Under the pieces are notes generated by a model that worked only from the letters and a program-made list of their open reading frames with translations, ran no database searches and was not told the DNA's origin. DNA of 64,000 nucleotides from a virus (Duplodnaviria > Caudoviricetes): the IMG/VR virus record IMGVR_UViG_3300020048_000009, positions 96,001 through 160,000 of that record; one strand, 5' to 3'. Numbering within the stretch: the stretch's first letter is position 1; every line of letters starts with the position of its first letter. Both the position numbers and the translations under genes were made by a program. Positions 1 through 64,000 of this stretch are shown piece by piece.

Positions 1-101
1 TATTATTAAAGGATTTATATATCTAAGAAAAGCCTATCCCATTGTATCTCCGTGAGATACTTAACCTATATTAAAAACACCAGTAAGAACTAATAAGTTC
101 A

Positions 102-131
102 GTGTATATTATAATAAGTATAAAGTATAAT
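102..131 (+). promoter_or_regulatory. Putative promoter GTGTAT-N18-TATAAT
   Basis: GTGTAT 102-107, 18-nt spacer, TATAAT 126-131, upstream of ORF 164; same architecture recurs 24 times in the window. Confidence 0.7.
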
Positions 132-163
132 ATTAACATCTTGAAACATTAAAGGATTATAGT

Positions 164-412
164 ATGATGCTTGCATGTATAACATGGTTCGGTTTAGGTT
201 TATGTGGTGCTCTCGTTTATCTATTAACATCTATTCACTGTATGTATATGGGTGAATCTATTACCATGGGTGATTTTCTACTTATGGCTGTTATAATTAT
301 TATGGGACCTCCTGCTTTTATAATTATAGGCTTTCTATGCATTCTCGCTGCTATACCTAATAATGAAAAGTTAAATAGATTTCTAGATAAAACAGTAATC
401 AAAGGAAAATAA
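164..412 (+). CDS. Small two-TM membrane protein (paralog family)
   Basis: Two hydrophobic segments; AAGGA SD upstream; resembles 423, 5821, 7869, 15966, 57120. Confidence 0.7.
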   Translation: MMLACITWFGLGLCGALVYLLTSIHCMYMGESITMGDFLLMAVIIIMGPPAFIIIGFLCILAAIPNNEKLNRFLDKTVIKGK

Positions 413-422
413 AAGGATTCAT

Positions 423-665
423 ATGATAACTTACTTCACCATATTACTCCTATTCGCGCCAGGTATCATCCTCGCCATAGTCTATACGTTTAGCTGCATT
501 CGTAAGAAGAAGCTTACATGGGGAGATCTGGCTATTATCATACTCAGTGCAGTCTTCGGTGTATATAGTACCATATTCGCAGGTGTAATCTATATGGGTA
601 ATCATCCTAAACGAATTAAAGAATTATGGAATCGTCCAATATGGACTAATAGACGAATCATTTAA
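423..665 (+). CDS. Small two-TM membrane protein (paralog family)
   Basis: Hydrophobic 80 aa ORF with SD; LTWGDL segment similar to ITMGDF in ORF 164. Confidence 0.7.
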   Translation: MITYFTILLLFAPGIILAIVYTFSCIRKKKLTWGDLAIIILSAVFGVYSTIFAGVIYMGNHPKRIKELWNRPIWTNRRII

Positions 666-754
666 GGTGTATTTATGTATGATTTTTTTATATTATATAT
701 CTATCTTATTTGTTATTAGTATATTCATCACACCAAACTAAAGGATTAAACAAT

Positions 755-829
755 ATGAGCATAATTACTGTCTATATCATCATAGTCATTTTCGCTTTGG
801 CTTTTAGTATTGGTCCTGATAAGCGATAA
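755..829 (+). CDS. 24-aa single-TM miniprotein (below ORF-track cutoff)
   Basis: AAGGA SD then MSIITVYIIIVIFALAFSIGPDKR-TAA. Confidence 0.5.
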   Translation: MSIITVYIIIVIFALAFSIGPDKR

Positions 830-861
830 CAGATATAAGGATTTAATAATAAAGGATTTAT

Positions 862-930
862 ATGTGGATTTATTTAATTTTAATAATAATTATCGGTGGA
901 TTAATAATGCAGTTTCACAGGAGATACTAA
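862..930 (+). CDS. 22-aa single-TM miniprotein
   Basis: AAAGGA SD then MWIYLILIIIIGGLIMQFHRRY-TAA. Confidence 0.5.
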   Translation: MWIYLILIIIIGGLIMQFHRRY

Positions 931-1149
931 CAATATGAAATATAACATGGATGATATAATCGATACACTAACACCTATGGAAATGGTAGAATTTTTAAAT
1001 AAGCTTCCTCTTCAGATTAACGTAGATGTAAATGCTAAAGCAACATTCTTTGGTAATATAAAGGGTGATGTTAAAGTAGAGCTTATCTATAAGGGTAATG
1101 TATTACAACAAAGAACTGAAAAAATTTAAATAAAACAGTAAATAATTAC

Positions 1150-1230
1150 ATGGGAATATTCATAGTAATTATTTGTATACTGCTCGCGCTAATAACCTTA
1201 AGCCTTATCATTAAAGAGATGATAGGCTAA
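1150..1230 (+). CDS. 26-aa single-TM miniprotein
   Basis: MGIFIVIICILLALITLSLIIKEMIG-TAA; weak SD. Confidence 0.35.
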   Translation: MGIFIVIICILLALITLSLIIKEMIG

Positions 1231-1269
1231 AATTTCAGTTAAAAATTAAAGAACTTTAAAAAGCAGACA

Positions 1270-1298
1270 TTACGCGCGAGAAGAAATTTACGCGCGAG
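1270..1298. repeat. Tandem 11-bp GC-rich repeat TTACGCGCGAG x2
   Basis: Copies at 1270-1280 and 1288-1298 in a non-coding AT-rich gap. Confidence 0.8.
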
Positions 1299-1320
1299 GA
1301 ATCTAGGAAAAGCACTCGGT

Positions 1321-1657
1321 CCATATTTTATATTCTTAGAAGGTAACTTTATATGAAAATAATTAAACGTGGTTTCTTCAATAAGGATATATATGAAGCA
1401 AATGGAAGGTATCCTATTGATAGAGGAGAGAATTATACCTTAGAAGATATACAGGGTATGTTTACTCTTGTATATAAGAAGGGTACTAAAGTAAATCTCT
1501 ATAATGATGGTGATAAAGAAGAGCCTCATTATTTCTGGTATCTTAATAAAGATGTTGATGGTGGTTGGTGGTCTGAAAGTGATTTCGTTAAAGCCAATAT
1601 TACTATTAAAGAATAGTTCCATATTTTATTTTCTTAAAAGAGGTAACTTTATATATG
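1321..1657 (+). repeat. Imperfect ~35-bp direct repeat preceding two ORF starts
   Basis: ccatattttatattcttagaaggtaactttatatg (1321-1355) vs ccatattttattttcttaaaagaggtaactttatatatg (1619-1657). Confidence 0.8.
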
Positions 1658-1846
1658 AATACTAGAGAGAGTGCATTACGTTGGTGGAGAGACCTAACTC
1701 ATTTACAGCAATGTGAATTGATTGGTAAATTTTTTCCAGGAAAATCTTTTATTGAAGTATCTACATCAAGCAGTAGAATCGAACAAATATTCTTAAAGGT
1801 AACTTTTTAAGTGTATTCTTATCCTTATACATGTTAATATCTATAT

Positions 1847-2071
1847 ATGAATATTCCAATACATATCTTATATAGATTTATGCAGACGATGATTGAACAT
1901 CCATTTCCTAGCATATGTAAGCATCATGTTTGTGTAAGTCTAATATCAGAGTTAGAACTTTCTGGTTATAAACTTACAGAAGATGAAACTTCTTTAGTGG
2001 TTTCTTTATGTGATAATAGTGCAGGTGATATTCAATCTCTTATTACTCTCGATAAATTATTAAAGGTTTAA
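1847..2071 (+). CDS. Hypothetical protein, close paralog of 3949..4173
   Basis: MNIPI.ILYRFM...LCDNSAGD.QSLITLDKL shared; preceded by GTGTAT-N18-TAATAT at 1811-1840. Confidence 0.8.
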   Translation: MNIPIHILYRFMQTMIEHPFPSICKHHVCVSLISELELSGYKLTEDETSLVVSLCDNSAGDIQSLITLDKLLKV

Positions 2072-2770
2072 TTAATATGTATGAAAATTCTAGAATATTA
2101 GAACCTAATGAAGAAGTAAAGAAAGGTGATTTAATTCTATTAGTAGGTAAGAGTTGGATTATTGCAATAGATACACCAGTTAAATATTTAGCTAAAGATT
2201 TTATAGAAGTAAGAAGAAGGAAAGAAGAGGTTTAAAGATTATGGTAGTAGTTGATATTGAATGTTTATTACATGTGGTGACATTATCGGAATTGTCATTA
2301 GTTTGTCCTATTGTTATGGAAAAATTTAGGAGTAATGATAAGTATTTCCATATCGATCAATATGTCAGAGAGAATGGTGCAACTGTATGTATAGATTTAA
2401 ATGAATGGTGGAATGTTTTACCTGGGAAAGAGAAGGTAGATATTATAAGTACTTTCCATAGAGAATATAGACAGAGGCAAAAGGATTGTGAATATTCTGC
2501 GGATCAATTGTTTGAATATTGTTATGATATTAAAGACTAGGAGAATATAGATATGTTATCAGAAGAACAATTAGAAGCTTTAAAGGATTTAAGAGATGCA
2601 GGTATCATGGATCACGGTACGATTTCTGATTGTGGTGAAGCGTGCAACTGTCCTGCTTCTAATTTTATGTCTAAAGAAAGATGTGAATGTGGAGCAGATG
2701 AACATAATGAGCATCTTAATAGGGTTTATGATAATGTTCTGAAAATACTTACTGCTAAAGAAGTCTAGAT

Positions 2771-3073
2771 ATGAATAAGTTTAGTGTAGGTGATAAAGTT
2801 AAGGTTGTTCAATATGCAGGACGTGATTCTGAGAATCACCGCTATTTTAAAATTGGTAACGTCGGGATTGTTAGACAGGTAAATCTTCGTGGTGTCGGTG
2901 GATATCAGGATATGTTATTTGTTGATTTTAATGATCCTTCTAATACATATATATTCGGAAATGGTTGTTGGTATGTTTATAATGAAAATAGTTTAAGGTT
3001 GGATACTATTGAAATTGATATATCAACTTTAGATGAAGATGCTTTAATCCCTCAGGAATTATATGAAAAATAA
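2771..3073 (+). CDS. SH3/KOW-like hypothetical, DISTLDEDALIP family
   Basis: FSVGDKVKVV N-terminus, RYF.IG, W.VY.E.SL and C-terminal DISTLDEDALIP shared with 6991 and 7307. Confidence 0.8.
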   Translation: MNKFSVGDKVKVVQYAGRDSENHRYFKIGNVGIVRQVNLRGVGGYQDMLFVDFNDPSNTYIFGNGCWYVYNENSLRLDTIEIDISTLDEDALIPQELYEK

Positions 3074-3948
3074 TATTTATAACGGAACGATTGAAATAGA
3101 GAAACACATCTATGGATATGAATGGTGGAGTAATAAAAAAGCTTTTCCTAAAGAAATAGATGAAATGCTAAAAGCTTATTCTGAGAATTATATTAAGACG
3201 TGGTATTATTGTAAGAAGACGTTTAGTAATGATTGTGATTTTGATTATGCTAATAATGGATATTTTCCTGGTATTGAGCGTTTTAATATTGAATTAATAG
3301 GATGGTTTGATGGTAGAAGAATTTCTTGGTGATAACTTATGGATGAATTATTAGAAGAGTTAAGTAAATGTGATAAGATTCTTACATCTTTAGCTGGAAG
3401 GTATTATAGTAATGATCCTTTAGCTTGGAGAGGTACTGTATCGGAAAGACTTTCTTATATAACGGATAATTTAATAAAAGATGTAGAAGAAGGTAGAGGA
3501 AATGGATGATACCTTTATGTGATAGAACTTATGAGACTTGTCAAGTATGGGATGATCCTGAAATGTATGACGATGATATTGTAGGAACATCTGTTGCTGA
3601 AAGTAATGCTTTGATTAGAGATTGTGAATATTGTAGAGATTGTCCCTTTCATTTTAGAAATGCAACGTTTACACCTCTAAAGGAATAGTTTATATGAAAT
3701 TAATTTATGTATCAGAGAATCATTCTACTCCTATTTGTGCACAAACAAGTAGTGGTATATCTATTCTTTTATATTGGTTAATTCAGGATAGAGATATTGG
3801 GAAAATTGTTAAATTTAATACTTGTTCACATTCTGTAGAAATTGGACAAGTTGGTAAAATCTTAGTTCATAATAGAACAGCTGGAACAATTGCTATTATT
3901 GATTCTATGTAGGTGTATTATCATTATTTCTTTTGATATTATTTATAT

Positions 3949-4173
3949 ATGAATATTCCAATAGATATATTATATAGGTTTATGAAAACCATAGTTAAGC
4001 ATCCTGGTCCACATGCATGTAAGCATTATGTATGTGTTACTCTTATATCAGAGTTAGAACGTTCTGGTTATAAACTTTCAGAAGATGAAATATCTTTAGT
4101 TCATTCTTTATGTGATAATAGTGCAGGAGATGAACAGTCTCTTATTACGCTTGATAAATTAATAAAGGCTTAG
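3949..4173 (+). CDS. Hypothetical protein, close paralog of 1847..2071
   Basis: Colinear, mostly identical to 1847; preceded by GTGTAT-N18-TATTAT at 3913-3942. Confidence 0.8.
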   Translation: MNIPIDILYRFMKTIVKHPGPHACKHYVCVTLISELERSGYKLSEDEISLVHSLCDNSAGDEQSLITLDKLIKA

Positions 4174-5325
4174 GTGATATTATGGATGACTGGGAACGTA
4201 CTTTATTAAAGGCAATGCATGAGAGGGATATGAATGATCCTGTTTATAAAGAGGGTTTCGAATCGGAGTGGGAGTTAAACCCTTATGTATTTCCAGAAGA
4301 GTTGAGCGATGCTAGAACGAGAATTGCCTGTTTAGACCGGGCTCTTACATCAGAAGAAAAAGAAAAATTGTTTTTTCTTGGGAGAGACTTCGATGCGACT
4401 GATTGGAATAGATGGTCAAAGGGTTTTTATAGGAGAAATCTTTTTAAGAAAATGGAGTAATATGAAAATAAATGATTTATCAGTAACGGATATAACAAAT
4501 CTTCTAAAATTTTCTCCTATTTCAAGGGAGCTACATCAAATTTTAATTAAAAGAATTGATGAGATTAAAAGTGACCTTATTAAAGAAGATCGGGATAAAG
4601 GCTTATGAAAATTAAAGCTCCTAGAAAAGTAAAACCCTTTATAACAACTGAATATATTGTAGGATGTCCTAATAGATATTACTTTATAATTTATGTGAAT
4701 AAAAGAATCTCACCATTGAAAAGTAAATATTATACTTCTAAAAAAAGTGCAACGAACGCATTAAATAAAGTATTGAAGTATTATAATTTAATAGATGAAA
4801 CTGTTTTAGATTTTAGTACTACAAAATGACACAGATAGAAATAATTTCCGAGTTACTTAAGATTATACGAGATCCTATTAAGGGTGCCAATTTATCTATT
4901 AAAGATATGGCGATAACTGAGGAGGCCGATCTGATTGTTAAGAACGCTAAGGATTCTCTTATATGAGCACATATTATCAGCAACTTGGTAAAGCTTCTAA
5001 TGCTAAAAATAAAAGATGTCGGAGAGGTAACGAGTCTAGAAATAATATCTTTGATGAACCTTGGAAACAATTTATACCTAGTCACATTTCTAAAAGAATT
5101 ATTAAATTTAGAAAATTAAAGGAGTCTAAATGAAAGAATTAAAATTAGTACTTGAAAGTTGCAAAGGTTGTCCTTATCTTACATGGGAAGAGAATAATGG
5201 ATGTGGAAATTATGCTGGCTGGAGTCATTGCAACAAGAAGAATCAACATATTGAAAGAAATACTATGTATCCAGAATTCCCTGTATGGTGTCCATTAACC
5301 GATAAACCCAAAGCGTAGGAAATTT

Positions 5326-5499
5326 ATGAAGGATATTTTTAAACAATTGATGCATGATAATTGTGGTGTTGGTGGTATAAAATGCTATTGCTGTAATGAT
5401 TGGAAAGGTAAGGCTAGAAAAGGTTTGAATAGAATTGTTCGAGCTATGTTAAAGCAGCATGACCTAAAAGAAAATATCAGAGAGCAAGAAAAAGATTAA
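5326..5499 (+). CDS. 57-aa Cys-cluster protein (not in ORF track)
   Basis: AGGA SD; MKDIFKQLMHDNCGVGGIKCYCCNDWKGKARK...; fills gap between 5318 and 5543. Confidence 0.55.
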   Translation: MKDIFKQLMHDNCGVGGIKCYCCNDWKGKARKGLNRIVRAMLKQHDLKENIREQEKD

Positions 5500-5542
5500 C
5501 GTAATAGTGTATTTATCGAAGAGTATTTGTTAGTATTTATAT

Positions 5543-5794
5543 ATGAGTATTACAAGTAGAAAGTTAACATCTGAAGATAGAATACCTTTATATAGAATAT
5601 ACGGCCATATGTATGAATGGACGAGCGGTATGGCCTCTAAAGGAATTCGGGATGGTGATGTAACTATTAACGGTGTTGTAATTACAGATGATAAGTTCTT
5701 AGTAAAAGACGGTGATAAGATATGTGAATCTAAAGGTAAGGAATATGTTATAGAAATTCCTTCTTATTGGAGACAGAGTTGTAATACAAAATAG
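5543..5794 (+). CDS. S4-like RNA-binding domain protein
   Basis: TSGMASKGIRDGDVTINGVVITDDKFLVKDGDKI fits the S4 pattern (S..A...I..G.V.VNG......V..GD.I). Confidence 0.65.
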   Translation: MSITSRKLTSEDRIPLYRIYGHMYEWTSGMASKGIRDGDVTINGVVITDDKFLVKDGDKICESKGKEYVIEIPSYWRQSCNTK

Positions 5795-6054
5795 ATTTTT
5801 AGAAAAGAAAGAGAGAAATTATGATAGAGTTATCAATATACTTTGGGTGCGGCCTGTTGGCATTTATAATTTGGTTTATATTATGTAAGATTGAAGGTTC
5901 TACTATTAAAGAATTACTTTTAGGTTTTTTATTTTTTGCATTGGGATATGTTGGGCTTATGCTTCTTTTAGGTGTAACTATTTGTGTTACTGTTGACCAA
6001 TATATAGTAGGTAATCCTAAATTTCAGGCATGGTTAAATAAAAAGATTTAAAAT

Positions 6055-6924
6055 ATGAAGTTAAAAGATTACGTTGATAATTCAATTTTGTATTATCCCA
6101 GTTTATATAGAGCTCATAATTATGAAGACTCTAGGCTTCTTGTATTGGATCATATATTTCTAACAATTGGTAATGGCTTAGAATGGCATAAAGATGGTTT
6201 TATTACCGAATTGGGATATAGGGGAAAATATAATACAAAGTATAAAGCCAAAAAGATTCCCGAAAATTTCTTTTCTGATGATTTATGGGAATTGCATTTA
6301 CTTAAAGAACATTTAAAAGAAGTAAAGAAATTGTTGAAGGGTTATTATTCTTATATATTAAGAAATGGACATACTAAAATAACATTAGCTTTTCTATGTA
6401 ATGATATGTCTTTAGTTAATTCCATTTTCTTGAAATATGATATTAAAACTAGTATGGAAATTTGTTTAGAAAAGTTTTTGAAAGAAAATCAAATTGAAAA
6501 AACAAGAACACCTAGAAAGTTTCAAGTTAATAAAGAAGAAGAACATACGCCTTACCCGATGTGTCATTATAGTGCTATTGTAGAAATGATTAATAGGAAG
6601 ACGGAGTCTCTACATATAACAAATTTTGGTTTAGTTAATATCCAGCCTGATTATATAGAAGGTGCATTGGATGCTGCTAAAAGGGCATTAAGATTTTATA
6701 AAGATCCTGAAAAAAATAAACTGGACCATTACCATCCGTCGAAATCATTAAAAGGCTTTAAAGAATTTTATGAAACAGATCCTGAGAAATTTAGACGTGA
6801 AAGAGTAAAAGATGGAATGTTACCAGAACATACGATTGAGCAATGGTGTCAGATTTGTTGGGAGAAACATCTTGTTGAACAAATAGGTTATTGTGAGAAG
6901 CTTATTGAGATGTATGGAAAATAA
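6055..6924 (+). CDS. Hypothetical protein (289 aa)
   Basis: Long uninterrupted ORF; no motif recognised. Confidence 0.75.
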   Translation: MKLKDYVDNSILYYPSLYRAHNYEDSRLLVLDHIFLTIGNGLEWHKDGFITELGYRGKYNTKYKAKKIPENFFSDDLWELHLLKEHLKEVKKLLKGYYSYILRNGHTKITLAFLCNDMSLVNSIFLKYDIKTSMEICLEKFLKENQIEKTRTPRKFQVNKEEEHTPYPMCHYSAIVEMINRKTESLHITNFGLVNIQPDYIEGALDAAKRALRFYKDPEKNKLDHYHPSKSLKGFKEFYETDPEKFRRERVKDGMLPEHTIEQWCQICWEKHLVEQIGYCEKLIEMYGK

Positions 6925-6937
6925 TATTATATCTTAA

Positions 6938-6967
6938 GTGTATTATTTTGTTTGAATTACTTATAAT
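6938..6967 (+). promoter_or_regulatory. Putative promoter GTGTAT-N18-TATAAT
   Basis: Exact motif upstream of ORF 6991. Confidence 0.7.
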
Positions 6968-6990
6968 GTAAGTACTTAAAGGCTTATTAT

Positions 6991-7305
6991 ATGAGTAGAT
7001 TTAAAAGGGGTGATAAAGTTAGAGTTGTTTGTTATGCCGGTAATGATACTGGTAATACAAGATATTTTAGTATAGGTGATATTGGAGTTGTTGAGTTTAT
7101 CGAGGTTATCGGTATAAAAAACCCGAGTATGATACAGGTTAATTTTAATGACCCATCAAATAAAAAAATATATCAAAAGGGTATATGGTACGTATATTGT
7201 GAAGATAGCTTAGAATTTCATGGTAAATACGATAAAATTGATATTTCAACTCTTGATGAAGATGCGTTAATTCCTGATGTATTATATAAACAGGAAATAA
7301 AATAA
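6991..7305 (+). CDS. SH3/KOW-like hypothetical, DISTLDEDALIP family
   Basis: MSRFKRGDKVRVV...DISTLDEDALIP. Confidence 0.8.
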   Translation: MSRFKRGDKVRVVCYAGNDTGNTRYFSIGDIGVVEFIEVIGIKNPSMIQVNFNDPSNKKIYQKGIWYVYCEDSLEFHGKYDKIDISTLDEDALIPDVLYKQEIK

Positions 7306-7306
7306 C

Positions 7307-7615
7307 ATGAGCCGATTTAAAAAAGGTGATAAAGTTAGAGTTATACAATTTGCAACTCCTGATATTGGTAATAATCGATACTTTAGTATTGGTGATATCG
7401 GAATTGTTATGGAGTCAAATGTTCATGCTCGAGGTTTAATATTGACGGATGTTAGTTTTAAGGGGCAGGGAAATAAAAATGTTATAGACGGCGGTAGATG
7501 GTGGGTTTATTGTGAAGATAGTTTAGCGTTAGTTTATGATTTTAAATTTGATATTTCGACTCTTGACGAAGATGCACTTATACCAGAGGAACTTTATAAA
7601 AAAGGAGAAAATTAA
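7307..7615 (+). CDS. SH3/KOW-like hypothetical, DISTLDEDALIP family (tandem copy)
   Basis: MSRFKKGDKVRVI...DISTLDEDALIP. Confidence 0.8.
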   Translation: MSRFKKGDKVRVIQFATPDIGNNRYFSIGDIGIVMESNVHARGLILTDVSFKGQGNKNVIDGGRWWVYCEDSLALVYDFKFDISTLDEDALIPEELYKKGEN

Positions 7616-7616
7616 T

Positions 7617-7859
7617 ATGAAACGTTGCGGATTTACTATTGTTGAGTTTATGATTATTGTTGCTATTCTTGGAATACTTTTAGCTATTATTATTCCTAAT
7701 GTTATGGTTTCTAATAATACTCCTTCTTCTTTTTCTAAAAATGTTAAGGATAGCGGAAAATTTACCTGTAACGATCATTCATATCTTAAAATTGAATATC
7801 AAACCACTGCAACAATTGTACATGATCCTGATTGTGGTAAATGTAATGTGGAAAAATAA
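7617..7859 (+). CDS. Prepilin-type N-terminal cleavage/methylation-motif protein with C-terminal HDPDC motif
   Basis: AAGGAG SD at 7602-7607 favours ATG 7617 over the track's 7536; MKRCG|FTIVEFMIIVAILGILLAIIIP is a class III signal (G|FTxxE). Confidence 0.75.
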   Translation: MKRCGFTIVEFMIIVAILGILLAIIIPNVMVSNNTPSSFSKNVKDSGKFTCNDHSYLKIEYQTTATIVHDPDCGKCNVEK

Positions 7860-8127
7860 GAGGAATTTATGTTTTTATTATATAGTTTTATTATAGGATA
7901 TATTGCGGCTGGAATAATTTCTTGTGTTTTGTATTATGAAGGCGAAAAGAAAATGTCACTAGAAATGGAACATGAATATTGTATATTTAATTATTGTGAT
8001 TTATTTTTAATTATAGTAATTTTTATATTAGGTTATATTTCTTTAATAGCATCTATTGGGATTATTCTTTGTAGCTATAGTGATAAGGAAGCATTTAGAG
8101 TTAAAGTAAAATAAAGGAAATAAATAA

Positions 8128-8625
8128 ATGAAAACTGCTGGAAATTGGATTAAGGTATTGGATCTTTCTACTCTTAAAGTAGGAGATATTGTTAAGTATT
8201 GTAGTCTTGAGGGTAATAAAAAGTATTGGTGTGGTGATGGTACTACAGCTGGTGGTGGTGGTCGAGTTGTTTTTTATATTGATGAAAAAAAAATTAAAAC
8301 CTGTAACCCTGATGATGTAGACCAGAATTTTATGTCTGAGCTTATTAATGATGAATGGTCTGAGGTTTATGTTTGGGTTTCTGATGAACAAAATAATGTT
8401 GAAGAAGTAGTACTTGATATTAAAAAGTCTTCTGCGAAAATAGCAACAATTCATATTGAAAGAGGATGTGATGAATATTGTTGGCTTATTGAATTACCAT
8501 TTAAGTCTAAACCTATATTTGAATCGGCTGGTTTTTATAATAGAAAGTATGATGCTATTAGAGCAGCCGTAAAGGTTTGTAAGCAATTGGGTATTTTATA
8601 TACAGTAAGCAAGGAATTAGTATAA
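8128..8625 (+). CDS. Hypothetical, GNW..V / AIRAA..C..LG paralog family
   Basis: N- and C-terminal motifs shared with 10949, 17817, 19807. Confidence 0.75.
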   Translation: MKTAGNWIKVLDLSTLKVGDIVKYCSLEGNKKYWCGDGTTAGGGGRVVFYIDEKKIKTCNPDDVDQNFMSELINDEWSEVYVWVSDEQNNVEEVVLDIKKSSAKIATIHIERGCDEYCWLIELPFKSKPIFESAGFYNRKYDAIRAAVKVCKQLGILYTVSKELV

Positions 8626-8918
8626 ATAGTGACTATATTCTATAACAATGGAAAAACTCTGGCAATATTTACCAAGAACGAAAATGGTAAATATGTCGGA
8701 GATTTTACTTGTTATTGGTTTAATGGGAATTTATGCGGTATGTGTTCATATCATGCTGATGGATCTGAGAAAAGAGTTGGCATGTATGAATACTATACAT
8801 TTGAAGGGGATCTTTATAAAAAAGGATCATTTGATAGTAATGGAAAAAATGAAAAAATATATTTTTCTTTAAATCCTTTGGATAAAATTTGTAAAGATTA
8901 ATACTATTAGGAATTATC

Positions 8919-9461
8919 ATGAGTAAAAAATTTGAAGATTTACCACAAGAATATAAAGATCTTGTTCAGAAGATTAAAGATGCAAGGGTTGAAACGGAAA
9001 AGACCAGAACTAAAGAGGTTGAAGCTCAGAATACCGAAACCGAATTTAAAGAATATTGTAATATTGAGTTTTCTCCCTTATTAAAGGAATTATCAAAGAT
9101 TGCTTTAGAATATAAGAAACATCTTAAAGCCCAAGAAGAACATGCAGCAGCTCAGAAAAAATTATATGGTAAGCATATTGATGGTGAATATCGTTATTAC
9201 TGGGAAAAATGTGAAAACTGTCATGGTAACGGAAGTATTCGTGTTGGTACTGGTCATTATAAACATCAGGGTGATTCTGATTCAGAAGGATTTTATATTG
9301 AATCTGAAGTAATGGAAGATAGAACTTGTACTAAATGTAGTGGTTCTGGGGGCTTTATTAAATATATCAAAGGTGGTTCAGTATGGGAACAACAGAAACC
9401 TTGTAGTATTTATCAGTTTGAACGAAATCAAGATGATTTTCTAAAAATTATATTAGATTAA
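8919..9461 (+). CDS. Coiled-coil protein with DnaJ-type CxxCxGxG zinc-finger pair
   Basis: CENCHGNG and CTKCSGSG motifs; charged helical N-terminus. Confidence 0.65.
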   Translation: MSKKFEDLPQEYKDLVQKIKDARVETEKTRTKEVEAQNTETEFKEYCNIEFSPLLKELSKIALEYKKHLKAQEEHAAAQKKLYGKHIDGEYRYYWEKCENCHGNGSIRVGTGHYKHQGDSDSEGFYIESEVMEDRTCTKCSGSGGFIKYIKGGSVWEQQKPCSIYQFERNQDDFLKIILD

Positions 9462-9469
9462 TAAAAGAA

Positions 9470-9862
9470 ATGTTGGTTAGTATGTTTGAATTTTTTATGA
9501 CTCTAGGCTTTATATGTTTCTTTGGGGTATTTATATTTATTTTAGCTATAATGTTCGCAGAGAGATCTGAAAATATTCCTATATATTTTCTTGGGATATT
9601 TTTCTGTTTATTATTTGGTATTATGTTTGTAGTAGGATCAGAGCAATTTTTGCAGATTGATACTATCAAAGAAGAGATTCCTATTGAATTTATTAAAAGA
9701 ACTCCTGATGGTGTTATTAATGTTTATGGCAACGGTGTATGTGTACGGTCAGAATTAGCATCTCATTATATTGCATCTTCAAATAATCTAGCTATCATGA
9801 GATATAAAAAAGTAAGAAACAATACAGTTCTTAGTTATTCTAATGTATTAGAGCTTAAATAA
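9470..9862 (+). CDS. Two-TM membrane protein with small soluble C-domain (paralog family)
   Basis: Similar layout to 12122, 20207, 45005. Confidence 0.65.
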   Translation: MLVSMFEFFMTLGFICFFGVFIFILAIMFAERSENIPIYFLGIFFCLLFGIMFVVGSEQFLQIDTIKEEIPIEFIKRTPDGVINVYGNGVCVRSELASHYIASSNNLAIMRYKKVRNNTVLSYSNVLELK

Positions 9863-10948
9863 AAAATTAGAATAAAAATATTAAATACATTATTCATATT
9901 GAATAGTGTATTTCATACTTTATAAAGGCTATTATATTAATATCTTAAATGACATTAACTAATGTATAAAGGATTTTATGATAATTAATAATATTGAAGA
10001 AGCCCAAGCTTTAGTGAATAGAGTTTTAGTATTCAATAAAAAGGTAGAAAATACGGAAACCGATTTTGATGTCGGGATGAAAGCTCTTGTAACAGGTGTT
10101 TATTTAAAAGATGATATTTTGCATATTAATTTAGATTTTTCAAAATTTGAAGAATATAATAAAACATTAATGCAATCGACATACTGGGATAAAGAAGGAA
10201 AGCCTACACTTAAATGGTGTGAAACTCCTTATTATCCTAAAGACTGTAAAACTACAGAATATTGTGCACTTTATGATGATGAGCAATGTCCGTTTGATGT
10301 AGAAGATACATCTCCACTTTTTAGATATTCGGTACAAGAGTTAATTGATGAATTAAAATCTAGAAATGTTATGTCATTTGATGAGTCTGGATATGTTATT
10401 CAATCTATTAATGAGGAGAAATAATATGCCTGATAAAAAACCACAAGTGAAATATGTTACCGTTAAGCATGATGGATATGTTTTTCATATTAATTCTAAC
10501 AGTTTCTATAAAACCCCTGTACATGTTGGAACTGCCCCTATCGGTTGGTATAATGATTATAATGGATTTTTACAGATAATTTATAGGGATAGTGTTTATG
10601 GTGCTGCTGTTACAAGAAAAATGCCGGCTAAAGAAGAATAGGAGTATATTTATGAAGAAAATAATTGTATTGTTTGTTTGTTTAATGTCACTGTGTGGTT
10701 ATTGTAATTATAATACCCAACAAGTTGTTCTAGTTAATTGTGTTGGTTCTCCTGATATTACATTTCTTTCTAAATGTTTGAGTGAGGGGTGGAGAATTGT
10801 AAATTCAACTCCTATTACAAACTCTAAAAGAGAGCATTCTATAAGTGGACCAATATCTATAGTATATACTTCGTACATTATATACATTATTGAAAAAGAA
10901 GTTATAGAAGATCGTGCAACTGAACATAAAAGAACCGGGAAATAATTT

Positions 10949-11434
10949 ATGGCAAAAAATATTAAAGATGCTGGTAAATGGGTTATCGTTAAAAATTCTA
11001 AAAATCTTAATGTTGGTGATAGGATCCGATATTATGATTCTTCATTTAAATATGGATATACCGATAGCTCTATGGGTATTAATAGGCATAGATTTGTAAA
11101 ACAAATTTTTGAAGAAAATGAAGTATCTTCTGCTGATGAAACAGGCAGGATAACATGTAATGATATTTTTAGAAATGGTTTTACTAAAATTGAAGTATGG
11201 GTGCCATCAGGAAATGTTAAAAAGTTGAGAAACGATAATAAAGAAAAAACACTTATCATATCTATTCATAAATGTTCTGGTAAATATTCACTTCAAATTA
11301 AGTTTCAATCTTCTATTGAAATTTATGGATATTCACCATATAATTATCGTTTAAAGCATAAAGCAATAGAAGCTGCAGAAAAATTTTGTAATGAATTGGG
11401 TTTAATCTGTATCATCGAAGATAAAAGCGAATAA
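10949..11434 (+). CDS. Hypothetical, paralog of 8128
   Basis: AGKWVIVK...LNVGDRIRY...Y.LKHKAIEAAEKFCNELG. Confidence 0.75.
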   Translation: MAKNIKDAGKWVIVKNSKNLNVGDRIRYYDSSFKYGYTDSSMGINRHRFVKQIFEENEVSSADETGRITCNDIFRNGFTKIEVWVPSGNVKKLRNDNKEKTLIISIHKCSGKYSLQIKFQSSIEIYGYSPYNYRLKHKAIEAAEKFCNELGLICIIEDKSE

Positions 11435-12058
11435 TATTATGACAAAAGAACAAATTATAGAAAATTTTCAAAAGGCTATTCAAGGTAGACTTGATAATGC
11501 CATTTCTTATCAGAATAATCTGTATTTTGATAAGCTTTTAGAATTTTGTAATACTGATTATGGGTATTTATTATTTTTTCCTATTGCAAAAGGTTATTTC
11601 AATTGTGGTATTCAATTTGACCATTTTTGTGAATTATTCGACAGAATTGATTATGCTTGCACTGATTGCGGCATGATGCTTTGTCATGTTGTTACTGAAT
11701 ACGCATTTACTAAAGACCCTGTATTTATTAAAAGATTTAATGTTGATCCCATCCTGCAATATAAAAATACTTTTATCTTAAATCGTGATTACAATGATTA
11801 TAATAAAGAAGTTGTTTTAGAAACAGCCATAACCCATTTCAATTATGAAAAACATACTTTAAAAGAAATTCATTCTACTCCAATGAATTATGCTCTTATA
11901 GATTTTCTATATAGTATTATTCCAGATATTAAAAACTTTAAAGAATTATCTAAGCTTGATGATAACGGTGAAGCTTCCATGAAAGCTGAAAAACTTTTAG
12001 AACAAAAAATAGTAGATTATATTAAAAACGCTAAATTTTATTATGTTCAAAGGTTTTA

Positions 12059-12088
12059 GTGTATTAGTATATTAAGTTTTGTTATAAT
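12059..12088 (+). promoter_or_regulatory. Putative promoter GTGTAT-N18-TATAAT overlapping the upstream TAG stop
   Basis: Exact motif; G of TAG (12059) is the first base. Confidence 0.7.
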
Positions 12089-12121
12089 AGGTTTTTATTA
12101 AATTAATAAAGGAGAGTTGTT

Positions 12122-12550
12122 ATGATGACGTGTCATTTTGTTTGTATGGGTTTGATATTTTTTGGTTTATTTTTAATGACTATTGATTTTATATTATTTT
12201 CTAATGCTGTTGGAAATCCTGATAGTCGAGATGTTGCAGTAACCGGTGTGATGATTATACTTTTTACTCTCATTTTTGGTTTTGGTATGTGGTGCACATG
12301 GGCAACCCAAAGATATGAGATTAAAGAAATTGAGCCGACTGAAATTGTTAGATTTAAAGATAGTCTAATTGTTAAATATGAAAGATCTAGACTTGAAGAT
12401 GATACCGTACGTATTTATAATGCTGATGATAAAGATATAGTAATTATTAGAAAGATCGCATATAATTCTTATAATTGTCGGAGCTATTTTGATTATGATG
12501 TACTTGGAATCAGATCAAATAAAGTTCAAAATGTTGAGAAGTCAAAATAA
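12122..12550 (+). CDS. Two-TM membrane protein (paralog of 9470)
   Basis: Two N-terminal TM segments, EIEPTEIVRFKDSLIVKY...IYNADD. Confidence 0.65.
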   Translation: MMTCHFVCMGLIFFGLFLMTIDFILFSNAVGNPDSRDVAVTGVMIILFTLIFGFGMWCTWATQRYEIKEIEPTEIVRFKDSLIVKYERSRLEDDTVRIYNADDKDIVIIRKIAYNSYNCRSYFDYDVLGIRSNKVQNVEKSK

Positions 12551-12989
12551 TGAAACTGTATATTTTATATAGAGGTAGGAGTAAGAGTAATTTAAAGCCG
12601 ATAATGATTGATCGTATAGAAAAGGTCGATAATTATTATAAGACATTAATTAAATCTGATCCTGGAAGCGGTAAGACTTGGCATTATGATATTCAAATGG
12701 CACCTTCTGATGCAGAAGTCTGGAGAAAGAATAATAATTCTAATCAATGGACTAACTATAATTCGTCTAATCCACCTAAAGTAAAAAATGGAAGTAGGTT
12801 TTAAATGTTAAGTATTGAACAACTAAAAAAATTAAGTACTCAGAGACTTGTTGCCTATAAAAGAAAGTATTTTCCTAGAGAAATTGGAAATCCTTTTGAA
12901 TACCAAAAAGAATATAATGCATATCATGCTGCAATTAAAAATATTCTAAAGACCAGGGGACATGTTAAAAGAAAACATGAAAAAGCTTA

Positions 12990-13019
12990 GTGTATTATTT
13001 TTAATGTTTTTTATATAAT
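12990..13019 (+). promoter_or_regulatory. Putative promoter GTGTAT-N18-TATAAT
   Basis: Exact motif overlapping the TAG stop of ORF 12805. Confidence 0.7.
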
Positions 13020-13198
13020 AACATTATTAAAAGGATAATTATGAATGTACGAAAAACAAATAAAAAGATATTAGCCGCATGGTTTGAATATAAAGAAATG
13101 CCTAATGTTTCAGATAGATTAAGCGTGCCTTCTTTTGTTGCTGGTTATCAGTTTGCAATAAGAGATCAAAAGCGAAAAGTTTCTAAAAAGAAATAATT

Positions 13199-13477
13199 AT
13201 GTCTGAATTATCAAAAAGTAGAGTTGTTTGTGCCGCCTGTAGAAATAAAGCAGGAGTTATTGTTTGTGGTCCTAGACATTTAGATGGAACCATGAGGGCT
13301 TTGTTTACTTTAACGGGTGGAAGAGATGCTTGGCTTTCTTGTGAACAAGGTTTTGTAGATCAGCATGGTAAATTTCTTACCAGAGAAGAAGCCCATATTA
13401 TTGCAACAGAAAATAATCAATTTTATAGACATTGTGGCGGTGATAAAGAAACACTTTATTCTGAAAATCTTTATTAA
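13199..13477 (+). CDS. Conserved phage-type hypothetical protein
   Basis: GPRH.D...EQGFVDQHGKFLTREEA pattern; function unknown. Confidence 0.7.
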   Translation: MSELSKSRVVCAACRNKAGVIVCGPRHLDGTMRALFTLTGGRDAWLSCEQGFVDQHGKFLTREEAHIIATENNQFYRHCGGDKETLYSENLY

Positions 13478-13820
13478 TAAGAGAAAAACATTATGAAAGA
13501 TAAAATGAATTGGATTTTTGTGGCTGTTTTGGTTACCTTTGGTATATTGTTTTATTTTCAGGGAATTCAATATTCTAATATAACTGAATTGGAAACTGAA
13601 TTTAAAGCGCATTCCCATCATATTGAAATAAATCTTGATACTGGTAGAGTAACAGAACATTATGAATAAAAAAGAAGATAGTGAACTTTTAATGTATTTT
13701 GAAAGAAGTAGTGGTTATCCTGGATATAGATGTCAAAGATGTGGAAAATGGGAATATCTACAAGACGCATCAAAGCATAAATGTCCAGAACAAACTTCTT
13801 CAAATAACAAATAAAGTTCA

Positions 13821-13850
13821 GTGTATATTGTGAAGTAAAATATGCATAAT
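13821..13850 (+). promoter_or_regulatory. Putative promoter GTGTAT-N18-CATAAT
   Basis: Upstream of the 13887/14193 membrane operon. Confidence 0.65.
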
Positions 13851-13886
13851 ATGTATATTAATTGATTAAATGTAAGGAGTATAAAA

Positions 13887-14162
13887 ATGAAGGCATTGAA
13901 GGTCGTACTATGGGTTATGGTTATTTCTGGTGGTTTGCTATTTAGCAATATTTGGACAAACGCTCTAGAACCCCATGTTTTAGCTGATGCATCTATTGCC
14001 GCTGTTAATGGCAAGGATGGGGACGCAATGAAGCTTAATATACTTCAAACGAATAAGCATGTTGGGGCAAAGGTTGGTGGTGTTGTAATGATGATTGGTA
14101 TCATCGGAATTCTCTGGGTATTGTGCCCAAAGAAGGGTGAAGGTCAAAAGACGGTAGTATAA
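13887..14162 (+). CDS. Two-TM membrane protein upstream of SPFH gene
   Basis: AAGGAG SD; two hydrophobic helices. Confidence 0.75.
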   Translation: MKALKVVLWVMVISGGLLFSNIWTNALEPHVLADASIAAVNGKDGDAMKLNILQTNKHVGAKVGGVVMMIGIIGILWVLCPKKGEGQKTVV

Positions 14163-14192
14163 GTAATAACAATAAAAAGGAAAAGATTAAGT

Positions 14193-15275
14193 ATGAAGAA
14201 GAATATGTTTATGTATGGTATTATGGCGGCATGTATTGCAATGGTTACGGTAAATACGGGCTGTATTAAGCCTTATGATGTTCCTGAGTATGTTGATGTT
14301 AAGACGAGTGAAACGGCTTTTGTTATCAAGCTCGAGGGTGATAGCAGTAAGCAGGCAAAGTTTGATTCCGCAGAGAAGTTGGCTTCTAACAAGGTTGCTT
14401 CTAAGCGTATTCAGGTTACGCATCGTTGGAACCAGACGGGACGATGGGAGCATATTGGGGAATGGATTCCTGAAATTGCAGTAATTAAGGTTGATCGTTC
14501 GCCTGTAACGGTCCAATGGGAAAGTATTGAGACTGCGGGAAAATCAAAAGATAATGCAATTTGGGTAGAGTCTGCAGATTCTGTAGGATTTTCTATGGGA
14601 TTTTCTGTGACGGCATTTATTAAAGAGGAAAATGCGGCATTGTTCCTATATATGTATCCAACGGGTGGTCTTAAGGCTGTTATTGACAGTGAAGTAAGAG
14701 CTCGAATTCAACAGGTTGCGGCCGATGTTTCTTCTAAATATACTCTTGATAATCTAAGAGATAAGAAAGCAGAAATCTCGGACGGTGTACGAAAAGATAT
14801 TGTGCCCTTCTTCGAAACTCGTGGAATTACAATCACTACTGTCGGTATGTTCGGCGGTATGACATATGAAAATCCAAAGATTCAAGATGCCATCGATCAG
14901 ACGTTCATCGCTCAACAAGAAAAGGTTGTATCAAAAGCTATCCTTGATGCACAAGCTGATAAGAATAAGAAAATTGAGCTAGAAGCTGAAGCTAAGGCTA
15001 AAGCATCTGAAACTGAAGCTAAGGGTATTGCTAATGGTAACTTGCTAAAGGCAGAGGCTGAAGCTAAGGGCATTGAAGCGGTTAATCTTGCAATCGCTAA
15101 AGCTAATAACAACCCGATGCTAATTGAGCTTCGTAAGATTGAAGTCCAAAAGGCTCAAATGGAAAAGTGGTCAGGCAAGTATCCTGATACGGTTGTAGGT
15201 GATGGCGCAAATACATGGGTTGGCCTGTCATCTAATGTAGAAAAAGCAAATATTGTAAGTACTTCTACTAAGTAA
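14193..15275 (+). CDS. SPFH/Band-7 (prohibitin/flotillin-like) protein, possible lipoprotein
   Basis: Hydrophobic N-terminus ending NTG-C; SPFH-like core (FETRGITITTVG); AEAEAKGI coiled-coil repeats; IEKW.G..P tail. Confidence 0.8.
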   Translation: MKKNMFMYGIMAACIAMVTVNTGCIKPYDVPEYVDVKTSETAFVIKLEGDSSKQAKFDSAEKLASNKVASKRIQVTHRWNQTGRWEHIGEWIPEIAVIKVDRSPVTVQWESIETAGKSKDNAIWVESADSVGFSMGFSVTAFIKEENAALFLYMYPTGGLKAVIDSEVRARIQQVAADVSSKYTLDNLRDKKAEISDGVRKDIVPFFETRGITITTVGMFGGMTYENPKIQDAIDQTFIAQQEKVVSKAILDAQADKNKKIELEAEAKAKASETEAKGIANGNLLKAEAEAKGIEAVNLAIAKANNNPMLIELRKIEVQKAQMEKWSGKYPDTVVGDGANTWVGLSSNVEKANIVSTSTK

Positions 15276-15285
15276 TACATATAAC

Positions 15286-15320
15286 AAAAAACCCATCGGA
15301 AATATTTCCGATGGGTTTTT
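15286..15320 (+). terminator. Intrinsic (likely bidirectional) terminator
   Basis: AAAAAACCCATCGGAAA-TA-TTTCCGATGGGTTTTT hairpin 10 nt after the SPFH stop. Confidence 0.85.
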
Positions 15321-15331
15321 CTCTTTTAATA

Positions 15332-15361
15332 GTGTATTATAGGGTTAAGATTATGTATAAT
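15332..15361 (+). promoter_or_regulatory. Putative promoter GTGTAT-N18-TATAAT
   Basis: Exact motif right after the terminator. Confidence 0.75.
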
Positions 15362-17329
15362 AATTTTATTCAAGTTTAAATAAGGAGCGTCAAATGAGTT
15401 ATGTTGATTGTATGAGAGATAATATTGATTGGGATTGTGTTGTTGGTTGGATTATTGCTATTTTATTTGTATCGTTTGTTGTATTTCTTATTGCTGGAGT
15501 AACAATATCTGGAATAAACGAACAAAAGGAATTTAAACGCCAATGTGTTATTCAAGATACTTTCTTTAAGGGAGAGCATGAACTTCAATGTTTAGGTAAT
15601 AAGAGTTCTATGTCTGGAAGCTTTACATATTCACGTTCTCTTTTCGGCGGAAGCGGTTCGGGTAGTATGACAGGAAGTGAAAGTGTTAAATTTATCTGGA
15701 AAAATGAAGACACAAGTATGCTTATTCCAACAGTTCTTCCTGTTAATAAAGTTAAAATAGTACTCTTAGGTAAAGATGATCCTAGAAAACCTTTTGTTCA
15801 GTTTGGATGTTGGTATTATACTCGTGATTATGGCGCATTTGAAAACAATTGGATGTCTAATGTTATTATTGCATATGTCTGTATTAAAGAAGAACAAGTA
15901 GATAATAACATTTATTTTAAATTAGACACTGATAATACAAACGTTGAAAGATAAGGAGAAAGTTTATGGAAGTTATATATTGGTTGGGATTGGTTTTATT
16001 TTGGCTGACGGCGATGATATTAGATGCATCATATGAATCTAAAGAAGGATGTGGTTATGACTTTGGTGAATTTATGGTTGGTGCTATGTTTATGTTAGCG
16101 CTTTCAGTGGTTTGGCCGGTTGTGATAATGCTTTTGATTTTTGTCGGATCGTTATATTGTTTATTTAAACTGTTAAAATTAATTTTTAAAATAAAATAAG
16201 GAGCGTATATAAAAATGAACTGGAAATTCTGGAAGAAAGAGATTATAGAAGATGATCCCGTAGAAGAAGTTGTACCAAAAGTATGGGTCGTACGAGATCC
16301 TGTGACTATCATGAAGATTGCACAATTATGGGATGACATGATTAAAGCAGAAAGAACGGCTGTTACTACTATGGCTCTTAGATTATATTTAAGGGAAATT
16401 CTGGATATTGGTGATGCAAGTGTTTATGTTGCATTTAAAGCTCGCAGTATTCAAATTACAGAAAATTTGGAGGATTAAAAAATGTTTAAGATTAAAAATT
16501 CTACGAAAGCTATCTTTTTTACATTGGGTTTGTGTCTTCTTACAGGAATAGCTGCTCAATGCTCATTGGTAAGTATTTCAGTAAGTCTTGGGTTTATGAC
16601 CGTTATCGCTTTTATTTTTTTTGGTGTATGTCTTACTAAAGAACTTGATGGACAAGATTAAAGGTTTATTATGGGAAAATACCTAGTATTAGTTATAGCC
16701 GCTCTTTTAACAGGGTGCTCAACCTTTAAAGTTGATTCTATTGATTTAAATATATATGCAGAATCGGATTATGCTTTTATTAAAATCGGTTTAGTTTTCG
16801 GAAATACCCAATATAATCAGTATAATGAAGATTATTATATTGAAAGTATGCGGGATACTTTTAAAGGTAGGGGTAACGGCGGCGGATCTTCTGGGTGTTC
16901 AAATTGTTCTCTTAGATAGGATATATTATGAGTAAGTGTTCTATGATAGTTAGAAAGATTCCAAATAATAGTATTCGTATTACTTTGAGTCTTTTAAATT
17001 TTAGTATTCCAGAATTGAATACCATTCAAAACTGTAGAAAATTTGTTCTTGGCGGGTTTTGGCTTACTACTGAAGATTCTAAAATACAAGAGCAATTAAT
17101 TAATCTTTTTGGAGAGGATAATCTTGAATTGATTAATTGTAATGACGGAGAAGTGGATAGATATACTGGTTGTTTTGTAGATGGAGATGCTCTTAAATTA
17201 AATGAAGCCGAAGAATGGTATAATGGTTTAACTGAATATGAACAAAATAATGTTCAGGTTCTAATTAAAGAATGGGGTTTACACCCTGCAATGGCTTATC
17301 CAGCAATGGGCTAAAAATAGGATAATATA

Positions 17330-17743
17330 ATGCCTAAAATACCAAATGATGTTTTCTATTCAGAGATTGCACAAACTATCGCTAAGCGTTCATATGCTAA
17401 ACGTAAGCAGGTGGGAGCTGTCGCAGTAAAGGATAATAATATAATAGCCTATGGCTACAATGGCATGCCAAGCGGTATGGATAACGTTTGTGAAGACCAA
17501 AATGGTGAGACTAAACCCGAAGTGCTTCATGCTGAATTAAACCTTATATGTAAATGTGCTAAAGCTGGAATTTCTTTAGAAGATTCTACAATATATATAA
17601 CACTCTCTCCCTGTATAAATTGTGCCAAATTGATTTTACAGTGTGGTATTAAAAATGTTTTCTATATTCAAGAGCATACTAATTTAGAAGGTATACATTT
17701 TCTAAAAAATAATGGTATTAATATCGAACAAATCTTGAAGTAG
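17330..17743 (+). CDS. dCMP deaminase (cytidine/deoxycytidylate deaminase family)
   Basis: S.AKRKQVGAV, GYNG, HAELN, TLSPCINC zinc motifs. Confidence 0.92.
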   Translation: MPKIPNDVFYSEIAQTIAKRSYAKRKQVGAVAVKDNNIIAYGYNGMPSGMDNVCEDQNGETKPEVLHAELNLICKCAKAGISLEDSTIYITLSPCINCAKLILQCGIKNVFYIQEHTNLEGIHFLKNNGINIEQILK

Positions 17744-17747
17744 TTTG

Positions 17748-17777
17748 GTGTATTTGCCTCTTAATTTTCAATATAAT
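17748..17777 (+). promoter_or_regulatory. Putative promoter GTGTAT-N18-TATAAT
   Basis: Exact motif upstream of ORF 17817. Confidence 0.7.
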
Positions 17778-17816
17778 TATTATATTGAATGTTTAAATGT
17801 TTAAAGGAAAAACAAT

Positions 17817-18278
17817 ATGAAAAAGATTTTAGATGAATCAAAAGGCCAATGGGTAGCAGTCAAAAAGTTTAAAGATGTACAAGATGGCCAATTTATTAGG
17901 TACGTCTATGGTGATGGTGATAAATGTGGATATTCTGATAATGATAGAAGGGTTCTTCGCCTTAATGATGATGGCACCTTTGATACATTAATAAATGGTG
18001 AAAGTAATGCCGTTGGTGTATATAACTTCTTTAAGTTTTTTAACAACCTGGTTGTTGTGGAAGCCTTTATTGAATTTACTTTGGTGAATAAAACAGTAAA
18101 AGTATACATTGACGACTGTATGAATGGTAAGGGTTTTTGTTTTGAAGTAAAATTTGCATCCAAGATAGATACAATGACATGTTCAGGGAGTTATACCCTT
18201 AGGAGTTCTGCTATTAGAGCGGCTAAACGTTTTTGTGAAGATTTGGGTTTTAAATGTGAAATTGTAAAAGCAAAGTAA
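17817..18278 (+). CDS. Hypothetical, paralog of 8128
   Basis: KGQWVAVK...YTLRSSAIRAAKRFCEDLG. Confidence 0.75.
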   Translation: MKKILDESKGQWVAVKKFKDVQDGQFIRYVYGDGDKCGYSDNDRRVLRLNDDGTFDTLINGESNAVGVYNFFKFFNNLVVVEAFIEFTLVNKTVKVYIDDCMNGKGFCFEVKFASKIDTMTCSGSYTLRSSAIRAAKRFCEDLGFKCEIVKAK

Positions 18279-18292
18279 GAGGGAATTATATT

Positions 18293-19198
18293 ATGGGTTA
18301 CGCACATATTGAAAATTTATATAAGAATACATTGATTCTTCAGTTTAAGAAATGTTATGAGATGGAAAAGACTCATGGAACATCTGCACATATCAAGAGA
18401 AATAAAGACGGAACTATTACTTTTTCTTCAGGTGGAGCATCACATAATGTTTTCGTAAGTCTTTTTAATGAAGAGGAACTTAAAGCAAAGTTTATTGAAC
18501 ATTTCGGTGGTGTTAGTACTGTTACAATATATGGTGAAGCTTATGGTGGTAAGGAACAAGGAATGCGCCTTACTTATGGTGATAAGTTATGCTTTATTGT
18601 TTTTGATATTTCTGTTACCAATGATGACAAAGAACTTTGGCTAGATGTTCCAGTTGCTGCAGATTTTGCAGCTAAGATGGGATTAGAATTTACACCATAT
18701 TCAGAAATTGAAGCGACACTTGAGAATATCAATGCTGCTAGAGATAAACCCTCAGAGGTTGCCGTTCGTAGAGGATGTGGAAATAACGTAGATAAGTTTG
18801 GTTTTAATCCTCCTATTAGAGAGGGTACTGTACTTCGTCCTCTAATCCAAGTGGTTGATATGTATGGAAACCGTATTGTTTCTAAGCATAAAAGAGATGA
18901 ATTTTCTGAGAGAGCTCAAACCCCTAAAGTAGAAGATGCTGCTAAAATTAAGGTTTTAGAGGAAGCAACAGCTATCGCAGAGGAATGGGTTACTCCAATG
19001 CGTCTTGAGCATGTTCTTGATAAAATGGGGAACACTAGAGATTTGCAGAAAATTCCTCAGCTTATCGTGGCGATGATTGAAGATGTATACCGTGAAGGTA
19101 AGGGCGAAATTGTAGAAAATAAAGATGTAGAAAAAGCTATCGGCAAGAAGGCGGTTCATCTTTTCAAAACATTGGTGAAGACAGAAAATCTTAAGTAA
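18293..19198 (+). CDS. RNA ligase, Rnl2-like family
   Basis: Motif I EKTHGTS, YGEAYG, FIVFDI, REGTVLRP, VSKHK. Confidence 0.82.
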   Translation: MGYAHIENLYKNTLILQFKKCYEMEKTHGTSAHIKRNKDGTITFSSGGASHNVFVSLFNEEELKAKFIEHFGGVSTVTIYGEAYGGKEQGMRLTYGDKLCFIVFDISVTNDDKELWLDVPVAADFAAKMGLEFTPYSEIEATLENINAARDKPSEVAVRRGCGNNVDKFGFNPPIREGTVLRPLIQVVDMYGNRIVSKHKRDEFSERAQTPKVEDAAKIKVLEEATAIAEEWVTPMRLEHVLDKMGNTRDLQKIPQLIVAMIEDVYREGKGEIVENKDVEKAIGKKAVHLFKTLVKTENLK

Positions 19199-19806
19199 AT
19201 GAATACTCTTAGATATAGATATTTTATAAATCATCCTGATAATAAGGATAAATGGAAAACCATTTTATTTATACGATATGACAATATCGATAGAAAGTGT
19301 TTATATTATCTAAATAATTCTCAATTGGAATCTAGAACAACCCTGGCTGGATATTCAATTGATGAATTACAAGAATTAGCATTACATAATAAGTTAGTAG
19401 AAGTAAAAATTAGAATATTCACTTATGCTGATGCTCCAATGTATTTAATTGAATCCATCAATAAAGAAAAGATGACACAAGTAATTTATTATCGTAGATA
19501 TGCCGATAGTTATACTAATATTGATGAAGATCAGCTTGAGTCTATTTTAAAGGAAATCGCCGAGAAAAGGTATACTGAAGTAACAGATAATACAGAAATT
19601 AATTTAGAACAATTATATCTGTATATTAATAAAAACGATCCACTTAGACAAGTATTAGTATCGCAGTCCAGATTAGCAGAAACACAAGAGATTTTTAGAA
19701 AATGTAACAATTCCTTATCTGAAAATTATATTGAAATTTTTCTTGGGGCTATTCATATATATAATGAATTTGCTATGACTAACTCACAAATAAGGAAATA
19801 TATTTA

Positions 19807-20196
19807 ATGAAAACAAAAAGTAATTGGGAAAGAGTTGAAAATTCATCTTCACTTAAAATTGGAGATAGAGTAAGATACTGGAATAAAAAAGTAGTCTTTG
19901 GTAAAGATATTAAAGATAAAAGAATCGTTCGAAGTATTCATGCAAATGGTAGTGCAAGCAGCCAACATGCTAAAAATATTTTTGATTGGGCTAATGTAGA
20001 AGTTCTTAGAAAGAACCCGAAAGTTATTGAGTTCTTTATTGTCTATATGAATGATGAATGTTATTTTAATGCAAATATTGATAAGCCGTTTAATATTGCT
20101 ATTAAATCTAGACTTTATAAACATAAAAGAAGTTTAGTACGGGCAGCAAAACGTTTATGCGAAGTATTTGGATGCACATATAAGGAACTTAAGTAA
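19807..20196 (+). CDS. Hypothetical, paralog of 8128
   Basis: SNWERV...LKIGDRVRY...YKHKRSLVRAAKRLCEVFG. Confidence 0.75.
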   Translation: MKTKSNWERVENSSSLKIGDRVRYWNKKVVFGKDIKDKRIVRSIHANGSASSQHAKNIFDWANVEVLRKNPKVIEFFIVYMNDECYFNANIDKPFNIAIKSRLYKHKRSLVRAAKRLCEVFGCTYKELK

Positions 20197-20206
20197 AGGA
20201 AATATT

Positions 20207-20569
20207 ATGTTTAGTATTATTATGCTGGTTTGTTCATTTATTATTGGGTGTTTGTGTTTAACTGATTATATGGCGACAATGCATCCTAATGGAGCATGCA
20301 ATATTTTTGGTGTATGTTTTATTGTGTTTTTATCAAGTATTATCATGACAATGATTGAACCAGTAAAAGAAATATCAACACCTGTAAAAATTCTACAGAT
20401 TTATAAAACCCCTGATAGAATGATTATTATTCATGAAAAGGGTGAAATTGTTACTAAAGATATTTCTATCTATACTGTAGATACTAATAATATTAGTATT
20501 GTTGAAAATGGTGGAAAAAATATATATGGTTGGAATACCCTATCTGATTTTCAAATTAAGGTTAAATAA
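20207..20569 (+). CDS. Two-TM membrane protein (paralog of 9470)
   Basis: AAGGA SD favours ATG 20207 over 20168; IYKTPDRMII...KDISIY. Confidence 0.65.
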   Translation: MFSIIMLVCSFIIGCLCLTDYMATMHPNGACNIFGVCFIVFLSSIIMTMIEPVKEISTPVKILQIYKTPDRMIIIHEKGEIVTKDISIYTVDTNNISIVENGGKNIYGWNTLSDFQIKVK

Positions 20570-22308
20570 AATGGATGAAGAACTAAGACAAGTTTATTGG
20601 GATACTGTAAAAAATCAATTCTATTGGATTTCCTGGTTTGATACAGGAAATGGTGAAATACCAACAAGGCATTATATCCAGGTTGTTGTACAAAATTTAG
20701 TAAAATAGTATAATTTAAAATAAGGAACAATAATGCTTCGAAAATTTAAAAAATGTGATGTTGTAGAATGGGTAAGCCAAAGTCATGGTACGTATACTTT
20801 TAAAGTGGGTACCGTTGTGGCAGTTATTCCACCAGAAGGTTTTCCACAGGATTATCTTCAAGGCATATATAAAGCTAGGTCCTTTGGTTTTACTAGAAAC
20901 CATGAATCATATTTAATTCAAGAAGTGAATAAGTCTTATGTTTCATGGCCGCTTGTTAAGAATCTTAAACCTTCTTTCCATAGAACATTCGATTGTACTA
21001 AAGAAAGAATGGAAGAACTAAATTTAATTATGTATCGAGAGAGGGCAGAAGAAGCATTATATGCATGTCTTGATAAAGTGAATAGTTCTTCTAATAAGAA
21101 AGCTCTTGAACAAGTTAAAAAGTATTACGACTATATAGAAAAAGCACTTTAAGGAAAATTATGCGTACAATTGGAATGAGTTCACAATTATTTGAGTTTC
21201 TAAAAGAAAATGAAAAAGGTGGAGTCGCCTTTAGCTTTTGGCCTAAAAAGTTTCAATCTGAATTTGAAAATTTTAAAGAAAAAGATCCAACTCTTTTTAA
21301 AGTTTTTGGTTCACAGGGATGGCATCAATGTGATAATATATTTTGTTTAGACTCTTCTGTTTATTCTATATGTTCAGATGTAGACTTAAAAGAATCAAAA
21401 GATTATTGGTATTATGTTCCTATTAAAAGGGAATACGCTGAACTTTGTCATAACATCTATGAAATTATGATAAAGGATATGACCACTCCCAATTGCGGTA
21501 TCGTTAAAATTCCTATAACATGGGCACCTTCATTTGAAGGATTTGCAGGATATGAACATGAAAAAAATCCTGGAGAGTTTCTTTCAAATATTGATTATAC
21601 TTTAGGTAAAGTTACACGGGTTAGATTTGTTTAAAATGAATACTGATTTAAAAATTATATGGGTTGGTGATAAAAATTTTTCAAAAGACGGGTTTCCTTT
21701 ATATATAGGATATGTAGAGGATAAACCTATCTATGAGGTTTTAGATACTCTTGATGGTATTATTGCCATGTTTGAAGGGGTTTATCTAAAAGATAGAATT
21801 TTAGTTTCTATTAAATCAGATGTAACTTATCCATTTTATTATAATTCTATAGCTGATGCAAAGATAGAGTGTCAAAAACATTTAGATACTTTTGGAAAAG
21901 ATGCAACTGTTAATATGAGATTACAGCATAAAATTAATTTATCAGAAAAAATTAAAAATTTTTGGGGAAAATTCAGAGGCTAAAAATTAATGAAAATTGT
22001 AGTTAATAAAGGCTGTACTTCTGATTCTATTATTATAGATGGTAAAAATATAAATGATTTGAATGAATCAGATATTCTAGATTATCTTTTACCAAAAGTT
22101 AAAGAAGCTTGTTTAAATAATCAATTTAGTATTAGAGAGATTATTGAACTTTTTCAATATGATGATGAAGTAGATCTGGGATATTGTGAAACATGTTTCG
22201 ATAATGCTTACAGTATAACATATAATATTTAAAAAATATGGTGTATAATATTTTAAAGTTATACTATCATATATACATAACGTAAACACAAACAAGGAAC
22301 AAATTAAT

Positions 22309-23442
22309 ATGCCACATTATCTTATTTCAGGTAATACAGTAAGAATTATTGCAGAAGAAGCTATCAATGTTAAGACGGTTCTTCCTCTTGGAACATATAC
22401 CGTTGAAATTAATCCTATGTCACAAGAACTCTTTCTTCAGAAGGCACAGGGTTTTGATAAGCCTACTCGGGTATATGGTGAAGCTGAAAAGCATTCAGAT
22501 CGTATTATTAATACTTTTGAAAGCCGTGCAAAAAATACAGGCGTTCTATTAAATGGTGAGAAGGGTTCTGGAAAAACCTTCTTGGCTAAATATATTTCTT
22601 GGAAGCTTCACACTAAGGGATATTCAACCATTCTTATTAATGCTGAATATAATACGGTTGCATTGTCACAATTGATTCAAACTATTTCTGAACCCTGTTT
22701 AATCATTTTTGATGAATTTGAAAAGGTTTATTCTAAAAATGATATGGATGACGAGAAGGATCCACAAAACGGTCTTCTAACACTTCTTGATGGTTTGCTT
22801 GTTACCAAGAAATTATTCATCTTTACTTGTAATGATGAACATAAGGTTTCAGGTATGATGCAAAACCGTCCTGGTCGTATTTTCTATAATATCGCTTTCG
22901 GTGGCCTTTCTACAGAAACTGTTGAAATGTATTGCCGGGAAAAGCTTACGAACGATAAGCATCTCAAAGAAATTCTGAACATGAAGAAGCTTTTCGGCAA
23001 GTTTACTTTCGATATGCTTCAAGCTCTTGTAGAAGAAGTTAATCGTTATGATGAAAATCCTCTAGAAGTTGTTAAGCTGATGAACATTATCCCAACTATT
23101 GAAAATCAATATTACCATGTTGCGGTGACATCTGTTATCGATAATACTAAATATTGTACAAATATGGATACAGATAGTGACGGCATCTGGGCAAATGCTT
23201 ATAATACACGGGTCGCCTCAATATATATCTGGGAAAAGCCAGTTAAAACAACAGATGATGACAATGCAGCAGAAGATATAAAGAAAATTCGTATCAATAT
23301 TGGTATCAATAATATGATAGAACAAGACGGAAATGTTTATACATATCTTATTGATAAGACTTACAAAGTGGTCTTAACCTTAAATGAAGGTGCTAATAAT
23401 AGATCAATGTGGCGTTTTGCTGATCCGTATATGGCATTTTAA
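22309..23442 (+). CDS. AAA+ ATPase
   Basis: Walker A GEKGSGKT, Walker B IIFDEFEK, RPGRI arginine-finger motif. Confidence 0.9.
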   Translation: MPHYLISGNTVRIIAEEAINVKTVLPLGTYTVEINPMSQELFLQKAQGFDKPTRVYGEAEKHSDRIINTFESRAKNTGVLLNGEKGSGKTFLAKYISWKLHTKGYSTILINAEYNTVALSQLIQTISEPCLIIFDEFEKVYSKNDMDDEKDPQNGLLTLLDGLLVTKKLFIFTCNDEHKVSGMMQNRPGRIFYNIAFGGLSTETVEMYCREKLTNDKHLKEILNMKKLFGKFTFDMLQALVEEVNRYDENPLEVVKLMNIIPTIENQYYHVAVTSVIDNTKYCTNMDTDSDGIWANAYNTRVASIYIWEKPVKTTDDDNAAEDIKKIRINIGINNMIEQDGNVYTYLIDKTYKVVLTLNEGANNRSMWRFADPYMAF

Positions 23443-23445
23443 TCT

Positions 23446-23473
23446 CAACGGGGAGTGTTTAAACGCTCCCCGT
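23446..23473 (+). terminator. GC-rich hairpin after the AAA gene (terminator or stabilising stem)
   Basis: CAACGGGAGTGTT-TA-AACGCTCCCGTTG with one G-U pair; no U-tract. Confidence 0.55.
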
Positions 23474-24423
23474 TGCATTAGGTTGAAGATATAAGTAATG
23501 TATACGTCTTATTGTCAATGATTCAACATGGTTCAAATATGGAGGTATTGATATGTTTGGATTTAATACCGAAGATAAATTAGAATATGCTAGACTATTA
23601 GATGAAATTGGAGAAGACTATTGTCCTGCTGGAAATTATTGTATCTTTAAAATATTTCTAGTTAATGCACATCCCTCTAGAAGATTATTAGTACAATTAA
23701 AATGTATGGATAGATTTAAATACATTAGAAGTAAAGATTCTGGTATTGATATAGGTTGGGATATTACAATGACGTTATGGATAGATGAAGGACATGCTAA
23801 GAAATTTGCAGAAGTTTATTCTGATTTTAAATCAGATAAAGTAATTTTTAAAGAGATGTTCGGCTAAGTATACTTTACTTTTACATTTTGGTATAATTAT
23901 TTATAAAGGAAAATTATGGAATATAAAATCATACAAAGCGATGATGTTGAAATTTTTAACACAAGGGTGGAGCATTTCTTAAAATTAGGATTTAAATTAT
24001 ATGGAAATCCTTTTGCTACCCTAGAAAAACGTTACCATACACATTTAACTAATGATGTTAGTTTATATAATCAGGCCGTGATTAAGGAATAATTAGATAT
24101 GGTTAATAAACATGGTAATAAAATTTGCGGAGAAATGTTAACATTAGCTTTTTCTGCTGATAACGGTTCAGGACTTAAAGAAAAGTATGAAGCTTTTTAT
24201 TGCACACTACCGCCTGGACATCAGGGCAATCATGTTGCTGTAGGTGATGAACTATCTCCAGATGAATTAAAAGGTAAGGTTCTTAAAACTTGGGCTAAAG
24301 AAAAATTTAAAAAGAAATAATATAGAAGATATTTATTTTTTGTATCTGCTGTAGATACAGTGTATTTTATATTGATAATATTATAAAATATATCTTTAAA
24401 TTAAATTTAAAGGAGATACGTAA

Positions 24424-24768
24424 GTGAGAATGTGGATGATTCCGGCCAAATATCTTTGCAATCGTCATATTTTAGGGGAACATGGTGAGATCCATAAACA
24501 TAAACATAATTTTGTTAAGGGTCATTCTATGGCAGGTAGAATTTCACCGATTGTTCAAATTGAACCTGCTTCAATGCAAAGTAGACATGATGAACTGGCT
24601 GCAGAAATGTTAAGTAGAGGATTAAATCATAAATCCCCATATGAACAACCTGATTTATCAAAGTATTCATTAGAAGTAATAAATGCAAAAGTGGATTTAG
24701 GTATTACTATACGTACATTACATGAACGTTGTGAAGGCTGTCGAAAAAAACTTGATCATGAAGAATAA
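24424..24768 (+). CDS. denV: Pyrimidine-dimer DNA glycosylase (T4 endonuclease V-like)
   Basis: MRMW....LCNRHILGEHGE.H...RHDELAAEM..RG.NHKSP; GTG start with AAGGAG SD. Confidence 0.78.
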   Translation: MRMWMIPAKYLCNRHILGEHGEIHKHKHNFVKGHSMAGRISPIVQIEPASMQSRHDELAAEMLSRGLNHKSPYEQPDLSKYSLEVINAKVDLGITIRTLHERCEGCRKKLDHEE

Positions 24769-25419
24769 TTTTTAAAGGAGATATTATGTTAGAATTTTTT
24801 ATAGTTGCTGTTATTATATTTGTTGTTGTGTTTTTTATCGGTTTGTATTTTTTCTGTAAAAGAATTAAAAGGAAATATGAAACAAAAGAAGCAAATGATA
24901 CGTCTTTAAAGTTTTGTAAAGATTGTAAATTCTTTATGCCAGATACGACATGTAGGGGTGATTTAAGTATTAAATATGCTAAATGTAAAAGATCAATTAG
25001 AATAGGCTCAGATGATTCTAATTATTTTGTAACAGGTATAGCACCTGTTAATTCCAATTATACATGTTCTGTTGAAAGACAATTTGAATGTGGTAAAGAG
25101 GCTAAATTTTTTGAAAAAATAGAAAGTACTTATGAAAATAGAAAATAGAGATGAAGCGTTGGGCTTTTTTTCAAATAATGAATTAAAAGCAGAATTAAAA
25201 AGACGTGAAGATCTTGAAAGATTAGCGGCTATTCCAAAGCCAATAGAAAATCCTAATTTTTCAGAACTTGTAACTCAATGTAATACATATATAACAGAAC
25301 TTTCAGAAAGTATTTTCCCCATTGAAAGCGGCGATCATATACAATATATTTTTGAAGAAGCCATGAAAGCTGTATATGGTAAAAATGTATTTGAGTGGAT
25401 TAATGAAAAGTTAATGTAA

Positions 25420-25971
25420 ATGATTAGAAATATTATATTTATAGATGTAGATGGTGTTTTAAATAATACTAAATGCCCTAATACTTGCACATATAGTTTT
25501 AAATTACAAAACTGTCCATGTAAACCTGAGTATGGAATTCAAGAAGTATTTAAAAATAGATTTATTAATTTAATAAAAGCCTGTCCGGAAAATACAGAAT
25601 TTGTTTTAATTTCTAGTTGGAGACTTCAAACTAGATTATTGAATACTTTTAAAGAAACCTTTAAAGAACTATCTAATAAGTATTGGGGATGTCTAGAGTT
25701 TACTTGGGATGAAGTACATAGAGAAACTTCTATATCTCAATGGATTGCTAAAAATATAGAAACATGGACAGACTATTTTATGGGTGGAGAACTTGTTTAT
25801 CCAACTGATAATAAATGTAATTATGTTGTTTTAGATGATCGAAAGTATAATTTAATAAATAGACATAATCCTAATATTAAAGGTTTAAAAATAGATGTTG
25901 TTTCTAATATCGGATTAAGTGATGAAGATTGTAATGCGGCTAAACTATTCTTAGAAGCAAATGCATCATAA
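25420..25971 (+). CDS. HAD-family phosphatase (RNA-repair-associated HAD-like)
   Basis: IIFIDVDGVLN motif I, ISSWR, VVLDD, GL..ED. Confidence 0.78.
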   Translation: MIRNIIFIDVDGVLNNTKCPNTCTYSFKLQNCPCKPEYGIQEVFKNRFINLIKACPENTEFVLISSWRLQTRLLNTFKETFKELSNKYWGCLEFTWDEVHRETSISQWIAKNIETWTDYFMGGELVYPTDNKCNYVVLDDRKYNLINRHNPNIKGLKIDVVSNIGLSDEDCNAAKLFLEANAS

Positions 25972-26020
25972 TAAATGGTGTATTTATTTTACAACTTATA
26001 TTATATTAATAACATAACGT

Positions 26021-26326
26021 ATGAATAAATCAAATACAAATATGACTCTTTTAAAGTTTTTAGGATGGATTGAAATTCCTAAAAATTCAAATTATCATGA
26101 AGAGATTAAATTGGCGATGATGTTAGATCCGCATAGGAATTTAAAGGTTCCGCCTGATATTGAAAAGGATTTGAATGCTTTACATGATGTTGAAGTCTTA
26201 TTAAGCAAGGTTGATAATATTTTATATAATGTATATTGTAAAAAACTTACATATCTAAAAAAACCTATATTAAAAATTACAGTAAAGGATAGAGCTAAAA
26301 TTTTAGCAGAATTGATGCAAGGATAA
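26021..26326 (+). CDS. Phage ABA-sandwich-like protein
   Basis: LGW...PD...DLNALHDVE pattern, similar to 39726. Confidence 0.45.
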   Translation: MNKSNTNMTLLKFLGWIEIPKNSNYHEEIKLAMMLDPHRNLKVPPDIEKDLNALHDVEVLLSKVDNILYNVYCKKLTYLKKPILKITVKDRAKILAELMQG

Positions 26327-26329
26327 AAT

Positions 26330-26989
26330 ATGAATAGATCAAATAAAGAATTTACATTTTTTTGGCGTGGTCCGTTTAGTCAATGGCATAAAGCCAATAT
26401 GACTATTAATAATGTCACATATTTTTGTGCTGAGCAATATATGATGGCAGCTAAGGCAAAAGTTTTTGAAGACTATGAGACTTTAAATAAAATTTTACAA
26501 TCAACCTCTCCTAAAGAAATTAAAGATCTTGGTAGAGTTGTTAAAAACTTTAAACAAGAGGTTTGGGATAAAGTTAAGTATTCCATTGTTTATACTGGAA
26601 ATTTCTATAAATTCATCCAGAATTATGATTTAAAAACATTGTTATTAAATACAGAAGATAGTACTTTAGTAGAAGCCAGTCCATATGATAAAGTTTGGGG
26701 TATTGGTATGTCTGAAGATGATCCCGATTGTTTAGATGTAAATAAGTGGAAGGGCGAGAACCTTTTAGGTAAAGCTATTACTAATGTTAGACAAACCATT
26801 AAAAAAGGTATTACGATTATACTTGATTATCAAAATAGCCCTACTCTTTTTGATATTGGTCGTACTAATGAAGAACATAAAGCTATAATTGATGAAAAAA
26901 CATGTACCCATAGATTTGATTTGAAGTATAAAGGTGATACTCCAAGTTGTAATAGATGTGAAATATGTGGATATACGGAGTGGTTTTAA
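26330..26989 (+). CDS. NADAR (YbiA-like) family protein
   Basis: FFWRGPFSQWH, AEQYMMAAKA..F.D, LGR.V.NF, LVEASPYD.VWGIG, GENLLG. Confidence 0.9.
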   Translation: MNRSNKEFTFFWRGPFSQWHKANMTINNVTYFCAEQYMMAAKAKVFEDYETLNKILQSTSPKEIKDLGRVVKNFKQEVWDKVKYSIVYTGNFYKFIQNYDLKTLLLNTEDSTLVEASPYDKVWGIGMSEDDPDCLDVNKWKGENLLGKAITNVRQTIKKGITIILDYQNSPTLFDIGRTNEEHKAIIDEKTCTHRFDLKYKGDTPSCNRCEICGYTEWF

Positions 26990-27495
26990 TATGGGTATTC
27001 TAATAGGAATTGGTATTGGAATAATGGCACAACTGGTAGCAGTTGGTTTAGATTTATGTACAATACGAATTAGACTCACTGAAATACGAGATTTACTTAA
27101 AGAAAACAAATAAAAAAGGAAAAAATAAAATGCTAATATCATTATTCGAATTACGTAAAAAAGTAAATGATCAATATGATTATCTTATTAAAACACAAGG
27201 TGACATAGCCAAGAATATTGAAAAGTGTTATGTTGCTAAAATTCAGGAAAAAGCTGCAAATAATTGGTTTTATAGAACATTTACTGATTATAACAATAAA
27301 ATTTATATGGCTTGTATTTATTGTAACTATTCTAAGGATACGCTCTATAAGAAAATAGATAAAATGAAAGCCCAAATAAATAAACTATATCAAGAGTTTT
27401 ATTATACAGGTAGCAACTATACGGATAAAGAGCAGAAGAAAATGTTTATTCGTTTAACAGATGAAGAAGCTGCTGTTTTAGATTATAAGGTATAA

Positions 27496-28482
27496 ATGAG
27501 TATTAAAGTATTATATACAGGTAGTTTTAATCCCTTCCATAATGGTCACCAATATGTTTATGATATTGCTTGTAAATGTTTTGGTAAAGAAAATGTATGG
27601 ATTGGGATTGGCCAAAACTCTGAAAAAGCTACATCTAATCTTAATAATTTAGCTTTTAGTGTTCGTCCTATTACTAAAAATATTATTACTTATACTGGTT
27701 TAACTGCAAAGGTTCTAAGAGAACATAATTTTGATTTAATTGTTAGAGGTGTTAGACCTGGTAGATCACTAGAAGATGAAAATGATTTACTATATTGGAA
27801 TCGTAAGTTAAGCGGCGGTATAGAGACTATACTTATTCCTACGCCACCAGAGGTCAACCAGATTTCATCTGGTGCCATTAGAATATTGGATGCTAATAAT
27901 GCAACAGTTCTTCCTTATATGAACGAAATAGTTTATTATCGTTGGAAGGATAATACAGATCCTTATGCTAAAAAAATTCCAGTATATTTTGGAAAATGTT
28001 GTTCTGGTAAATCTACACATTTAATGGACCATGTTGCTAGATCATGGGATAATATTGTTTTAGATATGGATAAAACTCTTTTAACCTATCATAATAGAGC
28101 AGACGATCCAAATTTTAATATGGCCGAATTAAAAGAAGATATTAAGAAAATTTTTTATTCTAAAAATGTAAAAGCATTTTATGAGGAAATTGTTGATTTG
28201 GGACATGATATAAATTGGGAAAAATTATTTGGTGTTATTACAGAAATAGAAAAAAATAACTGTAAACCTTTGTTTGATATGCCAAATATTGGTTCATATT
28301 ATAATTGTATTCCTAAAAAATTATTAGGTCGTTTTAAATTTGTTAAGGTTTCGACTTCAGAAGAAAATAGAAAATATTTTGCAGAGCTTAGAAAGGTTAA
28401 TCCGTTATTATTAGAATGTAATGATTTAATGTATGTGGATATGCCATTCTGGGATGAAGAAATAGTTATAGAAAGAAAGTAA
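27496..28482 (+). CDS. coaD: Phosphopantetheine adenylyltransferase (CoaD)-like domain fused to a P-loop kinase-like domain
   Basis: YTGSFNPFHNGH (HxGH), IVRGVR, NRKL..GIET.LI, ISSGAIR match CoaD; C-half YFGKCCSGKST Walker A then VLDMD. Confidence 0.72.
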   Translation: MSIKVLYTGSFNPFHNGHQYVYDIACKCFGKENVWIGIGQNSEKATSNLNNLAFSVRPITKNIITYTGLTAKVLREHNFDLIVRGVRPGRSLEDENDLLYWNRKLSGGIETILIPTPPEVNQISSGAIRILDANNATVLPYMNEIVYYRWKDNTDPYAKKIPVYFGKCCSGKSTHLMDHVARSWDNIVLDMDKTLLTYHNRADDPNFNMAELKEDIKKIFYSKNVKAFYEEIVDLGHDINWEKLFGVITEIEKNNCKPLFDMPNIGSYYNCIPKKLLGRFKFVKVSTSEENRKYFAELRKVNPLLLECNDLMYVDMPFWDEEIVIERK

Positions 28483-30225
28483 TATGAATTTACAAGAACT
28501 AAAAGATGATGCGGTAGATTTTGCTAAAGAACCTGATGAAAAAGTAAGAGAGTTGCTACTTGGTGGTGTTGAAAGAGGTGTGGCGATTGTTGAAAAATTA
28601 CTAAATTATATTAAGAATGATGGATATACTTTAGATAAATGTGGTCATTATTTAAGTGGTATTAACCCCAAAGATGATGAAGAGTTTATTTGTGCAATGG
28701 TTTATGGCGTAATGGGGGGATCGGACCGTGACTATAAAAATTTAGCAGATAATGATGTTGTTATATTTTCTAATATATATCAGTCTGCTTGTTGGAATTG
28801 TGCTGAGAGCGGGTTTTCATTAAAAGTAGATAAAATACAAAAAACAATATCATTGGTTTCATGTAATTATGATAGAACCGCCCCACTTGGTTCTTGTAAA
28901 AAAATAATTAAAGATACCGTATGTAAATATAAAGATGGTCGTCCACCATATAGTATTAGATTAAACATTTCATCGGGTGTAATGTTATTTGCTAATCATT
29001 TTAAACGTTTATTTGATTTTACAGAATTACCAGAATTTAAAGGTAGAGCATATTCTAATGAATTTTGTATTAATTATTTTGAAGGTAGAAAACGCAGTAC
29101 AGAAGAATATGCTAAATTAGGATTAGGCGAATTTAATATTGGTAACTGTGGATGTAATATGTATAAGAAATCTGATGAAGAGTTTTTCGTCGGATATGAT
29201 TATACAGAATATGACGATGATGAAGCAAATAATAAGCCTAATGTTTTTGATAATACTAAAGTTGTCGGAAATGTTTGTACAGACTTCTGGGGCTTTTGTG
29301 TTATAGATAAAGATACATATGAAGCCAAGGTAGGAAAAGACGATTTAACTAAAAGGAAAAAAGAGAATAATATAACATATCTTGATTCTAAAATATTAGA
29401 TGATACTATTAATGCTATTAAATGTACGCCTGGAATTTATGAATTTACTCATTACTATCATCTGTTAAAAGATGGTGATCCTAATGTTTATACAACAATT
29501 AAATTAGTGGAGAAAATTTAAATGGATAATATAGTAAAAACAGATGCAGAAGCTTGGAATTTTCTAATTGAAATGGGCGGTGAATTTAGAATTCATACTA
29601 ATAGGGACGGATTAAGGGTTTATATTTGTATTTGTGATAGAAAATATAGTGGATATTGTAAAGCATTTGAATACCGATGGGATTTATCTAAACCAATAGA
29701 TAAAAATGCTTTAAGCGGAAGACCTGCATATATTAATAAGAAAGCTATTAAAGAACTTACTACAGGTTATAATGGAACACATACGGGTAAAACATTAACC
29801 GAGGCGGTTAATAAACATATTATTGATATGCCTGGAGATGTTCATATTAAAGCTGATGATGAATTAGATATTAAAGACTATTTATGTAAAGATAAATGTT
29901 GTGTTAGATGGACTTTAGAATTTAAAGGTTCTGAAGAAGAATTTAAAAAATTAAGTCTTACTGATGAATAATATAGTGTATTCTTTTTCATAATAAGAGT
30001 ATTATTGTTTTACTTTATGAATGCAAGTGAAACAAAACATCGATATAAATTACTTAGAGCCCAAAAAAGAAGAGAAAAGAATAAGGTTCGTAATAATAGA
30101 ATTAAACCACGTTATCGTCGGTGTGATAATTGTGGTGGTTCAGAGCAATGGTGTTCTTGTTGTAAGATGTGGACCAAAACATGTTGTGTTGATTATGGGA
30201 CATGTATGTGTAGTTAATTTTTAAT

Positions 30226-30286
30226 GGGTATGTAACTCAATTGGTAGAGTCATTGTGTATTGCAGGTTCGACCCCTGTCATATCCA
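30226..30286 (+). ncRNA. tRNA-like element lacking the anticodon arm
   Basis: Acceptor GGGTATG/CATATCC+A, TA, D-arm ACTC-AATTGGTA-GAGT, only 11 nt (CATTGTGTATT), T-arm GCAGG-TTCGACC-CCTGT; no encoded CCA. Confidence 0.75.
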
Positions 30287-30311
30287 TCAATTTAAATGAT
30301 TAGGAGAAAAT

Positions 30312-30560
30312 ATGAAAACCTTTGATCGTGTTGTAAGCTGTATTGTGGTTGTTATTTTTATAGCCCTTTTTGGGGTCTTTACCTATGTCCTTTTAACTAT
30401 GACAGCCCCTAAAAGGACTGTTGTTAATAATACATCATGTATTGAAAGTGAATATGATATTAAACCTTTTACATATAAGGGGCATACTTTATTAAAAATT
30501 TATAGAACAACTGATTATGCATTTGTACATGATCCTGATTGTATTAAATGTAAAAAATAA
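30312..30560 (+). CDS. Membrane-anchored protein with C-terminal HDPDCxKC motif
   Basis: N-terminal TM; F.Y.GH..LKI......VHDPDC.KC tail shared with 7617. Confidence 0.7.
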   Translation: MKTFDRVVSCIVVVIFIALFGVFTYVLLTMTAPKRTVVNNTSCIESEYDIKPFTYKGHTLLKIYRTTDYAFVHDPDCIKCKK

Positions 30561-30711
30561 AATAGGAAGGGATTAATATTATGTGGTGGGGATTAATTAG
30601 AGAAGGTGAATTGGTATCAACATTAAGATCTGGTTTTCGTCCTGTAACAACTGATTTTAATTTTCCTCTTTTTAGCGGTTTAAAATATAAAGTCGTAGAA
30701 GTACATATTAC

Positions 30712-31320
30712 TTGGTAATTTTTATGTCTAAAGAATTTAAAGTTGGCGATATAGTTTATTATAAAGCGGGTAGAATTGGTAATGGCAAATATGGATCTAT
30801 TGATTTTGGTCCAGATAATACCCTATGTGTACTCGATAATGAAGGTGCACCTGATATGGATGTTAAGGGCAACGAGGAATTATTAGAAGTTGTCGGAAAT
30901 ATCGATGACAATATCGATTTATTAAATGAGCACACATATCAAGATTCTCTGTATAGTATAGAAGATTTACGCCAAACATACATTGAATATCAAATTGATA
31001 TTAATACTAATTTCGATGACATTATAAAAGAGATGAAAGCTAATGCTCGCTTTTTAATTAGGCAAGAAGCTTTTGAAAATAAAGTATTAAAAACCGTTAA
31101 AAATATTTATCCTGACTATATTTATAGATGGAGAAATTCTGAAGATGGCGGTCGTCTTTTTGAAGTGTTTAATGTAGACGAAGAAAAAGTTAAGGAATGT
31201 GAAGAGGTTTGTCATAATGTAATAGATTTTAATGATTCAACACGTGAATTTGATTCTTTAATTCATGTTGTCAATAAAAAAATTACAGAAAGACATTATT
31301 CAAAAGTCTTAGAAAAATAA
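30712..31320 (+). CDS. YopX-like N-terminal domain protein
   Basis: GDIV...LEVVGNIDDNIDLL resembles the YopX EVIGNIYENPELL end motif. Confidence 0.45.
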   Translation: MVIFMSKEFKVGDIVYYKAGRIGNGKYGSIDFGPDNTLCVLDNEGAPDMDVKGNEELLEVVGNIDDNIDLLNEHTYQDSLYSIEDLRQTYIEYQIDINTNFDDIIKEMKANARFLIRQEAFENKVLKTVKNIYPDYIYRWRNSEDGGRLFEVFNVDEEKVKECEEVCHNVIDFNDSTREFDSLIHVVNKKITERHYSKVLEK

Positions 31321-31986
31321 AGGAAAATAATATATGAAGAGTGTTGACGAAATTATAGCATTATGGAAAGAAATGGGTATTTCTAACTTAGAAGATTATC
31401 GTAGAAATACCGCAAATAGAGCATGGTTTGATGATAATATAGAAAATTTTAAAAAATTTGATGCTAATATTATTGATTGTAAATTATTCTGGCAAGCGGC
31501 TAGAAATGAAAAAGCAAAATATACAAACGAAGTTGTTTGGCAAGTTTTAGTTAATATTAAAAAGAATAAGATTGCAAGCTGGATGAAGAAGAATCCCTAG
31601 AAAAATATATGAATATACTTATTGATAGAGGTAATGAAAGTACGGCTAAATACAGTGTACACTTTTTACAGGAATTGGATCTGTATTGTACTATTTTAGA
31701 TTCTGAAAGAGTTTATATTTTTAAAAATAGAGGCTCTGCAGAACGTGGTGAGGTTGATTATTCGACCTTTTTGAAAGTTCTTAAAATATTTGATGAAACA
31801 TTATATATGAAATATTATATTCAAAAGCTTAGAGAAATTTCTGAGAAATATAATTGTACGATTATTACGGCAAAACAACAGCCATATGTTTCATATACTA
31901 CTGATACTTTTGTTAAAATGACAGCACCGAGATTTGTATGTATCGATTATGTAGATGTAATTACTCCTTCTAAGAACATATAAAAT

Positions 31987-32760
31987 ATGAAAACTGAGCT
32001 CATACAATCACATATTTATAAAATGTTTTATATGCCTATTATCGATCATTTGTTACAAAATGATCCTGATAATATTAATATAATTTATAAGTATTTTGTT
32101 GCAGGTGGATGTTTTAAAAATCTTTATAAAGACGAAACTCCTAAGGATTTTGATATTTTCTGTTGGGATGAATCTATATCATTAGAACTTATAGAACTTT
32201 TTGAAGCGGTTGGTTGGAATGAAGTTCCAGCTTGGAAGTCTACAAAAAGAGCTGTTTCTGTTTTAAAAGCGATAAGCCCCGATTTTAAACCGATAATGGA
32301 AAAAACGTATAAACCCTTTGAAAACGGGCCGAATATTATTATACCTAGATTTACTAATTTAAAGCATCCAGAAATTCCTGGAACGTTGCAAATTATTCAT
32401 AAATTTTCATTTAATAATGTTATAGATTGTATTAATAGTTTTGATTTTACTATCTGTATGGCAGGTGCTTATTTAAAAAGAGTTGATTTTCCAGAACCAT
32501 TACCAAATGGTGAAACATTTAGTCATAATGAATGTGTAGTAGAAACAGGGAAATATTTCTTTGAAGATATGCTTACTGGTAGATTGAGAATTAATAAAAT
32601 TACTTTCCCTGTTGATTCTCTTAGAAGAGCTTTTAGATATTCCGATTATGGTTATAAACCCTGTAAGGGTGTTGTTAAAGAATTAGCTGATGCAATTCAC
32701 AATATGCCAAACGAGATTTATAATAATACAACCCTTTCACAATTCTATATGGTGGATTAA
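31987..32760 (+). CDS. Nucleotidyltransferase (tRNA nucleotidyltransferase/poly(A) polymerase head-like)
   Basis: VAGGC...PKDFDIF (DxD), FDFTIC, SLRRAFRY..YGY. Confidence 0.68.
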   Translation: MKTELIQSHIYKMFYMPIIDHLLQNDPDNINIIYKYFVAGGCFKNLYKDETPKDFDIFCWDESISLELIELFEAVGWNEVPAWKSTKRAVSVLKAISPDFKPIMEKTYKPFENGPNIIIPRFTNLKHPEIPGTLQIIHKFSFNNVIDCINSFDFTICMAGAYLKRVDFPEPLPNGETFSHNECVVETGKYFFEDMLTGRLRINKITFPVDSLRRAFRYSDYGYKPCKGVVKELADAIHNMPNEIYNNTTLSQFYMVD

Positions 32761-32762
32761 TT

Positions 32763-33317
32763 ATGTGTCATACAAGTATATCAGATTTAGAACTTAGTAA
32801 AATGTTAAGCCTTGTCTTACGACATAAACCCGAAGCTATTGGAATTTCTCTAGATAAAAATGGCTGGGCTAATGTAAATGAATTAATAGAAAAGTTAAAT
32901 ACCAAGAGAGAGTTAAAATTAAATTTAGCCATCTTAGAACATATTGTAGAAACTAATAATAAGAAACGTTTTATCTTTAATGAGGATAAAACTAAGATTA
33001 GAGCTAATCAAGGACATTCTATTGAAGTTGAATTAAACCTAAAAGAAACCGTGCCGCCTGTTACATTATATCATGGGACAAGTAGTAGGTTTACTAGTTC
33101 TATTTTAAAAACAGGATTAGAGAAACGAAATAGAAACCATGTTCATTTATCATTTGATATAGAGACTGCTAAAAAAGTAGGACTTCGACATGGTGGAACG
33201 CTTGTTATTTTTAAGGTTAATTGCAAGCAAATGTTAGCAGATGGTTTTAAATTTTATCTTTCTGAAAATAAGGTTTGGCTCACTGAAAGAGTTCCTGCTA
33301 AATATTTAAGTCTTTAA
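32763..33317 (+). CDS. kptA: RNA 2'-phosphotransferase Tpt1/KptA
   Basis: LSK.LSLVLRH, GW, KRF, IRANQGHS, LYHGT, RNHVHLS, N.VWLT..VP. Confidence 0.93.
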   Translation: MCHTSISDLELSKMLSLVLRHKPEAIGISLDKNGWANVNELIEKLNTKRELKLNLAILEHIVETNNKKRFIFNEDKTKIRANQGHSIEVELNLKETVPPVTLYHGTSSRFTSSILKTGLEKRNRNHVHLSFDIETAKKVGLRHGGTLVIFKVNCKQMLADGFKFYLSENKVWLTERVPAKYLSL

Positions 33318-33343
33318 TTTATTTCTAAGACATGCGCTTGACG

Positions 33344-33367
33344 AGATGATTTTAAATCATCTTTTTT
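33344..33367 (+). terminator. Hairpin plus T-tract after kptA
   Basis: AGATGATTT-T-AAATCATCT followed by TTTTT. Confidence 0.6.
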
Positions 33368-33393
33368 ACAGAAAAAACTTTAGAAAAATACAA

Positions 33394-33451
33394 AATCCTA
33401 AAAAAATTATAAATTCTTATTATTAAAGGATTTATATAATTTTTTAGGATT
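33394..33451. repeat. Near-perfect inverted repeat in non-coding gap
   Basis: AATCCTAAAAAAATTATA ... TATAATTTTTTAGGATT (one-base bulge); overlaps a 21-nt copy of window positions 1-21. Confidence 0.7.
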
Positions 33452-33569
33452 AATTTTTTATAGAAAAAATTATCTAAAATTAGAAATTCTATGATGAATA
33501 AAAAAAGTGGTAACTTTATTATATTTATAGGGGCATGGTAACTTTTATTATGTACTTTTTAAAATAAAA

Positions 33570-34418
33570 ATGATAAATAAAAATATGATAAATTTTAAAA
33601 ACGTAATAATAGAAGCACAACAGCGTGATGCTCTTCCGACCTATAATGAATTATTTAAATATTTAAGTAAATTCTATCCTGAAAATCTAAAAGAAGGTTT
33701 AAAGGATATTAGATATGGAATGTATAATATAAAAAATCCTAATAAAGAAATTCAAAAAATTTTATTATGCACAACAGTTACTGAAGAAGTTAAAACTAAA
33801 GCAATAAATGAAAATTTTGATTTAACCATAACACATCACCCATTTCTAAAAGATGTCCCTGGAATAATTTTCCATCTAACAATGGATGAATCTACTCATG
33901 GGCACAATGTTTATTTCTTAAATCGAATGGGACTACAAAATAAACATATTGGAGATTTAATAGTTTCTGGTGATTTATATAAAGACATGGAAATTTCAGA
34001 ATTTATAGATTATCTAGAAAAACATGGATTTAAAGTAAACGGTATATTACATAAGAATAAAAATTATCCTGATGAAGATGATTTAATTAAATCCGTTTTA
34101 TATTGTGCAGGTGGCGGCGGAATATTGTTAAATAAGCATATCTTAGAGATGCATCATTTAGCAGGTAATCCCGAATGGGATATGCGTAATATTGAAAAAG
34201 ATGTGTATGTTACAGGCGAGCTTAGTAGTAAATGGGATCTAGATAATAATAAATTTAAATATATTATTGAGCTATCACATACAACTTCTGAGAAACCTTT
34301 ATTTAAGCTTATTCAGAACAAAATTAAGAATAAATGGCCTAGACTAACTGTTGAAATAGCAGATAATAAAATCGATTATGTTGGATGGGAATCTTTAAAT
34401 AAAAAGACTAGAATTTAA
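33570..34418 (+). CDS. NIF3/YbgI-like metal-binding protein (likely start 33585)
   Basis: TITHHP, FHL..D, CAGGGG, YVTGE, LSH..SE motifs. Confidence 0.62.
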   Translation: MINKNMINFKNVIIEAQQRDALPTYNELFKYLSKFYPENLKEGLKDIRYGMYNIKNPNKEIQKILLCTTVTEEVKTKAINENFDLTITHHPFLKDVPGIIFHLTMDESTHGHNVYFLNRMGLQNKHIGDLIVSGDLYKDMEISEFIDYLEKHGFKVNGILHKNKNYPDEDDLIKSVLYCAGGGGILLNKHILEMHHLAGNPEWDMRNIEKDVYVTGELSSKWDLDNNKFKYIIELSHTTSEKPLFKLIQNKIKNKWPRLTVEIADNKIDYVGWESLNKKTRI

Positions 34419-35863
34419 GTCTTTTTATAATGTGACATGATTGAAGTATAAATATTTTTATATCTATCATGCTTTAAATATTTTTGACAGAAATAACCAA
34501 TATTTAGTCCAATATTATCTTTAAGTTCCCAATCAATATTTGGATATTTTAATAATGATTCAATCATTTTCCTATTAAGATCGACACCACCATGGTAATA
34601 GGGTGAAGCTTCAATAATAGCCAACATTAATGGTGTATTTTTGTCTATTCTATCTTGAATATTAATGTCAATACCTGGATATGTTGATAAAAATTCAGTA
34701 AGTTCATAATTATTATATGTTACGGCTGTCATTAATATATTGGTATTATTAAACGGCTTATTAACATCAAATTTATAGTTACTAGCCAAATATTTAAATA
34801 ATTCTACAGAATCATGATCATATGTCTTTCTTGATAAGTATAGTAATGCATTTTCACCATTACTATCAGTAAGATAAACGTCTAGATCTGGGAAATTTTT
34901 AAGTATATCGGTCGCTAAATCAGAATAACCCCAATGTATTCTATTTAAAAATAAAGGAACAGTAAAACCCCCATCAAAGTCTAGAGGAGTATTGATATTC
35001 ATATTATACCTAGAGAGTACTTCTTTTATTTGATTGACATCCTCACAATTTATTAAATTAGCTTTTATAACTCTATGTTTATCTTTATCATCAAGCATCT
35101 TAATATTATCATACCATTTTAAATCTTTTATTATATTTTTTAATTCATTAGATAATTTATATTTTTTAATACCCGGTGAATCTTCTTCATTAATATCTAG
35201 AATATTCCATATATCTTTAGCTTGATCGGGATAAACTGTTATTGCAAATTTTGTATCTATGTCTGTATTAGTTATATGTTCAGATAATGTAAATACATCA
35301 TCATCAGTTTGAGGATTCCAGTCATCTATTTTTTGCACAGTATCATCAACTTTTTTCATATCGGGGCGATTTGTTTTATGAATAATAAAATAAAATCTTA
35401 GATTTTCATCAATATAATAACTTTCCCAAAATTCTGGATTATCTGTACTTATACACCAATGGGTAGAATATCCCTTATAAAATCTGCCTAATTCTTTTGC
35501 AGCTTCATATGAATCTACCTGCCAAAGTTCATAATTTTCAGTTTCTTTTATTTTTTTGCCTTTACCATCTTTAGTTTTCTGCGCTTTATACTTTTGTTCA
35601 GTTTTCTTTTCTGTATTAGATCTATAATTTTCTATAAAAGATTTAAACTCTTCAAACGGCTTCTTAAACCAGAAATTTATATCATTATTAGGTGCTTGTA
35701 TTTTAACTCTAATGTTAGTTAAGAAATTATCTAAAATAGGTTTAAATTCTTCTTCAGGTATAGTCGACCAAGCCTTTTTAGCTGCTAATAATATTTTATT
35801 AGAAATTTCTTCTAATATTAATTGGTTGTATGCTTCACAGATGGGGATATTGTAATATTTCAT
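34415..35863 (-). CDS. Ankyrin-repeat protein with N-terminal WCIS-motif domain
   Basis: GENALLYL, NILMTAV..NN, NTPLMLAI repeats; SYEAAKELG...HWCIS. Confidence 0.78.
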   Translation of the reverse strand: MKYYNIPICEAYNQLILEEISNKILLAAKKAWSTIPEEEFKPILDNFLTNIRVKIQAPNNDINFWFKKPFEEFKSFIENYRSNTEKKTEQKYKAQKTKDGKGKKIKETENYELWQVDSYEAAKELGRFYKGYSTHWCISTDNPEFWESYYIDENLRFYFIIHKTNRPDMKKVDDTVQKIDDWNPQTDDDVFTLSEHITNTDIDTKFAITVYPDQAKDIWNILDINEEDSPGIKKYKLSNELKNIIKDLKWYDNIKMLDDKDKHRVIKANLINCEDVNQIKEVLSRYNMNINTPLDFDGGFTVPLFLNRIHWGYSDLATDILKNFPDLDVYLTDSNGENALLYLSRKTYDHDSVELFKYLASNYKFDVNKPFNNTNILMTAVTYNNYELTEFLSTYPGIDINIQDRIDKNTPLMLAIIEASPYYHGGVDLNRKMIESLLKYPNIDWELKDNIGLNIGYFCQKYLKHDRYKNIYTSIMSHYKKT

Positions 35864-35952
35864 ATTTTTTATTTATTAAAGATATAAGAATTTTTGTTCA
35901 AATAAATATTACAAAAAATTAATAAATAAAATAAACAAAATAGACGAAAACT

Positions 35953-36501
35953 ATGAGTAAAAATAATTTTAAAAACTTTTTTAAGAAACAGAATATTAAC
36001 AATGAAATACTTGGTTATTTAGATCGTTCAGAGCGTGAAAAATTAATAAAGTTTCTTAATATAAATGGTTTAACCCCTAATTATAAAGTAACAGTAAAGA
36101 AACAACCCGTTCCATTATTATCGTATGCGGTTGTTGTAGGATGTGGTACGATTGTAAAAGATTTGCTTAATTTAGGAGCAGACGTTAACGCAAATAGTGA
36201 CCAAGCATTATCTATGGCAATTGAGACTGCCCAAGGTGTTATAGCTAGAATATTATTAAAATCCGGTGCAAATCCTAATGCAGATAATGGTGCATTATTA
36301 AAAACAGCAGCACTGAAAAATAATTTAGGAATGCTTGAAGAATTATATAACTATGGCGCTAAATTTACTGAAAAGTTAGGCAAAGAACTCTTTGCGATAG
36401 CATATAGAAATAATAATTATGATATGCAAAGGTTTATATCAGAACGAATTATTAAACCTGAAAAAATTGAAAAAATAATTAAAACGGAGTTTAATAAATA
36501 A
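35953..36501 (+). CDS. Ankyrin-repeat protein
   Basis: LL.LGADVNA, ALSMA, LLKSGANPNA, L..YGA repeats. Confidence 0.82.
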   Translation: MSKNNFKNFFKKQNINNEILGYLDRSEREKLIKFLNINGLTPNYKVTVKKQPVPLLSYAVVVGCGTIVKDLLNLGADVNANSDQALSMAIETAQGVIARILLKSGANPNADNGALLKTAALKNNLGMLEELYNYGAKFTEKLGKELFAIAYRNNNYDMQRFISERIIKPEKIEKIIKTEFNK

Positions 36502-36505
36502 AAAT

Positions 36506-36730
36506 ATGAATGTTTTAGAACGAATAGTTACCAAATTGTTCAGTGGAAGATGGATATTAACGCTAATTGCGGGAATTTCATTACTTATTATAACATGTGT
36601 TTCTTGTTATGCCGCGATAATTGGTTTACCACCTATTGCAGATCCTGGAGCGTTATTATCAGTTATAGTAATGGTATTTATGAGTTATTTCCAAAAAAAT
36701 ACTGATAACAATAATAGAGAAATACATTAA
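36506..36730 (+). CDS. Small two-TM membrane protein (holin-like, uncertain)
   Basis: KLFSGRWIL, two TM helices, charged tail. Confidence 0.45.
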   Translation: MNVLERIVTKLFSGRWILTLIAGISLLIITCVSCYAAIIGLPPIADPGALLSVIVMVFMSYFQKNTDNNNREIH

Positions 36731-37431
36731 CCTTCTTTATCCAATTCCTCAGAAGTCAATGCACCATTTGAAATTAATATTTTTCTAATATTAATAAGTT
36801 GATCATCGTTTATTCTATCTAAAGCAGTTAAACCATATTGTTCATCTTTAACGTTTAAATCCGCACCTTTTTCTATAAGCATCATAATTAATCGTTCTTT
36901 TTCAAATGCTTGTAATATATTAGAATCTAATATAATCATTAATGCGTTATACCCAGTATAATGTTCTTGTATATTAACATTTATATTATTTTGTACTAAT
37001 AATAAAGATATAATATCAAAATTTCCCAAATTACATGCCAACATTAACGGTGAAACATTATTTTCATCTAAAGAATAAAGATCAACGCCTTTATATATAA
37101 GAACTTTTACAACTTCCATCTGATTATAAGTGATGGCAGCAGCCAGTGGTGTTTTTTGCGTTGTTTTTTCAACCATGTTGATGTTTGCTCCATCTTTAAG
37201 TAAAGTATCAAGGCTATTTAAGTCGCCGTTAGAACACGCATTAATAAGGTTTAATGATGAATCTTTATCAGGCATTATATTAGCTTCAATGATTTTTACT
37301 TTTTTCTTAGGTTTTATTTTTATATTAGTATCTGCTTTTGATTCTAATATTACCTTAGTCGGTTTCATTATATTTTTTATAACTTGTAAATATGCATCAG
37401 CTATTATATTATTGGTTTCAAGATTAAACAT
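36727..37431 (-). CDS. Ankyrin-repeat protein
   Basis: LINAC..GD, KTPLAAAI, SPLMLAC..G, YNALM, GLTALD; ATG 37431 has AGGA SD (track start 37461). Confidence 0.88.
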   Translation of the reverse strand: MFNLETNNIIADAYLQVIKNIMKPTKVILESKADTNIKIKPKKKVKIIEANIMPDKDSSLNLINACSNGDLNSLDTLLKDGANINMVEKTTQKTPLAAAITYNQMEVVKVLIYKGVDLYSLDENNVSPLMLACNLGNFDIISLLLVQNNINVNIQEHYTGYNALMIILDSNILQAFEKERLIMMLIEKGADLNVKDEQYGLTALDRINDDQLINIRKILISNGALTSEELDKEG

Positions 37432-37514
37432 TTTATTTTTCCTATATATTTTATTTATCACATTTTTTAAAATACTTGGTATATTTTGTAATATACTTTT
37501 TATATAATCATTTT

Positions 37515-37955
37515 ATGAATAATAAATTTGGATATGTTAATTTAGCCATTGTCGGTACTAAATCTTACAATGATTATGATAAATTTTTAGAAGTTATACA
37601 TAATATTTTAGATGTGTATAGCATTGTTCCGGGATGTATCATTTCGGGTGGTGCAAAAGGCGTCGATACTTTAGCTGAAGATTATGCTAAAGAGTTTGAA
37701 ATTAAACCAAAGATTTTTCCAGCGGAATGGACAAATGCTAGCGGTATTTATGATAAGGGTGCCGGAATGAAGAGAAATGCTCTTATTATAGAAAATGCAG
37801 ATTTTGTTGTTGCTATATGGGATGGTAAAAGCTCTGGCACTAAGAATTCTATTAAAAGGGCAAAGAATTTGAATAAGCCATTGGTTATTTATAACTATAT
37901 CGAAGATAAAATTTATGAATTTAATATTAAACATCAGGATATATTAGAATTATAG
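37515..37955 (+). CDS. SLOG/YspA-like (DUF2493-type) protein
   Basis: LAIVGTKSY, IISGGAKGVD, AGMKRN, AIWDGKSSGT; ATG 37515 after promoter 37479-37508. Confidence 0.8.
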   Translation: MNNKFGYVNLAIVGTKSYNDYDKFLEVIHNILDVYSIVPGCIISGGAKGVDTLAEDYAKEFEIKPKIFPAEWTNASGIYDKGAGMKRNALIIENADFVVAIWDGKSSGTKNSIKRAKNLNKPLVIYNYIEDKIYEFNIKHQDILEL

Positions 37956-38165
37956 TATATTATATAAAAGGTAAAATATGGAAAAGATGCCACATGATTC
38001 AACGGTTTATAGGCTTCCACCAGATAAGGATTTTCCCAATGGTATGAGAGTTTATAAGTCAAGTTTACCAGAAGATAATTGCCCTATTTTAGGACAAAAA
38101 ATATGTTCAGTTAAAGATGGAAAAATGTGGTATACTGAAAAACCATTAACAAAGAGTAAATAAAT

Positions 38166-39236
38166 ATGAACTTAGAAATATTAAAACAATCAGATAGAAT
38201 TATTTTTGAAACCATTTCTGGAAGTAGAAGTTATGGAACGAACACTCCGGAATCAGATACAGATATTCGTGGTATTTTTATGCCAGGAAAAGACGAAATA
38301 ATTTCCATGCTTCCTATGATAGAACAAGTATCAGATGAAAAGAACGATACGACCTATTATAGCGTAAAGCGCTTTTTTGAATTAGCATCAGGATGTAACC
38401 CTAATATTTTAGAGTTATTATTTATGCCTGCTGATTGTATTCAAGTTTGTACGCCTGTGATGCAAAAGATTTTAGAGAACAGACATTCGTTTGTATCTAA
38501 GAAAGCTAAATTTACATTTTCAGGATATGCCTATGCCCAAATTAAAAAGGCAAAGGGTCAGAATAAATTTGTAAACAACCCGCTTTCAAAAGAGCATCCG
38601 AAACGTGAGGAACATTGTACTTTTCTTTCTGAAAAGACTTTCCCGCCAATGAGACCTATTAAATTTGGTGAAGAAGGATTTCCAGACTTAACTAAACTTT
38701 CTGTATCTAGAGTATCTGGATCCAAAGAAATGTTTAGAGTCTATAATATTCCAACCGCTAAGGGTGTATTTGATCAAATGGGAAATATTCTTTATGACAC
38801 CCATACAATGGAAGATGAACAAAACTATTATGTTGGAACGCTTCAATATAATAAAGAGTCATATGATTCTATTGTTCGTCAATGGAAGAATTATTGGGAG
38901 TGGAAGAACAACAGAAATGAAGCTCGTTGGAAAGATTATGATGACAAAGAATTTGAATGTGACTTCAAAAACCTTTCTCACTGTGTTCGTTTAATGTTAT
39001 CAGGAAAAAATATTCTTTTAAACGGTGAACCTATTGTTAGACTTACTGGAGATGAACTAACTCTTGTTAGAGATGTTCGATCTGGTAAAATGCCATATTC
39101 ACAAATTATGGAATGGGTAGAAGCCGAAGAAAAGAAATTTGATGAATGGTACGAAAAGTCTACGCTTCCTCATAGTGTAGATATGAAACAAATTGATGCA
39201 TTATACAAAGAAATTATGTATAATTATATAAAGTAG
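38166..39236 (+). CDS. Pol-beta superfamily nucleotidyltransferase (YcgL/RlaP-like)
   Basis: GSRSYG...SDTDIRG, NPNILE.L, KNLSHCVRL. Confidence 0.82.
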   Translation: MNLEILKQSDRIIFETISGSRSYGTNTPESDTDIRGIFMPGKDEIISMLPMIEQVSDEKNDTTYYSVKRFFELASGCNPNILELLFMPADCIQVCTPVMQKILENRHSFVSKKAKFTFSGYAYAQIKKAKGQNKFVNNPLSKEHPKREEHCTFLSEKTFPPMRPIKFGEEGFPDLTKLSVSRVSGSKEMFRVYNIPTAKGVFDQMGNILYDTHTMEDEQNYYVGTLQYNKESYDSIVRQWKNYWEWKNNRNEARWKDYDDKEFECDFKNLSHCVRLMLSGKNILLNGEPIVRLTGDELTLVRDVRSGKMPYSQIMEWVEAEEKKFDEWYEKSTLPHSVDMKQIDALYKEIMYNYIK

Positions 39237-39725
39237 AAGGAAAGAATAATATGCAAGACTTAGTATATAAAACAGCGTATAACGTAAATAATGGAGAAAA
39301 AATTTGTTATAATATTGCAGAATTAAAACAATATTATCTAACAAAACTTAATAAATTGGATTGGAATCCAATTTCCGGTAATAGCTATTCAACATGGGCT
39401 AGTAAAAAAATAACAAAATTTACTAGAGACATTTTTAATTTAGCGGTTACCGATTTGGGAGTATTTGAATATTGTACGATTAAAGTAATTTATATTTAAA
39501 ATGAAAAATAAAATTAGAAATATTTCATTAATATTAACGTTAATATTAATAACCTTAAAAGTAACATCTACCATCAATTGTTCTTGGTGGTTGGTGTTAC
39601 TACCTATTTTACTATATATGGGAGTATTACCCATTACAGTATTTTTTGGTCTTTGCTTTTTTGTCATGTTGTGGATATGTTTTGCATTAAATAAAATACC
39701 GCCATTTATCTAAGAAAGATATAAA

Positions 39726-40124
39726 ATGACAGATAATGAAATAAATGGTACAATTGCTGAAATATTAGGTTGGAGATTTGATCCTACTTGTGATCAAACT
39801 CAAAAATATATTGCTACTGCCTGTTGGATTAGACCTGGTGGTGAACCCTGGCAGTTAGAGAATCTTCCTAATTATTGTAATAACCTAAATGCGATGCAAG
39901 ACGTTTGGAATTGGCTGCGCCAAAACGGTGATGGAAGCGATGACGAAGTATTATTTTGGGAAGGTCTAAGAGATAGATATGGTTATGAATTATTTAAAAG
40001 AGCCGGCCTTTCTATGAGAAAAAATGGTGGAAGTATTGATTATACTCTAGCCAATTTAACAGCAAAGCAAAAAGCAGAATGTTTTATATCTAGTATGAAT
40101 GTAATTATGAAGGAAATAGAATAA
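39726..40124 (+). CDS. Phage ABA-sandwich-like protein
   Basis: EIN..IAE.LGW...LPNYCNNLNAM. Confidence 0.55.
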   Translation: MTDNEINGTIAEILGWRFDPTCDQTQKYIATACWIRPGGEPWQLENLPNYCNNLNAMQDVWNWLRQNGDGSDDEVLFWEGLRDRYGYELFKRAGLSMRKNGGSIDYTLANLTAKQKAECFISSMNVIMKEIE

Positions 40125-41122
40125 TGAAAAAATGTTATTTGTGTCATTCAGGCGGTTATGATTCCACTCTATTATTATATGAACTTTGTAAAAATGCAAA
40201 GCATAATAAAGAAGATTTAGAAATTTTTCCAATCTATTTAAAGTCAAAGTGCAGACCCTTTGAACCTGAAATTTTTCATGCTCAAAAATCTATAGATTAT
40301 TTTTATAATCTATATAGATATGATAAGATTATTATCCATCCGCTAAAGATATTTGATTATGGTGAGATAAAATTTAATGATGATACTAAAGAAAATGAAT
40401 TTAGTGTGGAACATCATTATTATGCCAGTTTTCTAGTAAATATCGCTCAAGCATTTAATATTAAAGATGTAACAGATGTATTTTTTGCATTCCATCAGGG
40501 TGATGCTATATTTGCATATATTAAAGACTTTGAAATTGCTATAAATAGTCTTAGACGATTAGCATTTTTCAGTACAAAGAAATCACCTGTTGGAATAGGT
40601 AATGATTTATTTTGGAATAACTGTAGGGATTTATCTTTTCATTATCCTCTCAGTACGACTAAAAAAGATTGGATATTAAATCAGTATTTAAATGATAATG
40701 TTTTAATAGATAAAAAATTAGCATTTGCTTGTGAATGTAGATTAAATAATTATAGTTTAGAAAATAATGCGTATACTAGTGGTCACAATGCTGTATTAGG
40801 AAGTCATGCATGGTGTGATAAGTGTACCGAAATTATAAAAATATACTTTGATTCAACTACTCCACTATATTTCTTTAATAAAATTAATAAAGATGAAATA
40901 CGAAATTTAGATTTAGATGATCTTCTTAAAAAATCAGCAGTAATGCCGGTTTCTTGTGAAGTTGAGGAGGAAGTACCTCAGCTAGAAGAACCCATAGGTC
41001 CATTGGCAATTTCACCTTCTGAAGAAAAAAAGATAGTGGAAGTGCTTGATGGTGTTTTTAATGGAAAAGGTATAGATGTAACAATAAAAGTGTGTAAAGA
41101 CGAAAAAACCAGTATACTTTAA
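40124..41122 (+). CDS. QueC-like PP-loop ATPase (7-cyano-7-deazaguanine synthase-like)
   Basis: HSGGYDST PP-loop at N-terminus, YPL...K, late C...CDKC cluster. Confidence 0.55.
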   Translation: MKKCYLCHSGGYDSTLLLYELCKNAKHNKEDLEIFPIYLKSKCRPFEPEIFHAQKSIDYFYNLYRYDKIIIHPLKIFDYGEIKFNDDTKENEFSVEHHYYASFLVNIAQAFNIKDVTDVFFAFHQGDAIFAYIKDFEIAINSLRRLAFFSTKKSPVGIGNDLFWNNCRDLSFHYPLSTTKKDWILNQYLNDNVLIDKKLAFACECRLNNYSLENNAYTSGHNAVLGSHAWCDKCTEIIKIYFDSTTPLYFFNKINKDEIRNLDLDDLLKKSAVMPVSCEVEEEVPQLEEPIGPLAISPSEEKKIVEVLDGVFNGKGIDVTIKVCKDEKTSIL

Positions 41123-41141
41123 TAAACAATATTGATATAAT
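41112..41141 (+). promoter_or_regulatory. Putative promoter GTATAC-N18-TATAAT
   Basis: Variant of recurring motif upstream of ORF 41163. Confidence 0.6.
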
Positions 41142-41162
41142 TATTACATTAAAGGAGATATT

Positions 41163-41507
41163 ATGGTTTCTGTATATTTAGTTATTTGGTTCGCATTTTT
41201 ACATTTCATTTTTGATTTTAGATTACAGAGTGATAAAGTAGCTTGTAACAAATCTAAAGATTTTAAAGTACTATGCAAACATTGCTTTATATATGCATTC
41301 TGTGGTTTATTTGTTCCTGGTATGATGATAGGTGGATTATTTATTCTATTCTTTTCACATTTATTAATTGATTTTATTTCAAGTAAAATGACATCATATT
41401 ATTGGCAAAAAGAAGATAGACATAATTTCTTTGTAACTGTCGGATTTGATCAATTTTTACATGCAAGTGTATTGGTATATATTTTAAAATTTTGGGTTGG
41501 GGTTTAA
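41163..41507 (+). CDS. DUF3307-like membrane protein
   Basis: HFIFDF.LQ, KHC, SH.LID, GFDQ.LH. Confidence 0.78.
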   Translation: MVSVYLVIWFAFLHFIFDFRLQSDKVACNKSKDFKVLCKHCFIYAFCGLFVPGMMIGGLFILFFSHLLIDFISSKMTSYYWQKEDRHNFFVTVGFDQFLHASVLVYILKFWVGV

Positions 41508-41809
41508 TATGGAATTAAAAGCTAGTGTTAAAACTGTATTTAGAACTCAATATTATGATGTTGAGGAATTAATAGTTAGGATATACGGAAAACCATATCA
41601 GCTTTTAGCTGATATGGAAGCATCTAATGATTCAACTATTGAAATAAATGGTGTAGATGGTTCTGATCAAAATATTGATAAATATGATATTAAAGAATTT
41701 AAAGAAACTGGAAGATATAAACACATTTTAGGTACACTTATGAATGATTTATGTAAAAACGGTCTTATTGATAAAGGCGACTATAGTATAAACGTTTGCT
41801 GGTAAAAAT

Positions 41810-42355
41810 ATGAAAAATGATAAGAAAACAATAGTTGTAAATCTCTACGGTGGACCGGGTTCTGGTAAGTCTACCCTTATGGCGAGTATATTTTCAGAAT
41901 TAAAGCTTAATGGAATTAATTGTGAGATGGCACCTGAATTTGCTAAAGAAAAGGTATGGGAAGGTTCGTTAGATATTTTAGCAAATCAACTTTATATTTT
42001 TGGAAAACAGCATCACACTATTTTTAGACTTTTGGGTAAAGTGGATGTAATTATAACGGATTCACCTATTATTCTATCTTTATACTACGGAAAGAATTGT
42101 AGTAATACATTTAAGAAATTAGTATTAGAGGAATATGCTAAATTAAATAATATTAATTTTTTTGTAGACAGAATTAAGAAGTATAATCCAAAGGGAAGAC
42201 TTCAAACAGAGTCTGAAGCAAAACAAATTGATAAAGAACTTTTATCAATTTTAAGTAAAAACAATATACATGCCGTTCATGTAGAAGGCGGACGAAAAAA
42301 CATTAAATGGATATCTAAAAGTATAATAGATATTATTAAAAAGGAAATAATATGA
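41810..42355 (+). CDS. NadR/Ttd14-type AAA (AAA_28-like) P-loop kinase
   Basis: NLYGGPGSGKST, PEFAKE, ITDSP; 4-nt overlap with thg1. Confidence 0.78.
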   Translation: MKNDKKTIVVNLYGGPGSGKSTLMASIFSELKLNGINCEMAPEFAKEKVWEGSLDILANQLYIFGKQHHTIFRLLGKVDVIITDSPIILSLYYGKNCSNTFKKLVLEEYAKLNNINFFVDRIKKYNPKGRLQTESEAKQIDKELLSILSKNNIHAVHVEGGRKNIKWISKSIIDIIKKEII

Positions 42356-43134
42356 ACAAGGATTCACTAGGCGATCGCATGAAAAATTTTGAGTCAGTAA
42401 CCGCAACAAAACTAATTAGTAGAATGCCCGTAATTTTACGGCTTGATGGTAAAGCATTCCACACATTTACCAAGGGTTTTGATAAACCTTTTGATACTCT
42501 ACTATCAGATACGATGATTGAAACTACACTTGAATTAGTTTCAACTATTCAAAACTGTCAAGTTGGATATGTTCAATCAGATGAAATTTCATTACTTCTT
42601 GTAGATGATAAGCACCTTAATACTTCTTCTTGGTTTGATAATAAGATTCAGAAGCAAGTATCGGTTGCGGCATCGATGTGTACTTTAACTTTTAATACTA
42701 TTTTTCTATCAAAAGTTATATCCCTATCAAAAGTAGAAGATATGACAGAAGAAATGTTTAAAAAAGTTGATATGTATAATGGTAAAATTTGTTCTGCGCT
42801 TTTTGATTGTAGAGCTTTTAATATTCCAAAAGAAGATGTATGTAACTATTTTATCTGGAGACAGCAAGATGCAACTAGAAATTCTATTCAATCTCTAGCA
42901 CAAGCTAATTTTAGTCCTAAACAACTACATGGCCTAAGTTGCAATAAGCTTCAGGATAAACTTTTCGCAGAAAAGCAAATTAATTGGAATGATATTTCTA
43001 CAACAAATAAAAGAGGAACATGTGCAGTAAGAAATTTTAAAAATGGACCTGCTTTTATTATTGATCGTGAAATTCCTATCTTTTCTCAAGATAGAACGTA
43101 TATCGAAAAGCTTGTTAATATTAGAGAGGATTAA
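42352..43134 (+). CDS. thg1: tRNA(His) guanylyltransferase/Thg1-like protein
   Basis: LGDRMK.FE, RLDGKAFHTFT, YVQSDEISL, FD.RAFN.P, YF.WRQ.DA.RNS. Confidence 0.93.
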   Translation: MNKDSLGDRMKNFESVTATKLISRMPVILRLDGKAFHTFTKGFDKPFDTLLSDTMIETTLELVSTIQNCQVGYVQSDEISLLLVDDKHLNTSSWFDNKIQKQVSVAASMCTLTFNTIFLSKVISLSKVEDMTEEMFKKVDMYNGKICSALFDCRAFNIPKEDVCNYFIWRQQDATRNSIQSLAQANFSPKQLHGLSCNKLQDKLFAEKQINWNDISTTNKRGTCAVRNFKNGPAFIIDREIPIFSQDRTYIEKLVNIRED

Positions 43135-43540
43135 TTATGTCTGATGGTGATTATGCTTTTCCATTTGACCCAGAATCAGAAAAACGTCGAATGAAACAAT
43201 TAGAAATTAATCAAAAATTTTTATTAGATGCAATTTTTGAAATTCATGATAATCTGTGTCCTAAACAATACGGAACATGGCAAGATAAAGTTAAACAATC
43301 AGTTGAAGCTTCTAAAAAATTAAAAAAGGATTAAAATGGACGCAAAATTAGAAATAACATATTTGGATGATAATACTGGACATGAAAGAACTATTACATT
43401 AAATACTATAACATGTTCAGAAGAATTTTATAATGATGTTAATGCGGTTTTAAAAGATAAACCTGTTACATGTAGATTAGCATTGCGATAATTTTATAAT
43501 TATTAATAAATAAAATAGAATATTCATAAGGAGAAAATAA

Positions 43541-43585
43541 ATGAATAACGATAAAGTTAAATGTTAGGTGCTTAAACCACCATAA
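43541..43585 (+). CDS. Leader mini-ORF with internal amber codon and Pro-Pro-stop end
   Basis: AAGGAG SD 43528-43533; ATG AAT AAC GAT AAA GTT AAA TGT TAG GTG CTT AAA CCA CCA TAA. Confidence 0.7.
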
Positions 43586-43646
43586 TCCTATTAGTGTTGA
43601 AAAATGACTGATTAATGTAAAAAACAAACAAACTAATAAGGATTAT
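43582..43646 (+). promoter_or_regulatory. Anti-SD/SD helix (putative translational attenuator)
   Basis: ATAATCCTATTAGT (43582-43595) is complementary to ACTAATAAGGATTAT (43632-43646; one bulge), which holds the AAGGA SD of ORF 43651. Confidence 0.65.
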
Positions 43647-43650
43647 AAAA

Positions 43651-43953
43651 ATGAGAAAAATAGACGAATTAAAGTTAAAGAATAAAGAAACAAGTAAACA
43701 ACTTAGAGAAAGAAATCTCAAGTTAAAAGAGAACCAGAAGCAAGGTAAATGTTGTAGTAATGAAATGTGTTCATTGTATTATGCTAGAAAAGAATATAGA
43801 CATTATCACATTGCCTATTGTGAGTTAAGAGGTAGAACTAGGGATCAGATTGAAAAACCTAGACGTGGTAATGAAGTAAACGAACAGCTTATTCAAAATA
43901 TTAAAAATGAATATGCATGGGAAATTCTCGATACTGGAGCAAACAATGAATAA
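43651..43953 (+). CDS. Hypothetical basic protein in the amber module
   Basis: Charged helical N-terminus; RHYHIAYCELRGRT..QIE.P; overlaps the Pth2-like start by 8 nt. Confidence 0.8.
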   Translation: MRKIDELKLKNKETSKQLRERNLKLKENQKQGKCCSNEMCSLYYARKEYRHYHIAYCELRGRTRDQIEKPRRGNEVNEQLIQNIKNEYAWEILDTGANNE

Positions 43954-44242
43954 ATTATATGTTTTAGTGAGAAAAGATTTATCTACATCTTATCAAGCGG
44001 TTCAAGCTGGTCATGCTGTGGCGGAATGGTTACTTCAAAACCATTAGGGTTCCGAATGGAAAAATAATACATTAATATATTTAGGTGTAAAAGATTTAGA
44101 TGATCTTAATCACTGGATGGAAAAACTTAAATATAAAAATATAGAATTTTCAGCATTTAAAGAACCTGATATTGGAAATGAAATAACAGCAATCGCATGT
44201 TTAAATGATGGTAAATTATTTTCCAGTCTTAGATTATTATAA
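43946..44242 (+). CDS. pth2: Pth2-like peptidyl-tRNA hydrolase with in-frame TAG at codon 34 (44045-44047)
   Basis: GGAG SD; KLYVLVRKDL...QAVQAGHAVAEW before the TAG and W.N.TLIYL...F.EPDIGNE.TAIA after it, same frame, ending TAA 44240-44242; missed by ORF track. Confidence 0.82.
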
Positions 44243-44245
44243 AAC

Positions 44246-44322
44246 GGCACTATAGCTCAGTGGTTAGAGCGGGAATCTCTAAAATTCTGTCCGCATGGGT
44301 TCGAATCCCATTAGAGCCGCCA
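44246..44322 (+). tRNA. Amber-suppressor tRNA (anticodon CUA)
   Basis: Acceptor GGCACTA/TAGAGCC (A:A at pair 4), D-arm GCTC/GAGC, anticodon arm GGAAT-CT CTA AA-ATTCT, T-arm ATGGG-TTCGAAT-CCCAT, G discriminator, encoded CCA. Confidence 0.9.
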
Positions 44323-44366
44323 AATTTATATAAGTTCCACTCCAGTGGAAAAAGTTAAACAAAAAG

Positions 44367-44400
44367 AAAAAGTTAAGGTATATTTTACCTTAACTTTTTT
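44367..44400 (+). terminator. Hairpin terminator after the tRNA, overlapping the next promoter (44378-44407)
   Basis: AAAAAGTTAAGGTA-TATTT-TACCTTAACTTTTTT. Confidence 0.75.
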
Positions 44401-44453
44401 ATATTATATATCTATCTCAAATGTAATTAACGTTTAAAATAAAGGAAAAATAA

Positions 44454-44987
44454 ATGAAGACTGGACTTATTATTGGTGGTGTTATTGTTCTTGGTATTGT
44501 GATGATTGGAAGTATGTTCATTAGTTGCAATAACAAGGATGTTATGCTTAGGACGACAATGGCTGCTCAGCAACTAGATAATACGAGCGTGTTTGATAAT
44601 ATGGGCAAGAAAATCAGTCAGGTTGCACAGGTTTCAGTTAAGCAGATGGAAATGCTAAAGGAGATCTTCCAAGCTCATGCGCAAGCACGTTCAACTGGTG
44701 GTGACAATCAAGTGATGACATGGATTAAGGAAAGTATTCCAAATATCGATACTGCAACATTTAATAATCTTCAGAATATTATTGTTTCAAGTAGAGATTC
44801 TTGGACAATGAGTCAACGAAAACTTATTGATCTAAAACGTGAACATGACCAGTTACTTCAACTTTTCCCTTCAAATATTATCTTAGCAATGTTAGGCAAG
44901 AAACCGTTTGAAATTAAGATTATTACTTCAACAAAAACCGAAAAGGCTTTTGAAACAGGTAAAGATGATGATGTAAAATTGTTTTAA
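44454..44987 (+). CDS. LemA-like membrane-anchored coiled-coil protein
   Basis: N-terminal TM, S.NN....LR, helical core, FPSNI...LG near C-terminus. Confidence 0.5.
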   Translation: MKTGLIIGGVIVLGIVMIGSMFISCNNKDVMLRTTMAAQQLDNTSVFDNMGKKISQVAQVSVKQMEMLKEIFQAHAQARSTGGDNQVMTWIKESIPNIDTATFNNLQNIIVSSRDSWTMSQRKLIDLKREHDQLLQLFPSNIILAMLGKKPFEIKIITSTKTEKAFETGKDDDVKLF

Positions 44988-45004
44988 TAGAAAGGATAAA
45001 TATT

Positions 45005-45373
45005 ATGATATTAATTATAAGTGCAATTGTGTTGTTTATTGGTATATTGTTTGTAGTCTCGAAATATTCTGAAGCATTTGGGGTATTTTTGATTATTACG
45101 AGTATTCTCGGGGGATTTTTTATGTTGGGTCTTATTGTTCCGATATATGAAAAGGATACTGTTATTAACCCTGCTAAAATAGAGAAAAATGAGTTAGGTG
45201 TTACTGTTTATTATATGGATAATGACCGATATACGTCTAAGGACATTAAGCTTGTTCATTCTAGTGATATTCGGTTGGTAAATAGTACAAATAACCTTGT
45301 TATTAATAAAAGACTGTCGTCAAATTCATATACCCTGCCATTAATGACAGAATACACAATTATTGAGAAATAA
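45005..45373 (+). CDS. Two-TM membrane protein (paralog of 9470)
   Basis: Same layout; YTSKDIKL. Confidence 0.6.
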   Translation: MILIISAIVLFIGILFVVSKYSEAFGVFLIITSILGGFFMLGLIVPIYEKDTVINPAKIEKNELGVTVYYMDNDRYTSKDIKLVHSSDIRLVNSTNNLVINKRLSSNSYTLPLMTEYTIIEK

Positions 45374-45558
45374 ATGGAAAATAATATACCATGTGATTAT
45401 TGCGATACTAAAGCAACATATAAGTTTGAAGAACCATTTGAAGATGGTATATTATTTCCAGGCAGGATATATGTATGTGATGTATGTAAAAAAGAACATA
45501 ATCATGATATTGACATACCATGTTATTTTGAATGTATCAAGCTTTAAGGAAAAATAAA

Positions 45559-46683
45559 ATGTTTTTACTGTATTTTTTAGCAATTATTCCGGTTATAATT
45601 TATACTGTACTTTATTTCAAAAAGGAATCAGTACATTTATATGAATTTCTTACTTGTTCTGTTGCATGTTTAATTATTGCAGGTATATTTCATATCTCAT
45701 TATTTAAATATATGACAGATGATGTAGAAGTTTTATCTGGTGAAATTATTAAAGCTACTTTCCACCCGACATGGGTGGAAAAGTATAAAGTTGCTCATTA
45801 TAAAACCGTATATAGTGGTTCAGGTAAACACAGGACGTCTCATAGGGTATTTTCACACTATACAACACATTATCGTACACATTCTGAATATTGGGATTGT
45901 GATACAAATTTAAATACAACTAAAACTATTAATAGAGATTTGTATGATGAAATTTGTGTAAATTTCAATAATAAGAATACAGAAACACCATTCAAAACAG
46001 GTTTCTATTCTGGCGATAAACATGTATATACAACATATAAGAAAACGTCATATATTTATCCTGTTACTAAAACACAAGCATGGGCAAATCGACTAAAATG
46101 TAGTAAAACGGTTTTTACTTATCCGTCTATTCCAAATGGAACTAAATTGTTTGAATATCCGGTTCCAACTGATTGGCGTGCTTCAAATAGACTTATAAAT
46201 GAACCATCTATTAATTTGTTGGAATTTGATAGAATGAATTCACGGTTAGGTTTTATGAAAAAGGTAAATATCATTTTAATAAATTTTGGAGAAAATACTG
46301 ATCCACTTATTGCTAAATATCAAGAAGCAAAGTTTTTAGGTGGTAAGAAAAATGATATTGTAATCTGTTATGGTAATAAGGTTGACGGGATTCCAAGTTG
46401 GTCGTATGTATTCTCTTGGAGTGAAAACTGTTTAGTTAAAAGAAATATTGAAACGTTGTTACTTTCTAATAAAATTAATAATACGTTACTTATTTCTCTA
46501 GAAAAAGAAATCGCAATAAACTATGAGATTAAAGATTGGAAAAAGTTTGAATATATAACAATATACCCTTCAGGCAATTCGATCTTATTATATGTTTTAA
46601 TATGTATAATTTTAAATGCAGGCATGGTATGGTTTATCACATCAAACGATGTAGACAAGGACGGTAAATATGGAAGATATTAA
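45559..46683 (+). CDS. Membrane protein with His/Tyr-rich extracytoplasmic domain
   Basis: Two N-terminal and one C-terminal TM; AAGGA SD favours 45559 over 45532. Confidence 0.7.
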   Translation: MFLLYFLAIIPVIIYTVLYFKKESVHLYEFLTCSVACLIIAGIFHISLFKYMTDDVEVLSGEIIKATFHPTWVEKYKVAHYKTVYSGSGKHRTSHRVFSHYTTHYRTHSEYWDCDTNLNTTKTINRDLYDEICVNFNNKNTETPFKTGFYSGDKHVYTTYKKTSYIYPVTKTQAWANRLKCSKTVFTYPSIPNGTKLFEYPVPTDWRASNRLINEPSINLLEFDRMNSRLGFMKKVNIILINFGENTDPLIAKYQEAKFLGGKKNDIVICYGNKVDGIPSWSYVFSWSENCLVKRNIETLLLSNKINNTLLISLEKEIAINYEIKDWKKFEYITIYPSGNSILLYVLICIILNAGMVWFITSNDVDKDGKYGRY

Positions 46684-47348
46684 AGATAATACAGCAAGAA
46701 AAACCCCATTTGAGATGTTAAAGACAGACGATTTATTTTATAATTCTGATCTTTCTAAGGTTTATAAAAAAATAAACAAGTATCAATATATGGATATGGC
46801 AACACGTGAAACTATTGAGCTCCTTCAGGGGTTCGGAAAATTAATGGTATATATAAAACAATGAGCACACCAACATTTACAGATACAGATATTTCAAATT
46901 TTATTCAGCATATTTTAGGACCGCAAGTAAAATTTATATTAATAGAAGAAACAAAAAGTGAGTTAAATCAATTAGTAGTAGATTTTGTTGCTAAAACAAA
47001 TGTAAAAATAGAAAGTATTAAAACAAATGAATTTCATGTAAAATGTTTTAGTATGTTTAGTAATAAGTATTTCATTAATATGGTTGCTCCTTATATAAAA
47101 ATAGAAGAGCCCATTAATGCTGACTGAAGTAACAATAGATTTTTATGGTGATCCACTTACAATAAATATACCTCTAACATATGAGCAGGTTACAGAAGGT
47201 CTTGTTGAAGAAGATGATTATGCAATTAGTCTGCCCAATGAAACATGGGTGAATATTAAACATGATTATTCAGAATTGGCCGTTCAAACAGGAGTAGGTG
47301 CCGAGATAAAAGACTTTTTCTGTGTTGTTAGAAAAATAAAGGAACAAA

Positions 47349-47669
47349 ATGATTCAAGATCTCAATAAACAAGAGTTTTTAAATGTTATTCTAAAAGATG
47401 ATTTATGCTTAATAGAAATTTATGGTTCTACTTGTGGACCATGTAAAATGCAAGCAAAAATCTTAGAAAATATTCTATATAATAAGCCAGAACTTGATAA
47501 TAAGATTAAATTTTATAAGTTCTGTATCGATGATATGGATGAAATTGCCCAAAAATTTGAAATTAAAATTCTTCCAACCATTATGGTTTTTAAAAATAAA
47601 CAAATCCTTAAAACCTTTATGGGAATGTCTCCTATGAATATTTTAACGGCCTTTTTGGATGAAATTTAA
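47349..47669 (+). CDS. Thioredoxin-like protein
   Basis: TCGPCK active site, FEIKILPTIMVFKN. Confidence 0.85.
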   Translation: MIQDLNKQEFLNVILKDDLCLIEIYGSTCGPCKMQAKILENILYNKPELDNKIKFYKFCIDDMDEIAQKFEIKILPTIMVFKNKQILKTFMGMSPMNILTAFLDEI

Positions 47670-48166
47670 TAAATAAAATAAAAAGATTAAGGGATAATAT
47701 TATGGGAATTTTAGATACAGCAGGCGATTCTATTATAAAAAACGCATACAAACGTATTTTTGATAAAAAATCAGCCGCAGACCAACATGAAGCTTTTAAA
47801 GAAAATCTTATAAAAGTTTGTAATGAAATGGCAGCTTCTAGAAAAATTAAATTACTTAAAATTGAAGATAATTTATCTAAGAGCGTCGATACAAAAACTA
47901 AATTGATGTTCCAATTCGCAGAAGGCAGTGATAAGTATTTAGAAATTACTGCAATGTCTGGTGGAATTAAGTATATGACAAAGATTCTACTTATTGCACA
48001 TGGCGATAGAATTGAGAAAGTTGTTAAGCTAGTTCAGGAGCATTTAAATGAAATGTTTTCACCTTTTGGCACATTTAAGAATAAAGGTTGGACAGATATT
48101 GTAGAAAATGATGAAGAGCCTGAAAAGAAAGCAAAAAAATAATTTAAAGCTCTATATATAAAGTAA

Positions 48167-48192
48167 AAAGTCTTAGTTTTCACTAAGACTTT
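48167..48192. terminator. Bidirectional terminator between convergent genes
   Basis: AAAGTCTTAGT-TTTC-ACTAAGACTTT flanked by A/T tracts. Confidence 0.8.
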
Positions 48193-48197
48193 ATTTT

Positions 48198-48674
48198 TTA
48201 TAGAGCAGTAACTGAAAAATCATATCCAGTAGAGCCTGTTGCTTCTTCTTGTCGTTCTATTTCACCGACAGTGAATCTATTTAATTTTTCAATTAATGAC
48301 TTATAAGATAATATTTTTTCTCTATTAAAAGAACCAACGTGAATTACATTATATTTCTCAATCCAATTTAGAAAAATATTTTTAAGAGCATTTTTAGCAG
48401 ATACTACTTGTTTTATATCAAAAGAAGGGTTTTTATATGTTTGATTGTCCGCAGTTAAAACTGGATTGTTATGGCTAGTTAATAATACCATATTTACGCC
48501 ACGAAATCTTAATAAAATTAGTTTATATATACCCGCGGTAGCTTCTTCTATTTTTCTATAACCCATTCTTTCAATTAATCTAAGATCGTCTTCTAATGTT
48601 TCTAAAATAATCGCATCTTTTAATTTACTTTCGGTTCTAGATAAATTTATTAAATTTTGTATATATTCACTCAT
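48198..48674 (-). CDS. Hypothetical protein on the minus strand
   Basis: Isolated 158-aa ORF between terminator and dnaJ; AATAAATA upstream on minus strand (48701-48708). Confidence 0.7.
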   Translation of the reverse strand: MSEYIQNLINLSRTESKLKDAIILETLEDDLRLIERMGYRKIEEATAGIYKLILLRFRGVNMVLLTSHNNPVLTADNQTYKNPSFDIKQVVSAKNALKNIFLNWIEKYNVIHVGSFNREKILSYKSLIEKLNRFTVGEIERQEEATGSTGYDFSVTAL

Positions 48675-48734
48675 ATTTTTTACTGGTTTCGGTTTATTTT
48701 TATTTATTAAAAAAGTATAATATAAATATCTATT

Positions 48735-49838
48735 ATGAAAAAAGACTATTACACAATTCTTGGTATAGAAGACAAAAAAGCAACAGCGGATGATATTAAA
48801 AAAGTATATCGTAAGCTTGCTTTACAATATCATCCCGATAAAAATCCTGGAAATAAAGAAGCCGAAGAAAAATTTAAAGAAATTAATGAAGCATATTCAG
48901 TTTTAAGTGATGAGACCAAAAGAAAAAATTATGATAATGGTCATAGTGATGATTATACAAATTTAAATGACTTTTTTAATAGACACAGTAATTTTAATAA
49001 TACTAACTTTAATCCATTTAAAACAAGAAATAATAAACCACGTGATCCCTTTACTCCGAGTCGTGGTGATGATATTCAATATGAACTTGCTATCTCATTA
49101 GAAGAATCTATTTCTGGTTGTACTAAAGATATTACACTGGATATTTGGAAAGAATGTCCTGAATGTAAAGGTACAGGGTTAACTGATAAATCTGAAAAAG
49201 TAGTATGTAATGTTTGTGGCGGTAGTGGCATGCATACAAAACAAGCAGGTAACATGTATTTCCAAACAATGTGTCCAGCGTGCGAGGGAACAGGCATTAA
49301 GGTTACCAACACTTGTGCTGCCGGATGCGACCACGGACGCGTAAGAGGTCAAAGAATCTATACTGTAACCATTAAACCTCATTCCATAACCGGTAGCTAT
49401 TTCTGTTTGAATAATGTTGGAAATATGGGTAAGTATAAAGGTGAATCTGGAAGTATTTATGTTATTATTAGAGTACAGGAACACGAGTTCTTTAAAAAGA
49501 ACGGTGATGATTATTTTTGTACAGTAAGACTTCCATTAAGAACGTTTATTGAAGGCGGAATATACAAAATTCCTAGCTTTACTGAAAATAAGTATATTGA
49601 GCTTTCTATTCCAAAAAATATTAGAAATGGTGCGATGTTAAAACTGTCTAATATGGGAATTAACACCGCTCATCTTTATGTTAAATTAATGGTAGAAGTC
49701 CCCACTAATTTAACGGATTGGCAAAAAGAACTATTAGAAGAGTTCGAAAAATCTCAAATACCTGAAAATTATCCAGAAATTAACAAAATAAATAGCGCTT
49801 TGGAAGATTTTAAAAATAAAGTTTGGAAAAAAGAATAA
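48735..49838 (+). CDS. dnaJ: DnaJ chaperone (J domain, zinc-finger, C-terminal domains)
   Basis: [25 protein letters not shown]; CxxCxGxG x3 plus degenerate fourth; LT..QKELL.EF. Confidence 0.93.
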
Positions 49839-50365
49839 ATTTCGGTATATCTTTTGTTAATACTAACGTATATTGATATTAACAAAGGAAGAATAATGGT
49901 TCAAAATTTTATAAATTTATCAAATGGATTATTGGCAATTAAAGAATATAATTTAACAGATTATAAAATTCTTAGAATTCAATCATCACATTGTGAGCAA
50001 AAACTATTTGAAGATATTTTAGTCGGTTTATCTGATGATTTTTTATTTAGAGTTGCAATGGGTGATGAAGTAATTGTTTATGATTATGGTGCAAAGAAAA
50101 AAACACCAAGAGCAATTTGGCAGGGCTTAGAATTTATTAAGTATGTTCTACATAAAAGATGGAAAGATGAAGAATATACCCCTATTTATAGAGATAAAAA
50201 CGTATTGCGGATATATTACGGACAAGAAATGAAGAAACTAAGCAGGGGCACAAAAAACAAAATAGATTATTATAAAAAGTTTTTCAAGGGCGTAATTAAT
50301 ATTAAAGCAATAACAAAAAGTACAAAATTTGATGGAGATACTAACGTATTATTGGAGTGTTTAAA

Positions 50366-50797
50366 ATGAAAGTAGAAATGGCAACATATGAACAAGCATT
50401 AAGTTACGCGACATTAATGCATAAGGGACAAAAGCGTATATCTGGCGAAGATTATATTACACACCCGATTAATGTAGCAAAAAGATGTAAATCTGATAGG
50501 GCTAAAATTGTTGCTCTATTTCATGACTTGTTTGAGGATACGGTAGCAAGATATGTTGATGTTTCTGTTTTATTAGCGTATGATGAAGAAATGATGGAAG
50601 CATTAAATCTTTTAACTCGTGATGAAAAAGAGACATATAAAGAATTCATTCAGAAAATTAAAGATTCTGGCAACCTATTAGCAATAGAAGTTAAAATTGC
50701 AGATTTGCAAGATAACTTATCATCAGTTGATATATTACCGCCAGAAAAACGTTCACTAAAAACTAGATATTTAGCGGCATTAAAGGTATTACAATGA
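50366..50797 (+). CDS. HD-domain hydrolase, RelA/SpoT (Mesh1)-like
   Basis: H.GQKR..GE.YITHP..VA, ALFHD..EDT, VKIAD..DN. Confidence 0.85.
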   Translation: MKVEMATYEQALSYATLMHKGQKRISGEDYITHPINVAKRCKSDRAKIVALFHDLFEDTVARYVDVSVLLAYDEEMMEALNLLTRDEKETYKEFIQKIKDSGNLLAIEVKIADLQDNLSSVDILPPEKRSLKTRYLAALKVLQ

Positions 50798-51014
50798 AAC
50801 CAAGTATAAAAGTCGTAGAAATCTATGCCGATGCAGCAGAATCTTTTAGACATGATCAAGGTATTGATCTTGAAAAAGAAACGTATAATGAATTGGTTAG
50901 GAATTGTGAAGTACCAGAAGGTACACAAATAGAATGGAAATATTATACATATGATCCATTAAGTACAACACCAAATAAGAAAATTTACTTAAAAACAAAA
51001 TAGGAATAAAAATC

Positions 51015-52169
51015 ATGTTAAAATTACAAACATTACTTCAATCAATGCCCTTTGAAAAGGCAAAAGAAATACTTTCACTTCCGCCTTATAGTTTTAAGGT
51101 TCAAGAAAATGATCATTATGTTTTATTTGCATATAATCAAATTGAAACAGATATGTCTTTACCTGAAGCTATTGAAGCTCGTGGTATTATTTTTGAAAAA
51201 AATGCAGACTTTACACCTGTTTGTGTTCCGTTCTTTAAGTTCTGGAACTATGGTGAATCCAAAGCTTCTGTTTTAGACCATTCTTCTCTTTCTATTTATG
51301 AAAAAGTAGACGGTTCTCTTATTAAGATTTGGTGGTCAAATATTTATGATAAGTGGGTTATTTCTACAAATAATACACTAGATGCATATACTGCAGGTCT
51401 TGGTGATAATCCGCATTTTAATAATTTCGGTGAATTAGTAGAAGATATTTTAAAACAAAAGGGTATTATTAATTTCGAAACCGATGCTAATTTTAGCAAG
51501 GGTAATACCTATATGTTTGAATTAACTTCTATTTATAATAAAGTTGTTATTCGCCATGTTAAATCTGATTTAACATTTTTGGGTTATAGAGATAATTCAA
51601 CGCTTCAAGAATTTGAACCCTATGATATTTATCTTAATAACGAAATTGTTCTAAATAAAGTTAAGAAGTATCCCTTAATGTCTATAGATGATATTCTTAA
51701 GGCTTGTGAAATTATGCATGGTGAACAAGAAGGCTTTGTTCTTGTAGATAAAAACTTTAATAGAGTTAAAGTTAAGTCTCCTTTCTATGTTACATTACAT
51801 CACGCTAAAGATAATGGCCAATTTACTTCTGAAAAGGCTATTAGAATTATTCAAATAAATGAAGTAGATGAATTTTTAACATACTTCCCTGAATTTAAGC
51901 CTTTCTTTGATGAAATAATTGTTTTAGTAGATGATTATGTTTCAGATATGGCACAATGTTTATGTATTGTTTTAGATGGTGTTGAATTTTTATCTAGAAA
52001 AGATATTGCGTTACAACTTAAATCACATAAAGCAGCCTGGTATGGTTTTATGGTTTTAGATAAAATTCTTAAACATGAAGTATATCAAATGCCAAGAGAT
52101 TGTTTTGAAAAGATGGATTCATCCAGAGCAGCAAAGTTTATAGGAGAAAAGTCAATTAAAGTGGCTTAA
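51015..52169 (+). CDS. rnlA: RNA ligase 1 (T4 Rnl1-like)
   Basis: EARG..F, F.KFWN, YEKVDGSLI, YMFEL, EGFV, RVKVKS. Confidence 0.85.
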   Translation: MLKLQTLLQSMPFEKAKEILSLPPYSFKVQENDHYVLFAYNQIETDMSLPEAIEARGIIFEKNADFTPVCVPFFKFWNYGESKASVLDHSSLSIYEKVDGSLIKIWWSNIYDKWVISTNNTLDAYTAGLGDNPHFNNFGELVEDILKQKGIINFETDANFSKGNTYMFELTSIYNKVVIRHVKSDLTFLGYRDNSTLQEFEPYDIYLNNEIVLNKVKKYPLMSIDDILKACEIMHGEQEGFVLVDKNFNRVKVKSPFYVTLHHAKDNGQFTSEKAIRIIQINEVDEFLTYFPEFKPFFDEIIVLVDDYVSDMAQCLCIVLDGVEFLSRKDIALQLKSHKAAWYGFMVLDKILKHEVYQMPRDCFEKMDSSRAAKFIGEKSIKVA

Positions 52170-52171
52170 TT

Positions 52172-52855
52172 ATGGCAAAAGAATTATATATATGGGGCGA
52201 TCCACATTTAAATCATGATAATATTAGACGTTTTTGTGGGCGTCCCTTTCCTACGGTTAAGGAAATGAATGAAGCATTGATTAGCAATTATAATGAGGTT
52301 GTTAATCCTAAAGATGATGTTATAATTGTTGGTGATTTTGCTTGGAGTGATCATAACCATTTTCTAGCACAATTACATGGTAGAAAAACACTAATAATCG
52401 GTAATCATGACAAAATGCCAGAAGCGGTACTTAGAAACTTTACTCAAGTTATTGGAACACCGACAAAACCAGGTATTTTAGAAACATGTATTGCTGGACA
52501 AAAAATATCGTTTAGTCATTATCCATTATATTCATGGAATGCTTCATTTCATGGAAGTTGGAATATTCATGGTCATTGCCACGGAAGATTAACAGAATTT
52601 GATGATCTTCTAAGAACAGATGCGGGTGTAGATTTATATAATTTCTATCCTGTTAATTTTGAAGTTCTAAAATTAAAATTACAAAGTAGAGTTCCCGCTT
52701 GGAAGAAGAAAATGGAAGAAGTTCATCCAGAAGGTGATGAGACATCTTTATCTAAAAATAAAACAGAATCTTTAAAGTTTAAACAAATGTTTGAAGAACA
52801 AAAAGCTAAAAATACAAATCTACTTAAAGTAGACTATACATATAGAAAGGCTTAA
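52172..52855 (+). CDS. Calcineurin-like metallophosphoesterase
   Basis: DPH..H, GD, GNHD, HYP, HGH.H. Confidence 0.88.
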   Translation: MAKELYIWGDPHLNHDNIRRFCGRPFPTVKEMNEALISNYNEVVNPKDDVIIVGDFAWSDHNHFLAQLHGRKTLIIGNHDKMPEAVLRNFTQVIGTPTKPGILETCIAGQKISFSHYPLYSWNASFHGSWNIHGHCHGRLTEFDDLLRTDAGVDLYNFYPVNFEVLKLKLQSRVPAWKKKMEEVHPEGDETSLSKNKTESLKFKQMFEEQKAKNTNLLKVDYTYRKA

Positions 52856-54460
52856 AATGGACACACCGACATATTACGATAATGTATGTAATGAAGCATT
52901 AGATCTTCAAAAACAAATGAATTTAACAGACGTCCAAACCCTTCTTTATAATCATATTTGTAGGGGTGATTTCTATCTTAGGAATGAAGATGGCCAACAT
53001 TTTTATGATATTAATAATGAAGGTTTCGGTTATTTTGGTGAACGTGCTTGGGTTAAGAGACAATTTAGTAAACTTGTAAATGCGGGTTTAGTAAAATTTG
53101 AGTCTTTAAGAGATTGCAGGTCAAAACAATGTACTTCTTGGGTTTGGTATTTACCTAAATTTAATTATAACGATTTGGTTGATGCTTGTTGCTATGTTAC
53201 TACACATAATTTAGCAATGATCAAAGACCGTTTCAATCTCCCAGATGGATTTTCTAAAGTTGGTAAATATGGAGATTTAGAATTAATTAAGAACAATGAA
53301 GGTTATACTTTTAAGTATAAAGGCGAAGAAAGTATATATTCTTGGGATTATGATGGTAAAGGTATAAAAGAAGATTTGACGGATATAACAGGACAACCAA
53401 CATGGGAATCCGCTCAATATTATGATTCATTTTCTGAGATGTCGCATGATATTATATCGTTCATGGTTAATGACGGGTATAAATTAAAAAATGTTAAGGG
53501 ATATACACAAAAACGGAGGTTTAAAATCTAAAATGAGTAATGTAATTAAAATTCGAGTTGAAACATCACAAATAGTGGAAACATGTAAACAAGCGGTTGA
53601 AAAACTTGCTATTTATAAAGCTAAAAAATATGAAGAATTGCTTTTAGCTATGGTTAGACCAGTAGAATATAGTTTTTTTGGTTTAATAAAAACACAAAGC
53701 GCTGTTGATAGAGAAAAAGCTATTGAAATTATTAAAAATTGTGAATTTTATGACTATTATGAGCGTTATGCTGGAAAGGCAACCCAAATTTATTACGAAT
53801 ATAGAAGTCAATATGAAGGTCTTAAAGAATTAATGTTAAAATTAATTCCATATGCTCCTGATAGTACTGAAGGCTCAATGCTTTTGCCGCTTGATGCATG
53901 GAATGAAATTTGTAATATTTCATTGATGAAAGTATAACCATGAAAACATTAGATAAATATGCATTTAAAAATGCTACATGCGTTACAATGCAAACGTTGA
54001 TTGGTGTTTCTACTAGAAGGTTTCCAGTAGATCACGGTAATTGTTTTTCTATTAAATGTGATAATAATATACAGTATAAAATTGTTAATTTTGTATTAGA
54101 AAATTTAGAAAGATTGGTAGAAAAAAAGATTATAAATTGGCCTATTAGAATTCTTCCAATTTCAGAAAGACACGCAGTAATTATAGATGAAAGAATTCCT
54201 GAAAAGTGGTATAGTAAAAAATATTGTGAAGTTTGCTGTCCGTTTGATTTATTACCTCATAATCAAAAAATGTCATATGTTAGAAAATTATTGACTAAAG
54301 AAATTGAAGAAATTGAATGTCAAGATGGTTCTATTATAGTAAAAAGAGAATTTAAAACGCCGCCACAAAGAACATTAAAACCAGGATGGACTGTACAACA
54401 AGAAACTGATAGTGGTATTATATACTGTGATAGTATTCCGGTAAATTTAAAAAAGAAAAT

Positions 54461-54772
54461 ATGAGAATTAATAAAATTATATGTATACTTTTAGCTTTTT
54501 CTTTTATATGTGGATGTGCCACATATTTTGAAAGAAGTGAGTATCCTAGATATAACCAGTATTATCCTGCAACTAAAAGGGATTATGAAGTATTATCTAC
54601 TGTAACACATGATATTATTTATGGAACAGGATCTCCTCACAATGTAGGGGGTGAAATAGGTGTTCTTTTGTCTCCGATAATAATTCCATGTTTTTTAATA
54701 GATTTACCTATTTCTATAACATTTGATACGTTGTTTTTCCCTCTTGATTATTTCGATAAAAACTCAAACTAA
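54461..54772 (+). CDS. YceK/YidQ-like lipoprotein
   Basis: Lipobox ICG-C; YYPAT..D...IDLPIS.TFDT.FFP. Confidence 0.68.
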   Translation: MRINKIICILLAFSFICGCATYFERSEYPRYNQYYPATKRDYEVLSTVTHDIIYGTGSPHNVGGEIGVLLSPIIIPCFLIDLPISITFDTLFFPLDYFDKNSN

Positions 54773-55372
54773 AATATAAAACGTTGGTATATTTTAACCT
54801 CTATGTTATGTATAGTATTATACATAACATTTCGTATTTATAAGGAGCAATTATATGGGTTACATGGGATTAGAGAATTATATGGCATCTGATGAAGCAT
54901 CAGATTTTGTTTGTACTGTTCTTGGAAGCATTGAAAAAGACTGCGAAAAACAACTTAAAAATAAAGCCAATGAGTATAATACTCCAGGATATGTTAATAT
55001 TGCTCTATTTGCTGAAGCATTTTTAAAGAATATTTCAATCTATTCAGATGATAAGCTATATAAGATTTTAGAGCAAGTAAAAAACAAGCTTGATGAACAA
55101 GTAAAAGCTATTAAGAAAATGGAATATTGGAAAGACCAACAAATGCATATTACAGCATTTAAACGGATGTCCAAAAATATTAAGAAAATTTTAGAAAATG
55201 CCTATTAAAAGGGCGTGTTATGATAGTAAGCGATTTAATAGAACTATTAAAAAGTATGCCGCCAGATAAACACGTTAAAATATGTGCAGGCTATACTTTT
55301 TTGTTACAGGGTGTAACATGTTCTGACGATGATGATTATGTTGAATTATATTAATTAAATAAAGGAATAAAA

Positions 55373-56374
55373 ATGAACGATAACAAACTTAATTCAATCG
55401 GTTTCTATACAATGTATGATGAGCGCGTCAGTAAAGTTTCAGCGACTTCACAAATGAAGCGTTGTGAACTTATTATTACAGAATATTGTAATTTCAAGTG
55501 TCCTTATTGCCGTGGTCTTGCTGATTATATCTATGGTAATAGAAAGATCAAGCAATTGACATTTAAGGAAATTTGTTATATCATCGATCAGTGGTGTAAG
55601 CTTGAGCCTTTGGAGAGTATCAGATTTTCTGGTGGAGAACCTACTCTTCATCCCGATATTGTAGATGTTATCAAATATGCGAAGGCAAAAGGTATTAAGA
55701 ATATCGCAATTTCTACAAATGGATCTTCTCCTCAGGAATTATATGATCAGCTGTTAGAAGCAGGTGTTAATGACTGCTCAATTTCATTAGATGCTTGTTG
55801 TGCAGAAGATGGCGATCATATGGCTGGTGATAAGAAGGGTGCTTGGGATATTTTAACAAAAAACATTGCATATATCGCTAAGAAATGTTATGTTACTGTT
55901 GGTGTAGTTTTAACTCCTGAAAATGTTGATAAAACTATTGATACTGTTAGATTTGCTCATACATTAGGTGTTGCCGATATTCGTATTATCAGTGCTGCTC
56001 AGTGGAATCAGCCAATTCCTAGACTTAATGAAATTGAACAGGAAATTTTAGAAGCACACCCAATTCTAAAATATCGTGTTGGACATTTCGCAAATGGTGT
56101 TAATGTTAGAGGTATTTCTGATACTGATAGCAAGAGATGCTCACTTGGTTACGACGACGCAATCGTAGCGGGTGAATATGCGTTCCCATGCATTATCTAT
56201 ATGCGGGAAGGTGGTAAACCTATCTGTAAGGTGGGAGATGATATGCGTGAACGTAAGATAGAATGGTTAAAGACACATAACACACATCTTGACCCTATTT
56301 GTAAAAAGAATTGCCTGGACGTGTGCGTTTCGTACAACTGCAAATACAGAGAAATTCATGGAGAACAAGCTTAA
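55373..56374 (+). CDS. Radical SAM protein
   Basis: CNFKCPYC, FSGGEPTLH, STNG, SISLD; C-terminal Cys cluster. Confidence 0.9.
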   Translation: MNDNKLNSIGFYTMYDERVSKVSATSQMKRCELIITEYCNFKCPYCRGLADYIYGNRKIKQLTFKEICYIIDQWCKLEPLESIRFSGGEPTLHPDIVDVIKYAKAKGIKNIAISTNGSSPQELYDQLLEAGVNDCSISLDACCAEDGDHMAGDKKGAWDILTKNIAYIAKKCYVTVGVVLTPENVDKTIDTVRFAHTLGVADIRIISAAQWNQPIPRLNEIEQEILEAHPILKYRVGHFANGVNVRGISDTDSKRCSLGYDDAIVAGEYAFPCIIYMREGGKPICKVGDDMRERKIEWLKTHNTHLDPICKKNCLDVCVSYNCKYREIHGEQA

Positions 56375-56646
56375 CATAGAAAGATTTCCAGCATTCGAAT
56401 TTACCTTTGATAAATGGAGTGCCGGAAGTTTATATAACCTTGGCATAGATGGACATAAACATCTAATGTTTAGATATGCCATGCGTTATATTAGACAATA
56501 TGCAATTGGTTATTGTCATGTTGAGTATATTCAAGTTCGACCGAAGCTTGATTGCGTAGCTGTTATGTTTTTCAAAGACGAAGTACAATTTTGGACACAT
56601 TTAACTTTTTCCGAGTTTAGAAGAATATTCCCGGAAGTTCCTAACG

Positions 56647-57057
56647 ATGAAATTTATGAATAAGAATTTAAATAATATAGAATTTTTAAGAAAATTAGCA
56701 TTTACTGATTTATTAACTAAATGCTATAATAGAAATTGGTTAAAGTATTGTTATGACAGTACTCTTAATGCTTCTACTTATTATTTATTCATAGATATTA
56801 AGAATTTAAGGGGTATTAATAATGATTCCGGGTATTTACATGGTGATACCACGTTAAAAAATACAGGAATATATTTAAAAAAATTCGGAGATGTTGTTCG
56901 TCTTGGTGGTGATGAATTTCTTGTTATCTGTAAAAATGAAGATATATATTTAAAGGCTTTATCCTATAAGTATAAGAAATTTCATATTACAGGTGTTAAG
57001 AGTTGTAGTCCTATAACTCGAATAATCGAAAAATTAGATAAGAAGTTAAAAAAGTAA
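56647..57057 (+). CDS. Stand-alone GGDEF (diguanylate cyclase-like) protein
   Basis: TDLLT.CYNR, FIDI, GD..LK, VVRLGGDEFLVI. Confidence 0.85.
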   Translation: MKFMNKNLNNIEFLRKLAFTDLLTKCYNRNWLKYCYDSTLNASTYYLFIDIKNLRGINNDSGYLHGDTTLKNTGIYLKKFGDVVRLGGDEFLVICKNEDIYLKALSYKYKKFHITGVKSCSPITRIIEKLDKKLKK

Positions 57058-57058
57058 G

Positions 57059-57088
57059 GTATATTTTAATGATGATATTACTTATAAT
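57059..57088 (+). promoter_or_regulatory. Putative promoter GTATAT-N18-TATAAT
   Basis: Variant motif upstream of ORF 57120. Confidence 0.65.
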
Positions 57089-57586
57089 ATCATCATTAAG
57101 TATTTATTAAGGAGAACATATGTTAATGATTATTGGTTGGTATTTTATTGGTTTAATTGGAATAACGTCATTTTTATGGCTTTTAGACGAATTACCGTCT
57201 TTAAACCAAATTATGGTAAAAGATATACTTACGGTATGTTTTTTTAGTTCATTTGGACTATTCGTATTTGCAGGTCATATATTATATTTTATTATATTTT
57301 TAGTTATTACTATTCAACCGATTTTAAATACAAAAATTGTTGATATTTTTAAAAGAAAGACAAAATAATATGAAAATTAAAACAATATATGATATTAAAC
57401 CATTATGGTTGAGAAGAGTTTGTGTGATATTTTTAGGTGTTCCATGCCTTATATTTATAATGTTTGGTACAGCCTGTTGTGAATGCTGTTCAGGTGTTAG
57501 GCAATTTATTAAAATATGGAAAAATGAAGTTTAAAATATAAAACAAGAATTAATGACTTATGCAACACTAACGGAGGTAAATTAAC

Positions 57587-58765
57587 ATGAGAAATCTAGC
57601 ATCTATACAGACAGTTGATAAAATTATTGAAATTCCTAAAGCGAATACTATTGAATTAGTTACATTTAAAAATGTGGCTTGGCAATGTGTCGCTAAAAAA
57701 GGTGAATTTGTACCTGGTGGTTTATGCGTTTATTTTGAAATCGATTCTCTTTTACCCAAAGAAAATACAGCTTTTGCTTTCATGGAAGCTCGTAAATTCA
57801 GAGTTAAAACCGTAAAATTCATGACTGAATATTTATCACAGGGTCTTGCGTTACCTATTTCAGCTTTTCCCGAGCTTGATATTGAAAAAATGGCAGATGG
57901 TTTAGACGTTACAGAAGTATTAAAAATCACCAAGTATGAAAATGATGCAGGTGATGATGAAGAAGCTGTAGAAGAAATGTCTAAAAATAGAAAGAAATAT
58001 GGAAAATTTAGAAATCTATTAATGAAGTATAAAATTGGTAGATTTATTGTTCGTACCTTTATCGGTAATAAACCTACTGGTAATTTTCCTACACACCTTT
58101 GTGCCAAAACCGATGAAACACGTATTCAAAATCTAGTTTCTTTATTTGAAAAGGCGAAGGGTATTGAATTCATTATATCTGAAAAATTAGAAGGTCAATC
58201 TGGTACATATATTCTACAAAAAGGTAAATTCTTTAGAAAAAATACCTTTTATGTATGTAGTAGAAATAATTGCTATCCGACAAAGATTCCTAATAACTTC
58301 TGGTATATTGCAGATAAGTATAAAATCCAAGAAATACTTGAAAGTCTTATGAGAAGTTTTAAGGATGCAACACATATAACACTACAAGGCGAAATTGTAG
58401 GACCAAAAGTTCAGAAAAATATCTATAAATTAGAAGATCTAGAGTTTTATGCGTTCAATATAGTTGTAACCTTTAAAAATGGCGATGTTACAGCTTTTAA
58501 CCCTAAATTTATAAAAGCCTTACTAGAAATAGTATATGAACATACAGTAAAGGCGGAAAATAAAATTACACATTGTCCTATTTTAGGTACATGTATCTTA
58601 GGTGTCACACCTGGATATAGAACAGTTGAAGAAATTTTACAATCTGCTGAAGGATGTTCAACTCTTTTCAATACACATAGAGAAGGATTAGTTCTTAGAA
58701 ACATGGGAATGCATTATTCTTTCAAAGCCGTATCAAATGCATATCTATTAAAACGCGGCTACTAA
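57587..58765 (+). CDS. RNA ligase, DRB0094-like family
   Basis: MR.LASIQ, CVYFEIDS, KTDETRIQN, EKLEGQS, QGE..GP..QKN.Y, REG.V, SFKA.SN.YLL. Confidence 0.88.
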   Translation: MRNLASIQTVDKIIEIPKANTIELVTFKNVAWQCVAKKGEFVPGGLCVYFEIDSLLPKENTAFAFMEARKFRVKTVKFMTEYLSQGLALPISAFPELDIEKMADGLDVTEVLKITKYENDAGDDEEAVEEMSKNRKKYGKFRNLLMKYKIGRFIVRTFIGNKPTGNFPTHLCAKTDETRIQNLVSLFEKAKGIEFIISEKLEGQSGTYILQKGKFFRKNTFYVCSRNNCYPTKIPNNFWYIADKYKIQEILESLMRSFKDATHITLQGEIVGPKVQKNIYKLEDLEFYAFNIVVTFKNGDVTAFNPKFIKALLEIVYEHTVKAENKITHCPILGTCILGVTPGYRTVEEILQSAEGCSTLFNTHREGLVLRNMGMHYSFKAVSNAYLLKRGY

Positions 58766-60330
58766 AATTGTATCTGTAGCAGATACAATATGGAGCAAAT
58801 ATGATAGATAAACATATATATATTGAAGGTTGGAGAGATTGGCCAAAAGAATCTTTTGGTGGATGGGCGCCTGGAAATTATGAGTATTCTATTATTTGTA
58901 GAAAATGTAATGGTAGTTACGTTGGAAGCAAATATTCATACCATTGTTATCCATGCGCATTGAAACAATATGAAGAAGATATTCAAAAGAATTTAGGAAG
59001 CGGAATATGAAAATTAATATTAATAATAGATGTAAAGTTATTCTTACAGAAAATGCTCTTGAATCATTATGTTTTAGTAAAGATGAAATTAAAAGACTTA
59101 ATAAAGATACAAGAGAATATACCGATGAATTATGGTCTTTAATGAACACTTTTGGTGAATATTTTAAAGCAGCTGGCGATAACCAAATATTTGAAAATAA
59201 TGAAATAGAAATTATAGAAGGTACATAATGAGGGCTAAGTTATATTTAGTTCCAGATAATGCATTTTAAGGAGTGGTAAAAATTATGAAAATTAAAATAA
59301 GAGATTATGGCCAAAATGGAAAAGAAATTTCTATTAAAGTAAAAAATAATGGAAAAACTTCTACTAAAAAGTTTTATTATACTCCCTCACAATTTGGTTC
59401 ATCGGAAAGTTTTGAGGCTAAATCTAATACAAAGACTCCTATTTTTGTATTACTTAATATGTTATTAGAAGATATTGGACAAAAAGATGCATTACAAGTA
59501 TCCAAAGAACAAATTAAAGCCAAAAAAGAAGCAGAAAAGGCTCGTGAACATAGAATTAATGAAACAGTAAAAGCATTTAAAGCTATGTGTAAAAAAGAAT
59601 TGAAAGATAGAAAAGCCAAAGGTTTATGTAATGCAATATTATATCATGGACCAGGACATCAATCTAAAACATTTTGTGAATGCAAAGGTCCACATAAAAA
59701 ACATAAATGTAATTTTGGTAGATATGATGAAACAGAAGAATGGACAGGAATGAAGGGATATGCAGGGTATTAATATGAACCTAAATAAAGGACAATATGA
59801 ATAAATTATCAAATTATCATTTTGGTGCCGTAAGAAAAGTTCCAAAATGTAATGAAAATAGAATAGTTATAAGTACCTATTATCCATTATGTTTAGGTGA
59901 AGATTATACACATATATATAATCCACCTGATGATTATTTGTGTATGCATCCTACAGATTGGAATATGGTATTTTGTGAGAAATGTTTAGCCCTTAAAAAA
60001 CAACAAGAGGAAGTAAAATGAAATTTAATGATATAAATGTTGGACAAGTTTTTATAACAAATTTATTACCAGTAGATATTGCGAATAAATGCGGGGTAAT
60101 TTGTATAGAAAAACAACAAACACCCAATAAGCTCATTATGAAAAGAATGAATTCAGATGAACAATGGATGATTTTTGCAGATAAGACCACTGATGAATGT
60201 AATATGGGAAATTGGATTAAAAAAGATTAATATAGCAAAGATGCATTAATTGGTGTATAGATGTTGAAATATTGTATAATGTATTTATACAAATGGATAT
60301 ACCATTTATCATATCAGAGGAATATAAAAA

Positions 60331-61521
60331 ATGAAAACAGTAATTGGAAAGTATAATGAAGCAAAAATTTTTGCAACAACAGTTGAAGCTTCATGTGAAC
60401 AGCAAATTTTAGATTTATGTAATGAGTCTTGGGCGCAGGATTGTAATATCCGTATTATGCCTGATTGCCATTCTGGAAAGGGATGTGTAATCGGTACTAC
60501 TATGACAATCAAAGATAAGATCGTACCCAATTTGGTAGGCGTAGATATTGGCTGCGGTATGCTTACTACTAAGTTCAGAGCATTAAAGCTTGATTTAAAG
60601 CAAGTTGATAGAACAATTAAGCAGGAAATTCCTATGGGTAGAAATATTCATAACGAAGCTCTTGTTGATTTTTCGCCTGAATTGAATAAGCTTTGGGCCG
60701 TTAAAAAGGAAATAGGTTTTGATAAGGTTTCTAGAAGTCTTGGTTCTTTGGGTGGTGGAAATCACTTCATTGAAATCGGAAAAGACGAAGATGATTGTTA
60801 TTATCTAGTTATCCATAGCGGTTCAAGAAACTTTGGTAAGAAGGTAGCTGAATACTATCAGGGTAAAGCTGTTGATTATCATAAACTTCTTACAGGTGAT
60901 GCTAGAAAGGCTTTTATTGAACAATTAAAGTCAGAAGGTCGTCAAGATGAAATTAAAGATGCTTTAATTAAATATAATGAGCAGTATAATACTGATTTGT
61001 GTTATTTAGAGGGCGCATTATTTAATTCATATTTAAACGATATGAAAATTGCTCAGAAGTTTGCTTCTTTAAACAGATATACTATCGCTAATATTTTATG
61101 TAAGGCTTTTCAGGTTGGACCAATAGAACAATTTGAAACAGTTCATAACTATATTGATACTGATAATATGATTCTAAGAAAAGGCGCAATTTCAGCTCAA
61201 AAGGATGAAAAGTGTTTAATCCCTATTAATATGAGAGATGGTTCTTTATTATGTGTCGGTAAGGGTAATGTTGATTTTAACTATTCTGCTCCTCATGGTG
61301 CAGGACGTTTAATGTCACGTACTAAGGCTAGACACGAGTTATCATTAGATGAGTTTAAGGATACAATGTCTAATGTATATTCATCTACTGTTGGAATGTC
61401 AACACTTGATGAAGCGCCTATGGCATATAAGCCAATAGCAGAAATCTTAGAAAATATTAAAGATACTGTTGATGTTATAACACAGATTAAACCTATTTAT
61501 AACGTTAAAGCAGAAGAGTAA
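60331..61521 (+). CDS. rtcB: RtcB RNA 3'-phosphate/5'-OH ligase
   Basis: MPD.H.G.G..IG, VGVDIGCG, LGGGNHF, HSGSR, HNY, HGAGR, DEAP.AYK. Confidence 0.95.
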   Translation: MKTVIGKYNEAKIFATTVEASCEQQILDLCNESWAQDCNIRIMPDCHSGKGCVIGTTMTIKDKIVPNLVGVDIGCGMLTTKFRALKLDLKQVDRTIKQEIPMGRNIHNEALVDFSPELNKLWAVKKEIGFDKVSRSLGSLGGGNHFIEIGKDEDDCYYLVIHSGSRNFGKKVAEYYQGKAVDYHKLLTGDARKAFIEQLKSEGRQDEIKDALIKYNEQYNTDLCYLEGALFNSYLNDMKIAQKFASLNRYTIANILCKAFQVGPIEQFETVHNYIDTDNMILRKGAISAQKDEKCLIPINMRDGSLLCVGKGNVDFNYSAPHGAGRLMSRTKARHELSLDEFKDTMSNVYSSTVGMSTLDEAPMAYKPIAEILENIKDTVDVITQIKPIYNVKAEE

Positions 61522-62659
61522 AATTATGAGAAGAGAATTCATTACAGAAATTTGTTCATGTTTTAAATGCCCTATTTTAGAGAATAGGGAAGAAATTAAA
61601 AGCTGTATTTTGGGTTCTGCTTGGTTTGAATATAAACATTGTTTTTATTTTGGTAATAGTTGTAAAACAGATTTCTCAGAAGAGCAAGATAATAAATTAA
61701 GACTTGAATTAGAGGTCTGGTTTAGAAATTGTCCAAAATGGAAATATATAGGAGAATAAATTATGAAAAAATTCTTTAAAAACCTTTTTATTAAAATTGG
61801 TGTTATTAAAAAAATTGATAAAAGTCAAACAATAGAAGAAAGAGAACAGGAATTAGTCAAGAAAGTAAATGATATTCTTCTTGAACCTGAGAGTATTGAT
61901 ACAATGATTCCCCCGTGTAAGAAATGTATTCATTACAAGGGGTATGATTTAAAATCATTACGGCCAGACTGTATTAGACCAACCGGCGATAGAACTATCG
62001 TAAATGATTATGAAAATGGTATTAGTAGTTCTATTATTGATAGAATTCATAGAGAATGTTGTAGAGAAAGAGAAATATCATCTGAAAAATATAGAATTAG
62101 ATGTGGTCCGTGTGCACTTTTCTTTAAAGAAAAGGAAATAAAATAATTATGACTAATGTAGAAAAAATGGCTAAAATCTTAAAAGATGAAGGCGTAACAC
62201 ATTTTAATATGTTTTTACCTTCATGTCCAAAGGATGCTTCAGAAGAATATAAAGCTGGTGAATTTTTAAGAATGTATAAAAATATGAACAGTGGTAAAAC
62301 AATTCATGGTGTTGAAGGATTCGATTTTTGGTAAGTTATGAATATTAAAGACTTACCTAAAGATGCATATGCTAGAATAATAAGTACAAGTTTAAGTATT
62401 TATAAGAGAGCAGAATTTGTATATAGAACAGATGAGGATAGTTTGCTTACGCCTGGTACAGGTTTTCCAATATTTACAGGTTTTTTTAAAAAGATACCAG
62501 AAACATATAATGATTTTGAAATAGAAATCATAAGTAAAGAGGAATTTAAGAAGGCTGATGTTTATAATAGACCTAAAAAGCCATTAAAATTACTTGATAG
62601 TCGTATAACATTACAAGAGTGGAATAATTTATCAAAAGAAGAAAGATGGCCAGATTTAT

Positions 62660-63010
62660 ATGAAAAAGAATTATAAATATGTAACACCACTAGAAGCATT
62701 TAGACTTGGGTATGAATATGAAACGACATGTGTCTTTTGTAAGAGAAAAGGTTTGACTAATATACATATGCATCATATAGTACCTAGAGCAAAAGGTGGA
62801 AAAGAAGTAGCTCCTACCTGTAGTGATTGTGAAGGATTTATTCATAATACTTGGAGTCATAATGAACTTAGAGATACATATAATACCGTAGAAATTATCA
62901 AAAAAGACGAGAAATATCAAAAGTTTCTTAAATGGCTTTTAAAACAGAAACCTGAAAAGAGTTTTAAAACTATTAGAAATAATAATAGACCAAAAGGAAA
63001 ATATACATGA
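62660..63010 (+). CDS. HNH endonuclease
   Basis: CVFC...HHIVPRAKGG....C..C...IH. Confidence 0.85.
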   Translation: MKKNYKYVTPLEAFRLGYEYETTCVFCKRKGLTNIHMHHIVPRAKGGKEVAPTCSDCEGFIHNTWSHNELRDTYNTVEIIKKDEKYQKFLKWLLKQKPEKSFKTIRNNNRPKGKYT

Positions 63011-63795
63011 AGACAGTTGTTTTAGGTAATGGATATTTAGGTTCAGAATTTAAAGATCAAGGTTTTACTGTCTTAGGAAGAGACGAATTTGAAGTAATAA
63101 AACTTCCCAGGGATCAACATAAATATTTTGATAAAATATTATCTGAATATGATGTTATTATTAATTGTATTGCAACAAGTAATACTAGATTCTGTGAAGA
63201 GTATTTTGAAGAAGCATATTTTACAAATTGTCAAATTCCTGCATATTTAAGCACTTGGTGTAAGAAAAATGGTAAAAAATATGTTCATATTTCTACTGGA
63301 TGTTTATATGATAAGAATAATATCCCACAAAAAGAAACAGATTTTATAGCAGCACATTGTAACTATACTCTTAGTAAATGGATGGGTGAAAAAGCATGCC
63401 AACCTCAAGATTTAATCATACGCCCACGTTTACTTTTTGACTATAAAGATAATCCTAAAAATTTATTATTAAAACTTAAAAAATATAACAGACTTACTAG
63501 AGAATTAGATAGCGCAACTAGTACAAGGACTGTAGTACAGGCTGTTACACATTTACTTAAAGCCGAACAAAGTGGAATATTTAATGTTGCATGCGAAGGT
63601 TATATTAGTATGGCAGAAATAGGAACTTTACTAGGAAAAACGACTATAGAAGAAGTTTCAATAGACGATGTTCGTAAACAACAGAATTTATATATTGTTA
63701 ATACAATAATGGATATATCAAAATTAAAACAATTCTATACTCCTTCTGATATTAAAGAAGAAATTGAAATAATGAATAAAGGTATTAAAACATGA
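63007..63795 (+). CDS. NAD-dependent epimerase/RmlD-like sugar reductase
   Basis: VVLG.GYLG, INC.A, VHISTGC.Y, Y.LSK..GE, LIIRPR, G.FNV. Confidence 0.82.
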   Translation: MKTVVLGNGYLGSEFKDQGFTVLGRDEFEVIKLPRDQHKYFDKILSEYDVIINCIATSNTRFCEEYFEEAYFTNCQIPAYLSTWCKKNGKKYVHISTGCLYDKNNIPQKETDFIAAHCNYTLSKWMGEKACQPQDLIIRPRLLFDYKDNPKNLLLKLKKYNRLTRELDSATSTRTVVQAVTHLLKAEQSGIFNVACEGYISMAEIGTLLGKTTIEEVSIDDVRKQQNLYIVNTIMDISKLKQFYTPSDIKEEIEIMNKGIKT

Positions 63796-64000
63796 AAAAA
63801 ATTATTGTAGTGGGTAGATTTTTGGTTGCAGATACAACTAATAAAAATGGTTCATATTCCAGAATATATGATAAGGAATATGTACATTTTTTAAAAACCT
63901 CGGTTAATAGTAGAGAGAAAAACAAAAAATAATATGAATACACAAGATGCAGAGTATATAAATACGACAATAAAAGAAGAAGGATTTGATTATTGTTTTG

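Follow-up and report, generated by a model that had tools for sequence, protein, structure and literature searches.

A UAG-reading phage tRNA as the last gene of a putative read-through-gated operon

We analysed a 64-kb stretch of viral DNA (the window, bases 96001-160000 of a 211,678-bp IMG/VR viral contig with a G+C content of 29.8%) and found a tRNA with the anticodon CUA as the last gene of an operon at 43541-44400 on the + strand. To judge from its cloverleaf, its anticodon and its covariation, this appears to be a genuine UAG-reading tRNA, and as a tRNA it is ordinary. We think it probable that it is a functional amber suppressor, charged by the host, which serves both as an input to and as a product of an operon gated by read-through. 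Its demonstrable clients are most likely the two UAG codons of this operon, and not a recoded genome. The arrangement is unusual, conserved and apparently undescribed; a search of the open-text literature gave no description of a Pth2-like gene or a leader that is gated by a phage's own suppressor.

The operon consists of a leader, a hairpin, an open reading frame of 100 codons (ORF100), a Pth2-like gene, the tRNA gene and a terminator:

43529-43534, + strand: Shine-Dalgarno sequence AAGGAG of the leader ORF, read directly, 6 nt before the ATG at 43541
43541-43585, + strand: leader ORF M-N-N-D-K-V-K-C-UAG-V-L-K-P-P-UAA, with TAG at 43565-43567, Pro-Pro codons at 43577-43582 and TAA at 43583-43585
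43582-43646, + strand: predicted hairpin pairing the leader stop region with the ORF100 ribosome-binding site (AAGGA, 43638-43642), MFE -19 kcal/mol
43651-43953, + strand: ORF100, a basic helical protein of 100 aa, of no known family
43946-44242, + strand: Pth2-like gene, 98 codons long, interrupted in frame by a single TAG at codon 34 (44045-44047)
44246-44322, + strand: tRNA(CUA), with the anticodon at 44279-44281, a G discriminator and an encoded CCA (ARAGORN, Rfam)
44366-44400, + strand: intrinsic-terminator-like hairpin, a 15-bp stem followed by a T run, which closes the operon

The tRNA and the genetic code of the phage

ARAGORN made a single tRNA call in the 64-kb window, at 44246-44322 on the + strand with the anticodon cta at position 34, and the Rfam tRNA model RF00005 scored this sequence at 61.2 bits (E 8e-11), the gathering score being 29 bits. 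In the ARAGORN structure drawing, the acceptor stem has 7 bp with a single mismatch (A4:A69), the D-loop has 8 nt and contains GG, the 5-bp anticodon stem carries the 7-nt loop CUCUAAA, the variable region has 6 nt, and the T-loop is TTCGAAT. The canonical cloverleaf, the CTA at 44279-44281, the encoded CCA, the G discriminator and the 6-nt variable region named in the original prediction were all seen. ARAGORN labels the gene 'Pyl', a label that reflects its CUA anticodon and nothing else. A tRNA-Pyl would have a small D-loop without GG, a 3-nt variable loop, a 6-bp anticodon stem and an atypical T-loop; given the 8-nt D-loop with GG, the 6-nt variable loop, the 5-bp anticodon stem and the TTCGAAT T-loop, this identity was rejected, and the drawing bears out the earlier statement that tRNA-Pyl hallmarks are absent. 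Folded alone, the sequence has an MFE structure that is not a cloverleaf (z -0.35), which is usual for tRNAs and no argument against the gene.

Related tRNA(CUA) genes (n = 44) fit one cloverleaf, with compensatory changes at 19 of 21 base pairs. A near-identical strain is represented in a lake-water metagenome of a separate study; its sole change within the tRNA, A>G at 44295, turns an A:U pair of the T-stem into G:U, so that pairing is retained. Because of the compensatory changes and this pair-preserving change, we take the tRNA to be more than a chance match. Mismatches of the acceptor stem recur in the family alignment only at pairs 4:69 and 5:68, as U:U, A:A or U:C (the window, Yersinia phage fHe-Yen9-04, and loci L013, L015 and L019). 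A gene for a Thg1-like tRNA-His guanylyltransferase lies 1.1 kb upstream of the tRNA (window 42352-43134, + strand; PF04446, 101.6 bits; phrog_4717), and so near a tRNA bearing the A4:A69 mismatch; no change is listed at the 4:69 pair in the lake strain.

All 47 distinct sequences of the tRNA(CUA) family are of class I and all have the anticodon CUA. The loop CUCUAAA, which is the anticodon loop of efficient laboratory amber suppressors, is found in 36 of the 47, G1:C72 in 42 and an encoded CCA in 33. For 44 of the 47, the nearest neighbour is another member of the family and not any isotype of the same phages; the nearest neighbours outside the family are of the Thr, Ile or Gly types, which is uninformative as to origin. 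The 24 other tRNAs of the contig are at most 68% identical to tRNA(CUA). When IMG/VR was searched with the D-arm plus anticodon arm, any anticodon being allowed, the Yersinia phage alone matched: over these two arms, the window tRNA and the tRNA-Sup-CTA of fHe-Yen9-04 share 36 identical nt.

The amino acid carried by the tRNA was called uncertain at the outset and is still so, as discriminators differ across the family. The E. coli GlnRS rules call for U35, G73, a weak 1:72 pair, G2:C71 and G3:C70. Among these elements the window tRNA has U35, G73 and G2:C71, while its G1:C72 and C3:G70 are unlike the E. coli rules. Suppressors of the Su7 type, derived from tRNA-Trp, have G73, the loop CUCCAAA with C35 changed to U, and A1:U72; the window tRNA agrees with these in G73 and the loop, and has G:C at 1:72. 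On balance, glutamine, through recognition driven by U35, is our tentative first choice for the residue inserted at UAG, and lysine, by the same route, is an unlikely one. Across the family the discriminator base varies (15 A, 15 G, 15 U and 2 C), and we read this scatter as a sign that no specific amino acid may be needed.

The contig is about 84% complete (CheckV) and comes from a giant freshwater phage, distantly T4-like, its large terminase being 31-33% identical to those of T4-like phages. Its 24 other tRNA genes, none of them for Trp or Tyr, are clustered at 83-93 kb, and the CUA tRNA stands alone 47 kb beyond this cluster. The cluster has some odd members, which lie outside the window: a tRNA(UUU) with a long variable arm, a long-arm ACU tRNA and a tRNA(AAA) without CCA (contig G000:C1:87030-87114, 92990-93081 and 85041-85115). 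A tRNA-like element within the window (30226-30286, + strand) scored 41 bits with the Rfam tRNA model and was not called by ARAGORN; its acceptor, D and T arms are intact, with about 10 nt in place of the anticodon arm, and it is followed by TCA, not CCA.

The phage uses the standard code, in which TAG is a stop like any other. When stop-to-stop ORFs of 100 codons or more are counted, coverage of the contig is 84.6% under code 11, 89.0% with TAG as sense and 88.1% in a TGA control. The genome-wide comparison of code 11 and code 15 densities that had been proposed as a check on the original prediction gave, then, no TAG-specific gain (0.846 vs 0.890; TGA control 0.881), and recoding of the contig by code 15 (TAG to Gln) was rejected, the gain with TAG being no greater than that of the control. 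The view that most TAGs are real stops stands: in a crude set of 320 genes, 258 end in TAA, 35 in TAG and 27 in TGA, and structural and packaging genes are intact under code 11. Eleven of the 35 TAG-terminated genes lie at window positions 1-14000 (genome 90-110 kb), a region made up of very small ORFs of the + strand. TAG-ending genes were no different from others in how far away their next in-frame stop lies (Mann-Whitney p 0.69).

In the contig, 16 frames are 120 codons or longer and contain an in-frame TAG flanked by two segments of 50 codons or more each. A PHROG search with the read-through products of 10 of the 15 such frames outside the operon found no domain that spans the TAG. A radical-SAM gene (genome 165719-167146) was rejected as a TAG target, the gene simply beginning after the TAGs. 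The suggestion that the tRNA might serve recoded genes outside the window did not hold up, as the only homology-supported in-frame TAGs in 212 kb lie less than 700 nt upstream of the tRNA. Searches of the contig for an RF-1 domain, GlnRS/GluRS, YqeY and GatB found none; with no release factor or GlnRS/GluRS of the phage's own found, host factors must serve.

The leader, ORF100 and the Pth2-like gene

With an alignment of the Pth2-like protein as the query, IMG/VR yielded 55 related loci, 53 of them distinct, at 40-67% identity and on contigs of up to 315 kb. At 44 of the 53 distinct loci the first tRNA downstream of the Pth2-like gene is a CUA tRNA, at a median distance of 22 nt.

We defined the leader pattern as ATG, no more than eight codons, TAG, further codons, CCN-CCN and a stop. 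It occurs once in the 64-kb window, both strands included, and at the matching relative position in 27 of the 53 loci, compared with one match in 625 kb elsewhere. A purine directly follows the leader TAG in all 30 matches to the pattern; a purine after UAG is a context that favours suppression. The leader ends with K-P-P-stop in the window and with RGPP, RPP or KPP in relatives, and the K-P-P of the window differs from the proven arrest motif R-A/G-P-P.

In the hairpin at 43582-43646 (z -3.57; none of 200 shuffles folds as well), the leader stop lies within the 5' arm and the ORF100 ribosome-binding site within the 3' arm. In 20 of 22 distinct loci that have the leader, folding pairs the ribosome-binding site with sequence no more than 20 nt from the leader stop (mean z -3.2), and this pairing is predicted despite the sequence divergence among the loci. 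Folding thus predicts the hairpin of an attenuation leader for the window and for 20 of the 22 loci.

ORF100 had no match in Pfam or PHROG. Its AF2 model (pLDDT 89.8) is a helical hairpin with two further helices, and a comparison with PDB folds gave no match. A homologue lies directly 5' of the Pth2-like gene at about 40 of the 55 loci and is fused to it in at least nine. At one locus (L036:2698-3309), ORF100 and the Pth2-like gene share one frame with only a TAG between them, and read-through there would produce the fusion that is encoded directly elsewhere.

The Pth2-like gene begins in overlap with the stop of ORF100, and 3 nt separate its TAA from the tRNA. The match to Pfam PF01981 (24.2 bits, cutoff 23) spans the in-frame TAG, as do over 200 full-length homologues, which are 96-98 residues long. 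The closest of these, at 96% identity, has Gln at the position of the TAG, as do several others. In the lake strain, which differs at six other positions of the region, both this TAG and that of the leader are kept. Comparison with homologues indicates that codon 34 is an in-frame UAG of a conserved gene that needs decoding. An AF2 model of the protein reached a pLDDT of 93.5, and its best 14 PDB matches are all Pth2 structures (TM 0.69-0.80); model and sequence together assign the gated neighbour a Pth2 fold and membership of PF01981. Within the model, the TAG maps to the loop of lowest confidence, where homologues vary and have gaps. The UAG site would lie, then, in a flexible loop in which any residue should do. 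Hydrolase activity is not assured, because the Pth2-like protein has Tyr16 in the alignment where the Pth2 GK motif has its Lys; the Asp of K-D-A-G in 24bt aligns with the invariant Glu73 of the Pth2-like protein.

Among the 53 distinct loci, eight Pth2-like genes have exactly one internal TAG, and internal TAA and TGA are found in none; a count over 54 Pth2-like genes gives nine with an internal TAG. In five of eight TAG-bearing relatives, the TAG is in the same loop as in the window gene. A minority of genes carry this second gate, which seems on this count to be optional. TAG-recoded Lak phages and other huge phages have Pth2-like homologues as well. In Prevotella phage Lak-B4, a tRNA with the anticodon UUA (L074:1344-1416) lies about 600 nt upstream of a Pth2-like gene that has no internal TAG.

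Downstream of the tRNA, two terminator-like sites were found, which are the same hairpin on both strands, compared with 0.2 expected in shuffles.

A possible mechanism and its alternatives

We propose that one transcript runs from the leader through the terminator and that the tRNA is released from its 3' end. If there is no suppression, ribosomes that translate the leader would halt at the UAG after eight codons, and the hairpin would keep the ribosome-binding site of ORF100 shut. Charged tRNA(CUA), in competition with RF1, would carry them over five more codons to Lys-Pro-Pro-UAA. Slow termination or arrest is known for Pro-Pro-related motifs (PMC7897499, PMC10951233, PMC12992588) and, since termination after Pro-Pro is slow, ribosomes would be expected to dwell there, occupying the 5' arm of the hairpin and freeing the ribosome-binding site. 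This would allow translation of ORF100 and, by translational coupling, of the Pth2-like gene, which needs a second read-through at codon 34. With two UAG gates, protein output would therefore rise steeply with UAG read-through, and the tRNA would be the signal that is sensed as well as a product of the operon. Of this scheme, the sequences show the tRNA gene and the UAGs, the conservation of gene order and leader pattern, the predicted hairpin and the standard code; charging, the stall and the switch itself are inferred.

What the ORF100/Pth2-like pair does is the least secure part of this explanation. It is possible, though we would not rely on it, that the pair hydrolyses suppression-linked aminoacyl- or peptidyl-tRNA and so limits or cleans up read-through. 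Somewhat more doubtful is a closed-loop controller, in which a hydrolase made in proportion to suppression acts on the aminoacyl or peptidyl form of the suppressor or on ribosomes stalled by read-through. Were this the case, suppression would be held at a set level in any host, and the operon would be a portable unit that lets standard-code phages carry a suppressor safely; it could be a stepping stone to code 15 phages.

TAG, the stop of 35 among about 320 phage genes, has not been purged, and this counts against strong suppression; because of these 35 genes and the lack of any enrichment of back-up stops, strong suppression would have side effects. The A4:A69 mismatch of the acceptor stem, the K-P-P end of the leader and the small share of Pth2-like genes with an internal TAG also weigh against the explanation. 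The benefit of suppression to a standard-code phage is left unaccounted for by a self-gated operon, and a sensor is most sensible when there is something else to control. The main purpose of the tRNA might instead be read-through elsewhere, extending TAG-ended proteins of phage or host or disturbing host termination, with the gates of the operon merely tuning or buffering it. Such read-through would add a median of 7 residues to the products of the 35 TAG-ending genes, and Pth2-like homologues are found in Lak phages, where suppression is needed genome-wide. We nevertheless judge this purpose unlikely, as ten candidates gave no product with homology beyond the TAG, the varied discriminator of the family argues that no particular amino acid is required, and, for 18 amber stops of XacN1, the authors of that genome likewise found no such product (PMC5852040).

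Three further alternatives fare much worse. A tRNA(CUA) is typical of phages recoded from TAG to Gln (10.1101/2021.08.26.457843), and with a contig 84% complete by CheckV, the tRNA could be the switch of a late-gene programme of the code 15 type whose recoded genes lie in the missing ~16% of the genome. The ORF coverage of the contig (0.85 for code 11, 0.89 with TAG as sense, 0.88 for the TGA control) and its structural and packaging genes, intact under code 11, make this very improbable; nor do the 53 related loci gain specifically from reading TAG, their coding density being 0.879 under code 11, 0.945 with TAG read and 0.941 in the TGA control. Decay, with the TAG of the Pth2-like gene as a nonsense mutation and the tRNA hitch-hiking or dying, could have arisen by a single C-to-T change from CAG to TAG, and the 96%-identical relative does have Gln at this site. 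It is hard to credit, however, in a family whose internal stops are eight TAG, no TAA and no TGA, whose tRNAs show compensatory changes at 19 of 21 pairs and whose leader TAG pattern is conserved, and the TAG is retained in the lake strain despite six differences elsewhere in the region. If the tRNA had no part in decoding, it might serve as a decoy or a spare against host defences that target tRNAs. This would fit nearby RNA-repair genes such as the Thg1-like gene 1.1 kb upstream, and is scarcely plausible given that hosts have no CUA tRNA to mimic, that every one of the 47 family members has the anticodon CUA and that matching in-frame UAGs adjoin the tRNA.

An operon gated by its own suppressor is our preferred reading. 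The regulatory role that the original prediction had offered as one option is the best account of the tRNA, with the UAGs of its own operon as the candidate targets. Suppressor tRNAs of standard-code phages have repeatedly been described without any identifiable target (e.g. XacN1, PMC5852040), and this locus and its relatives offer a concrete and conserved client, the early UAG of a leader peptide and of a Pth2-like gene in one operon with the tRNA. If the switch works, it would be a natural device for sensing stop-codon read-through, with a tRNA, an arrest-type leader and a hairpin as its parts, and a new layout of translational control; it may also be a missing link in the evolution of alternative phage codes and a part for synthetic amber-suppression circuits. 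The gate is directly testable, since phages that have it are in culture (Yersinia fHe-Yen9-04, Xanthomonas XacN1 and Stenotrophomonas RAS14).

Comparison with known systems

Like the laboratory amber suppressors supE, supF and Su7, the window tRNA has CUA in a CUCUAAA loop and a class I cloverleaf. Unlike them, it is no recent anticodon mutant of a resident tRNA, 44 of the 47 family members being nearest to each other and not to any isotype of the same phages.

The code 15 crAss-like and Lak phages (10.1101/2021.08.26.457843, PMC9523058) likewise have a phage-borne CUA tRNA that is charged by the host and competes with RF1. The likeness to TAG-to-Gln recoded phages drawn in the original prediction goes this far and no further: the conserved operon is found mostly in standard-code phages. 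In contrast to code 15 phages, the window genome and most of its relatives use the standard code, and there are just two in-frame UAGs, both in the operon of the tRNA.

In the autoregulation of prfB (RF2), too, an early in-frame stop sets output by its decoding, and the decoding factor is linked to the locus. The read-out differs: UGA frameshifting in prfB, and in the window suppression by a tRNA, with ORF100 and the Pth2-like protein as the products.

Arrest and attenuation leaders (ermCL, SecM and the RAPP/RGPP peptides ApdA/ApdP; PMC7897499, PMC10951233, PMC12992588) resemble the window leader in being short upstream ORFs that end in (R/K)-(G)-P-P. As in those systems, a ribosome stalled on the window leader would, on the predicted fold, open a hairpin over the next ribosome-binding site. 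Unlike in those systems, the putative stall site, a Pro-Pro-stop with the motif K-P-P, is reached only by read-through of a UAG.

The 'orphan' suppressors of standard-code jumbo phages (XacN1, PMC5852040; fHe-Yen9-04) are genes of the same kind as the window tRNA. XacN1 was reported to have two CUA suppressors without targets (PMC5852040). In fHe-Yen9-04, the Pth2-like gene (L070:1483-1812) starts M-S-H-UAG (ATG-TCT-CAC-TAG), 3.1 kb upstream of the annotated tRNA-Sup-CTA. The next gene overlaps it (L070:1809-2375), contains one in-frame TAG and is homologous to the HD-like N-terminal domain of XacN1 ORF364. ORF364 itself (L072:1440-2300) and its counterpart in Stenotrophomonas phage RAS14 (L075:1440-2300) are HD-like/Pth2 fusions that begin M-K-UAG; the frame opens with M-K-TAG-T upstream of the annotated start, and in RAS14 there is no later ATG ahead of conserved sequence. 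Another XacN1 gene, the glutamyl-tRNA amidotransferase-like ORF360, lies 1.2 kb upstream of the fusion. The fusion is a candidate target of the two 'orphan' CUA suppressors of XacN1. No target was reported for XacN1 or fHe-Yen9-04, whereas here, and in those genomes when re-read, a Pth2-like gene with an early UAG is the candidate target.
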